Part shown: positions 1-64,000 of the stretch, piece after piece | Layout of the letters: each line of letters starts with the position of its first letter | How positions within the stretch are numbered: the stretch's first letter is position 1 | DNA from: Yuukianura sp. NJ FZ-2021 | Taxonomy: Eukaryota | Reading direction: 5' to 3' | Length of the DNA stretch: 64,000 bases | NCBI GenBank assembly: GCA_046563655.1 | Contig: CM102290.1 | Coordinates: forward strand, 12,772,001 to 12,836,000 | Notes under the pieces: model-generated | What the model was told of the DNA's origin: nothing | The model's input: only the letters and a program-made list of their open reading frames with translations | The model's database searches: none | Position numbers and translations under genes: made by a program

Positions 1-1777
1 GAAGGAAAAACTCCCGTTTTAACACTTTTTTTCAATTCAACTTTAATTCACAAAATGATCCAAATTTAGTTCGCTTGTTCCTCTTCACAAAAACTTTCTT
101 TTGATGGTCAATCACTGGCAGGCATGCGCAGATAAAGTTCTGAACAATGGCTCATCATCACCTTACTTTTCCTAAGAATGCAATTGGAAACCAAAAAATC
201 TTATTGAAAGTTAGTCCGACTCAATTTTTCAATTTTTTTGAACAATTGAAAAATTTTTTGCTCAAACTCTCTAATGTCTTTTTATGGCACAGTCCTTTTT
301 TTTTTTTGGCAATTTTGGTAAAGTTACTGGAAATTTTTTGATTTGCTGAAATTTATACTAATTTTGGTTAATCTCGTTGAAATGTTTTTCAATTTGGTCC
401 AAAATTTGGCAAAAATTTATTGCTAACCAAACTAAACGACCAAATTTTTGTTGGAATTAAGGTCTCTAAATAACGATTTGGTTGAAGTTGAGTTGGCAAA
501 GGGACTTTGGTTGTTTAGAATTATTGGACGTGGAATAGTTACTCGAAGCTCTCAAAACGTCTGTGCTCTTGCCTATTATTTTTATGGTTGTGGACGCTTT
601 CTCCTTAAATTAAGAAGGAAAATGAGTATTGGTGGAAGGGCGAAATAGGGAAATAGGCGGTGTAAGCACTTTTCACTTCATTTAACACGCACAAACCAAC
701 TTCCCATACTTATTTTCTCCACTTTTGTGTGGGAGGTCGACGAAAGCCTCAGCCTTCGGCTTTAGCATTCCTTGAAATGATTATGGCAGCAGATGAAATG
801 GAAGAATGGGCTATCTCTTTTACCACCAAAATTGGCGGTAACGACGGATTTTCAATTTCAAAACCAAGCTGCTCAACATTTCCCGCACTTTTTTTCTTGG
901 TTTTAAACTCATGCTATCACGGAGACCAATATAAACTAGCATTATTTTTTGAAAAAGTGAGTGAAATGTTGGTTTGAATTTTTTTAACCAAAACTTTTTC
1001 AGTTTGAGAAAGGACATTTCAATTTGCCAACTACAAACAGTTTCAGTTGCTGTAAAAATATGCGCCTGCGTGTCCTGGGGCCATGAGCATAATAGAATAG
1101 ACTCGTCGTGTCTAAAGTGGTGCTCTTCATTTCTACTTAAGTGCCACTTAGCCCAGTCAAATCCCATCTCCCCGCGGCGTTTTAAACTTAAACGGCCTCA
1201 ACTTGTGGTTTGTCAGAGTCGTCAACGGGTAATAAGAACCTTCGTTCCAGGCTGCATTTGAAGTGGAGCGGATTTAAGTCCAGGAGGGAACCGCAGGCGA
1301 CATTCCTTGAAACGAACGCGACTCTCCACTTTCTCGAAAGCTTCTGCCAACAACCCACCATTTCCACCTAGTTATTCTTGCACTTAGGAACTTTAGAAAG
1401 TAAAACAAGTGTTCTCACAATCAGTTATAGTCCTACTAAATGTCTTTGGCACAATGAAAACACCACAGTATTATTCTTCCACCACACTATTGACATTTCA
1501 AACTTCCTTGCTGCAAACTAAAAGGTCCTAACATACCCGGGACTTTTTTGACGGACACTTCAGTACAGTTGTAAGTACGGAATAGAAATGGCTCCGTCAA
1601 GGACAATACATTGCCGGACACTTAAGCACGGACTTTTAAGGCCCGCGAGCCTAGTGGACATCAGTTTATGCACCGAGGACATTATGGGCACGAATTTATG
1701 TATGTACGTAGTATATTGTGTAGGCTACAGACACAAATTTTAGATATTTGGAATACATTCTAGTTTAGGTTTATACG

Positions 1778-1850
1778 CAAGGTTCCTTGACAACGGAATT
1801 GTATTTCCTACAACAGGCTGTCCAATACCTAACTCAGGGTTTGCAAAAAT
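1778..1850. mobile_element. One arm of MITE family A
   Basis: caaggttccttgac..gtatttcctacaacaggctgtccaata is the reverse complement of about 41415-41467 and resembles the ends at 16867-17173. Confidence 0.65.
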
Positions 1851-4800
1851 CTTGCTTCAAACAACTTTCAGCACCAATCCCGTTTATATTACATGCAAAA
1901 AGTACATAGAAAGGCAAATTTGCTACTTTCAAACAAATTTTAAAAGTTCGAGTTATTGAACAACCTGCTGCAGAAAACGTTTTCCTTTTGTTTACGAACC
2001 TTGTTTATACTCAAATCAAATTACTGTATTTCTCGGCACATAATACGCGCCCACGTTTTGGTATTCCATGTTGAGCAGGAAACATATAAGATATTGCGGG
2101 CGTTATACGCCGAGAAACAGGGTAGAAACAGGGTTTACGGTAAGAGAAAAAGTAATATTTTGGGACATCCAGTTTTTCTTTTTTGAAAAACTTGTTTTCC
2201 AAAACCTTGGAATTTGCTGTGGCGGGAAAGTTTTCATGCCGAAAACACTTGCTAAAAGGATTTTGACATGGGAAGTGTCACACCCACGAGTGAAATATTA
2301 GAAAGGTGGGACGATGAAGGTGTAACTTTGACTGAAATTTTGACATGGAGCAATACCCTTCCCACCGCTACAAACAAAAGTGTTGATCAAAGTTTAGTTT
2401 AGATGAACAAAGTCTTCCTAAATTGTTTTGACAAGTTGCCAACGTCCTAACTACTAAAAACTTTTAGTTCTCCTTCCTCTCTCTACTTTGCCCAAGAACC
2501 ATAACCTCTGACATGCATCGTTAATATTCCGTCATTAATTCATGCTGTCAAAGCCCAGCTAATTTATTGTAACAAATTATGCATACTAATCCATCCGCTT
2601 TGTGAAGGGTGACAATGGGTGGAGGACACTTTCCACACTCAGGAGGCTTCACATAATTAGATTTTGTTTTCCCGCCGTTCAAACTACCCAAATCCAGGCC
2701 ACAACTTATCCTCGTAGTATGTATTCGGTTTTGGGTCTTAATCTCTGCTCTTAGAAGTCTCTCCATGTTCCACCGCATAAATTCCCTCCAAAGTGGATTC
2801 GCTCAAACCTAATCAAAATTCAGCCTCCAAATTCAAAATTTCAAACTGTTGCGGAATATTTTGACAGGTTGTAGGATTCAAAGGCCTCTATGGGTTCTAC
2901 ACTGTAGTTTAGTACTAATTACCCAGTGGCTATACAAAAGGAACAATGGAAACAATCTCTTCGTTTAGTTTTATTCCTTACTTTTTGTGTATAACTCATA
3001 AAAGATCTACCAAATCCATTAGCCCCATTAGCTTTTAACGCTCCAATTAATTTTACTGTTTCTTTTGTAAACTTCTGTTGATTTTTTTTACCTTTTACAC
3101 TTAAAAATATTTCTTGTTTTAGACAAATTTTTGCTGGGTTTTTTGTTAAATTCGAAAGTAATGTGTGACAATGTACATGTATGACAATGTTAAATGTGAT
3201 AAAGATAAATACTTAATATACAAATATATAATAATAACGAATACACAGACAAATGTGCAAAGACGGACGGACTGACAGACATACTACACATATTGACAAA
3301 TGATTCTCTGATTTGGTGTTCGCCGTTACTCACAGCGTTTATTACCTAAACTAAATTTACCACTGCATTTGAAAGCAAATTGAAAAAAAAACATAGTTTA
3401 TTTAACTGTAACTGTTGCTGATACGTTTGAAGTTGACGCCTAAGTTCTTTACGTCTATGACATTGCTAGTTTGTGCGTCACTTGTAGTTCAAAGTTTTGG
3501 CGGGGAAAATGGAATTGGAAAAGAAAGAGGGGGAGGGGAGGGAGCAATTTATTTCTATTTTGGGCAAATCCATGAATAGATATTTCCCTATTGTTGTCAG
3601 CCCACCAACCACCGAGGGATGTCGCATGTCGCCTCCTTTCTCTGACTTTCACCTCCGCTACACCAAAATGCTTTACATAAATTTTCAAACACAATGTAAC
3701 ATGTGGGTCCTCCTTCCCAGGACACAAAAAATTCAGAATTTCTTTTCTCGGGCCAAATTTTGTCTCAAGCGCTTCTATTCTGTTCCAAACAGCAGCAGCA
3801 CAGTGTCATCAAAGGTTGGTTCCAAAGGAGTATTAATGGCGTTCCTTTTCCTTTGTTTAAAAGTTTTCCAGCGTAGTACACCTTCGCCTCAACCTTAAAA
3901 TGTTTTGGAAATGAGGTTGGAAGGAGGCATGTGTGCTTTGATTTAGGAGAATCCATGAAAACGAGGTCTGGAATTAAGTGATAGTGCTTTATTTATGCGT
4001 TGCAACATTCTCAACGCAAAAGTTTTGCAAAATTTTGCACTAAAAATTCAAAAATACTCTGGCCAAAATCCTTTTAGAACGTAGGATGCTCAATAGCTAC
4101 CTTAAAGGGTCGCCATGTTTTGAACATAATGATATTGGCCAATTTCCCGCACTTTTCTATTTAAATTTAGCCATGCTTCAGTTGAGTTTCAATTAAGGAG
4201 AAAGTGAACCAAATTTTGAAAAAAGCTGTAAAATTTTCTATTTGCAAATAAAAAAAAGTGTCAGATTGCAAACGACACTCGGGGTCACGGTAGGTTTCAA
4301 ATTTAAAAAAGTTTCATTCCACGTTCCTCTAAAGCTTTGAAAAAAAAAATTACAAAAAGCTCGAGATTTTCTTGAATTTGATATAAAAAAAAACTTTTGA
4401 AAACTCTGACTTTTATACTTTTTATAAACTGGAAAATCTCAGATATAGTTTGGCACACTTAAAAAAAACGAATTTTCAAGAAAAAAAGAGAGAGAATTTC
4501 AAAATTCTAGAGTTCAGTTTACGACTTGTGGAAGATTGTGACGTTAGGAAAGTGAAAGTAACTTTCACCACCTCCATTTCATTAATACTTTAATGTTAAA
4601 GGTTCCCGCATTTTTCCAACTCGACTTCCCTTTTCATTATAAAGTTCCTCAAATGCAGAGACATTGGTTATTGGTTACTTTCCAGTGGAGGATTTGAGTA
4701 ACTTTGTTCCCGTTTAGTTGTGCCCCAGCACCGTCCTGCGTTTGATTGTGCCAAAGACTTGCACTTTCTCTTGGCACGACCATTCTCTGTCGAGAGTTGG

Positions 4801-5456
4801 TAGATTTATAGGCCATTAAATAAAGGCTTATTACAGTTCTGCCTTCCAGGAATCCCGTCCAGGAAGCAGTGGGCTAGTGGTTCCCGGACACTTTTGGACG
4901 GACGATTGTAAACCGCAGTATCCTTATGGACGGATTCTTATTGACTTGCAGAAACCAAGCCTAAACCTGAGAATATTCAAGATTGATCAAAGATCATAGA
5001 TTGATAAAAGTAGTGTGAATAAAGTGACACGGCCCATAAGTTTCCGTTCAAAAGTGTCTCGTTTCTTGGGTTTTGGACCAAAGAAGGAAACTGGGGAAAA
5101 GGAAGTTCCAGCGGAATTGGTGTAGTGGGGCAAAGGGAAAGGGGTGGAAGATGATGGTGAAACTGCTAAATGCAGTATTTACCGTTCTGAAAACCGCTTT
5201 TCCCGGACCACTTCTTAGCCCAAGTCTCAACAGCCACCGAGACACGTATTCTGGGATGCGTGTTGGTGGTTGGTGGGATTTCCGTACACTATGGACAGAA
5301 ATGTGAGCTTTCATCATAGGTCAATATCACGTTCTCTCCCTTCCTCAAACGGTCCCATTCAATTTAGAAGTCGTTCATTCTACACCTCAGTTCCAGCCAC
5401 TCCAGGAAACTGACGCTCTAGAACATTTTAGAAGGCAGGTTCACTTGTACCGACGG

Positions 5457-5870
5457 AGTGCCATGGACGATACGTCGTGTCAGGACGAGGACGTCCATAA
5501 CACCCCGTCCATCACAAAATTCCGTCCATAATTTCGTCCCTTTATGTACAAAAATTGGAACGGATGGACGGATAAAGTGGAACGGACGGATACTAAATCA
5601 AACTTCAGCCATGACTGTAACACATTGGATTTCCGTCCACCGTCATGGACGTATTCCTAGGATTCCGTCCATTGATGTATCGACGTGTGCTAGATTCCGT
5701 CCACTGGCATTGTGAGACGTCAGAACCTGTCCATCATGGCTCCTGTTCTGAAAGATTCCGTCCATTATTGAGATTGTTGGCTGTCCATTGGCACTTTAGC
5801 TGCATGATCCTAGAAATGCTGTCAAGTATAATTTGTCCAGCAGTCCTAACAGTCCATTGTGACTGGACCA
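5457..5870. repeat. Degenerate array of (T)CCGTCCA / TGGACG motifs in both orientations
   Basis: More than 10 GTCCA or TGGAC cores spaced roughly 15-40 nt apart. Confidence 0.7.
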
Positions 5871-6281
5871 ACCGTTGTCGTTGGTGGTAATTTGTGACTG
5901 TTCAAATAAAGCGCGCGCCCTGGTTTTCATTTCTCAAGTTCATGACAAGAGGCAACAAGCACAAAATGAAAGAGAAAGTCCAAAATGAACCTAAATTGGC
6001 CACCCCCAGCTTCTGGCCCATTTGAAATGACAAATTATACGAATTCCCTCAATCCCTGAACCAGCAAAGTGGATTACTCTTCACTTGATGCTTTCTAACT
6101 ACACTCTGGTTTCAGTTTTATAACACACTATTTACTATGTAGACGTTACCATAACGTAACATAGGCTAGGTGCAGCAGCAGCAGCGAGATTTTCAAATGT
6201 TGATGACATGGGGAAAGTTAATTTGACTTTGGAGAGGAGCAGTGGTGCAGATGAGTAGAAATTCGTGCCTGTTTGAATCTC

Positions 6282-6562
6282 CTATAGGCAAGGTTGTTCA
6301 AATCGAAATTTTGTTAGTGTTTTCTTAACAGGTTGCACCATAACTCAATTTTCAAATTTTTTTAAACCGCACATCAGACGCTCTCCGTTGCTTTAGCAAT
6401 TCGAAATCAAAACTATGAAAATTAAAAAAATTCAAAAGTTTATCGTGAAAACAAACAAAATTGGTCCAAAAGTTGTTCTTTTGTGACTTAAAAAAATCGG
6501 CGTTATGGCATAACCTGTTAGCGGATTTGTGTAAATGGGCGTTATAGCAACCTTGGCTATAG
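6282..6562. mobile_element. MITE family B, copy 1
   Basis: Terminal inverted repeats ctataggcaaggttg / caaccttggctatag, and inner IR taacaggtt / aacctgtta. Homologous to 34061-34293. Confidence 0.75.
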
Positions 6563-7860
6563 GTTAGGCACCTAACCTAAATTGATTCTACTGAAATTCT
6601 TTTTTGGTTTTGGAGGACACAAGTGAACTGACTGGACACTTTTGACTGCACTACCAAAATTTGAATGTGTATTCAGAAGTCCAATTGGACTTGCTGATTT
6701 TACGAATCTCTCTCCCGGGAAAATAGGAAGTTGTGAAATGAATTCACAATGGAACGAAAAAGATAGGTTTCTGTGCGAGTTAAATTTTTATGCAAATGAG
6801 GACTTTCCTCCATAGACTACGCACTAAAGTAAAGCCTATTTAAAAAAAGCACAAGTTGGCACAAATTTTGAGCACAAAAATAAAGCTCAACTTAAGCAGA
6901 CAAAAAAAAATGAAAAACGAGATTTCAAAATTTCTGTCCTATCAAAATTCTATGGCAGTACCATAACCCTGTTCTCTCAAAATGAAAGTCTCTGCTTTCT
7001 CCACTTATAAATCTAAACGCCTAATTGGTTTTTTCAAAAACCTTAAACCTTTACTCATGATTTTTTTTGAAAAATAAAAAGTAAAATGCATGTTTTATTG
7101 AGCGAAACTAATGGTGTTCTCCCGTTTTGAGAATCAGTCTTTCCAGCTTGATGAGCCTCTAATTTACGGTTCAGTTGGGATTACTTATTGTATTAAGGAC
7201 TAGTTAGTACCACTGCAGCTTTTCCTTAGTTTCTACCCAACGTTCTAAAAGTTTTCACCGTCCAACTTTCTCCAGGGCCCAAAAGTTGTTCATTTCCACT
7301 GGAAAATATGAAATGTTGAAGTAGTAGTGGCTTTTCTGCCACAAGTAAAGCAAAGCCTAACCTAGGAACTGTTAATGCTCAAATCTCCTTTCTCTCCATT
7401 ATTAACAGATTAAGGACCAGAGAGAAAGTGGCCAAGAAAGAAACTGACTCTCGAACAACAGAAATTAAAAACGGAAAAGAAAACAGCATCTTTTACTTTT
7501 TGTTGTTTGAAAAAACAAACAAGTTGCTGTATCAAATTTCCAGAATTCCAGGCGTTTTCATTTTTTTTCTCTGGCAGAAGTTATCAAGTTTGTATAATTT
7601 TTTTTCTTGGTGGTATAAAACAAAGCTGTAAAGACCTATACATTTTTCTTGGTCATTTACACTTTTCACTTTGCCTCGACTAGAAACAAACGCAGTTTAA
7701 TTTAAAACTTGCGGATTTGGAATTTATGATTCGTTTTCGCCAGCATCCTAAAAATGTAACTTCGGGAGAGCTATTTAACATGACCGATTTAGCTAAATTT
7801 AAAGTCACGATTGTGTAACCTAGAGAAAGTTATTTTTGAACGACAAAATAATATTTGTGA

Positions 7861-8339
7861 TACACCTCATTCTCTAAATAAGAAACTAAAAACCTCGACC
7901 TTTCTGCATATATTGTCGTGGCCGTGGGCCTCAGTAAGGGTTCTTAAAAGGTTCCTATAGCAACGAAATAGTTATGTTTAAAAGGTTAGGCAATAAGTCC
8001 CATTTTTCAAAAATGTAGCTGCAAACAATTTTTTTACTCTGATTTTACTCTGAACTTATTGATCACTTTATTTGAGTTAAAAATTTGCATCCAACTACAT
8101 GAATAAAAATAAATCAGAGCTAAAATCTCCAAGGAAATGAGAGCTGCTGTGATGTTGTTTCATTTCTTCAATTTTGGGGGGAAAAGAATAATACCTGACT
8201 TATTGCCTAACCTGTTAAAGAAAAAACTATTTCCATGTTTACGAACTTTGGCTTATTCTTTGGCCGCACTGAGGCCTCATTGAAAAGAAATGGAGAAAGG
8301 TTTGAGGTTTTTAGTTTCTTATTTAAAGAATGTACTGTA
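7861..8339. mobile_element. MITE with long imperfect TIRs and TA ends (Tc1/mariner-like), intronic to the K2P gene
   Basis: taaataagaaactaaaaacctc..cctttct pairs with agaaagg..gaggtttttagtttcttattta. aggttaggcaataagtc pairs with gacttattgcctaacct. Confidence 0.8.
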
Positions 8340-8701
8340 TTCTTATTTTCCCATTACAGTATGTGTTTGAGTAGTTGTGAAATCCAAGAAATATGATACA
8401 GTTAGCAAAGGGGATTAGAAGCCTACAAGATATTAGAGCCAAAAACCCTCTTTTCTCTTTGCTCACTTTATGACTAATGCCTAATGTCTCTATCCTTCCC
8501 TTGGATTCACAGGGCTCTACAGTAACCACAAGATTTAAGGGGCCATGTCACATTTTTACGTACAGAATGTAACCACAGAAGAGTAGCACAGAAAAATAAC
8601 CTTAGCCAAAGCCTTGGTCTTTGTTCAAGGCTCAAGTGGCCGGAGTTTTTTAGCTTTTAAGAAAAAATCAATGAGGCAACTCATAATTTATTTGTCTCTA
8701 G

Positions 8702-9741
8702 GGTACGGCGGAATTGGGCCAAAAACATCATCAGCCAAGATTGCCACCATGATCTATGCCATCTTCGGAATTCCAATCATGCTCTGGTACCTCTCCAACG
8801 TTGGCTCACTTTTGGCCAAAATAGCACGTTTCCTGTGTGCTAAACTGTGTTGCTGCTGTTGCTGTGACCAAGGTCCAGAGAGCAGTAGTCAGTCGGCCAG
8901 TCACCACCGGAACGTACACGGTCCCTCCAAGTCTTCCGCCACGTCGAATGCGTCACTACGCAAAAGTCATCCGAACAAGCAGGACTCTTACTATCAGACG
9001 AAACCGCTCGACGGCGACGCGTCACTGTCACAAAGTTATGGAGACGAAGCACTATGTCGCTCCGGCGACATCAACTATGCCGAAGACGACTTCAGACGAC
9101 AACCTCAGCGCATCAGTATCCTCTTTATCCTGATTCTGTCAATTGGCGTCCTTCTGGCCTACATTTCACTTGGTTCCTACATTGTCTCGAGGTGGGAAAA
9201 GTGGGCCTTCCTGGACGGCTTTTACTTTTGCTTCCTCACTCTCACCACAATCAGTTTCGGTGACATACGAGTCCAGAAAACTGGATCTCTGGAACGATTC
9301 AGTACGAAGACAGAGTGGTTCTGCTCCTTCTACATCCTCTTTGGCATGGCCCTTACTTCCATGTTTTTCAACATTTTGCATGAAGAGATTTCCAAAAAAT
9401 ACAAGTTATGGAAAGATTCGCCACTGAATAGACGCGTTCCAGCAGAAGCCAACGAAACGCTGGCAACGGTGAACCGAACGAGGCGTCGCCCAGTTGAGAA
9501 CTCTTACTCTGTCCATCTCATGAACTTCAATTCTCCGTCAAACACGACCGGCAGTCGGAACTTTACTGAAGAAACAATCTTGTCGAACGAAGGTCACTGC
9601 AAACCCCGAGGGGGCTTGTCTTCAACTGACTCTTGTTCTAAAATGTACGACGAAGAGGAAGTGCCCACTGACTACATCGTGGCCCACCCTATCCCACCGC
9701 CAAGAGAAATCTACGGATCCCACCCAGTGTTTCCTAGGTAA
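8702..9741 (+). CDS. Terminal exon of a two-pore-domain (K2P, TWIK-family-like) potassium channel; upstream exons not found in the window
   Basis: Acceptor AG at 8700-8701 splits the first Gly of GYG. This is followed by P1-M2 (GYGGIGPKT...IYAIFGIPIMLWYL), M3, P2 (WAFLDGFYFCFLTLTTISFGD) and M4 (YILFGMALTSMFF). Stop at 9739-9741. Confidence 0.93.
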
Positions 9742-11391
9742 AAAAAAAGTTAACCTAAGCTAAAGAAAGTCTTCAGACTACCCCCTCCCCCTACAGCCAA
9801 TCCCCCCCCCCCCTCCCGTCTCCACCAGAATTTCAAATCACCTTAAGCGATAGAAGAAATCCTGCCTTTGAAGTCGGACTAAACTTCTTTAATCACCCTC
9901 ACATGCACATTACGTTTTGTACTAGCCTAAGTTGGCCTAACTTTAGAAAAAACTAAATTTCCAAAGAAACTCTTCAAATTCAACAAGCCATGACCTTTGA
10001 AATTGCAACTGAAACTCCAACATCAAGTAGTCAAACACAGAAATAAGCAACTTAAGTAGTTCTCTCGATCCAAATTCAGATCAAAAACACAAACCTTCAC
10101 TTTTTTGTTGAATCTACTTTTCCATTATTCATTGCAGCGTTGACTTTTGCGGCAGAACATGATGACAGTTCCCATCTTTTTGTGGCAGATGATCCTTGTT
10201 CGTGTCTATCCACCTAATAATTTTCGTGTTTCCATGGTTTCCAACACACACAAAAATATGTCAAAAAATGGATCTTGTGACGTTTCCAAGAAAAAGAAAT
10301 GAAGCTAATCCGTTTCTTTGGCGGTAACAACACAATCAAACAGTTTCCGGATCTTGCTCAATTCCGATTTTTACTAAAGATAATTTCCACGTAGCAACCG
10401 TAAGCGATTGAGCCGTACTTATCCTGTCAATTCAATTAGAAATGTTCGAGTCGTTGCTTCTCATGAACAAAAAAAAACAAAAAACAAAGGACATAACTTG
10501 AAATCAGAGATCAACAATGGCAGGACGCTTGTGGACGGGAACTTTTGAACCGACACTCGTTTCCATGGCAATGCGTAACCTACATAACGTAGTAGTCTAA
10601 AAGTGACCGTCCATGACAGTCTCGTTATGCCTGTCAAGGTCAGCGGTGGATTTTGTTGTCATGGGAAGCTGGACCACAATTGAGAAGCCGAGTCCAGAAC
10701 CATTAAGTTGATTGATGAGGATTATGATGATGATAGTTGTGGAATAGACTAAATAAGCTCCAATAAATCCCAAGTTTAACAACAGAAATTGAGAGCTACT
10801 GCTTCCCCTGCACAGTTCATTATTCATCTTTCTAAGTTCTATTGAAATGAAGACGCAGATACCATTTGGACAGTTCTGACAAATGCTACTTCGCCACTTT
10901 CACTCTCCACTTCCACTGTAATCTGGATACCTAACAGGATCCTTTCAAATCCACCTCACTTCACTCCACAAACCTCCATTAGCCTAACAATGCACGGATA
11001 AACTCTAGTTTTATGGGATTACTTAAGCTAGAGGTCAAAGGTTAACACAAAAACCACAAATCGTGTAGTTAATGGGGAAAAAGTTGGATTTTTTGAGTAA
11101 AAACAGTGTTAAAGAATTTGGAGGTGCTAGAGAAATTGTTAAAATTTTGAATTGTACTGAATACATTAATGTAAATGTCTAAAAAAAAGTTAAAAATTTA
11201 GTATAACTATACTAACTTTTACTACTTTGGTTGTACTAAGGATTGATTTATACTGTAAATTTGGAAAATGAAATTGACTGGTGCTTATGAAATTCCAATG
11301 TTCAAGTATACAGGTCACTGTCCAAAGTTTTTTCTGGTCGTTCCATAATTAATTCATTGTGATACACAATTTTGTCTTTATAAAAAAAGAT

Positions 11392-11611
11392 TACCGTAAA
11401 TTTCCAAGTAAAGTTGCCTCCATTTTTATTATCTAAATTTCTTGCCTCAAATTAGATTTTACTTTGTCAAAATTTTGAATGTTTCTGTTTCCTGTACTTT
11501 TGAAGTTCCAATTTTTGCGAAATCCAATTTTTTTTTTAAATTACTAAGATCTTAATTTTTGCAAAATGTTTTTTTTTCTATATTTAGGTGGTTACATGGG
11601 AATTTACGGTA
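11392..11611. mobile_element. Small MITE with TA-CCGTA termini
   Basis: taccgtaaatttccaagtaa pairs imperfectly with ttacatgggaatttacggta. Confidence 0.7.
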
Positions 11612-14600
11612 AAGTTAGGATAATAGTTAACTTTGTTTTATTAAACCATTTTCTATTGTTAGCTAATATGTTTGTCATGTATACAACAATTGAGTGAATA
11701 CGGAACAAAACCGATAGCACTACTGCGTATACCTCTAAAGTGAAATGTAATTGTGTAAAGTAAGGACACAATTAATTACGAATTAATTCTAATGATAAGT
11801 CATATTTATTAAATATAGAAATGTTATTCAAATAAAAACAGTTTATATGAACACTCTTCAATTTAAGTTGCTCTAATATCTTTGATTAAAGAAATAAAAA
11901 CGACACAATCACACTAACATGCAAAATTAATATAAGTGTGCAGCATTACTAGCAAAAATAACATTTAAAAACCTAAATTTTTGTAAAAAAAAAAAAAAAT
12001 TTTTTTTAAAAAAAAAAACCGAAGAGAGAGGCACTTCGATTACTTTCGTGCAAGAAATCAGCTACATTCGCCTCATCTTTTGTCGAAGTACTTTTCAAAA
12101 AAAAAGGGGCTAAATTTGAAAGAAATGGATGAATGTTTTGTGTGAGAAGACAAGTTCCGCGTAATTCCAAATATTAAGTTGATTAGGTTTATTTTAGGTT
12201 GAGCATATCGTAACCTCCAAGATAAGGCTTATGTTGCACTGAGACCAATAGAGAATGCTGCTTTCTCCTATCCGCTTGGCCTCATTTCCATATGTCGTCT
12301 TTGGAGACAGTCATGATTGAAATTTGGATACGGAGACGTTTGCTGGGTCTCTGCTGAGCCTCGAGGCATTTGAATTCCCCGCTTTTCTTGTCTCCCTCAT
12401 CAACGCAGCAGGAAGACTCAGAGTCAAGACGCAAACTTTTCTCTGAGGAACACATGGTGGAAGGAACTGCAGGAGAAAGTCGAAACAGTTATTAAAAGAC
12501 TTCCACTTCCCTAGAGACTTAAGCACAACCACAGTTCCTGGCACAGACCCTTAAGGACCCCTCCAAAATGTACAACAAAAGTCTAATATGGCGCAAACAT
12601 TTTAAAAAGTACTGGCAAAGGGTTCAAGGACCTCAACTAGGACTTACTGTATGGCTTGTAGCATTCGTAGTGGTAAAACCAAACAGTGAAAATGGTTAGG
12701 ATTAGTGTTGGTGGATGCTAAAACGTCCAGTGGCTTAATTGCCACTTGCACTGGACATCCACTGGACAAAATGGGGTCCTACTGGACGGTGGATAGAAGA
12801 AATCAGCTGATTTTATAAACTCATTCAGCGCGAATTTCAAATAAATTTAAATAAAATATTATGAGATAACTTTAATTAACTATTTTAACCGCTGTTGTGT
12901 AGCGTTTTTCATTTTCTTTCCAATTTTTATTTGCAAATTACTCATACCCCGCGGGTAACGCTCTGCCCCTTCGGATCCATCCATTTCGTCCATTTATTCC
13001 ACTGGATATCCACCGTTAACATAGAAATTATCAATTTTGACAAATAAATGGAGAAAGTGTTTTTGAAAACTGAGTTTTTCCATAAGCGTCGCAATGGAAG
13101 AGAAAAAACGACGAAAACAAAAGTGCCTTCTAAAAATAGATAAACTATAATATATACGTTAGAGTTGTTAGATTTTTAAAAATTTAAAATTGAAACTGCA
13201 TATATTTTTTAAATATTAAGAAAAAACTGTTTTCTCGACTGCAACGCGCTGCTTACGGGGATTTAGGCTTCCTAAGGAACTGGATCGTCTTTGCTCCGTG
13301 AACCAGAAGAGAGTTGAGGCGGTGGTTGAATTTTGATTTTGAATGGCAGTTTTCAAAATTTTGGTGAAGACGGCGGGAAATGACTTCTGCATGATGGAGT
13401 TCCTACGAACCTCTTCAACTTATGGTTTAGGTGGGATTTTTTGAAAATTCTGTCTAAGATATGTTGAAAGTAAGTTCTCACTCGTGCACAAATTGGTTTA
13501 ATGAGGTGGCTTTCGGGGTTTTATACGAGCTGTGGCATGCCTCAAGAACTCTACTCTCAGTTTTACCCTAAATAGTCTAGATTTAAGGTGAAATTTTTGA
13601 AGCGTATTTTGGAGGGATTACATGAAATGACAGGTTTTGGATTCTCAGCCTCCGGATTTTGGCTGGGTCTTCAAAAATCCGGAAATAGGAATCCTCCTTC
13701 TGCTCAGGTTGAGCTTAGTTTCAATCAATCAAAACAGCAATCAATTTCCGGCAGTTCAGAATACGTCTCGCTTTTCTCAAAATAGGGAAATGAGATTTCT
13801 ACTTTCTACTTTCACTCCCATGTGAATTACACACACGCTCTCCTCTACACTGGTCCATTTGAGTTAGTTTCTATGCTCAGGATTCTACCGTAACGTTAAC
13901 AAGAAGTAGAGTTTGAACTGCGTTTTGGAACTATGTGCTGGCTAAATACCTTAATGACTAAGCTATCCCCCTGCCAACATGTAAATTGAACAAAGTGAAG
14001 ACGTTTCCCGAGACAGTTCCCGGGAGAATTTAAAATGGCATTCTCGTCTCCATGTTTCTCGTAGCTGGTTATGGAGTATGCTTCCAAGTGGAAGTTATTT
14101 CGTAGGAAATGCAGAGTGTGGAACACAGAACCACTTGGAGATGTCGTAGGAAATTAGAAACCCATCCGGGAGCAATATCTCTCTCCAAATTGCGTCTAAA
14201 AACTTTTTCTACCAGAAACAGAAACAAGTTGGAATTTGAAACGAAGTCAAATCAGTCACCCGCTGCCACAACGCCAGTTATGAACTCTGCTCTAGGTACT
14301 GAAACTCCGAAAAAAAAAACGCTCAATAGCCTGCGTTCCACGACGCTCCTGAACGGATTTTACGCAATTTTTGACATCTCCGATGGTTGTACATAGGATA
14401 CGACTTTAGTTTTTTAAATACTTAACAAAATTAGGAATGCTTATTAAAAATATGTTAAATTTAGAAACTTATTTGGGTTCTGTTAAATAAATTGAACATT
14501 TTATGCTTAAACCAACATTAATCAACTAAACAATTTAGTTTTTCTGGATACCACAAAACTGACATCGTTCAAGTTCAAACCATTACCGCATGTCAGTTGT

Positions 14601-14768
14601 TAATGGTCCATATGCTCATCCATTGTCCAAGTTCCTGTGAAACACATTCAACTGCCAACGAGTGAAACATTTTCACACAAATTGGTTCAAGGTATAAAAC
14701 AATTTCCAAATATTTGAATTTGAATTTTTAGTTTTACTTGAGCCCGCGTTTTTAAAAAAGTCCACACC

Positions 14769-15506
14769 ATGAAGGTTCTAACGGGAGCTGTACTTTGTAT
14801 GTGCATATTTGCGTCAGGAATTGCAGACGAGCCTCAAAATTCGGTAGATTCTGAGCCGGATTCAGGGGTGAGTTCTGATGCCGACTTCTGGCAGGGGTTT
14901 GACGGAGCTGAGTATATTACAGAGCTCACTGACGCTACGCACGACGATTTCACGAAGAATAATTCAAAGGCGTTTATCATGTACTACACAACATGTAAGG
15001 CATTAATCACAGTACACACTCAAATGAATTATAAATGAATTATATATTGACAGTTAAGTTAAATACTTAGCTGACACAAGTGTATATATGTATTATATAT
15101 CATATTATATGCATCTATTATATACTGTGTTACAGGTAAATAATTAATGTTAGGGAAGTGTCAATTCACTATATTATTCGTGTCCAGGGTGCGGTTACTC
15201 CAAGGACGCCAGGAAGGGTTTTGCTGGAGCGGCGAAGCAAATGAACCAAAAAGTATCTTTTGGAGCCGTTGATTGTAGCAACAACAAAAACGTAATTCAA
15301 TGATAAGGGATGAATTTCAAACACATTTTGGTTCTCGGAACTCAAAGTTACACCTTTGTTCATTTTTTGAAAAGTCTTGTCATGGTGGCGCCCATCCAGT
15401 AGATGGCTATCCAACATTCTACTTCTACAAAGATGGTGCTTGGGTCGAGGAATACCGAAGTCAACGAACAACACAGGCCTTCGTACGCTACCTCAACAGG
15501 AAGTGA
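14769..15506 (+). CDS. Secreted single-domain thioredoxin/PDI-like protein with a WCGYS active site; exons 14769-14994, 15188-15291, 15375-15506
   Basis: Hydrophobic signal peptide. The in-phase splice gives ITELTDATHDDF..KAFIMYYTT-WCGYSK..FAGAAKQM..FGAVDC..VDGYPTFYFYKDG..EYRSQRTTQAFVRYL. The 3' end is slightly uncertain because a GTGAG donor overlaps the stop. Confidence 0.85.
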
Positions 15507-15626
15507 GCTTAGACCAAAAACTTGATTTTTTGTAAAATTGAAATAAATTGGTTCAAACAAAAATGTGTGCATGAGGTAAAGTTGCTTCGCTTAGTTTTGA
15601 AACTCTGTTCCTTCAACTACACAAAA

Positions 15627-15852
15627 TCTTCTTTTCAAAATGCCACAGATTGTTGACAAACTACCTAAGATTCAGACTTTAGGTTAGCCATACGGCATGC
15701 ATGAAAAATTCTTCTTTTTTTTTCAAAATATGAAACTTTTGATCCATAACTGGCACGTAAAATGCAATTCTTCATTCGCTGGATTTTGAAGCATTTTGTA
15801 CGTCACATACAAAACGTAATACCAAAAATCATACTGCTGAAGCAGAGGATGG
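15627..15852 (+). repeat. Diverged direct repeat, copy A (copy B at 17337-17539)
   Basis: Shared blocks cttcttttcaaaa, ttgttgacaa, ttagcc..atgcatgaaaaat, tcttcattcgctgga, acgtcacatacaaaacg, aaatcatact and tgaagcagag.atgg, in the same order. Confidence 0.85.
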
Positions 15853-16017
15853 TTTTCACATGATAAAGAATTATCAGTATTTATATTATCTCTGCTTATT
15901 GTTATCTCTGCACATAGATGAAATTTAAACATTTGAATATAGTAACACGACGTGTAACAACAAACAGCATCAAAAAATTGAGGCAGCCAAAATATTCAAC
16001 CAATAAATTGAAAAAAA

Positions 16018-16744
16018 ATGGTAAGAAAAGTGGGAATTAGTTTAATTAAATAATTGAAATTAAACGAAGTATACTAAAGGACAATTTTGAATATTCTAGC
16101 CAAGAAAGTGCGAAGTCTGTGGCAAGTTATCGGAATTGATGTGCAAAAACTGTTCGGACTACTATGATGACGTAACATTGACCTATGGAAAACTGACAAG
16201 GAAGAGAGTGAATATTGCCTTTTACTGTTCTAAACAACATCAAGTCCAACACTGGAGTACTCATAAAGAGGAATGCTACTCAGCAAGGGTTAATAGAGCT
16301 TTTAAAAAACCGACTAAAACTGTCGATGTTTTGTACAATTGTGCAATGGACGATGTGATGCCTACCGAAAACGGTGTCCTGGTAGACTATGGTTTCGTAA
16401 ATTGTAAAACTCAACAAGAAAAAATCAACTTATTGGGGCTTTACCAAGGATTGTTGAAGTACCTTCTCTGCCACCCCGATGAACTGCACAACGCTTGTAT
16501 CACTGGAAAATTAGCAGAGTTTATAATTCAGGAAAATACATACGTATGCGACGATCCAAAACAATATTCCTATTACTTCAAGTGGTTTTTGAAAAATCAA
16601 GATATTGTTCGTAACGTCTATCCTATTTCGTCTGATTCTTCAAATGATGCTTATGCGGCTTCAATTTTTCATCGCCTAGGCCTACCCTCTTTAGTCATCA
16701 CAGAGGACAACGATTCCCAAATGACGGCAAATGTGGACTGTTGA
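16018..16744 (+). CDS. MYND-type zinc finger protein with an uncharacterised helical C-terminal domain; exons 16018-16020 (ATG only) and 16100-16744
   Basis: ATG|GTAAG donor and TAG acceptor at 16097-16099 are in phase. Translation: CEVC..CKNC..YCSKQHQVQHWSTHKEEC (MYND pattern). AATAAA at about 16833. Confidence 0.85.
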
Positions 16745-16866
16745 ACTCGTTAGTATTATATTGAGAGTTTCATAACATTCGTAATACAGCCATTACAAGG
16801 CAATCAACTATTATAGTAAAAAAATGCGAATTTAATAAAACCTTATGAAACAATATAACATTCACA

Positions 16867-17173
16867 ACAAGGTTCGTAAACAAAGCCAATGTTTTTTTCT
16901 ACAACAGGTTATCCTGCAGCTAGGGTTTTACGATTTTGTTAAAAATTTTCAAAAAATGAAACCGAATGAACTTTACCACCATGTTTATGGCAGTTTTTAG
17001 CTTTTTTTTTTAATAAATGTGGGATTTAGTGTTCAAAATTTGAAAAAAAAAATTGGGGAAAAAAGAAGAAACAAAATTGGTGCAGAAATTTAGTTGAAGT
17101 AAGATTTTTGGATACCCGGAGTTGTTGGACAACCTATTCTAGGAAATACAATTCTATTGTCTACTAACCTTGT
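16867..17173. mobile_element. MITE family A, two-ended copy
   Basis: acaaggtt..ctacaacaggtt at the left end and gagttgttggacaacct..aggaaatac..aaccttgt at the right end. Confidence 0.65.
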
Positions 17174-17336
17174 ATTCACAATGTTTTCCAGTGTCAGAGT
17201 GGCTAGTGCGCTTACTTAGCTTTTCTTGACGTAGTTTGCAACGATTGTTGGGTAGTAAATACATTTAGAATAACATAATTAGAATGATGAAGCAGTGCCA
17301 GGACTCCATTTCTTTTATTTACGTTTAGAAACTAAG

Positions 17337-17539
17337 CTTCTTTTCAAAATTTTGTAAGCTTGTTGACAACTCCTCTTGTTTACTAATTGTAGGATTAGCC
17401 GCACGGTATGCATGAAAAATCACTTTTTTGAAAACATGAAAGTTTTGAGCAACTCTTCATTCGCTGGACGTTGAAGCACTTTGCACGTCACATACAAAAC
17501 GAAAAACCATAAATCATACTTTTGTGAAGCAGAGTATGG
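17337..17539 (+). repeat. Diverged direct repeat, copy B
   Basis: Colinear with 15627-15852, with one internal deletion. Confidence 0.85.
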
Positions 17540-19565
17540 CGACAAACTGCAACTGATTTTATGGCAGTTGTAAAGAAAATTGCTCCCTGACGTTTACAGC
17601 TTCTCGAGATCATTTTCAAATTTACATTTTAAAAATCTCCCCTCCAGAGTGCCTCTTCCCCATCAAACTAAAAAGGTGTAAACAAGTCTGTTCAAAAACA
17701 ACGAAATCATCGAAACAAAAACAATCGAAAAGCAAAATTCTAGACTTTGTTGTTGAACTCGTTAGGAAACCGAACAGAACCATGTTTTTTTTTCTGACTA
17801 CTTTTCAGTTGTGTACAAAAAGTCAGAAAGTCTTGCAAATCCTTGACTTTCCCTCTGTTCATGCATTTCCGCTTTAAAGTTTTAGAACCGCTTTGAATAA
17901 AGACTACTTTTGCACTAGGAAGACACTTGATCCAAGAAAAGATGTAGCCTGCACAGGGCCCATTGACATCAAAAGTAGAAAAGATGTATCTGTTCCATAG
18001 AAAAATAAGACTTTCCAATTGAAGTCTTGTGACTTTCCAAAGTAAAGGGAAATGATCATAATACTCAAGATCATCCGAATCTCCTTTTATGGGAGATGTC
18101 CTATAAATTTACATAGGAATACACATAACTCTGCTAAGGAAACGGGGTAATCGGATACTCCTATTTCTGGGAGTCAATAGAACATCACAGTCCTCTGCAT
18201 TCTGATTACCCATTGGCAACTTCAATAAAATGTCACCCTCCTTCCAACCCATTCCAGGACTCTGAAGAACGGAAACTAGTGAACCTGTATCTTTATGAAC
18301 GGATACATGTAAACAGCACTTCTATGCGGCTACCACAGCCGAACTGTCCACAAAACTGTATGGTTTATATGTACAAGTCCATGAAGGTACCCGTGCATAA
18401 TTCCCCGCACAGGAGTGTCTGGCTACTCTTCCGACATTCTCCGTTAGAAGCCTTTGTTAACAGTGAAAGTTTTCATGGAAAAACGACCAAGATTCTCCTC
18501 ATGACTTTTGGTAGAAGAAAGTAATTTAATCAAGGGAACTGTCTTAATTTCTACTCTGTTTCAAAATATACTTGAACATTCTTGTTCTCAAGATCTAATC
18601 AAGTTCGTTTCGATTCCAATGAACTCAACATAGTAACGTATAAATCGGGATGAATATGGCATCCTGATATTTACATCAATCCAGTTCTGCCGTTCTGTCA
18701 GTAGGAAACATTTTGTTTTCTAAGTGTTGCAAATTTTTGAAAAAAAAAACATTCATGGCATTAGGAAAAACGTTTTTCAAACCTTTTCTAGGACTAGGAT
18801 CTGCATTCAAAACTAATTTAGAGGATGTATGAATTTTGCTTTTTTTGGTAGCTCATGTATTCTGCTTCCTGATTTTCCCAAATACGAATTTCGACGTCTG
18901 ACGTGCTTACTTCATTCCAGTGAAATACGATGTAAGCATCATCTAGTGGAACAGCAAATTGCAAAGGGCAAGACGCCCAAAGGATGCAACTTTTTATTCC
19001 CTCGACGTGAACCTGGAAGTCACCACCGAATAGTAATGGCAAAAGAGAGCATTGCATATACTATAATACCCAGTAATGCAACAATAATACGTTTAAGTTT
19101 AGAGGGTTCCCAAACAATTCCTGCATATGATTAAAGAAAACCTTAATTTTCAGGAGAAAACAATTCTTTTCTTCCAAAATTTGACAAATAACGTGCGCCT
19201 TATAGACGAGGAAGAACGGATGTGGTATAAATATTTTTTAATTATTCCAAAATTCCTCCAAAGTGCTTTGACGTGAAAGTAAAGAGCACTAACCCTGAGT
19301 TGTTAAAAGTGTCAAAGTTACAGTTTTCCGAGTTCTGCAATTAATAGTATAACTGATAAGATCATTTTACTGGAATTAATCATACCACGATATGCGTATT
19401 AATTTCATGTTAGTTAGGTTAAAGGTTAGAATCGAAAAATTACAGTTTCCTTCTAGTCTATCCGAACCTTAGTCGTCTAAATCAAATAGTAATTCTGTTT
19501 AACTAATTTACTAATTTAATATAAGAGGCTGTTCTAACCTTTACTTAATTAATCTTCCACTTTAA

Positions 19566-19994
19566 TTATTTATCATATTTTTTATTTTGCTCTTTCAGTA
19601 AAACTTTTTTCAATTCTCTTTTAAAATTCCGTACTTCACCTTGCAAATTCTTCTTATTATTGCAAAGCTGTATTGATCTAGTTTGAAATGTAGTTAAGCT
19701 CTTTTTCAGAGTAATCTCTTTAGTGACATGCATTTTCATGTGGTTAAGAGGTTGATGACGTAGGATACCTATGTACTTCACTGAATTTTTATAGTAATTT
19801 TTAAAAACATCAATACTGCTATCATTACCTAGTTTGTACATAAATGCAAGCACTGTATATTTAAACAATGCTTCTGGGTATAACCACTGTAACTCATTTG
19901 CCATATCTGCATAAATTTTTTCATCTCTTCGTTTATCAAATCTCATGTTAGTTGGCAACAAAATTTTCCTAAAACTGCACACAAGTCCTACCAC
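19566..19994 (-). other. AT-rich, Lys-rich 142-codon ORF of unknown status (orphan exon or decayed mobile-element coding sequence)
   Basis: Open frame longer than expected at this AT content. No clear ATG or splice structure. Confidence 0.3.
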
Positions 19995-20134
19995 GCTTTC
20001 ATTGAAATCAAAGAGCGTATAACTATTGAAAATTTTTAAAAAATTTCGTTTTATTTATTTATTTAAAATTTTTTTAATTTCAGAAGAAAATTTTTGTGTT
20101 GATTTTGGTTCATATTATTGAAAAAAGTTTTAGA

Positions 20135-20867
20135 ATGCCCGGAGGATGGTGCACAGTTTATGCCCCATGTACGGCACAATGTGAGGTCACAGGCTACTGG
20201 ATAATTTTCACTCCACCAGAGGAAAGATTTTCGGATTGGGACAGAATCAAATTTTTGACTGTTTACCGAAGAGCTCTTGGTTTCATGTCATCCATTTCCG
20301 TACAACCTATGACCATGGGGTAACCTTCCACTTTTAAAAGAAAAACTTCAATTTTGATAATTTTGGAACGCCGAAAAAGTTTGCACACTTTTCTTTGAAT
20401 TGTTCCGTTAGGTGGAGCGCTGGAAACTATACAATTTGTGTACACTGTAACGGCGCTGAGCATGGAGAGGAAGCACAAAGAGCGAAAGAAACTCTTTGCC
20501 AAAATGGATTTGCGTCAAAACTGCAGCGGTACAGACTTAAAAGTAGTGCTGGTCAAAAGACTCCTAGTCCAGAAATAATTACAATCGTATGTACTTCTAA
20601 ACCTAAAATATACTTAACCTTAAGTTATTCACTTAACCAATGTTAATTTGTAATTGGTTGCAGAATAAAGTAGATTTAGATGCCGGAAGCGATATGAAGT
20701 CTCACCTAGCCCCAACGGGAGAGTTGAATGACCTGAACGTTACAGCACATCTTTTGGAAATTGAAAAGAATGAATCCTTGAAACGAATTGCTGATGGTTT
20801 GGAAGAAGCAATTCGAATAGAAAAGTTTAAACTCGGCCTGGATCCTACTGCACGATTACCATTTTGA
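20135..20867 (+). CDS. Three-exon uncharacterised protein, possibly BLES03/C11orf68 (DUF1917)-like; exons 20135-20319, 20412-20586, 20664-20867
   Basis: Three ORF pieces join in phase through two canonical GT-AG introns. Motifs GYWIIF..W..I and YTICVHC..RAKETLCQNGF. Confidence 0.7.
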
Positions 20868-22770
20868 AAGCAGAAATGAAAAAAAAAATCATCATAATGT
20901 TATTGAAAATCAACATTTTAAACCGCATTGTTCAGTTGCATTTCAGACCAATTGGTTTCGTGGCAATTCATTCGGGCCAATTCGCTTCGGAGCAATTCGT
21001 TCTTACCAATGGCGTGCTACTGGAGAAAAGTACATGTCCATCAGGGAAATTTTAACTAATTCCATCACGATCCCTTAAGTATATGGAATACGAAAAGATC
21101 TGTGCGATGTAGTGTGAGTCTGAACAGAACGCAACGATCAAAACGTTTTTCAAAACCGGAATTGTCTAAGTCGTATAAATTAAAAGCAAACTTGTGAATA
21201 AATTTCAGTTCTGAAGCTAATAGACTTTCTCGTTTTTTTTAACAATTTTGGTCAATAGTAACAACATGTAGTGGAGAGGGAAAAACCACACCATAGCAGA
21301 AATAACCGTGTGACATGTTTAAAACAGGAAATAAGAATTTGTAAAGTCAGTTATAGAAATATAAGTTCAGGACAGGTCATTTTCGATTACTCGATGACGT
21401 AGAATATGATAGTTATAAATACTATATGCAACTGCATTTGCATATTGAAAAATATTACACAACTAAAATTAAAATTAAAATTAAAAAGAACAAATTACTA
21501 ATAAAATTTTTTGTCTTACTTGCTTGTTAGTGTTCATGTTAAAATTAAGGCGAATTGCAGCAGAACTGAAGAAAAGCAGACGCTCAGTCAGTTAAGTAAC
21601 GCAAGCGTTGTTTCTGGACGTAAAAGCAAGACGTAAGAATAGCCTCTGACTTCCTAGAATTTATAGACGAAAGACAGACATTTGGCATAAACAGTTAATG
21701 TAGCAAGAAATATATTTCCAAGAAAAACTCATTCTTTACTGTTGGAATCAATGTGCCGTGGTATTTGTTTTTTTAACAACTTTTTCTTTTTCAAAACTTG
21801 AGAATTAACGCGGAATAAAGAAACGAAGTTTGCTAACTACAATACTTTACTCAATACTCAATAATTTATTAATCTGACTTGTTTTCTGCCGAAATTTCTT
21901 CAATCTGAGTCATTTTTCGTTATTTTCAATCACGGTTTAAATTATGGTTTAAACCATGGTTTCAATTATTTGATTTAAACCATACACACTCTGTTTGGAA
22001 TTATTGACTTAACCTACAATTGACCTATGTGAACATGAATCTTATCAAACGGTGAGTCAACACGTTATTCTCAGAATAAAAAAAAGTACCTAACGTCTGC
22101 ACACTCAAATCTTTTTCGCATGAAGATGCTTTCAGTTTATCAATGCATTTATGGAGGGAGAGATCTTGCATGCCAACACACCGATACTACTTCTAGGCTA
22201 ACCATAAACATTTCTAAATAAAACGTTTAAACTCTTGTTTTTTAGTACACATCATATATGTAAACATCCCAACAAAGTAGGTTAGGTTAGGTTAAAAATA
22301 AAAAAAAATACTTCGTAATTCATAAAACTGTCAATGTGTAAAATTAAGCCCACTAAAGCTAATTAATTTGAGTTAAAGTGTATATTTATTTCTGTAAAAC
22401 ATTTTTATATAAGTCCGATAATTGTTTTTGCATTTTTATTTTTACGATCCACTTTTTACTAATTTTGTGTCACAGATGAAATATAGTTATCTTAGAAATC
22501 TGTACAAATCTTAGAGGTGCTTAACTTTCTTTATATCCACTTTGGACGTTGAGGCGCAAAGTGTTGCATTAAAAAAAACTTGTGTAAATATAGTTGTAAG
22601 GCTTTGGTTTGGACACAAACGCCCCTCCATACCTGAACCATAACACCACCCTGTACCATCTAAAACTCAATCAGTGTGCACAAACAACTGCTTTGGAGTA
22701 CAGCTAAAAGTTTTTGCAGAAGACGCTACGACGAGTCTTTTGAAGTCGTCGCAGAAGTACTACTGTAACA

Positions 22771-24455
22771 ATGGCGTTGCAACAAGTACCAATTGCCCAA
22801 GGCGTAATGGGTGTTGCAGGAGGTCAGCCACATCCAGACTTTCAGCCTTTTATGGAACAAGTAAGAACGTAGAGTCAGTTAGTTGTAAACGCTGTGTAGA
22901 AGTAGAAGTAAATCCATCCAGTGGTTCAGCAGACAGACAGACAGACGGACAGACATAGCAGAAAACATAAAGTAGCCAACTACTTACGCTCCTTACTAAT
23001 AAGTTTCTCATCTTTAATTCCATTCTTCATGCTATGGACTTTACGTAGATTGAGCTCCAGCGGTCATCTAAGACTTTTTAGAATGCAAAGAAATGTGATG
23101 GGAGTGTGAGAAATTTTCGTGGCCGTTATTTTAATGCTATTAATTACAACCAATAAGTGATTCCGGTACAAGTGAAAAAGTTAGAATTTTTAACAAAATG
23201 TAAAACCCATTTTGCTTCATGTCAAAAATCGTGATTAATTTTATCGTGACGTGTCAACATCACGGGTACCTGGCTAGTTTTTATTTTTATTTTGCAAGAT
23301 TTTTTCGCATTTTCTTTTCATTTTTGCATGCCTCTAGACTAAAAATTGTTTCATTTCAACTTGAAATCTTTCAGTTGCCAGATGACTGGAAGACGCCAGT
23401 GTCAAATCTCCTTGCATCTGCAGCTACAATGTGGGTCAAGCTTTCCAGCTACAACGAATCTATTCAGCATCTCGATGAATTGGAAGGATTGGTCAAATCC
23501 GCTACACCAGCATTACCTGAGGCTGACAAGGTCAAGTCCATCATGGAAAAACTTTCCAATGCAAAAGCCAGTTTCGTACAGTCAGTTAAGTCTTTCTGTT
23601 CGGCTGACTCTCAGTCTTGCAATACTGTTGATTATGAAGCCATTTGGAACAAAGCCCAAGCGGAAGTTGTTGAGCAAGTGAGGCTCGAGAAGATGGAAGC
23701 AGCTAACAATTGTGTCCGATGTCAACTGATCACTTCCGCCGTCATCTTGGTCGTAGAGTGCCAAGCCATTTATGCAACCTTTGCGGATATTCAAAATGCA
23801 GAGAATGTTGTCAAACAATGCAAGGACGTTGACATTCCGTATATCCAGACTAGAATTCTTGAAATTCAGGAGAGAGAAGGTCAACTCCGGTCAATGATTG
23901 AGCAGTACTTGGTCAATGGCACGATGGAATTGAAGTTTTTGCTTCTTGCAAGATCTGCAGTTTTAACCGGAGATTTGAACGAAGTCAGGAATTTGATTGG
24001 TAAATTGATGCACTAAATAAGAATTTGTAAACAAAACGAAAAGTTTCAAATTTTCTTTAACTTTGTTTATAGTCGAGGTGCGATTTGAGATAAATGGACA
24101 AATTGTGAAAATTGGAGCCGTCAAACGAGATCAAGTTCGGCGTGGCTTCTCAAATGGAGCGCAAGCGCTTGGAAACGCTTTTCAATTGGCCTATTTGTTT
24201 GGAAATTTGTCAAATCCATTCAGATGGATCCAAGGATTAATTGCCGCTTCATTTGGGATTGTAGCAATCCTTAATGTTCGCAATTCTTTTGTTTGTGAAA
24301 AGAAATTAGAGGAATTGCGACAACTTCAACCCACAATTCGCGAGTTGGAATTATTCGTACGTCGAGCGCATGAAGCAATTCAACATGCGGAGAGTCTGCT
24401 CAACCCAAACCAGCCCCAAATTGCAGATCCGGTTAGGATGAGGATCCAAAATTGA
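22771..24455 (+). CDS. Three-exon orphan alpha-helical protein with a C-terminal hydrophobic hairpin; exons 22771-22860, 23375-23999, 24073-24455
   Basis: CAA|GTAAG at 22861 joins TCAG|TTGCCA at 23375 in phase 0. A phase-1 intron at 24000-24072 joins the two long ORFs. Confidence 0.75.
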
Positions 24456-24630
24456 ATTGATTTTTCTGTAGACTATTTCAAATTCGCTTCTACAAATGTT
24501 ATAATCCAAAAAATTTTAAATGCTGAAATTGAAAAAATAATAAAGGACTAATTTTTAGATGAATTTAAACACGACACTTTCACACACAAATAGGCCTGAT
24601 TTATACATTTATTTATCAAGTCATATCCAA

Positions 24631-27600
24631 TTATCGCTTAGATCCCTTCTTAACATTAGAAATTGCTGTGCCAAGTTCAGTCGTCTTCGCTGCGTCCTCG
24701 CTCTTCTCACTAATAGATGACAATGACATTGAAGCTTGTTGAAGCGAACGTCGGCGGGAACGGGTCATGGGGGTATGTATAGGTGAATCAGTTTCTGAAA
24801 CTTCCAGTACGGTAGACAAGCCTGGTTGATAATCAAACACACGACGATTGTGATGTGAAGTGTCTGAGGATTGGTTTGCCTGTGAAGAGTCTTCGTCGAT
24901 GCTGAGTTCATTTTGTCCACTGGAAATCCCTGATTCGGAATGTCGACGTGTTGACTTCTGCGAATTCGTTCTCGCTTTGCTCTTGGATTTGCCAGTAGGT
25001 GTCTCGGCTCCACCTATTTAACAAAAAATCTATTCGTTGAGCGTCGACTTCAAAAAAATTACACAAAACGTTTCATTAGTGAAATCACTGAATTCATTTA
25101 CCGGAGGCACTTGTCTCACAGACTTCAATTGATACCTGGGACTGATCCCAGGATTCATTATCGACAGACATGTCCTGGAGCGACGTATCCGACTCGTCAA
25201 TTGAAGATTCTAATATAGTGTAAATATCTTTTCTCCCTCTTCTGTTGGAGGTCCTCGTCACGAAATGGGCGGAGCTAGTGGTGCCGACTGGTGTTGACGG
25301 CATGAGAGACTGGGAGCGAGTAGTTCTAGATGTGTTGCTAGTAGTTCCCGACTTCCGCCTACGCCTTGTGGTGACATTAACTCCAGAAGGAGAAGATTCT
25401 CCAACTGGCTCCGATTGGGCACGAACCGCCCCTGCAAAACAAAAACATAATGTTAGCTGGTAATGCTAGGTCAATTGAAGTAATTGAAGGACTTACGGGC
25501 ACGGGATGGCTTGGATCGCTTAGGCGGTGGTTCTGGTGATTCGTCGACAAAAATTTTTGAGTTGTCCGCAAGGAAACTTGATTCACTCAAGTGCCGAGCA
25601 CGACTTCGGGTCATCATTCCGAAACTGACGTTCGGATCCATTTGCAAAGAATCTACACGACGACCCCGCTTCGAGGGGGTAAAGGAGTCCAGACTTGTCT
25701 CACACTCACCAGTCTCTTCATGTATTTGGCAATTATTTAACTCACTGATACCAGGACTTCCATCTTCGAGCGACATATTTATTTGGCAATTATTCAACTC
25801 ACTGGTACCAGGACTTCCTTCGTCGAGCGACACTATAGTATTCCCCGTCTCTTGACTTTCAACTACTTCACTAATTTCTTGGTTCAGTTCGTCCAAGTCT
25901 CCTCGTGGCTCGGGCATCTCCGCGTCCTCGCTCAACATAATCACTTGCGGCTGGATGTCCCGCCTAGGTGATAAATTTGTCGCACACTCACCAGTCTCTT
26001 CATGTATTTGGCAATTATTTAACTCACTGGTACCAGGACTTCCTTCTTCGAGCGACATAAGTATTTGACAATTATTCAACTCACTGGTACCAGGACTTCC
26101 TTCTTCGAGCGACACTATAGTATTCCCCGCCTCTTGACTTTCAACTAGTTCACTAATTTCTTGGTTAAGTTCCTCCAAGTTTCCTAGTGGCTCGGGCATC
26201 TCCACGTCCTCCGTCAACATAATCATTTGAGGCTGAATATCCGGCCTAGGTGATAATACATCTTGTTGCGGTAAGTCGTCGTTTGAACAAATCACATCGT
26301 CCACTTCAGGGCTGGAGGAAGAACTTGGGACTGAGAAAGGATCCGTTGATCCGCTTCCACTAGTAGGAGGTGAACTTCCACTAGTAGTAGGTGAACTGTC
26401 GCTGCAAATCGTATAAATGCTGTCACTCTGGTTCAGTTCAGCGGGAGTTTCGGAGGAAGAGACGACTTCCAAGAACCTAGTACGTAGCAGCTTATTCCTC
26501 AAAGACGCTGGTGCATCCTTCTTTCTCTGCAACAACCAAACAAATTTTAAAAGCTGATCAAATGCCTTAGTGGTTTAGTTTACAACTTAACTTACCTTGA
26601 TGCTGCTTCTTGGCGGAGGAACCGGTTGTTGAACAGTATCTGAATTAATTGGTTCCGTCTCTTCATCTATCTCTATTCGTGAATTCGAGTCGACACAGAT
26701 TTCATTTCCACTAGCTCCGTCTCCAATACTTATCAGATTACTTTCTTCGTCAGCCGAGGAGACGGAAGAGGTGCTTCGCTTGGTTTTTCCTTGAAACCTC
26801 TTGAGAGGACTAAGCGGAGTGACACCTTCAGTCATCCCAACACCATCTAAGCGGTTGTAGTCAGCGGAGGTCTTTTCCAGTGAATCTGAATACTCTAAAT
26901 ACAAAAAATGAGGAAAAACGAATCATATTTAGTGATACTAGTTCCAACAAGAGCAAGTGAGTTAGGTTTTCGATTAAGGTAATAATTAATAGTATATAAG
27001 CTGCTATTTCAACTTACCCTTCCTTGTAGAATCTGCATAGGTAATCGCGCCAAGTCCTTGGTTTGCAGCTAATAGACGTCTAAGTGCTACTTCCATTTGC
27101 TCGAATTCAAAGTCACGATCACGACGACAATTATTTTGATCTTCGTATAATTTGAGCAGGGCATCATAGACAGCAGTGGCTTCTTTAATTCTTCCGGTAT
27201 GCACAAAGAACTTGAACAATTTCACTTGGTTAGAGAACGAGTTTGGGAGAGACTGCAGATAGTTCTCCACTGCACATTTTACGCCGTCGCTCTCTCTCCA
27301 TATCCCCGACAGAATCATGTTATCTAGCTTGTTGTACTCATCCGCAACTGAAATATAAACATAACATAACATAAACATAACAGAATTATTGCACAGTAAG
27401 TGCAAAAACAGCGATGAATATCTAGAATTCCTAGGTAAAAATAACCCCGGAATGATGTCAATCTTTGGCTCACCTTGCAGCAATTGAAAGAAAGTGGTCT
27501 GGTCATTGACAAATTCCAAAACTCTGCTTCTAACAAGCTGTAACGAGTGTGATTCCTGATCCAGTGATAAACTCAGAGCGAATCTACACAAAAAAATAAC

Positions 27601-30600
27601 CTCAGGTAAGAATCTTCAGTCGGTATGAACAGAGTCAATTTGAACATAAACGATAAAGGAATTAAAATTATTTTGACATTATTACCTACTGATTTTGGCG
27701 GGATACGGACTAGATGACAAGATATTGAGAACGGGTAATTGAAGTCCTTGGGCTGCCAACATCACAAGAGCAGCGGACCACGGGAATGCTTCTTCCTCAT
27801 CATCGAGACGAATCGTGGACAGGCGAATGAGAGCATCCTTCAATTTCCCATGGTCAATCATCCAAAGAATCTCCACTTTGTTCTGCTCATCAGCCGAAAG
27901 ATCCACCATCACTTCAAAGTCACCACCAATCGCATCCCTAAAAGTTCACAAAACGAATCTTCAACCTCATATCCCCATATTCTGCAATAAAATGAAAAAA
28001 ATACACAGAGTATTGCTTACCGGCCGTCGCTTGAGTCCAGTACATCCAACATATAGTAGAATATCACACGTGAAATAATATTAGAAGGCACATCAATCCA
28101 TGTTTCGAGGAGCAGATTTAGCATGTGAACTGGATGGGAAGGGGGGTAAAAAGCTTCTCCTGGTGCCACAGACATGTCCAAACGCAGTGTCTCTTCTTCG
28201 AAATGTTCAAACAAGTAGTCAACCAACAGCGCATGACCCTTAAAAGCATGAAAATAAGCATTTAGCTTAACAATATTTCTCAAAGCACTGCTCAAATCTA
28301 ACCGTAAAAAGTACTTCCAAGGTTACAGTAATAAAAAGTAAGAAGTTTATGTATTACCCCTCGTTCCTGCGGATGGATCCATTTGCAATTATCAAGTGCC
28401 GATTGCATTTGGATTCTGCGCTCTGCGTAGTACTTTTTAAGCCTATGAGTGAAGTCGCCTTCGTTCTTGGAAACTGGAACAATCCTTGCAAGATTAAAAA
28501 TAAGGATAGCTCCAGAGTACTGGACAAGCTTCTCCAGTCCAAAGTTCAGTTCATAGTAGCAGTCTGAAAAAAAAACGATTTGTTGACATTCAACAGTGCT
28601 CCCACTCTTTTTGAATTTTGGTTACTCAAATTCAAATTACACTTAAACGTTACGGTAACGTTTTCATGAATTATTTATTATCAAAGTACCTAGTGCATCT
28701 TCCATCGCTCGAAGTAATGTCCACAGGAGAGCCCTCTGCTGTTTCCAAATGAAGTGAGAGTAGTGAAGGAACTTGTTCGTTTCCGGTGGTATATAAGACG
28801 AAATTGGATTTGGATTGAGAAGACGATCCCAGTGGGGCAATGCAAGTCGGCGTGTTCTGTGGGCAAGGTGATTCGACCACTCCATTATTAAGTGCAAATT
28901 GAGTCCCAAGTTTTCACAGGATCCATCGAGCCAAGAATTTGCCAATTGGATAATCACTGCAGGTCTCGTTGCTTCCAGCAACACAGAAAGAATACAGTAC
29001 TGTTCACTCTTCTACAAACAAAATGTGTAATAAAGACATTGCAATTGTATTTCCACAGAATGACTCGAACTAGGTGCTTTCTAATACCTTTCGCGGTAAA
29101 TTTTCGGAAAGTGTTGATTGCGGAATTTGGTTCAGTCCAACCAATGTGCAGACTTTCATTAGCTCCGATGGCTGAGCCATGAGATGGATACCGTCCTTTT
29201 GTACCAATCGCAGCGCCATCTCTTGTATCCCGAGGTACACAAAGCTAAACGGACCTTCCGGGGTGAGTCCAATGGCTTCTATAATACATTCATTTCACAA
29301 TTCGGTTATACAAACATGGTCAGTTCAAACCAAATAAGTAAGTTATAAGTTAGTTACCGAATGTATTTGATGCAGGATACAATTGGACTGGACTAAAATC
29401 GTGGATGTTGGTCCAATGTTGGAGTGAGTTTCTGTTGAGACGAAGGTCAAATAATTGCTGGCGGGAAGGTCCAAGGAACGAAATAGCTGCCCAGAATGAA
29501 CACAACCTTCCGGGATTCTGGACAGGAACAATAGCTGGCGTCTGTGCAGAGTACCATTGGTCCAGATCAAACAAACCCAAATGTGCCGAGTTCCTAGATT
29601 CCCAACTAACGAACATCATTTGCTGAAATGCTGAGAGTCGAATGGGCCGAACTTTTTCTGGAACGTGATTTTCCTCGGAATAGGCATCTCCCAAGTTAAA
29701 TTCTAGTCTCCGCGCACAGCTCCTCAGCTCCTGGCAATAGTCAAACGATTAGACAAGTTTTAAAAAACTAACAAAAGTAAAGCCTTACTTCGTATACAGG
29801 CGGATTTCCATTGTCCATGTCAATGAGATAGTTGTATTCCAGGGCAAAAAGTTGTACGGTGGCAGGAGCCAGTTCTCCAGATTTGTTTCCGCTGAGAACC
29901 CATACATAGCAAAAATTACGAGGATCATCTATTGGTGTCTGGAACTCGAAAGCGAGGATTGGAAGTAATCCGGTTCTGAATTCAACGCTGTAACTAAAAA
30001 AAACTTGCTTTTAGAAAAAGTACGTACTTTTTTCTTTTCAGTCATGCATTGTACATTTGTACAATGTAAAATTTAAGTTACCAAAGTTGGAGATTTTGAA
30101 GTTGCCATATTTGGAACGCCCCAAAGTTGAATCCAACAAGAATGGATCCAATTGCCGGAGCATAATGCAGGGCGGTAATTGCAACATCTGATTTCCGCAG
30201 TCTACGTAATACTTCTCCCCTTGAACCCAAATAATAAAATGTGGCCTGATTGTCGTAAGTGTTTTCGTTAGAAATGTGATGATCAGCTGGAGAGAAAATC
30301 AGACAGACAATTAGTGACATTTTTCCTAAGAAATGAAGAAATCTGTGTTAACTTTTGTCTTACGCTGTAACTCCACAGAAATCAGTTGATGATTTTCAAG
30401 AAACTCGAGTCGTATATGTTCAATATCCTCTTGCACGGGATTTACACTCACAATTTCAAAGGTGTTTTCCCATTCCACTGGTTTGGAGTAATCAAATGCA
30501 TTGTTTTTCAAACAAAGTCGAAGATGGTCCAGGCCCAAGTCTTGAAGAATTAAGCCTCCTCCAGCTAGTCCAACCGCAACAATCCCATCAATATGTTTCA

Positions 30601-31375
30601 AAATGTTGTCGCTCCCAAATGGACTCGACAACTTCTTGTCCAGTAAATGGTTAATAACGACCATACACTCCACCTGAATAGAGTATATTTGTAACGAATA
30701 AGAGAATAATTTACGACCAAATACAGTGGTAGATGAAAAATTAGTATAACTCACAGGCGCCGGAGTTCTTATCCAACGAACGGGGTGTCCTTTTGTTGGA
30801 TCAAAAATTACGATTTCCCCACCAGCAACACCAGAATCCAGTCCAATAATTAAATTGGGCAGATACTTTCCTCCTAATTCGACCGTAACATACAACTCCT
30901 CGGCACATTTGATGATCGCATTTGGAAAATGGTACGATGTGGCTGGAATTGTTATAGGAGCATATGTTCGATCTGTCGTTAAACTTTGAGGTGGTTGAGG
31001 TACCGAGAAACATCGGATAATTGGTCCACAAAAAGTGTAGCCCCAGTCACATCCTAAAATTCAAAGTCAGCAGGGGCATTAAATTTAGTTTAATGGTAAT
31101 ACGTACTAACTGTTTGAAGCAACAGGCTGACAATATCATACCTAAAATACAATTTGAGAATCGACTTTAACTTACAAATGCAGAAAAAGGGGTTGTTTAG
31201 AATGTTTTTAATTAGTAGTTACTTTACCTCTCGACAGTCGAGCATGGGTTCCTCTAGCTGCTGGAAAAATGACCTCAGGTAATGGTGACTGCTTGCTTAA
31301 ACGCGTATTGTAATAAAATGGTGACAACAGCTTCTCCGTAGTACTAAATGTCTGTATACCAAAATCGTCCGACAT
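24631..31375 (-). CDS. AHCTF1: Protein ELYS / AHCTF1 nucleoporin (multi-exon)
   Basis: Beta-propeller motifs ILVGFNFGAFQIW, FQTPIDDPRNFCYVWV and LGLFDLDQWYSAQTP. ELYS helical domain FYPPS..HMLNLLL..IFYYMLD. Long S/E-rich disordered tail with basic TRSR repeats. Likely ATG at 31373-31375, stop at 24631-24633. Confidence 0.88.
25690..26255 (-). repeat. In-frame coding tandem duplication (2 x 282 nt), each unit holding 2 x 57-nt subrepeats
   Basis: cacactcaccagtctcttcatgtatttggc occurs at 25701 and 25983. The peptide SL(E/D)(E/D)GSPG(T/I)SELNNCQI occurs four times. Confidence 0.95.
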
Positions 31376-32167
31376 CTTCAATTGTACGTAACCAATTGGG
31401 GAATCCTTTTATATGTATTTTATGTGATAATGTAACGGAGTTCCAGGTGAGCTGACCAACCGCAGCTTTAGTTACACTTCCGAGGTGAAATTCTAACCTG
31501 TGGAAATAAAGACTTTGATTATGAATGATGTTACTGTCCCACCCACCCGGTATCACGCAATTATCCCAGTACGATTCGAACGATAAAAAGTAATCCATTC
31601 ATACGAACGACAACTAAAATAATGTTATTTTGTAAATTACCATTGAATTGAGTGATTCAATCGAGGTTCTCGTCTGTCCTTGAAACCTACCGGTGTGTCT
31701 TATAGAGACTACAAGTTGATGTAGAATAAATTCAAAGTTGTTATTTACTGTTATACTGTCGATGTCCACGAGCCGATCAGCCTTCCGATTCCTCCAGCAG
31801 CTTTGTGCTATCGTCTTCCCTCTTCCAGGTTCAATCCACGTTAAAACTGAAGCAAAACTTTCCCACTCATAACTCAAAGCAAAACAACTACGGTCCACTC
31901 TAATCCTCGGAAAACTTGTGAAACTTCAACCTAATCCTCTGAATAATACCGAAACTGCGAATTTTTGATATGTGTGGAGTAACTAAACCGCTGAATAACA
32001 TAATTCTGTGGTTACAATATAGATGCATGTGCAAGTCAACCAGATGCAGCAACATCCATGCGGGAAAAAGTCATTCGTTACCTTTTCTTTGTGTAATCAA
32101 AGCTGCGCGGCACTTCCATAACTCTTCGGAAAACGCAAAGGTCACTGTAACAATTTGTACTGCTGAA

Positions 32168-32978
32168 ATGGACGAAGGTCAAGACGATACTTCCGCTGGA
32201 GGTAACGACAACGTCGAGTCACATGAGGAAATTGACATTACTTCCGCTGGAGGCAATGACGACGTCGACTCACAGGACGAAGATGACAATGCTTCTGGGG
32301 ATGACGAAGACGTCAGCGAGCCGTCACCGGATAAGGAATTCACTGACCACACTTTCTCGGGAAGCAATATTTGGTTCCAAGGCGGCGAAGAGTCCGTCAT
32401 CACCTTTACCAACTGCCGTTTTCGCGGTAACCTACAAGTTCAATTATATTTTAAGTACAAAGTTGACCAGTGGATGAACTCAATTGATGATTAACTTAAA
32501 TTCATCTTTGGGTTTAGACGTCTCCGTGACCTTCGGTGGAACAGGAACTGTGTACGCCTTTCAGGACTGTAGCTGGGAGAGATCACTGGTCACATTCCCA
32601 AGTTTCGCTAACTGCTACTCCTTCCAGTCTCCGACCTTCATTGACTCTGTGATCATCGGAGGGGAAGGAGAACTTACTCTGGATACTGCACAGAGTGGGG
32701 AGCCCTTGGTCACTCCTGGAGCCGTTTTCACGTTCACTGTTGGGCAGACGAACTCTACTTTTACAAACGTTACGATCCAACGGGAGTCGGATGAGTCCTT
32801 TGAACAAGATCATGTCGAGCAAGAGATGGCCAAGTGTCAAGAATACTTCGAAACTGCGGAGAACGAGGTTATGGATTTCTTGCGGTGTGACTTTTTTGGT
32901 GGTGAGAACCCTGCTGGAGCCGATACGGAGGACGAAGCAAGTGGTGGATCTGGAGACGGCGCTGACCCGCCACAGTAA
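32168..32978 (+). CDS. Two-exon, highly acidic orphan protein with a beta-strand-rich core; exons 32168-32426, 32518-32978
   Basis: A phase-1 GT-AG intron at 32427-32517 joins two ORFs. Higher GC than the flanks. AATAAA at about 33033. Confidence 0.78.
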
Positions 32979-34060
32979 CAAGTTCTAAAACCTTCAACTC
33001 CCACAAAGAAGTAAAAGGTTACAATGATAAAGAATAAAAAAGTAATGAAAAACTAGCAGAATATATTATTTGAAAATCAATTGAACATGAATTACTTAAA
33101 TTTAATACTAACTGTGGATGCTGGACCTATTTTACCTTGTAGTAATGTTTTGCGTTTTACGAAAAATACATTGGACTCATTTGAAGTAATTGATTAATTA
33201 AGTTTAGTTGCGTTCCGAATGGATGTACTATTAAATGAAAATAAGATAGGGCGATGCTCAAGGGTTAGTAATAAGATTAGATAATTGGCGGAGACGGACG
33301 GCCAGACAGAGAGACAGACAAGATCAAACCAATAAGTAGCTTTGGCTAATTATTAAATACTTTTAAAAAAAGTTTTTCTGTCAGTTTACATCTAAAGTTT
33401 ACATCTTAAGCTTTACGAGGTGAACGGCGCGGTAACATTGCTGAAATAGTTTTAAAATTAATTTGAAATTTTGAATTTGGCTTTCCAAGTTTTAGAAAGC
33501 TTCGATCGTGCTACATAGTTTACTGTATCCGAATCCGATGGCCGATTTCCGGACTATTGGTGTTTAGTTTTGTATTGTGACATATCATATTTTTACTTAA
33601 GTTTCAAAATTCTTGAGGGAAGTTGCGGGTGAAAGTAACGCATGATGTCATCTCTTAGTGCGTGGGATCGAGGGGATGATTTTCCTTGAGATTTAGTAGG
33701 ATCATTTAGGTTTGATCCATACGACAATATAATCCGTAGTGACTCATTCTTTTCCCTCTCTCCGATTCGCATATTTTCACATTCTGTTCTTGGGAAAACG
33801 ATTTCACTCCCTCCTAGTACTATTATTTCGGATATCCCATTAGAACTGATTGGAATAATGGACATAGAAGCACACAACTCTCCGCCAATCTTGTTATCCC
33901 AATGATTTTCCCCTTAGCTACAACTCCTCATCGCTAGATTACAATGGATTAGTACACCCATTGTCCGCTTTATAGCTAAAGACGCTTTCCAATTGCCACT
34001 TTCTCCGCAAATTTTGAAAAACGAGTGTTTCCATTTTTAAGAAAACTTTTGAAATAGGTA

Positions 34061-34293
34061 ATAGTCAAGGTTGTTTAAATTGAAATTTTGCTTGTTTTCT
34101 CTTTACAGGTTGTGCCTTAATTCCTGGTATACAAATTGTTTTGAATTTTTCCTTCGATTCATTGACCTCGCGCTATTTAACGCAAACGGGATTCGTACAA
34201 AAGTTGTTTTTCCGTAATTTTTTGAAAAAAGTGAGTTATGACATAACCTGTTAGTGCATTTGTATAAATAGGCGCTATAGTAACCTTGGTAAT
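34061..34293. mobile_element. MITE family B, copy 2
   Basis: Ends caaggttgtttaaat..acaggttg and gttatgacataacctgttag..tatagtaaccttgg match 6282-6562. Confidence 0.75.
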
Positions 34294-37200
34294 AATGTAC
34301 AGTTGTCACATTGGAACACCCGATTTTCTGATTACTCAAATGAGCATAGCCTCCGGACTGTTTAGAAAATCTGTGTTTTTAGTGTTAAAAAATATTTTAT
34401 AACACTAAATTTAACGTACGTCACTTTGTGTTAAACTTTTTTTTCTCAATTTCTTTTGTTTCAGTTTTGTTTTTTGTTATATGTTAGTTGGTAAGTATTT
34501 TGTTAGGTTAGGGTTGCATATTTTGGAGAAAGCATGACTAAGCCATATTGATGCTCAGGGTACTTGAGTAACTACTTCTGAATCAACAAGGAATCCAGCA
34601 TATCTTGAGAGTTTTCATCCCCAAAACCAGATGATTCATCATTCATCAATCACTTTCTTCCCTGCACATTTATTCGCATCGCAGCCTACGCCTCAACATT
34701 CTCATTTCCATTGCTGGACCAAAAGTAAAATGGAGGTCCAGAGGCACTTAGGAAAATAAAAAGAAGTGAAAGCACAGGGAAAGCACCTGCCACAACAGCA
34801 GCAGTAACCACAACAACAGCCAAAGTGTGGTGGAACCATGCCAAAAGCACACAAATTTTCATTTGAACTTATTCCTCATCCATGAAATTGTTATTTGAAG
34901 GGGGATGACGAATTCCTGGGCTCCACAAAAGTAATATTCCACAACAGAAACAAAATCCATTTACAACTAGACTTCCCCCTCTCCTTTCTTCCAAAAACTT
35001 CACCAGCCAAATAAATTATTTTCAAAAAATGATTTCTACAACGTCATTCTTCTAAGCAGAGTAATAAAAGTGGAGGAGAATTATTATAGACAGCACAGCA
35101 ATTCCTATATTTTGTCTATCAATCATACACATAAGGAGAGATTTTGACTTTGTCCGCTTTGTGTGATCCAAAAACTCCATCAGTTTAACCAGCACATTGT
35201 TTAAAACATTTCCGGCATTTTTTTTTGCTTGCAAAATTCTAAGACGTTTTAAGCCGTTTCCAATCGACTCTCGCAAAAAAATGGTAGCTTTTCTATCCAA
35301 AAAAAGTTTTACAATTTTTTTTTCCCAAACCAGATTAAAACTTATTCTTACAACATGAAACGTGGAATGAGCCAAAAGAAAAAAATTATAACACATTGAA
35401 ACTGAATTTAGAATTTTTTGGATTTGGAGAAAAGAACGTTTTCTGTCAAAAATTTAAAAAAATTTTTTTTTTTTCTTCTTGATCCTTTTTATTTTTGACG
35501 ACGTTTTAAGCCATTTCCAATCCTTTCTCTCAAAAAGTTGTTTTTGGTGGGCAGGGCCCACTTTTGAAGAGAAGCGGAGCCATTTACTGTACTCAGAAAA
35601 TTTGCTGTAGGCGGAAAAAACTTTGGTACCAACAGACCAATCAGAGTGAGTTTACAAATGAGAGGTTTTACTGTACACTGCAATTTGGCAAATTGGAGAA
35701 AAAATGACATGTTATTTTGACTTAGTGCAAAAATACACATTTTTTACTCCTCACGAAAAGCCTTTTTGTTTCGGAAATGACGCAACTCCGAAGTACTATT
35801 GGTATCCTTACGGTATTTCTTTTTCTTTTAGTTATTGAAGGAGGAGGGATCTTTTGGATTAGTTTTGAGAGAACTGCTGTCTAATTTGTAATTTTAATAG
35901 GTTCTTGTGCTCATGCGAGTCGTCCTGTCATTCCTCCAGATTAAATTCTGATACTTTACGAAACATTAAGTTCCAGTTTGAGTTGGGAAAGAGGAAGGGT
36001 GAGGAGAGTTGGAAGGAGGGAAAGTTTGCTTTCTCTCTGATTTCCAAGTGTGAGGATGTGCTCTGAATAATGGATTGATCTCTATGGTTTATCAACTGGA
36101 TAATACACAGGAACACTTCCCTCTTCTGAGTCATGACCAACATCATGACACTTGATGGACTTTGTGTCAATTCAGTCTTCAACAGTCATCATGAAGATCA
36201 TAAGAAACTCAGATGCAGCAGAGCTTAGATTTCAAAATTTTGTCTTCTTAAAAAAATTAGATTGCTTTTTGCAAATTTGAGTGTAGGGTTGGGGGTGGTT
36301 TAAAAAATTGTGAGCAGTTAATGACTCAACGGAAGCGTGGGGGAGGGGATGACTTTATGTGGAGAGTGTCAGAGTATGAAATCATCGCATTTTAGAAAAC
36401 GAATTCAGAAAATTACTTCTAGGAACCTTGACCCCTTCGCTAAGGGATTGGGAATTGAATTTCTCATTTTGTGCAAAGTCCCAGTGGACCTTATCTTCCG
36501 TCCCTCTTTGTCTCCGCATTTCATTCAATATTCGCACTTTCCAATCACAGATAAGATCCAACTTCTCCGCAGTTTCAGGTTCCCTGCTTTCCCTTCAGCT
36601 CTTTGTACTTTCTCCGCAGTATTTCTGAGCAATATTCAAGCATAACAAAACTCCACTTTCCTGATAAAACTGTTCAGATCACAACAATTTCCATTTTGGC
36701 GTGAAAACAAACACAAAAAAATGGAACAAAATATTTACCTGTAGCAATAATTGACTATTGAATTTGTTTGTACCCTATTTCACGGCGTATATTTCGCGAA
36801 TTATCTCATGTTTTACCGATTCGTAGCAAAATACAAAAAAAAATCTGGTTTCTACTGGTGGTTCCAAAAAAAAAATTCCAACTCGAACTAAACTTTAAAA
36901 AAAAATGTTGAAAAATTTCGTTTTTTTTTTTGCGGTAGATTGTAACGCATCGCCTAACTTTCAATGTCTTCAAAAACCTTCGATCTTTCTCCGCTTTCAA
37001 AACAACACAAGCCATGATCTGTTAAACCTGAAAGTGGAAGATGAACTTCTTTGTCTAATTTTGTATGCTAATCCACCAGAGTCACTCAGGTGGAACACTC
37101 TGATGTATCGGAGAGCGCATCTTGATCCATACCCTCCCTGGAGGAACTTAATTTCTTTCCTTCAAAGAACCAAGAACGTTCATGGCAAGCCAAAAGAGAA

Positions 37201-38024
37201 AGCGGGGAATTTGAAATGAGCTCAAGATGATCTCTCATGACACTTTTCCATCTCTCCAGCATCAAAAAATCTCCTGTTCCTTTGACAAGTGGACCGTGAT
37301 TGGCCCTTGGCAATTTTTTGATGAGACCAAGTCATTACTACTTAGCAGAGTGGATCTTAAGGCTTAACGGATTTTTTTTAAGAATCAAAGCACTGCGCAT
37401 GCCTTGATGTACCAAAGAAAACTTATTTCCTACTATTTGGAAATTTACGGTAACAGGAAATCTCTTGCTCACTTTTAATCGAATTTGTTCTAATCTCAAA
37501 ACACAAACAAACACCTTTTCCAATCTGCGGCTCAAATTGCTTTTTTTTAGTTTCACTTTCTGTGGCTGACCAAAGCGAACTTTCTTTTAAACATTTTATG
37601 CTTGTAGTCCAAACTCTCAGTTAGGTTCCAGGCACTACACGTATCTTTTACCCGAGCGCGTTATCTGCGAGAAAATACGGTAATAAGTCAGGAATTAACT
37701 TTCTTTTGTTCTTGAAACAGTGAAATCGATACTCCCTAGGTGCAGCATCAGACGTTTCCGCTTCTGTGTATGTTTTAGCTTAGGTTCTCAGGAACAGACC
37801 CGTTTTCAATTAACTTTCACCACACCTACATCAGGTTAGAAGTGAATTATAGTATACAGGAAACCAACCATAAACACTCTAAAACCTGAGGCGTTCAATG
37901 TCAAAACGTAACGGCTAATGAAAAAAATGTCAAACTCGAATCCTATGATTCGCTAAACTAATGGTAAGTCAATCATGTTAGAAATTATTACTTCTAGTAG
38001 TTTAATTTATGGCTTAATTATAAT

Positions 38025-38225
38025 CAGGGATGTCAAAAATATTTAGTCTTCAGAAAAAAATGTTAACCAAAAAAGTTTCTGTTTTTTTTTGTTATTAAAT
38101 TTATTTCTATATATTATTTATTTATTTGCCCATGCCATTAATTTTAAATAATTAAAGATTTAAAACAAATTTTTCAATTTTTGTCAATATTTCGGGCGTT
38201 TTAGCACAAATTTTTGACAACCCTG
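38025..38225. mobile_element. hAT-like MITE
   Basis: TIRs cagggatgtcaaaaa / tttttgacaaccctg. 8-bp flanks attataat and attatatt (7 of 8 identical) are consistent with a target-site duplication. Confidence 0.75.
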
Positions 38226-38821
38226 ATTATATTTATATATATCAGATAAATATCAGAAAGTGCAGATTTAAATTTGTTAAGTTAAATAAGTATAAGTGTG
38301 AGAGTTTGTGCTGTTGCTGAGTCATTCTCATTAGAAAGTATGAGGGAAAGTGGAGAAAGCGAGAGAAAGCCGTGCCAGCGAGAAGCGACGCCGGTTCCAC
38401 ATGGGGTGAAAGCAGAAGGAAGTTGGCGGAGTGGTGGAATTTGTATGCTTTCTCTTGCATGTCGCTCCTTCCAGACTGTTGGATCCCAAGACTAGGTTAG
38501 ACTTAAGCCTCCCACTTCCAGGCTGACAAGGTTCAGTCACTCCGTGAAAGCGAGAAAGCACAGAGGTCTTTGCCCTCTGCTGCACAATACACTTCCATTC
38601 CACTTCTTAAGTTCCGGCAATACGCTCTTTTCAAAAGTTACGTTTTACGGGAACTTGAATAATTCAGTGGACGTGAATCCAAAAAAACCGGAAAGCTTTT
38701 ACAAAAAGAGAAAACAAGTTTCAAAAAACGTGCCAGTGAAAACGGATTTAACTTTCATCTCAAGTAATCCACATATTTTAAAACCCCATGGCGTCAACCA
38801 ATCAAATTCCTTAAAACATCA

Positions 38822-41744
38822 ATGCTACCAATCAAAATTGGGCCGGCGTTTGCCCTTCCTTGTCGACGACGTACGGTCACTTCATGGCCAATTTCGGCCT
38901 TATGGGTGTTCCTGTCTGTAAGTCTTGCTGGTTTGTCCACATTTAGCTTCCTACAGGCAGACTGGGTCATCAAGAGAGACTTGCTTGTGAGTACATTGTA
39001 CAGACGGACAAGTTCGAATGAAGGTTCTGTGCCAACAAGTGGTAGCACAGCGGCTGAAGCCACCGAAGTGCAAAATAGACGCTACGTGACCAGTGCACAG
39101 CAAGCGGAGCTTCCTTTCAGAGTCGACATTTCCAACCAAGACTTTTCCAAATTCCTAAGTAAATATACAAACATTGAATTTGAAAATGAAACTATCTTTT
39201 ATGACTCCAGTTTTAATCGAATTTCCAAAGTGACCAAAGTAATTACCACTGTGAGATTTGGTCTTGTGGGTGTCTGTACTAGTCCGACCAACGATATTCT
39301 CCAGTGTCACCTTTATGAAAATTTGGAACAAGATGAGTTTCCTGTTTCACAAATTTGGCCAGTAAGAACAAACAATTTGTTCAATTTTGATGTAAAACAA
39401 GTCATTTTTGTTGAATTTTATGATTTTTTTTACTTGTTTTATGAAGTAGCGAAAGCTACTTGATGTGAAGACGTGTCTGTCTTTCCGTCCGTCCGTCAAC
39501 GGCGATTATTTTAGAAATGGTCCAGGATTTCTAAAATCTGTTTTCGCCGTTGAGGAACTAGTGAGCTCACTATCGAAAAGTGAATCATTTCGGTAGGTCA
39601 ACTCTTTCCGGGTCAAAGGTCAAGGTTAACCGGTCAAAATACATTAAACAAATTAAACATTTCAGCTTCTTTAATTTATTTCACTGATAAGCTGAATTAT
39701 TTCAACGAAATATTTGAATTATTTTCACTTTTTTTTCATTTGTGTCAGTCAAATGAAATAAACATAGATGAAATTTTCAGTTAATTTCACTTGTTTTCAG
39801 TTTCTTTCAATTTTTCAGTTTTTTTTTATTTATTTCAGTTTCTTTCACTGAAACAAAAAAAAAACTACCCGACGCTGAAACATGTACAACACTGGTCAGC
39901 AATTTCTTCAACCGTGTCACAATGGCTCATCTTTCGCTACTTATGAACATTCGGATTTACCGTTTATATTTTGTTATGCTTATATTATTGTAAATGTGAA
40001 CGTGAAAGTGAGGTGAAAGGTGATCTTCAAACGACAAGAACTTTTGTAGTGTTAACCTTCCCCTCAGACTTTCTCCATCGTTAGTTGATAATGAAATTCA
40101 AGTTTGTAATTGATTTAGTTTTGAAGAGGGAGATTCGTAATTTTACGGTGAAATGAATAACCCTGTGTTTTCCTCTCCGCTTTCTCAAGAGTCAAACTTT
40201 GAAATCCCAAAGTTTTCCAATTTTGATTCTTTTTTGAGGAAGAGAGAAAGTGAGTGAGGACCTGATCCATTCTTTGTGTGTGGAACTTGACAACCTTGGC
40301 TCAAGACAAAAGCGTCGGATGTAAAATTGGAATTTGGTTTTTCCGTGAAGCCAAAAGTGAAATGGGAGGATAATGGACCCGCTTTCTCCTTTTTTCTTCC
40401 TTGGCAAGACTCAAACATCATTTATTTTCCCACGTTTTCTCCTCTCTTTTCCTTTCTCACGGATTTCATATTTTTTGTGAAACGAGGGATTGTGCAACAA
40501 CCTCACAAAAACTTTCTCTCCCGCAAACTTTCTCTCCCTTGTTTACTCACATAATTCCAAGTGATTTCCTTATAAGTGCTGGGGGAGCGGTAACTACTCT
40601 TTAGAAAATTCACACTAAAGTGAAAAAGTAACAGTTTTGAGTTTAACTGAGAATGAAACTAATTTAAACTAAAAGTTTAAAAAATTCTAACTTTGCATTT
40701 TTAAATTTCTGAAATTGAACTTATTATAGTCTTACAGTTTTGTTTTCTAAATTTAGAAAGTAGCTTTTTCTTTTTCGTGAAAAGTAGTTTTCGAAAGCCG
40801 TTTCGCGCGTTTCGACTGTTCCATATTAACGACTGTGCGTTTCCTTTACAGATGCTGACGCTGGCTGGTGGAAGTGGTTGCGTGACACTTTGCGTGTGTT
40901 CCGTGCTGTCACTTCTGGCTGTGTCCTTGCCCACTTCCAGGATGAGACATGAAGTGGCACAAACCATAGGTCATGCACAGACTGCTGCAGGTCAGTGGTT
41001 TACTCAATCTCACATTCACTTTCACCCTACTTTTCCAACATTAGTGGCATGGAAGATGTGGAAGAACGGATAGGAGTTGACGCTTCACCGATTCTTAGTC
41101 CTCCGTAAACATAAATAGCTTACGAAGCCGTTCATTAGTTCAAATAAAAATAGTTCAAATCAAAAAGTTAAAAAAAACTATGCTTAAAAGAAAAATAAGT
41201 CCATTACTAAATTTTTATTTTTTCTAACTAAATTTTTTCTTTTGTTTTTTCTTGTTGAAATTGTGGGTGTTAACACCAGGTTGTCTATAACTCCTTGTTT
41301 TTCATTTTGTTAAAAAATTGAAAAAACTTTTTTACATATGATAATTATTTTCATGTAAAGCAATTGGAATTGAGGGAAAAAATTATTTGAAGCAAAATTT
41401 TTGCAAACCCCGAGTTATTGGACAACCTGTTGTAGGAAATACCATTGTCAAGTCAAGGAACCTTGTATATTATGATGCTTGTCGAAGAAACTTGTTTTTG
41501 ATTTACGTTTTTTTGTGCAGTGGTGCTTCTGATTGTGTCACTTGTTGGATTTCCAATTGGATTCACCTCTGGATTTGTGCGTCACCATTGTGGACCATCG
41601 GCCAACGTCTACTCCCCGGGAGACTGTGAAATCGGGTGGGCGTATGCTTTGGTTCTCGTATCAACTTCTCTGTCACTCTACTGCCCAATCCTAGTCAAAT
41701 TCACTGCTGAAGCACAATACGAAGTACTTCCGAAATACATCTAA
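38822..41744 (+). CDS. LHFPL tetraspan family (TMEM211/LHFPL-like) protein; exons 38822-39361, 40852-40990, 41521-41744
   Basis: Four TM segments. LW..LS..FLQADW, FGL.GVC and FPIGFTSGFVRHHCGPSANVYSPGDCEIGWAYAL match the LHFPL pattern. Splice phases are consistent. Confidence 0.88.
39444..39965 (+). mobile_element. Helentron-associated (HINE/DINE-1-like) non-autonomous element in intron 1 of the LHFPL gene
   Basis: 5' hairpin aagtagc-gaaa-gctactt, a GTCY microsatellite, a ggtcaaaggtca core and a 3' subterminal inverted repeat ctttcgctactt at 39931-39942. Confidence 0.65.
41277..41467. mobile_element. MITE family A copy in intron 2 of the LHFPL gene
   Basis: caggttgtctataactc pairs with gagttattggacaacctg. 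The right extension matches 1778-1850 in reverse. Confidence 0.7.
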
Positions 41745-44700
41745 CTACAGAAGAATTTAAAAGACGGCGAGCTCAATAAAGTGAAATTGCTCCTTTCTCT
41801 TTTTGAAGGAAACAAAGATACTCAAAGATTTTTCAAAAAAAAGTTAGACAGTTGTGGATCGTCGACTTTAATTTAACTCATCTCATCAGATACACGAAAT
41901 AAAGAAATTTCAATTTCTACAATTCCGTTGTACGTATTTTTTGAAATTGAGAAAATTTTGAACCTCTTATTTAAATTGTGAAAGTCTTGTGTTAATTACC
42001 TCGAAATTGTTACTTTAATTTAACAAATCGCTAAATTTAGGACTTTATTATTTGTTCAAAAAACTTTGAATTTTGACCAAAAATTTGAAAAATCCCACTA
42101 GTACTATCTCTGTTTATGGATAACTTTCACCATGATGTCTTTCACTAACATTCAGCTACACTTGAGAATACTTGCAAAGAGACTCGATATACTGTTCCAG
42201 CACACCGGAAAGCAATGAAACCCATACGGCTCTTTAGTAAGTGCGTAATAAAGATCATCCGAATGAGGTTCATATAATTTTGGGATTGTGTGTCATTGTC
42301 AGCGGTGGAGCCTTGTGACAAAGGTGACGAAGCAAAAGTAATGACAAGATGGCGACCGTCGTTCTCTCAGAAGATGTTAGCGGGAGATTTGAATCTGGAG
42401 AACAGCTAATGATGATGGGAAGGGAGTGAGGACGGCTCTAGGCTTCCGATTCCCGCAGAGTCCGCTGTCAAAACCACCCATTTTTCGTCAACCTTATAAT
42501 TAACGCCTACAGCCTTAATTAAGGTCGCAAATTTCACCGCAGATTTCCCCTTCTCTCCAGTTTCAGTGACAAAACTTTCTACTTTCTCTATGTAACGCTC
42601 CAGTTACACTTACGCATCTCCGCTTAAAGTCTCATGTGTCGACTAGTAATAATCATCCCAGGTCCGTAAAATGTCATTAAGTCACTGGGCGGACCAAAAT
42701 TTAACTAATTTTGTGTTAAATTACTTAATTTTAACTGAAATTTATGATAAACAAGCCAAAGCACAGATATTACTATTATATCACTACTATTAAATTCCTA
42801 CCTGTTTCATTTGTACTGAAAAAATCGTACAGTGGAACCTCTCATTGCGTAACAAGTTCTGATTGGTTCGTTCAAATAAAAGTTTTCGCGACTTCCGTAC
42901 TGTTGCAAATTCTAACACATCTGAGATATTGGCCGACGTAAAGCAGCGTTTCGTGTTACTGTATCTACTACAAACGAAATTCCGCAAAAGCTGGAGGGGT
43001 GGAGCTACGAGTTGCACAAAGAGGGGTTCTACTGTAGATGTTTTGTTTTTTTCAGGTAATAAAATCTGCTTTACTTCAAAGTAACTCAAGAGTGAAGCCG
43101 TGCTGTTCTTTGCAAAGTAACAACAGAAGTTGGCACTTAAAAGCAGAAACCAATTTTAGATTTCTACTTACGTTTTTAACTGTTTGTGGCTTCTATTTTG
43201 TAGTTTGTAGCTTACAACGTTGATTCTTTTGTTGTTTTTACTGGAATTTAGAATGGATTTGACTTCAAAAGGCAACATCTTCTTCCCTCAAGGCAACAAA
43301 ATTGAACTTTTCTTAATATATCGTTGTGTTGTAGATAAAGCATCCATGCTTGGTCGTAGTTCAGGTTTCGATAGCTTGAAAACCAGTGGTTTCAATCTAC
43401 TCGAAAACAATCTTAGAACATTAGAAGCGACAAACTTTATTACAAAAGTTGCATTTTCACGGACTTGGCCCGTTTCCGGTTTTCTTTTCAGAACATTTAC
43501 GACTCGAACGTCCGACGCCAATTCTTGATACACTTTCGAAAACATCGGAGATGAACAACTTCCGCTTTCCGAACGCACAGAAAGTTGATCCAAATGGGAG
43601 TTGATGTTCAACGTAAGTTGAGGACACTTTCAGTGTCTTCGAAAAGGTTTGGCTCTTGCTAAAATGCTAATGCATTAGCAAGGTAATGCATGCTAACAAA
43701 GAAAAGCTTCTTTTTAATGCACTCTCTATTTTTTTTAAATGTGGGTAAGGTATGGTAAGCATTTCGTCGTGAATTATTAGGGGGAGTGGATGTTTGAGCT
43801 TCATCCATTCCAAACATTACACCCGACTTTCACCAACTTTGCAGCTTTCTTTTCTCACCCTAATCAAGACTTAAGTCAAATAGACTAAAGTTTGCTGGAA
43901 CTGCTGAGCACACAAAAAGAGTCCAAACGTCTCAACTTACTCATTAAAAGTCAAGACTACTTTCTCCAGCAGTGCCTGGAGTCTCTTCAGCCAGAATAGT
44001 AAATAGGTTCGCTTGGTTGCATCTGTTTGACACATTTGAATTTATGAATTCCTTTCATACGAAAACTTTCTAACGAGCAACAACGCTTCTCACTTTCTTT
44101 TCCAAAATACTAAGAAGTTAGTGTGAAATATTTTTGAGAGCTGAGCTTAAGTTAATTTAACTCATATTCATGAGGTATTGATTACTGTAACGAATGCTCA
44201 GCTCTACTACACTTTTATGAACATGAACATACTGGCAAACTTGATTTGACGTTAAAATGGCATAGGAGTTAGAACCTAGGTTTTAGGTTTTTAAGTTTTC
44301 AGTTTCCGATTGGTAGTAACTGGCTTGTGTCAGCTACGCAATTCGAATTCGAACGAAAAATAAACCGAAGCGGACGAATACGGAAGCATGGAAAGATGCT
44401 GCTGCAGTTCCACCGCTTTCCGTTTCCACCCACTGCAAACCATTTTGTTACGGCTCCCGCAATTGGTCGATTTCAAATCTGTGACGTCACTTTCCAAACT
44501 TTTTTCATTTATTGCAGTTATTTTGAATTTGTCCTGTTTTAAAAAGTAGAAATTAACTAAATTTTTGCTATAAATTTTACGTTTTAGAACAAAAAACTAA
44601 CAAGTTAACATTGCCTCACTAAATGTAACAAATATTACATCGTATGAATGTATAATTTGTTAAATTTACAAGGATTCAGAAACGTAGGTTAACGAAATGT

Positions 44701-45699
44701 AAGAATTCCTTGTAAAACAGGGGTTTTGCTTTTAAAGCAACGAAAGCAAAAACAGCAAAAAAAAACGAAGCTTATTTACAGCAAAAAGCAAAGCATCGAC
44801 TTTAAAAAGCCGCTTTTTACGGAACAGTGCTGGCTGATGAGAAGTGACGCAGAATATACTAGTAATATGCGATGTGTAGAATGAGAAAAGCATAGCAAAG
44901 AGCGATTGAGTGAGCATGTGTTTCCTCCGAAGTTGTGTATATCCAGAGAACCACACACTATATACACTCATGGTTGTAAGCACACCCAACGAAACCCCTC
45001 CCGTATAAAAGCATGCACGGCGTGAGACAGGGACTCGAGTATGAGGTAGATATTCATTCATTGCATGTCGTTACAACAAAATACTTTTGGTGGGATTGCT
45101 TCTCAGAGATAGCAAGATACAAATACAAGTTGGTGCGAAGGAATACGCGGTAAAGAACTAACGACCTGCCATATTCCTTTGGATACTAAAAAAGTATCGA
45201 ATCGTGATCGTGAATATCATCATAAACTTGAACCGTTCATTCGCAATACACTAAATCGGACTTACTATCAACTATTTGAAGCCCAGGGACTGACTGGCGA
45301 TGGCTCCACGAACAAGAAGTACGAAGAGAAGTACTCGTCAAACGTAAGTCCTTGTAGTAATCGGTTCTACCATCGCTTCCGGTCCCAGTTCGAAAAATTT
45401 TTAAGTATGGAAAATTTTCAAAGCACAGAGATGATGCTTCCAGACAACCTCAAAAATGACCTCTACAAAAGTTGTTCAGCTCAATGAGGGGATCATTTTT
45501 TGTCCTATGACGTATGACCCTGTGACATTCCCCTGAGGTCAAAGGTCAATTTGAAGGCCAAACGAACAACGAAACTTTTTTCATTTTTTTTTTCACAAAA
45601 CGAACGATTTTCATGGTCCCGATAACCTCCGTAACCCCAAAAGGTCAAACATAACTTGGGATTAGTTAGGTCATAGGGGGGAGCACGCCATTTCATCGA

Positions 45700-46370
45700 A
45701 TGAATTACTGCGAAGCGAATTACTGCGAATGAATTACTGCGAAACAAATTACTTCGAAAGGTCTATTACTGCAAAAGGTTAGTTACTGCGAAACGAATTA
45801 CTTCGAAAGGTGAAGTGAAAAATTTTCTAAGTCCAAAAAATTTGACCGGGCGTCTCCTGACAACCTCAAAAATGACCACTACAAGAATTATTCAGCAGTA
45901 GTAGTAGTAGTAAGTAGGTTTTCTAAAAACCTAACCTTTGACCTGTAGTCCAAACCGGTGGTCACAGAGTCGTGTGTGATATGTCAAAATCATCGTCTCA
46001 TTGACCTCAACAACTTTCGTAGGGGTCATTTTTGAGGTTGTCAGGAGACGCCGGGTCAAATTTTTTGGACTTAGAAAATTTTTCATCTACGCCCCGTTTG
46101 GTAGTATCCAACAGCTCTGCCGGCTGGGGTTTTGGGGAGTTTTCGGTTAAGATTTACATGCTAATGCTAAAGAAAGTTTCTATCGTACGATTTCCAAATT
46201 CGAATTAAATTAGAATTTTCCGTTCTTTTTCGCTTCTCTAAATAATTTGACTTTTGCAGTAGTAATTGGACTTTCGCAGTACTTGGACTTTCGAAGTAAA
46301 TAAGCCTTTCGAAGTAAACAGCCTTTCGAAGTAATTCGTTTCGCAGTAACTAACCTTTCGCAGTAATTAA
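45700..46370. mobile_element. Nested inverted-repeat (foldback-like) structure
   Basis: Outer arms are tandem ttact(g/t)cgaa units at 45700-45810 and their reverse complement at 46250-46368. Inner arms at 45816-45882 and 46017-46085 are nearly perfect inverted copies. Confidence 0.85.
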
Positions 46371-48765
46371 TTGAAATGCTAGGTCTGAAGTTGAACGGCT
46401 TTATCACTTGAAGGACATTAAAGATTTCGAAGCATTTTTCCTTTGAGCACAACGTTGACGCATTAATTAACCAAACATAAGATTAAATCACTATAAAATC
46501 ATGCTTAGACTTGCTTATATTATGGCCGCTTGCTCTCCGTCCATAATGAAAATACGGCTCTCCAGTTGCTACAGATGTTCGCACCCGCTTCCTACCCACT
46601 ATTCTTTTAGATGAGTGCGCGGCAAACCGTCCCTTTCTACTTTCTACAATTGAAGTATTGTTTTTTTTTAAATGTTTTTATGTGTTTATATATTATTTTT
46701 TTCAACACTTAAAAATTTCTACTTCCGTGAAGGTTTTAATTACTTGAGAAAAATGGAGCCGTCTTTCGACCTCGTCTTTTTGGCAAAGTGTTTTCACTTT
46801 AAGCTGATTTCTTGACATCCTTTTCCACTTTAGTCAACCTAGCCCAGTGTTCCCAGTTTCGGTCGCTTTTCAGAATTTGTCTCTCAAGTGATCGAAATGC
46901 GCTTTGCGAATGCGTCAGGGGACGAGTCTGATAAATTTCAAACCAAACGTTTCTTTTCTTTTGCTATTTTTTTATTTTCATGCTCAGCTGTCACAATTGA
47001 GTTTAGTAAGCAGGTAAAATTAATTGGTTTACCTCTGAAATACATAGCTTTCATCAATTCCTAATTCCAAATCTTCATAACGAGTCATCAATGATGACTC
47101 ATCATTGACTTATGATTGATAAGTTAATCACATCATACCATTCTATTCCGTTCAGTGATTTAATCAGTGGCAAGGAGTAACTGATGGATATATTTTAATA
47201 GAAGTATTCTTTACCTACAACGTGGCATATCCTTCACCGAAAATGTCCCAGTGCTTGTTTTTTACAATATCTGTGCCATGTCGGTGACGCAGTAACACAA
47301 GTTATGGTTAGGAAGTTACCTCCTAAAAATAAAAGTTGAACTAGAGATCCCCGGAAAACAAAGTCATTCTTTCTCCGGACAAAACAAGCGCTGCTCTTTC
47401 GTTGTCATTTCACAAACCGAACACATATACGATAACGACGATTGAGAAATATCTAGCTGTGTACCAATGTCCAATTGTCTGGGTCAGTTCACACGCCAAA
47501 GAGACCACATTCAAAAATCTGGAAGATATGAACCACACAGTGCCATCGATATTCGAAACAACGCTGAAACGATGAAACCGGGAACACCATCGTAACCTGA
47601 CCGCAGCGTTCTAACCCATTGCTGAATTTTTGCCCACTTCTCATAATTAACTCTTCTACCCTTCTAATTTTACTGACTTTAAACGTCTTACATCACTGTA
47701 CTTATTTTACTTATTTGACTATAAGTTTTTTTTATTCCTTTTATTACTTTTAACCTAAACGAGCTGCAGGATTTGTAATTGATAGGGCAAATGGCCAAAT
47801 CAGATAATAATTGATTGATTGATTGATATCTAACTGCGTGAGAAACAACTGACTCTTATTTGAGTATTGAAATTGCTAGTACTTTCATAATTTCGGAAAC
47901 AGAAGTGGTGTCAGCCTGCGCTGGCTGACATTGGTTGCACAGGCACCGACAAGACATGTCCGCTGTCTCGGCACCCTTGATTGATGTCGAGATTAATCTA
48001 AAACTCAACTAATAGTATTTGAACAGCTACCTAAAGCTGTTTCTGATAATTTACAACTCTTCCTTACGCATTTTGTACTTTGAGTCCACAAATTCAAATA
48101 AATTTGCGCCCAGTTTTGGTTGAAATAAGTTTCGGTCATTTCAGTCGACTGAAAGGGGTCGAGCCGAAATACTCAAATATAACTTTTGGGCGGACCCTGA
48201 ACTGGCCGCGCATAATTGCCCCTTGACGTGTCGACATTGTTAATGGTCAATGGCAATTATGCTTGGTTTCACCAAATTGAGGGTTGGGAGTGTATCCTTT
48301 CTTTTGTGACCCCTCCGCAGCCAAAGTGCAGGGACGCTCGCTCAGCAGTCACAAAAGAAAGGTAGCAAAAAAAATACACAGAACGCACAAATACTAGCTG
48401 AAACGGAGCATAATTTGTGGTTAACAATTCGTGACGTGAATCTAAAAGCGTTACACAGAGATAGAAGTTTTCACCGTTATCTTTAGCCCGACCTGTGACC
48501 TCAGCGGAGGGTAACAGGGCCATACTTAATAGGGCAAAAACCTTCCCCCTTATGACGCTGAACAACTTTCGTAGAGGTCATTTTCGGGCTTCTCTGAGGT
48601 CAGTTTCCCCAAAAGTACCCAGAAAATTTCCAATACATGGGAGGGCATGGGGTTGGACTTAAAAATTTCGAGTGCGTTAAAGGTGGTCCGCTCCACCCGT
48701 GCTACGGTGTTGCGATGGAAGGTGACGAAAACCACTTCTAAAAAGATTTCATTGTTCTTAACAGG

Positions 48766-49089
48766 GTGGTTGTTCGAGGCAAGAATCCGGCGTCGGGAAC
48801 ATCGAAAAGGTCCACTGGGAGAGGCTTACGCAAGTCATCGTTGAATGTGTCCACAAAATTGTGCCCACTGGAGTTGAAAGTCAAGATGGTTCGTGTGACC
48901 ATTCCGGAAAAGAAATTGAAGCAAACTCCATTGAAGCAAACTAAGAAGTACGAAGTGTTGAAGAGAAAGCTTTGTCCGAAAGATTTGGTCATTATGCTGG
49001 AGAGGCATTTCCCGGTGCAGAGCAGTGATGAGGTTCTGGAGACTCCCGTGCTTCGACACAAACGTACTACGCGTTCGTCGCAGCGTTGA
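48766..49089 (+). other. Lys/Arg-rich 107-codon open frame, possible terminal exon or element-borne ORF
   Basis: Preceded by a pyrimidine-rich acceptor-like ttcttaacag ending at about 48764. Higher GC. No recognised domain. Confidence 0.3.
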
Positions 49090-49763
49090 AGCCATGATTG
49101 TTCCCACTACTGTACCCATACTACACATTTTTTCTTCTTGTGTAATGATTTTGTAGTTGTCTTTTAATTCGGCATTTCTTAGTGAATAAGATACTACTAA
49201 GTGAGATAAAATAAGCAGTTAGAAAAGCGTTCAGTCTAGTTCTAGTTGTATTTCATTAGAATCGTTCATTTGTAACATGCAAATCTTGCTAAAGGTCGGT
49301 TCTTGGAATAGTCGGATTCTGGAGCGACGTACAATTCCTCATTGCCTGTCAAGTCAGCTTTGCTCGGACTTCCTCGGGAAGAAGTTACGTATCGTATCAA
49401 CCGTTACTATACCAAACCAATCCTAACCATTGACAGAAGTACACCCTCGAGTATGTTAAGTGTTAGCTTCTGTTCAGATATAATTTCTAAAAATTCTGAG
49501 GAGTCTGGTTTCCGACGTTTAGCCAGACCCCGCGAACTTGCGGCGGCTTAATGTATATGTAAGGCTGAGACTGAACGGAATGAAGGAAATCAAATTGGAG
49601 TACACGTGCCCTACAATTGAAGTTATTAAGTAACGTAAGTTACTTTATTCTGCTTGTGAAACTTGTCGGAGCGTTCAAACGATTTTCAAGGTTACGTTCT
49701 GGAGCTGCAGTATTAGAATAATTAGTATTTTTGAGTACTGTTCCTGCTAAACGTAAGCACAAC

Positions 49764-50805
49764 ATGCCGAGACTCCATAAGTTAAGACGTCGACAGAAGT
49801 TCCAGTACAACCTTAACCGGAAACAGTTGAACAAAAAGAAAGAGAAACTACCCACTATAAAATGGTAAGAGCTTTGACAGTTGGTTGATAGTTAACTTCA
49901 TTTTCCAGTAAATCGGGTGAAGTGGATAGGATATCATATTAGGAGTACAGTTAGGTAGAATAATGCTGACGTATCGAAATCCATTATAAGAACCAAGAAC
50001 CTCCGTGTTTTACAACGAAATGAAACCTAACCTCAAATGCAACTACTGAGCATTGTTAGTTTTCATGATGTGAAGTCTAAATGAATGTTGTTTCGTATTT
50101 TTGGATAGTAACCTAATCAGGAAGGCTTGGAACGAACGGAAAAGCCTGAACGATAATCTAACGTCAATGGGACTTATTGCAGACACCAATGCTCATCCGA
50201 GTTTTAGAATTTCCTCTGGAAAGGTGACATACATATAATATAGTAATACTTATTCAGTGCTGGAATACTTACCTGTGACCGCCCTACTGTGGTGGGATTC
50301 TAACGCTTGTTTTCTTGATTGTGAATTTTTAGCAACAAATGATGCCGGCGAAGGAATCGGTTAATGTAGCAGATCAAGCTCCCTCGTCCGCTCCACCTCA
50401 GCGTAACGTTGTGGATTTACTGCAGGAAGAAGCAAAATCTAGCTTTCAGTCCAAGAAAGCCGTTGCTCATCCTATTCCAAAACCAATGCTGAAAAAGTTA
50501 ACCGGGTGGATAGACAAATACGGCGAAGACTATGATGTAATTCTTTAAAATATTTACTCATACCAATACCTAGTTTAGATGAGTTGGATTATCGGGTTAT
50601 AATAATGGTGTGTTTTTTCTCTCAACTCTAGGCTATGTCTCGTGATTTTTCAAATTACAACCAGGAAACTCCGGCTCAAATTCGTTCTCAGATTAACCGA
50701 CTCAAAAAAATTCCGCAGCAGTGGATACCGTACTTGAAGCGTCGTGGATTATTACAAGAATCTACCGAGCCTGCTTCACCGGATACTAGTATGGAAGGGA
50801 AATGA
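49764..50805 (+). CDS. NOP16: Nucleolar protein 16; exons approx. 49764-49864, 50109-50223, 50333-50536, 50632-50805
   Basis: Spliced translation KFQYNLNRKQLNKK..IKCNLIRKAWNERKSLNDNLTSMGL..IDKYGEDYDAMSRDFSNYNQETPAQIR matches the Nop16 family. Confidence 0.93.
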
Positions 50806-51346
50806 TTTTAGGACCTGAGACATGTTCATCTTATATTAGAGGAACATTCGTGCATTACTAACTTCAAAACTCTAAGATGATTTGACGAATTGTAAATGTG
50901 GGTACTGTTTCACGTTAACGACGGCATAAAATGTAAACCTTCATAGAATTTTAGTAGAGTAAGAATTCAGGACATTTTTACGCGTGGTTTTGTATGAGGT
51001 ATATGACGCAAAAATAAACTTTATAAGCACAGTGTTGGTGATGACTTATTCAAAAACCAATGTCCATAAGATTCGTCGTGATTAGCACGAGATTTTCTCG
51101 TTGAATTTTGTAATGGACGAGACTCTCGCCGATCCACTAATTTTCATAGTTGGAAAAACGTTTCCATTTTGTTACTCGTGTCGGTGTACTGCAACATCTG
51201 GCATCTTGATAATAAATATTTCACTCAGCATACCCTCACTCTGTCTCTACCGAACCGAAGGCAAGACAGCCACTTGAACAAGAACTGCATCAGATCTATT
51301 CTTTACTAACTAGTGAGTCAGCTGACGATCGATTCGCTGCTGCTGT

Positions 51347-54300
51347 TTGCGTGTTGTCTGTAGTCGTGTACTAACAAAAGTCATCCTCGTCGTCGTGATG
51401 ATGGGGGGCCTGAATACGGATGGTGGCTGGACAGTTCATACCACTACAACGGGATACTCGGCAGCTAAAGGAGCATCCATTATGGGTAACTTGATCATTC
51501 CGTCTAGATTTCTCTGGAAACTGTCTTGTTCAATGTATGTGGACCTGGAGTATTCCTTTGTTTTTACTAATTCAGCCATCTTCGAAGGCAAAGGACACAG
51601 CAAGGGCGAGGTAGGAATCGCTACTTTGGATTTACACCTTCCGAGGCTAGCCATTTGTCAATTCCACGATACACAGTCATATGCAAAAGTGCTGGCGAAG
51701 ATAAACGTTTTCAACCCCCTTGAGGTAATCAGAATTTAAAACCGCCGTGCTTTAGTGTGATCAACTCCGAACTTAATGTGCACTTATGTTTTTAGATCCT
51801 AATGACTGCATCGGTTTGTGAACATACGGGTGAACCGAGTCGGTTGTATTTGCAAATTAAAAAGGAATTTCCACAAGCAACTATCGTACCTCTGCAACGG
51901 AAGATATTTAACGATGGAATTGGGATCCAAAAGTTGCAGTACGTTACTCACCGAGAGTTTGAGTCTGTAATTCACAACGTATCTCAGAAGTACTTCGCCT
52001 TAGCTGCCCTTGCCGCCCTGCTCAAGTATATTGAGCTGGTCAAAAACGTGATTTTTCCAGCCAATTCTCTCAAGCTGGAGTTTCAACTACCGGAAAAGAC
52101 AATGGTGATTGGTATGGTCAAGCTTTACTTAATCCTGTCTAAGCTTCCATCCAAGCATGATTAACTTTTGTTTATCCTCGAAAGATTACACCACATCGCA
52201 GCATCTCGAGCTCCTCAGAAACAATCTTAGCCTGAAGTCTTCGCATTGTTTGTTTGGAATTGTCAACCACTGCAGGACTCCCGGTGGATCGCGTTCTCTA
52301 CGAGCAAACATTCTACAGCCAATGTACGATGTTGATATGATTTCAAAACGTCTGGATTGTATTCAAGAGCTGAGGAACAACCCCATGATGCTGTACGATT
52401 TGTTGGTAATCCTTCTTCAACACTGAGTTAACTTCGCAGTACAAAGGTCTTGGATTACTAAAAGTCACATGATGCAATGCTGTTTTCAGAGCGGGCTAAA
52501 TGAACTACCTCAAGATATGGAGCATGTAGTAGCCACATTGATTCATATCCCAAAAGTCCCGAGTCCGCGTGTACTTGAACAAAGGATCAACTACATAATA
52601 TTCCTCAAGCAAACCCTGGCGTGTCTGCCGAAGTTTGTTGAAATTCTGGCGAACGGACAGCATCTTTTCTTTCATAGTGCTCGCCAGGTCAGTGTCTTCA
52701 ACACTAATGAGTTGGATTTAACATACTTAAGCTAGTTTTGTATCAGTTTTATTGCTATCGTTCCAGGAGTTTCTCAGCGAAACATTTACGAAAATGGAGA
52801 GCCGAATTCGCAAGGTGATCACTGAGGAATCACGATTTACTAAAGGCGGAATAGCAATGCGGGTACAAAGGACGTTTGCAATCAACTCTGGCATTAATCC
52901 TTTTCTGGACATCGCTCGGAAAGCATTAACGGAACTTCAAGAAGATACTTCACGTGAGCGTCCATTACAATCAATAGGAAACAGGAGTAACTAAAACTTT
53001 AAGTTAATTAGTAGGAACTACTAATGTACTTTTGTACTAAATTTGATATTTTACAGGGTATGTCTCAGATCTCTCAGCAACTCATCAAATGACTTTCCGA
53101 CTCATGGAAAATGCAAGTCGGGGATATTACTTGCAAACTGTACTGCCAGCACAAGGCTCAGAACATCAAACATTTTCGGAGGAATTCCTCAACGTGAGCC
53201 ACCTTTCTAACTGTCATTGGAGCTATAAACATTAAGTAAACCTAAAGCTTATCGAATTCGTTTGCACAGCTAACAAGGAAGAACAACACTATCACGTTCA
53301 CAACCCAAGCGTTGTTACTCAGTGAGCAGCGAATAAGCAGACTTCTTGAAGAAATTCACAACATCAGTAACATGTCTGTCACAAAAAAAAACATCGTAAA
53401 CCCCTTAGTGTGTGTTTTACTGTGATGAAACACGCATGACTGATTTTGGTTTAGAATCGTAACGGAGCTGATAAACGATATTCGCGAAGATGTTGGTTAC
53501 TTGTACAGAGTTAGCGATGCCATTTCGGAACTGGACATTTTGTATGCCTTGACAACTTACTCAATGACGTCAACTGCCGGAAGCATAACGAAACCAAGCT
53601 TCTCATTGGACTTCACAGCCATTAAAAGTGGACGCCACCCTGTACTGGACGTGGTTTCTTCCACTCCGCCGGTTTCGAACGACCTGGTATGTTATGGATA
53701 AGCTTAAAATCTAAACTCAAATTGGCATTTTGTCGACTTTGCTTTCTTTTATAGTTTATGTCGCTTGACAGCAACGTGGCTATAATAACCGGTCCGAATA
53801 TGAGTGGCAAAACTACTATTTTGAAACAAATTGCTACTTTACAAGTATTGGCACAGGTTAGTTTGAATACTTCATAGTTCATATGCGTCATTAGAGCATC
53901 ATTTGCGTACCAAAGTTAGCAGTTTCATAGCAATTTTTTTTGTTAATGGTTATTTCAGATTGGCTCCTTTGTACCAGCTGAGTCAGCAACATTTCGTTTG
54001 ACGAATCAAATTTTTTCTCGTATTGGTACCGGGGACAAACTTGAAGAGAGCGCCAGTTCATTTGTCGTTGAGGTATTAAAAAAAATAGTGTCGGCGTTGT
54101 CTAAATTTTTGAAACACTGCTATTTTATGAAAAACTCCGCTTTTTAAAAATTAATTTCATAGATGCGGGAAATGAACTACATTTTGGACAACATGACAAG
54201 CAGATCGCTGGTGATAGTAGACGAATTGGGCAGATCCACTTCAATTGACGAAGGAACTGCCATCTCATGGGCAATGGTTGAAACCTTGATGAAACGGAAC

Positions 54301-55192
54301 GCATTCATTTTCTTTGCAACTCACTACCTTTTCCTGACGAAACTGGAGTCGTTGTATCCAAATGTCTTGAAGTGAGTAATAATCGTCCCGAATGGCTCTA
54401 TCGTACATTAATTTCCTGTTCATCTTAAATACTAATTATTCAAACTTATTTAGCTACAAACTGGACACACTAGAGACCTTTGACAACCGCGATGCTAATG
54501 ATGAGCAAAATGCTTTGGCTATTGAACCAAGTGTGGACCAAAGTCCCACTAGCGACATTTCGCGTTCGAAATTGGACTACACGCATGTCTTCAAGAGAGG
54601 AATTACTGATATTGAATACTACGGGCTTAAGTTGGCAAAGTCTTCGTCATTTCCAAGTTCCGTTATCCAGCGGGCCATTGTAATTGCAGCGGAAATTCAG
54701 GAAACGAGAACTGTAAGTCATTACGTTATGATCCGGTGATACCACCATCATGCTATTTCGAATTATGCCTAAAGGATTTGCAATTTATGAAGCAATTTTG
54801 CCAACTTGTTCGAAATGGAATGAAATATGTAAAGTTAGGATTCACGGCCTCTTTGTGATAGTGGATAAAAAAATTTTTTAGTAATAGTTTCAATGTGTAA
54901 TTGGTCACTCTAGCTTAATAAGTTGCTCAATCGTCTGTTCTCATTTGATAATTTGCTTCTGTTGCAGAGATCAGCAGAACGCCCTTCCTCCAAATCCCAG
55001 TTGCAGCGATTGCAGGATTTGGAATTTTCAAGAAAGCGTGTGCTGTACAGACTGGCCTGTCACCTCTACTTGCTCTGCTCATCTGGAGTTTTTCAAAAAA
55101 GCAGCCGATGGGAAATCCTCAGCTACTTCCAGAATTTACAAGATGAAATTAACAGCGTGATTCCAGTCGATGGCGGTCAGAGCCAAATGTAA
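51347..55192 (+). CDS. MSH4: MutS homolog 4 (meiotic MutS-gamma subunit), multi-exon; true start uncertain, possibly as far upstream as the ATG at 51113
   Basis: [31 protein letters not shown] (MSH4-type N-terminus), [23 protein letters not shown], Walker [30 protein letters not shown], Walker [14 protein letters not shown] and YGLKLA. No mismatch-binding domain I seen. Confidence 0.93.
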
Positions 55193-57167
55193 GCTATAAG
55201 GATGCTTTTTAAACAACGTTTTTAGTACGTTTTAGTATTTACAGCTCCATTTCCGGATTTCCTGGCTTATTGTTAGCAATTTGTTACATGAAAATACTTC
55301 CAATGAATCCGTGGATTTACGGTAATACCGTAAATGTTTTACCGGCCCTGAGGTCCCTGCTCCCTCTTGCTGTCATTTCCCTTACCCAAATGCGCACTTC
55401 GGCTCATCTCGTCCTGTAAATTCGTGCCTTGTAATCTTGTATGTTCCGTGTTTCCCCATGCATGTTCAAAGCTAAACCGTGCTTGCTTGTACTAAAGTCA
55501 GTTTTGTGTGAGAACGAGTGAATGTGATTTGATTGCGGTTTCGTTATTTCACAATTTCCAAGTAATCAGTTGCACAACCCAGAAGGAAGTGGAGTAGTAT
55601 TGAGTTTGATCTGGATCCTTCCTGACTTGTTATACGGACCCACCGACTTCCTTTTTAGTTGCCTGTTTCCAGATCCAGACTAGTTAAGTTGAAATACTAA
55701 CCAATACTTCGGTTTTTACGGAACTACCAACCATTTGCTTATTTACCACATTGCAAAGTTACCTCTAAGTCAAATCGTCAGTTTAACGTCGTCTACTGGT
55801 CAAAAACCGAATAATGGATACAGAGCTCCTGTGTGCTTTTCATTTTCAACGTGGCTTTAGGTAGATTCCTCTTACCTAACCTTAAACTCCATCGTTACTC
55901 TATTCTTAATCCTGATTTTTCTAGTCCTAGTCTAATATCTCTGTCCGCCATTTTCCATTTTAGTGAAACCTAACCCATGTCACTCATTACACCGTGCCAA
56001 GGACCTCATTTTTCCTATGACCTTTCTCCTTTCCTCAACTCGGTTTTTCCTTTAAACTAAAAACCACTTTCCTTAACCTCGCCATTTCTTCCAGTCCGTC
56101 TGTATTGTCCCTCATTATATTCTTAATCGCTGAAAAGCTGAAATCCTCGCCTAACGCTGATCAAACCCAGGGAAACACTGCTGCGCTGCCTCAGATTATC
56201 GAAAGTCGGGTGGATTTGGATTAACTTAAGCTGCTGCACGTAAATACCGGCACATTTTCTAGAATCCACCAACCAGTACATTGAGGTAAGTAAAGTTGCG
56301 GATACATTCTTAATTTTAATTTTCAACGCACTTACTTGACTTCTAATCGGAAATTAAGCCTGGAGATTGTAGGACTTCAAATTTATTATTGCTAGAACTC
56401 AAAACAAAACCCACATAGTACCGGTTTTTAATCAAATGCATCGTGACGTTAAGCTCCAAACCAAGTTTATGCAAACGTATTTTGTAACATAAGCAGCCAT
56501 TTAGTTTTGGGCGGTAAACACTTTTGGATCTAATTAACACACCCGTCCAGTTTAGTCTCAATTTAAGCCATAAAATTACGGAAGAATGGATGGTGGAGCT
56601 ACCAGTGATAGTTAGAACGGAAAAATACAGGATCGATTAGTTGGCGAGCCTCCATGTAGTAGTTATGGAAATTTTTGCGGTTTCATGAAGTGACGTAGGC
56701 TAAATGGAGCTATTAACGTAAATGGAGTCATTTAAAAAAAGAGGTGTGAACTGATTTTAGTTAAACTCCACTTTTATGCCACTTATGCCAATTGTATGGG
56801 AAATACCGACCAAAATATAAAAAGAGGTTTATAAAGTCACATCATGCGATGTAATTATACATTCTTTCAAGGCGTCAAATCCAGCTTATGTATATACTGA
56901 CTGTTTTGTTTCTCCATGAAACCGATTTGTTAACTACAGAATTATGATTTATTAGCTACTTACCGTAAATTGTCTAATAATAAGCGCCTATTCTAACTTT
57001 AACTGTATATATTCTTATAACTTAATGATGACGAGTGGCTATTAGCATAGGGCGAAACTTAGGTTAGATAGTTGAAGTATTATTGATTACTAATCGTTGA
57101 GATTTACTTCGATTACCGATTTGCTCATTATGTATATTTCGTACAGATTGAGCAAAACTAAAGAGAG

Positions 57168-60100
57168 ATGGACTCCGCTGATTGCCATGAGAAGTCTCTG
57201 CCCGAAATGGGTATACCGCGTTGGATGAACAAGACTACTGCAAGGTACTTCTGAATACTGATGGATACTTCTAATGCATACTGGATGTGTCAACTTGTAG
57301 ATCATGTTCATGACTTAATTCTATCTTAATAGGTATACTTACGCCGACATTTGTGCTTCTCCTCCTTCGAATGAGGACGGATTCATGCACATCAGTCGCC
57401 ATCGCTCACCTCTGGCCAACCCTACATCTGACGGAAATGGTGAGACTAATCGAATTTTAATCCTGGAATGAATCTTTTCTTTATGCAGCTTTACCGATTT
57501 ACACTCAATTTAACTTCATGTATCCTTTTTCTAATCGAAACAGGCCAACCATGCTTTCAAAACAAGAACAACTACTCGTCTCCAAATTCTGACAGCAGCA
57601 TCTCCGAGACGGTGTCCACGAAACGACAATTTCCAGAAGGATTTCGTTTTGGCCAGGGTTCACAAATCGTTTTGGCCAAGCAGGATTGCGGTGCATCAAA
57701 GGAAGCTTCGAATTTTTACAAAACAGTGGCAACTACTCCGTCTTCTTCAACGCTCGTTAACTTGGCATTGGCATCCCAAACTGTTGGCGCACTGCCTCAG
57801 GCTACTCCGAAACAACTTTCGGCAGAAACTGCTACTTCGGGAATCGGAATTGAAGCGATGGATAAATTTGCTTCCAAGAAGAACATAACATCGCTGGACT
57901 CGACCGTACCTTCTGAGGATCCAATGAAAACTACAGTAAGGCCTTTGTTTTTTTAGTCCATTACGTAACTGACGGCAAATAAGCTGGGCGTGTTGTTTAC
58001 CACAATTGAAAAAATTGGTGTCAAAACTCAGCAACAACCGTATATCCTTCATACTGCTCTCTGAAACGTGCCGAGGAAAATTTTTTATTGCAATTTACTG
58101 CGTCAGTAGACTGTTGTTGTTTTTGTGGAAGAGCAAGGTGAGATGAGAACATAACCTAAATAGATCGGTGTTGAATGTTTATCATTCAATCGTTCACGTA
58201 AACGAGTGACGTTAACATGATAAACATTGACATCTCAACCTGGTTTGTTCAACCTTGACGAAAGTGGGCGAAACGGATTGTTTTCAGTTTTTTTTTTGCT
58301 GAAGTTTTTTTTTTAATTTCGGTTGCTATAGACTCTGTTTAGTTACCTCAGCAGCGCTGTTTTTTAGACGGCTTAATTTGTTTATTTTTATTTTTTTCTG
58401 TATCTCTTTATTTCTGCTTCTATCTCCTAACAGATTTTTGCTAATAAACCAAAGGCCATGGAGGAAATGAGCGGCCCAGCGTCACAAGAACCGGTAGTTC
58501 CAACGCAAACGAAAATCAACGTTATCCTGACTTATCAACCTGAAGACGGAACGCCATCTACAACACCATCACAAACTCCGACATGTTCACCTCAGGTGCC
58601 CTTTACTTCTTTTTCTACTTTTGTTCTTTTTTCTTTTGCTTACAACTTTAAAAGCTGCAGTGTGCTTGTTAAGTCGTAAAACCTACTTTATGCATTGACC
58701 TTGTCTGTCGGGCCGGCTGTCCGTCAGTGGTGATTGTGTATGTCGGAAACAGATCAACATTTCCCGGATCTGTTTGCACCGTTGTACACCTAGTAACCTC
58801 GGGATGTTCACTTATTTAATGTTATGCCGGGGGGTCAACTTAACCATCCGGGTGAAAGGTCAAGGTCACCCGTTTCATCTCCGGTAACACGGAAAATGCC
58901 CTCTACAAAACTTATGTGTATGTGTATGTCATGTGAATCTAGGTGACCTTCCGGGTCAAAGGTCAACTTTTTCCGTTTACAATGCCCAAAGCCCAAGGTT
59001 AAGGTTCCGTTGCCGAACGGATTTTTCGGTACTTCCTTATACTCTGGTTTATTATTCTGGTGTGCCTTTGGATGAGAACTTCTTGTTTTCCTTATAAACT
59101 TTCCTTGAGGTTAGATTTCAAAGATTACTTCATCTTGACATCGACATAAACAACCCCGTCGCAGAAGGAAGTGGATTATAAAAGCAATGCACTTGTTTTG
59201 TTTGTCAAGATTAATTTTCGTGTAATTCCGCTGGTTGTGGATGATTAAGTGGCAGGTACAAGTTGTTAGTGAATGCTTTTATTTTACATTGAGATGTGAA
59301 TGGCATGAAACCTTGTTGACCTCTTAGGGTGACTGTTATAGAGGTCAAATCAATAAAGTGCTGGTAGCTGAGTCATCTCATGGAGGTCTACGATTAGTAG
59401 TAGTAGGCTCCTTGATGGTTGTCGTAAAGATGTTTGGACTTGCAGAGAAGGATCATCATCATCATCGTCCACAACAGCATTAAGTTGGTGATTTAATTCA
59501 GGTTGAGTGGCTGATTAATTGCGTCACAATGTTACGCCAGAAACTACGTACGTATATAAGTACACTCTACATTTGAAAAGGAAAGAACAGTTGAAAAATG
59601 TACTCTGGTTACAACAGCACTTTTCATTTCTAACACTCCGATAATTTTTTAGTAGTTGGTTCACTATTGACCAAAAGTTTTGGTGGGTCACATGACAGCA
59701 GTTGTAATCGCACCTTGGTGAATTGTGTAGTGAACTCTTTGACCTTTGTCACCACGAACTGTGTGATATAATTTTCTACGCTGAAAACTTAGGCATTTGT
59801 AAACCTCGTGTACAAGCAAATTGTTAAACTTATATTTTGGAACTTAAAGTCAATAAGATGTGGGACTTGGATTTCGATTGCAGAAGTGTAAGCAATTAAA
59901 TACAGAAGGGTAGATTAACTTGAGTTGTGTAATTATCAAGGGCTTTGATTTCAAGTGACGAAAAGACACTAATTCTCTGATTTTCTGAAAATTTCAGGTT
60001 GCTCGTCGTTCTGGTAATCCGTTTTTTAGTGGATCACAAGACAAATCTGGTCCAGGGAGCTGGTTGTTCCGATCTTCTTCTTCGCCCGTGTCATCACTCA

Positions 60101-60353
60101 ATGTAAATGGACATAACAATTTCAAAAACTGAAATGCTGATAAAATTTTGTAATTTTCAAAGTTAACTTTGTTTTTTTGTCGTTTTAGAAAAGTGACAAA
60201 AGTGAAGAATTTCGAAATTACTCGTACGAAGCTAGAGGAGAACTAGGCCAAGGTCGTTCTGTTGGAGGTAATTCGCAGCCGCAGAAGGGCAGGTTAGTTC
60301 CACGCCCGTCGGAACTACGTGAACTCAACTTTTGGTCTCCAACGTCAATGTAA
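57168..60353 (+). CDS. Six-exon low-complexity protein, probably p33MONOX/KIAA1191-like; exons approx. 57168-57244, 57333-57439, 57544-57935, 58434-58595, 59998-60102, 60189-60353
   Basis: All splice phases are compatible. TPSTTPSQTPTCSPQ..NPFFSGS..SWLFR and the C-terminus PRPSELRELNFWSPTSM recall the p33MONOX layout. The gene model is firmer than the name. Confidence 0.62.
58671..59050 (+). mobile_element. Diverged HINE-like element in an intron of the p33MONOX-like gene
   Basis: aagtcgtaaaacctactt hairpin-like start, tgtctgtc..ctgtccgtc tract, and ttccgggtcaaaggtcaa shared with 39606-39623. Confidence 0.55.

Positions 60354-64000: not shown

Follow-up and report, generated by a model that had tools for sequence, protein, structure and literature searches.

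The stretch of DNA analysed here (hereafter the window) spans 64,000 nucleotides, corresponding to positions 12772001-12836000 of scaffold C8 in an assembly of 98.7 Mb and 22 contigs, and it carries a gene coding for a MYND zinc finger followed by an unnamed all-helical unit. In window coordinates, the gene and its immediate surroundings comprise the following features:

14769..15506, plus strand: spliced thioredoxin-like gene, the upstream neighbour, a linkage marker outside the element (PF00085, E 2e-4, just below the cut-off)
15625..15852, plus strand: left copy of a gene-flanking direct repeat, which shares 70% identity with 17334-17539 across 233 columns
16018..16020, plus strand: first coding exon, holding the start codon only (read from the sequence, with the splice predicted from GT-AG signals)
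16021..16099, plus strand: predicted 79-nt phase-0 GT-AG intron, three codons ahead of the first Cys
16100..16744, plus strand: second exon of 645 nt, with 214 codons and the TGA stop
16109..16276, plus strand: MYND zinc finger (PF01753), with the ligands C5, C8, C16, C19, C44, H48, H56 and C60 read off the translation
16154..16225, plus strand: 24-residue loop joining the finger halves between Cys19 and Cys44, delimited by alignment
16316..16621, plus strand: single-copy all-helical unit of ~100 aa (residues 74-175), unnamed, delimited from relatives and an AlphaFold2 model
16622..16741, plus strand: acidic, Ser-rich tail of 40 aa without a conserved counterpart
16834..16839, plus strand: AATAAA, a candidate polyadenylation signal read from the sequence
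17076..17175, no strand assigned: copy of a dispersed host repeat ~330 bp past the stop codon, with matches on C1-C8
17334..17539, plus strand: right copy of the gene-flanking direct repeat

Once spliced, the frame of 16018-16744 has 648 nt and is translated into 215 amino acids with no internal stop; an in-frame stop lies three codons 5' of the ATG (16018-16020), the context of which is A-rich. Judged from its sequence, the MYND gene is real and intact, its predicted splicing following the GT-AG signals. The initial annotation had placed the whole coding body in one exon, which is true for everything but the start codon, and the motifs quoted in it (DYGF, NCK, QEKINLLGLYQGLLKYL, LH, GKL and YYFKWFLKNQ) were all found in the translation. 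The MYND finger that it had named was recovered by PF01753 with 32.4 bits, the cut-off being 22.7 (E 9.7e-8), and all eight Cys/His zinc ligands are present in the right order, the sixth being His and not Cys. Moreover, the loop within the finger has 24 residues in the window protein against 11 in a host paralog (L002) with which it was aligned. This finger was the sole Pfam match of the window protein, residues 74-175 falling into no Pfam family. The earlier description of the domain as uncharacterised is borne out. No SET, PDCD2_C or 2OG-oxygenase domain was matched in the window protein at E<=1, and the Pfam comparison of the 215-aa sequence likewise gave neither the PF14441 deaminase domain nor a UCH or peptidase C12/C19 family.

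In the assembly, the MYND gene is physically linked to host genes, its neighbours on C8 including a two-pore K+ channel (best PDB matches to vertebrate-type TASK/TREK) and ELYS-like and TAF1B-like genes. The GC3 of the gene is 0.41, within the span of 0.34-0.57 of eight host ORFs, and the host genome yielded three odorant-binding-protein matches above the cut-off and two weak 7tm_6 matches among nine candidates; taken together with the relative in Folsomia candida, these gene contents suggest a springtail-like hexapod as host. The repeat at 17076-17175 matched all 40 of the candidates that were scored (221 were found), on scaffolds C1-C8, and copies of this ~100-bp sequence also lie at about 1778-1878 and 41368-41468 of the window. 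In a genome search, the flanking direct repeat gave only its own two matches (15625-15852 and 17334-17539) and no third copy, and no second copy of the gene was found beyond it; the pair may be left over from a duplication at this site or from the insertion. A mobile-element explanation drawn from the flanking repeats was not established, the direct repeat having two copies only and the repeat at 17076 belonging to a dispersed host family. Further along the window, broken frames without a Pfam match at 17740-19060 (minus strand) are perhaps a decayed element, an AT-rich frame of 162 codons with a Lys-rich end and no Pfam match occupies 19566-20054 (minus strand), and two long frames without a Pfam match lie at 23204-24016 and 24021-24455 (plus strand). 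An acidic exon with internal protein repeats at 25471-26574 (minus strand) is probably the terminal portion of the ELYS-like gene.

Relatives of the helical unit were obtained by a full HMMER scan seeded with three host units, from which the family emerged, a homolog search by word index, run on the entire ORF, having scored none of its 40 candidates. The scan returned 612 relatives at E<=1e-3, and in the best 150 of these 612 one unit was detected in 36 proteins, two in 46, three in 65 and four to six in 3; in many of the two-unit proteins, a diverged middle repeat was probably missed. The commonest fungal form joins a MYND finger to three tandem units in ~390 aa, and single-unit forms were found in Tulasnella, Mortierella and many environmental proteins without an organism name. 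The deaminase domain PF14441 occurs in 22 of 51 scanned relatives picked for length or for a single unit (21 of them above the cut-off), and other relatives have the unit joined to TPR or HEPN domains. The fungal resemblance put forward in the initial annotation lies well past chance: a profile built from 13 named fungal units scored the window domain at 106 bits (E 5.5e-32), where the highest of 1000 shuffles reached 7.9, and one built from ten fungal first repeats gave 84.6 bits, against 8.1 for the best shuffle. Consistently, profile-profile comparison of the window unit with the fungal three-repeat unit reached a probability of 99.8 (E 3.8e-28). The window gene belongs to the MYND family; to the fungal three-repeat and deaminase-fusion architectures it is related by homology without being one of them.

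Among these relatives, a second unnamed domain was seen to adjoin the unit, before or after it, in P0043, P0078, P0168 and P0175, and by eye in P0094, P0161 and P0182, some of these proteins also carrying TPR or DZIP3-type HEPN domains. At locus L007 (3239-5987), a deaminase-like frame lies just 5' of a MYND-three-repeat frame, both probably forming one spliced fusion gene. At locus L011 (284-4148), a fragment of a fungal-type three-repeat gene directly follows broken transposase-looking frames, which we take to resemble a hAT-type transposase.

An organism was named for 15 relatives (6 of 30 clusters looked up and 9 of 40 homolog-search rows), comprising 13 fungal proteins (Tulasnella, Agaricomycetes, Tothia, Diversispora and Mortierella), one from the liverwort Marchantia paleacea, one from the springtail Folsomia candida and none from any other animal. 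Non-animal sequences thus make up 14 of the 15 named relatives, yet 12 of the 15 closest pairwise matches are environmental proteins without an organism name, the other three being from Tulasnella. Consequently, further animal or protist members may exist, and naming is tilted towards fungi because fungi are well annotated. The patchy animal distribution foreseen in the initial annotation is nevertheless what the named relatives display, with Folsomia the one animal in 15, and broad arthropod or metazoan orthologs did not appear among the named matches. The clusters of a protein atlas were rejected as evidence of transfer, the fungal value of 0.92-0.93 for the whole protein being driven by the MYND finger and the leads for the unit being below 0.8.

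The His-type finger was found in 6 of 42 single-unit relatives, and in 5 of 134 multi-unit relatives (77 Cys-type, 52 not matched), and it occurs in five of the six matched other host MYND genes (8 loci). This distribution hints that the window finger could be host-derived. In a separate observation, the Marchantia paleacea protein (P0007, KAG6542930.1), encoded on a 1.7-Mb contig, carries three units, with a His-type MYND finger at its C-terminus; it groups with the host paralog L002 (96/87) and possibly represents a separate transfer.

In the host genome the helical unit is present in three copies, the window gene on C8 and two paralogs on C3, each with one unit (3/3). The paralog L002 combines a MYND finger with the unit, has an upstream intron and adjoins a TAF11-like gene (match below the cut-off), and L003 consists of the unit only, with no MYND finger. 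Beside L003 (730-1182, 1-540) lies a gene for a small, secreted, Cys-rich product with no Pfam match, and the 3' ends of the paralog and of this gene appear partly duplicated nearby. In the tree, L003 is sister to OXA57400.1 of Folsomia candida (support 100/100, 53% identity), and L002 shares with a metagenome contig (L006) a short first exon and a phase-0 intron two codons ahead of the first Cys, as well as 50% identity over 164 aa; judged on these sequences, L006 is probably the ortholog of L002 from another soil animal. Although the tree did not join L002 and L006, a placement of L002 with L006-type proteins was not rejected (p-AU 0.346). Because of the sisterhood of L003 with Folsomia and the structure shared by L002 and L006, the family would be old in the host lineage. 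The units of the host paralogs are 31-36% identical to the window unit, and an exclusive clade of the four springtail-type copies was rejected at the borderline (p-AU 0.039), by a test that is strict in that rows without an organism name may be springtails too. Since the springtail-type copies do not group, several entries or an old paralogy would fit better than one tidy transfer.

The IQ-TREE phylogeny comprised 82 units and 106 columns, with bootstrap values not fully settled. Of the fungal-type multi-repeat proteins it kept 20, and near-duplicate sequences, fragments and weak middle repeats had been removed from it. Fungal first repeats formed a clade (99/98), as did the last (third) repeats (100/98), and the window unit fell outside both with no supported sister, a position also seen in a FastTree of 273 rows. 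L002 clustered with the Marchantia protein and two proteins without an organism name (96/87). Placing the window unit as sister of the fungal first-repeat clade (p-AU 0.118) or with Tulasnella (p-AU 0.371) was neither rejected nor supported, the groups with p of 0.118, 0.346 and 0.371 having been picked post hoc with the trees already seen. Furthermore, compared column by column, single-unit proteins switch between first-repeat-like and third-repeat-like blocks, an alternation more in keeping with a unit of ancestral type that was never duplicated than with the product of a deletion.

From these data, a foreign origin of the gene is likely, and a fungal donor is plausible. The reading that we prefer, and to which as a joint statement we grant an even chance, is that of an intact, domesticated host gene that would descend from an old acquisition out of a patchy, non-animal eukaryote family and would act as a non-enzymatic adaptor. 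The helical unit would have entered the lineage in its single-unit form and not in the common three-repeat form of fungi, and the donor may have been a fungus. Domestication, which the initial annotation had also proposed, agrees with the intron, the host-like GC3, the paralogs and the animal neighbours. The fungus-to-soil-arthropod transfer suggested there held up in part: the named relatives are mostly fungal (13/15), but in the best tree the window unit does not fall inside the clades of the fungal three-repeat proteins, and as to the fungal source, the domain also occurs in a liverwort and an organism name is missing for most of the closest relatives.

The nearest competitor is a direct transfer from fungus to springtail, either from a single-unit donor (Tulasnella-like or Mortierella-like) or from a MYND-plus-three-repeat gene that was reduced, a scenario which we regard as possible though rather unlikely. 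Tulasnella provides the best pairwise match (48% over 102 columns, 97 bits), 13 of the 15 named relatives are fungal, neither the Tulasnella placement (p-AU 0.371) nor the first-repeat-sister placement (p-AU 0.118) was rejected, and according to a published survey, 32.8% of 809 foreign genes reported in F. candida are fungal (PMC5490193). However, the window unit lies outside the repeat-1 (99/98) and repeat-3 (100/98) clades with no supported fungal sister, its alternation of repeat-1 and repeat-3 blocks is ill-suited to a simple deletion, and few multi-unit proteins (5/134) have the His-type finger, which other host MYND genes commonly have (5/6). In addition, names are biased towards fungi, which are well annotated.

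Vertical descent of an ancient eukaryotic domain, lost in most animals and kept by springtails, appears distinctly unlikely. It would account for the presence of the unit in fungi, a liverwort and springtails, for a single-unit form that looks ancestral, and for host copies that are deeply diverged (31-36% to the window unit) and ungrouped. Against it, no animal besides Folsomia was found among the 15 named relatives, many independent losses would be needed, and the grouping of L002 with the liverwort protein (96/87) is not species-congruent, a point weakened by the L006-type placement not being rejected (p-AU 0.346). Scans that detect close relatives only gave no viral or bacterial source, and a giant virus may still have been one: no relative was found in phage records, four of five IMG/VR scans were empty and the fifth gave a single 18-residue match of 6 bits that was discarded, none of 59 pattern matches in prokaryote genomes held up, and PHROGs gave one weak match among 16 members.

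Regarding the function of the unit, its AlphaFold2 model is all-helical, with seven helices and high confidence (pLDDT 95.4, pTM 0.88). No PDB sequence match was obtained for the unit, and Foldseek returned no match for its model at E<=0.001 in PDB and BFVD. The best structural match (VIA) was a Zuo1 bundle (Z 4.5, rmsd 3.4, 74 aligned), with retroviral matrix proteins at about 4.2, and a three-repeat model (pLDDT 91.9) gave matches only via the MYND finger (best Z 4.2). Weak matches of this kind, drawn from predicted models, demonstrate neither kinship nor a new fold. As regards a papain-like fold, the model is all-helical and the best structural Z was 4.5.

In an alignment of 16 sequences the invariant columns are G, F, L, Y, L and W. 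Polar candidates are frequent in 37 single units (Asp97 86%, Cys103 89%, His131 76%, Cys134 84%) and in 75 last repeats (95%, 100%, 95% and 88%, respectively), but the first repeats (n=120) mostly lack the two Cys, His131 is absent from both host paralogs and Cys134 from one. Because the invariant sites are Gly, hydrophobic or aromatic and the polar candidates are missing in first repeats and paralogs, a binding module is favoured over an enzyme. MYND domains bind proline-rich partner motifs. By analogy, the window finger would bind such motifs and the helical unit would supply a second binding surface. In fungi, the unit would help to aim the deaminase, and the occurrence of the MYND-unit module on OTT_1508-like deaminases in many fungal proteins points to targeting, for defence or editing, as a possible ancestral role, which the host would have kept without the enzyme. 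A deaminase search of the host genome matched none of two candidates, but none of 14 controls either.

That the unit is instead a small Cys/His/Asp enzyme or metal site is highly doubtful. Such an activity, e.g., that of a deubiquitinase, has been claimed for BtUCH19 of the whitefly, a fungus-derived MYND protein of 391 aa whose deubiquitinase activity is reported in a preprint (10.64898/2026.06.01.728072), and this protein has the size of the fungal three-repeat form and its N-terminal MYND finger. The frequency of the four polar residues in single units (76-89%) and last repeats (88-100%) would suit a catalytic or metal-binding site; on the other hand, both Cys are mostly missing from the 120 first repeats, the His is missing from both host paralogs, and no Pfam peptidase family was matched in the window protein or in 61 three-repeat proteins. 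Contamination with fungal DNA or a mis-assembly is very unlikely, to the point of being negligible, given that the gene sits among animal genes on a multi-megabase scaffold (beyond 12.7 Mb of C8), with host-like composition and a host repeat 330 bp away, and that there are two paralogs on another scaffold and a counterpart in Folsomia.

Probably transferred and domesticated, the window gene carries an unnamed domain in which its value lies: this domain is compact and has no Pfam name, and its model, though confident, has no clear counterpart among solved structures. The unit is met as a single copy, as three copies, or in fusion with deaminase, TPR or HEPN domains in fungi, a liverwort and springtails, and the springtail proteins, with their one unit, offer the easiest access to its binding partners. 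A broader conjecture, as a whole a long shot, sees in the unit a so far undescribed conflict module shared across kingdoms, with its own fold. In fungi, it would serve the antiviral or editing OTT_1508 deaminases; springtails would have acquired it repeatedly, it would also have passed between soil animals and liverworts, and it may form the functional part of BtUCH19, the atypical whitefly deubiquitinase. Literature searches listed no description of the helical unit, and the gene may already figure in published tables of horizontal transfer, which were covered in part. In the searchable parts of the F. candida supplements, neither the gene id nor MYND was found (PMC5490193), and the searchable part of O. 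cincta supplement file 2 holds at least seven MYND places, all with animal best matches. Gene transfer into springtails is well documented, so that one further case is unsurprising: the F. candida study counts 809 foreign genes, 32.8% fungal and 24.6% protist (PMC5490193). The transfers reported in springtails are mostly metabolic; the window gene looks regulatory.

Compared with known proteins, the window gene is most readily set beside the fungal MYND-type proteins of ~390 aa (Diversispora RHZ63871.1; Tephrocybe, Amanita, Gelatoporia and Rhizoctonia), which likewise have an N-terminal MYND finger followed by the helical unit; their units number three in tandem and their finger is mostly of the Cys type, whereas a single unit and a long-looped finger of the His type are found in the window protein. 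The Tulasnella proteins KAG8919626.1 and KAG8910502.1 are the best named pairwise matches (44-48%) and of the single-unit type, but they have no MYND finger, differ in their flanking sequence and form no supported grouping with the window unit. Similarly, Fcan01_06589 (OXA57400.1) of Folsomia candida is a single-unit springtail protein, the sister of L003, but has 117 aa and no MYND finger; with 36-38% identity to the window unit, it is not an ortholog of the window gene. With animal MYND proteins (SMYD/SmydA, PDCD2 and EGLN1), the link is the His-type finger shared with several host MYND genes, while the SMYD, PDCD2 and EGLN1 types carry SET, PDCD2_C or oxygenase domains and the window protein none. 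The SET-MYND protein het-Va of Podospora is unrelated. In many OTT_1508-like deaminase-MYND fusions, the MYND finger and the unit make up the C-terminal part, the deaminase itself being absent from the window protein. For these deaminases, MYND fusions have been noted and a role against selfish elements proposed (Iyer et al., 2011; PMC3239186), and in Neurospora, related OLD enzymes bring about antiviral RNA editing (PMC12754623); the passages on OTT_1508-like deaminases available from both sources mention the MYND fusion and not the helical unit. Finally, BtUCH19, as described in its preprint, differs from the window protein in its length (391 aa), its claimed deubiquitinase activity and its closeness to fungi, and its kinship with the unit is conjectural, but as a fungus-derived MYND protein in a hexapod it offers a precedent for such a transfer.
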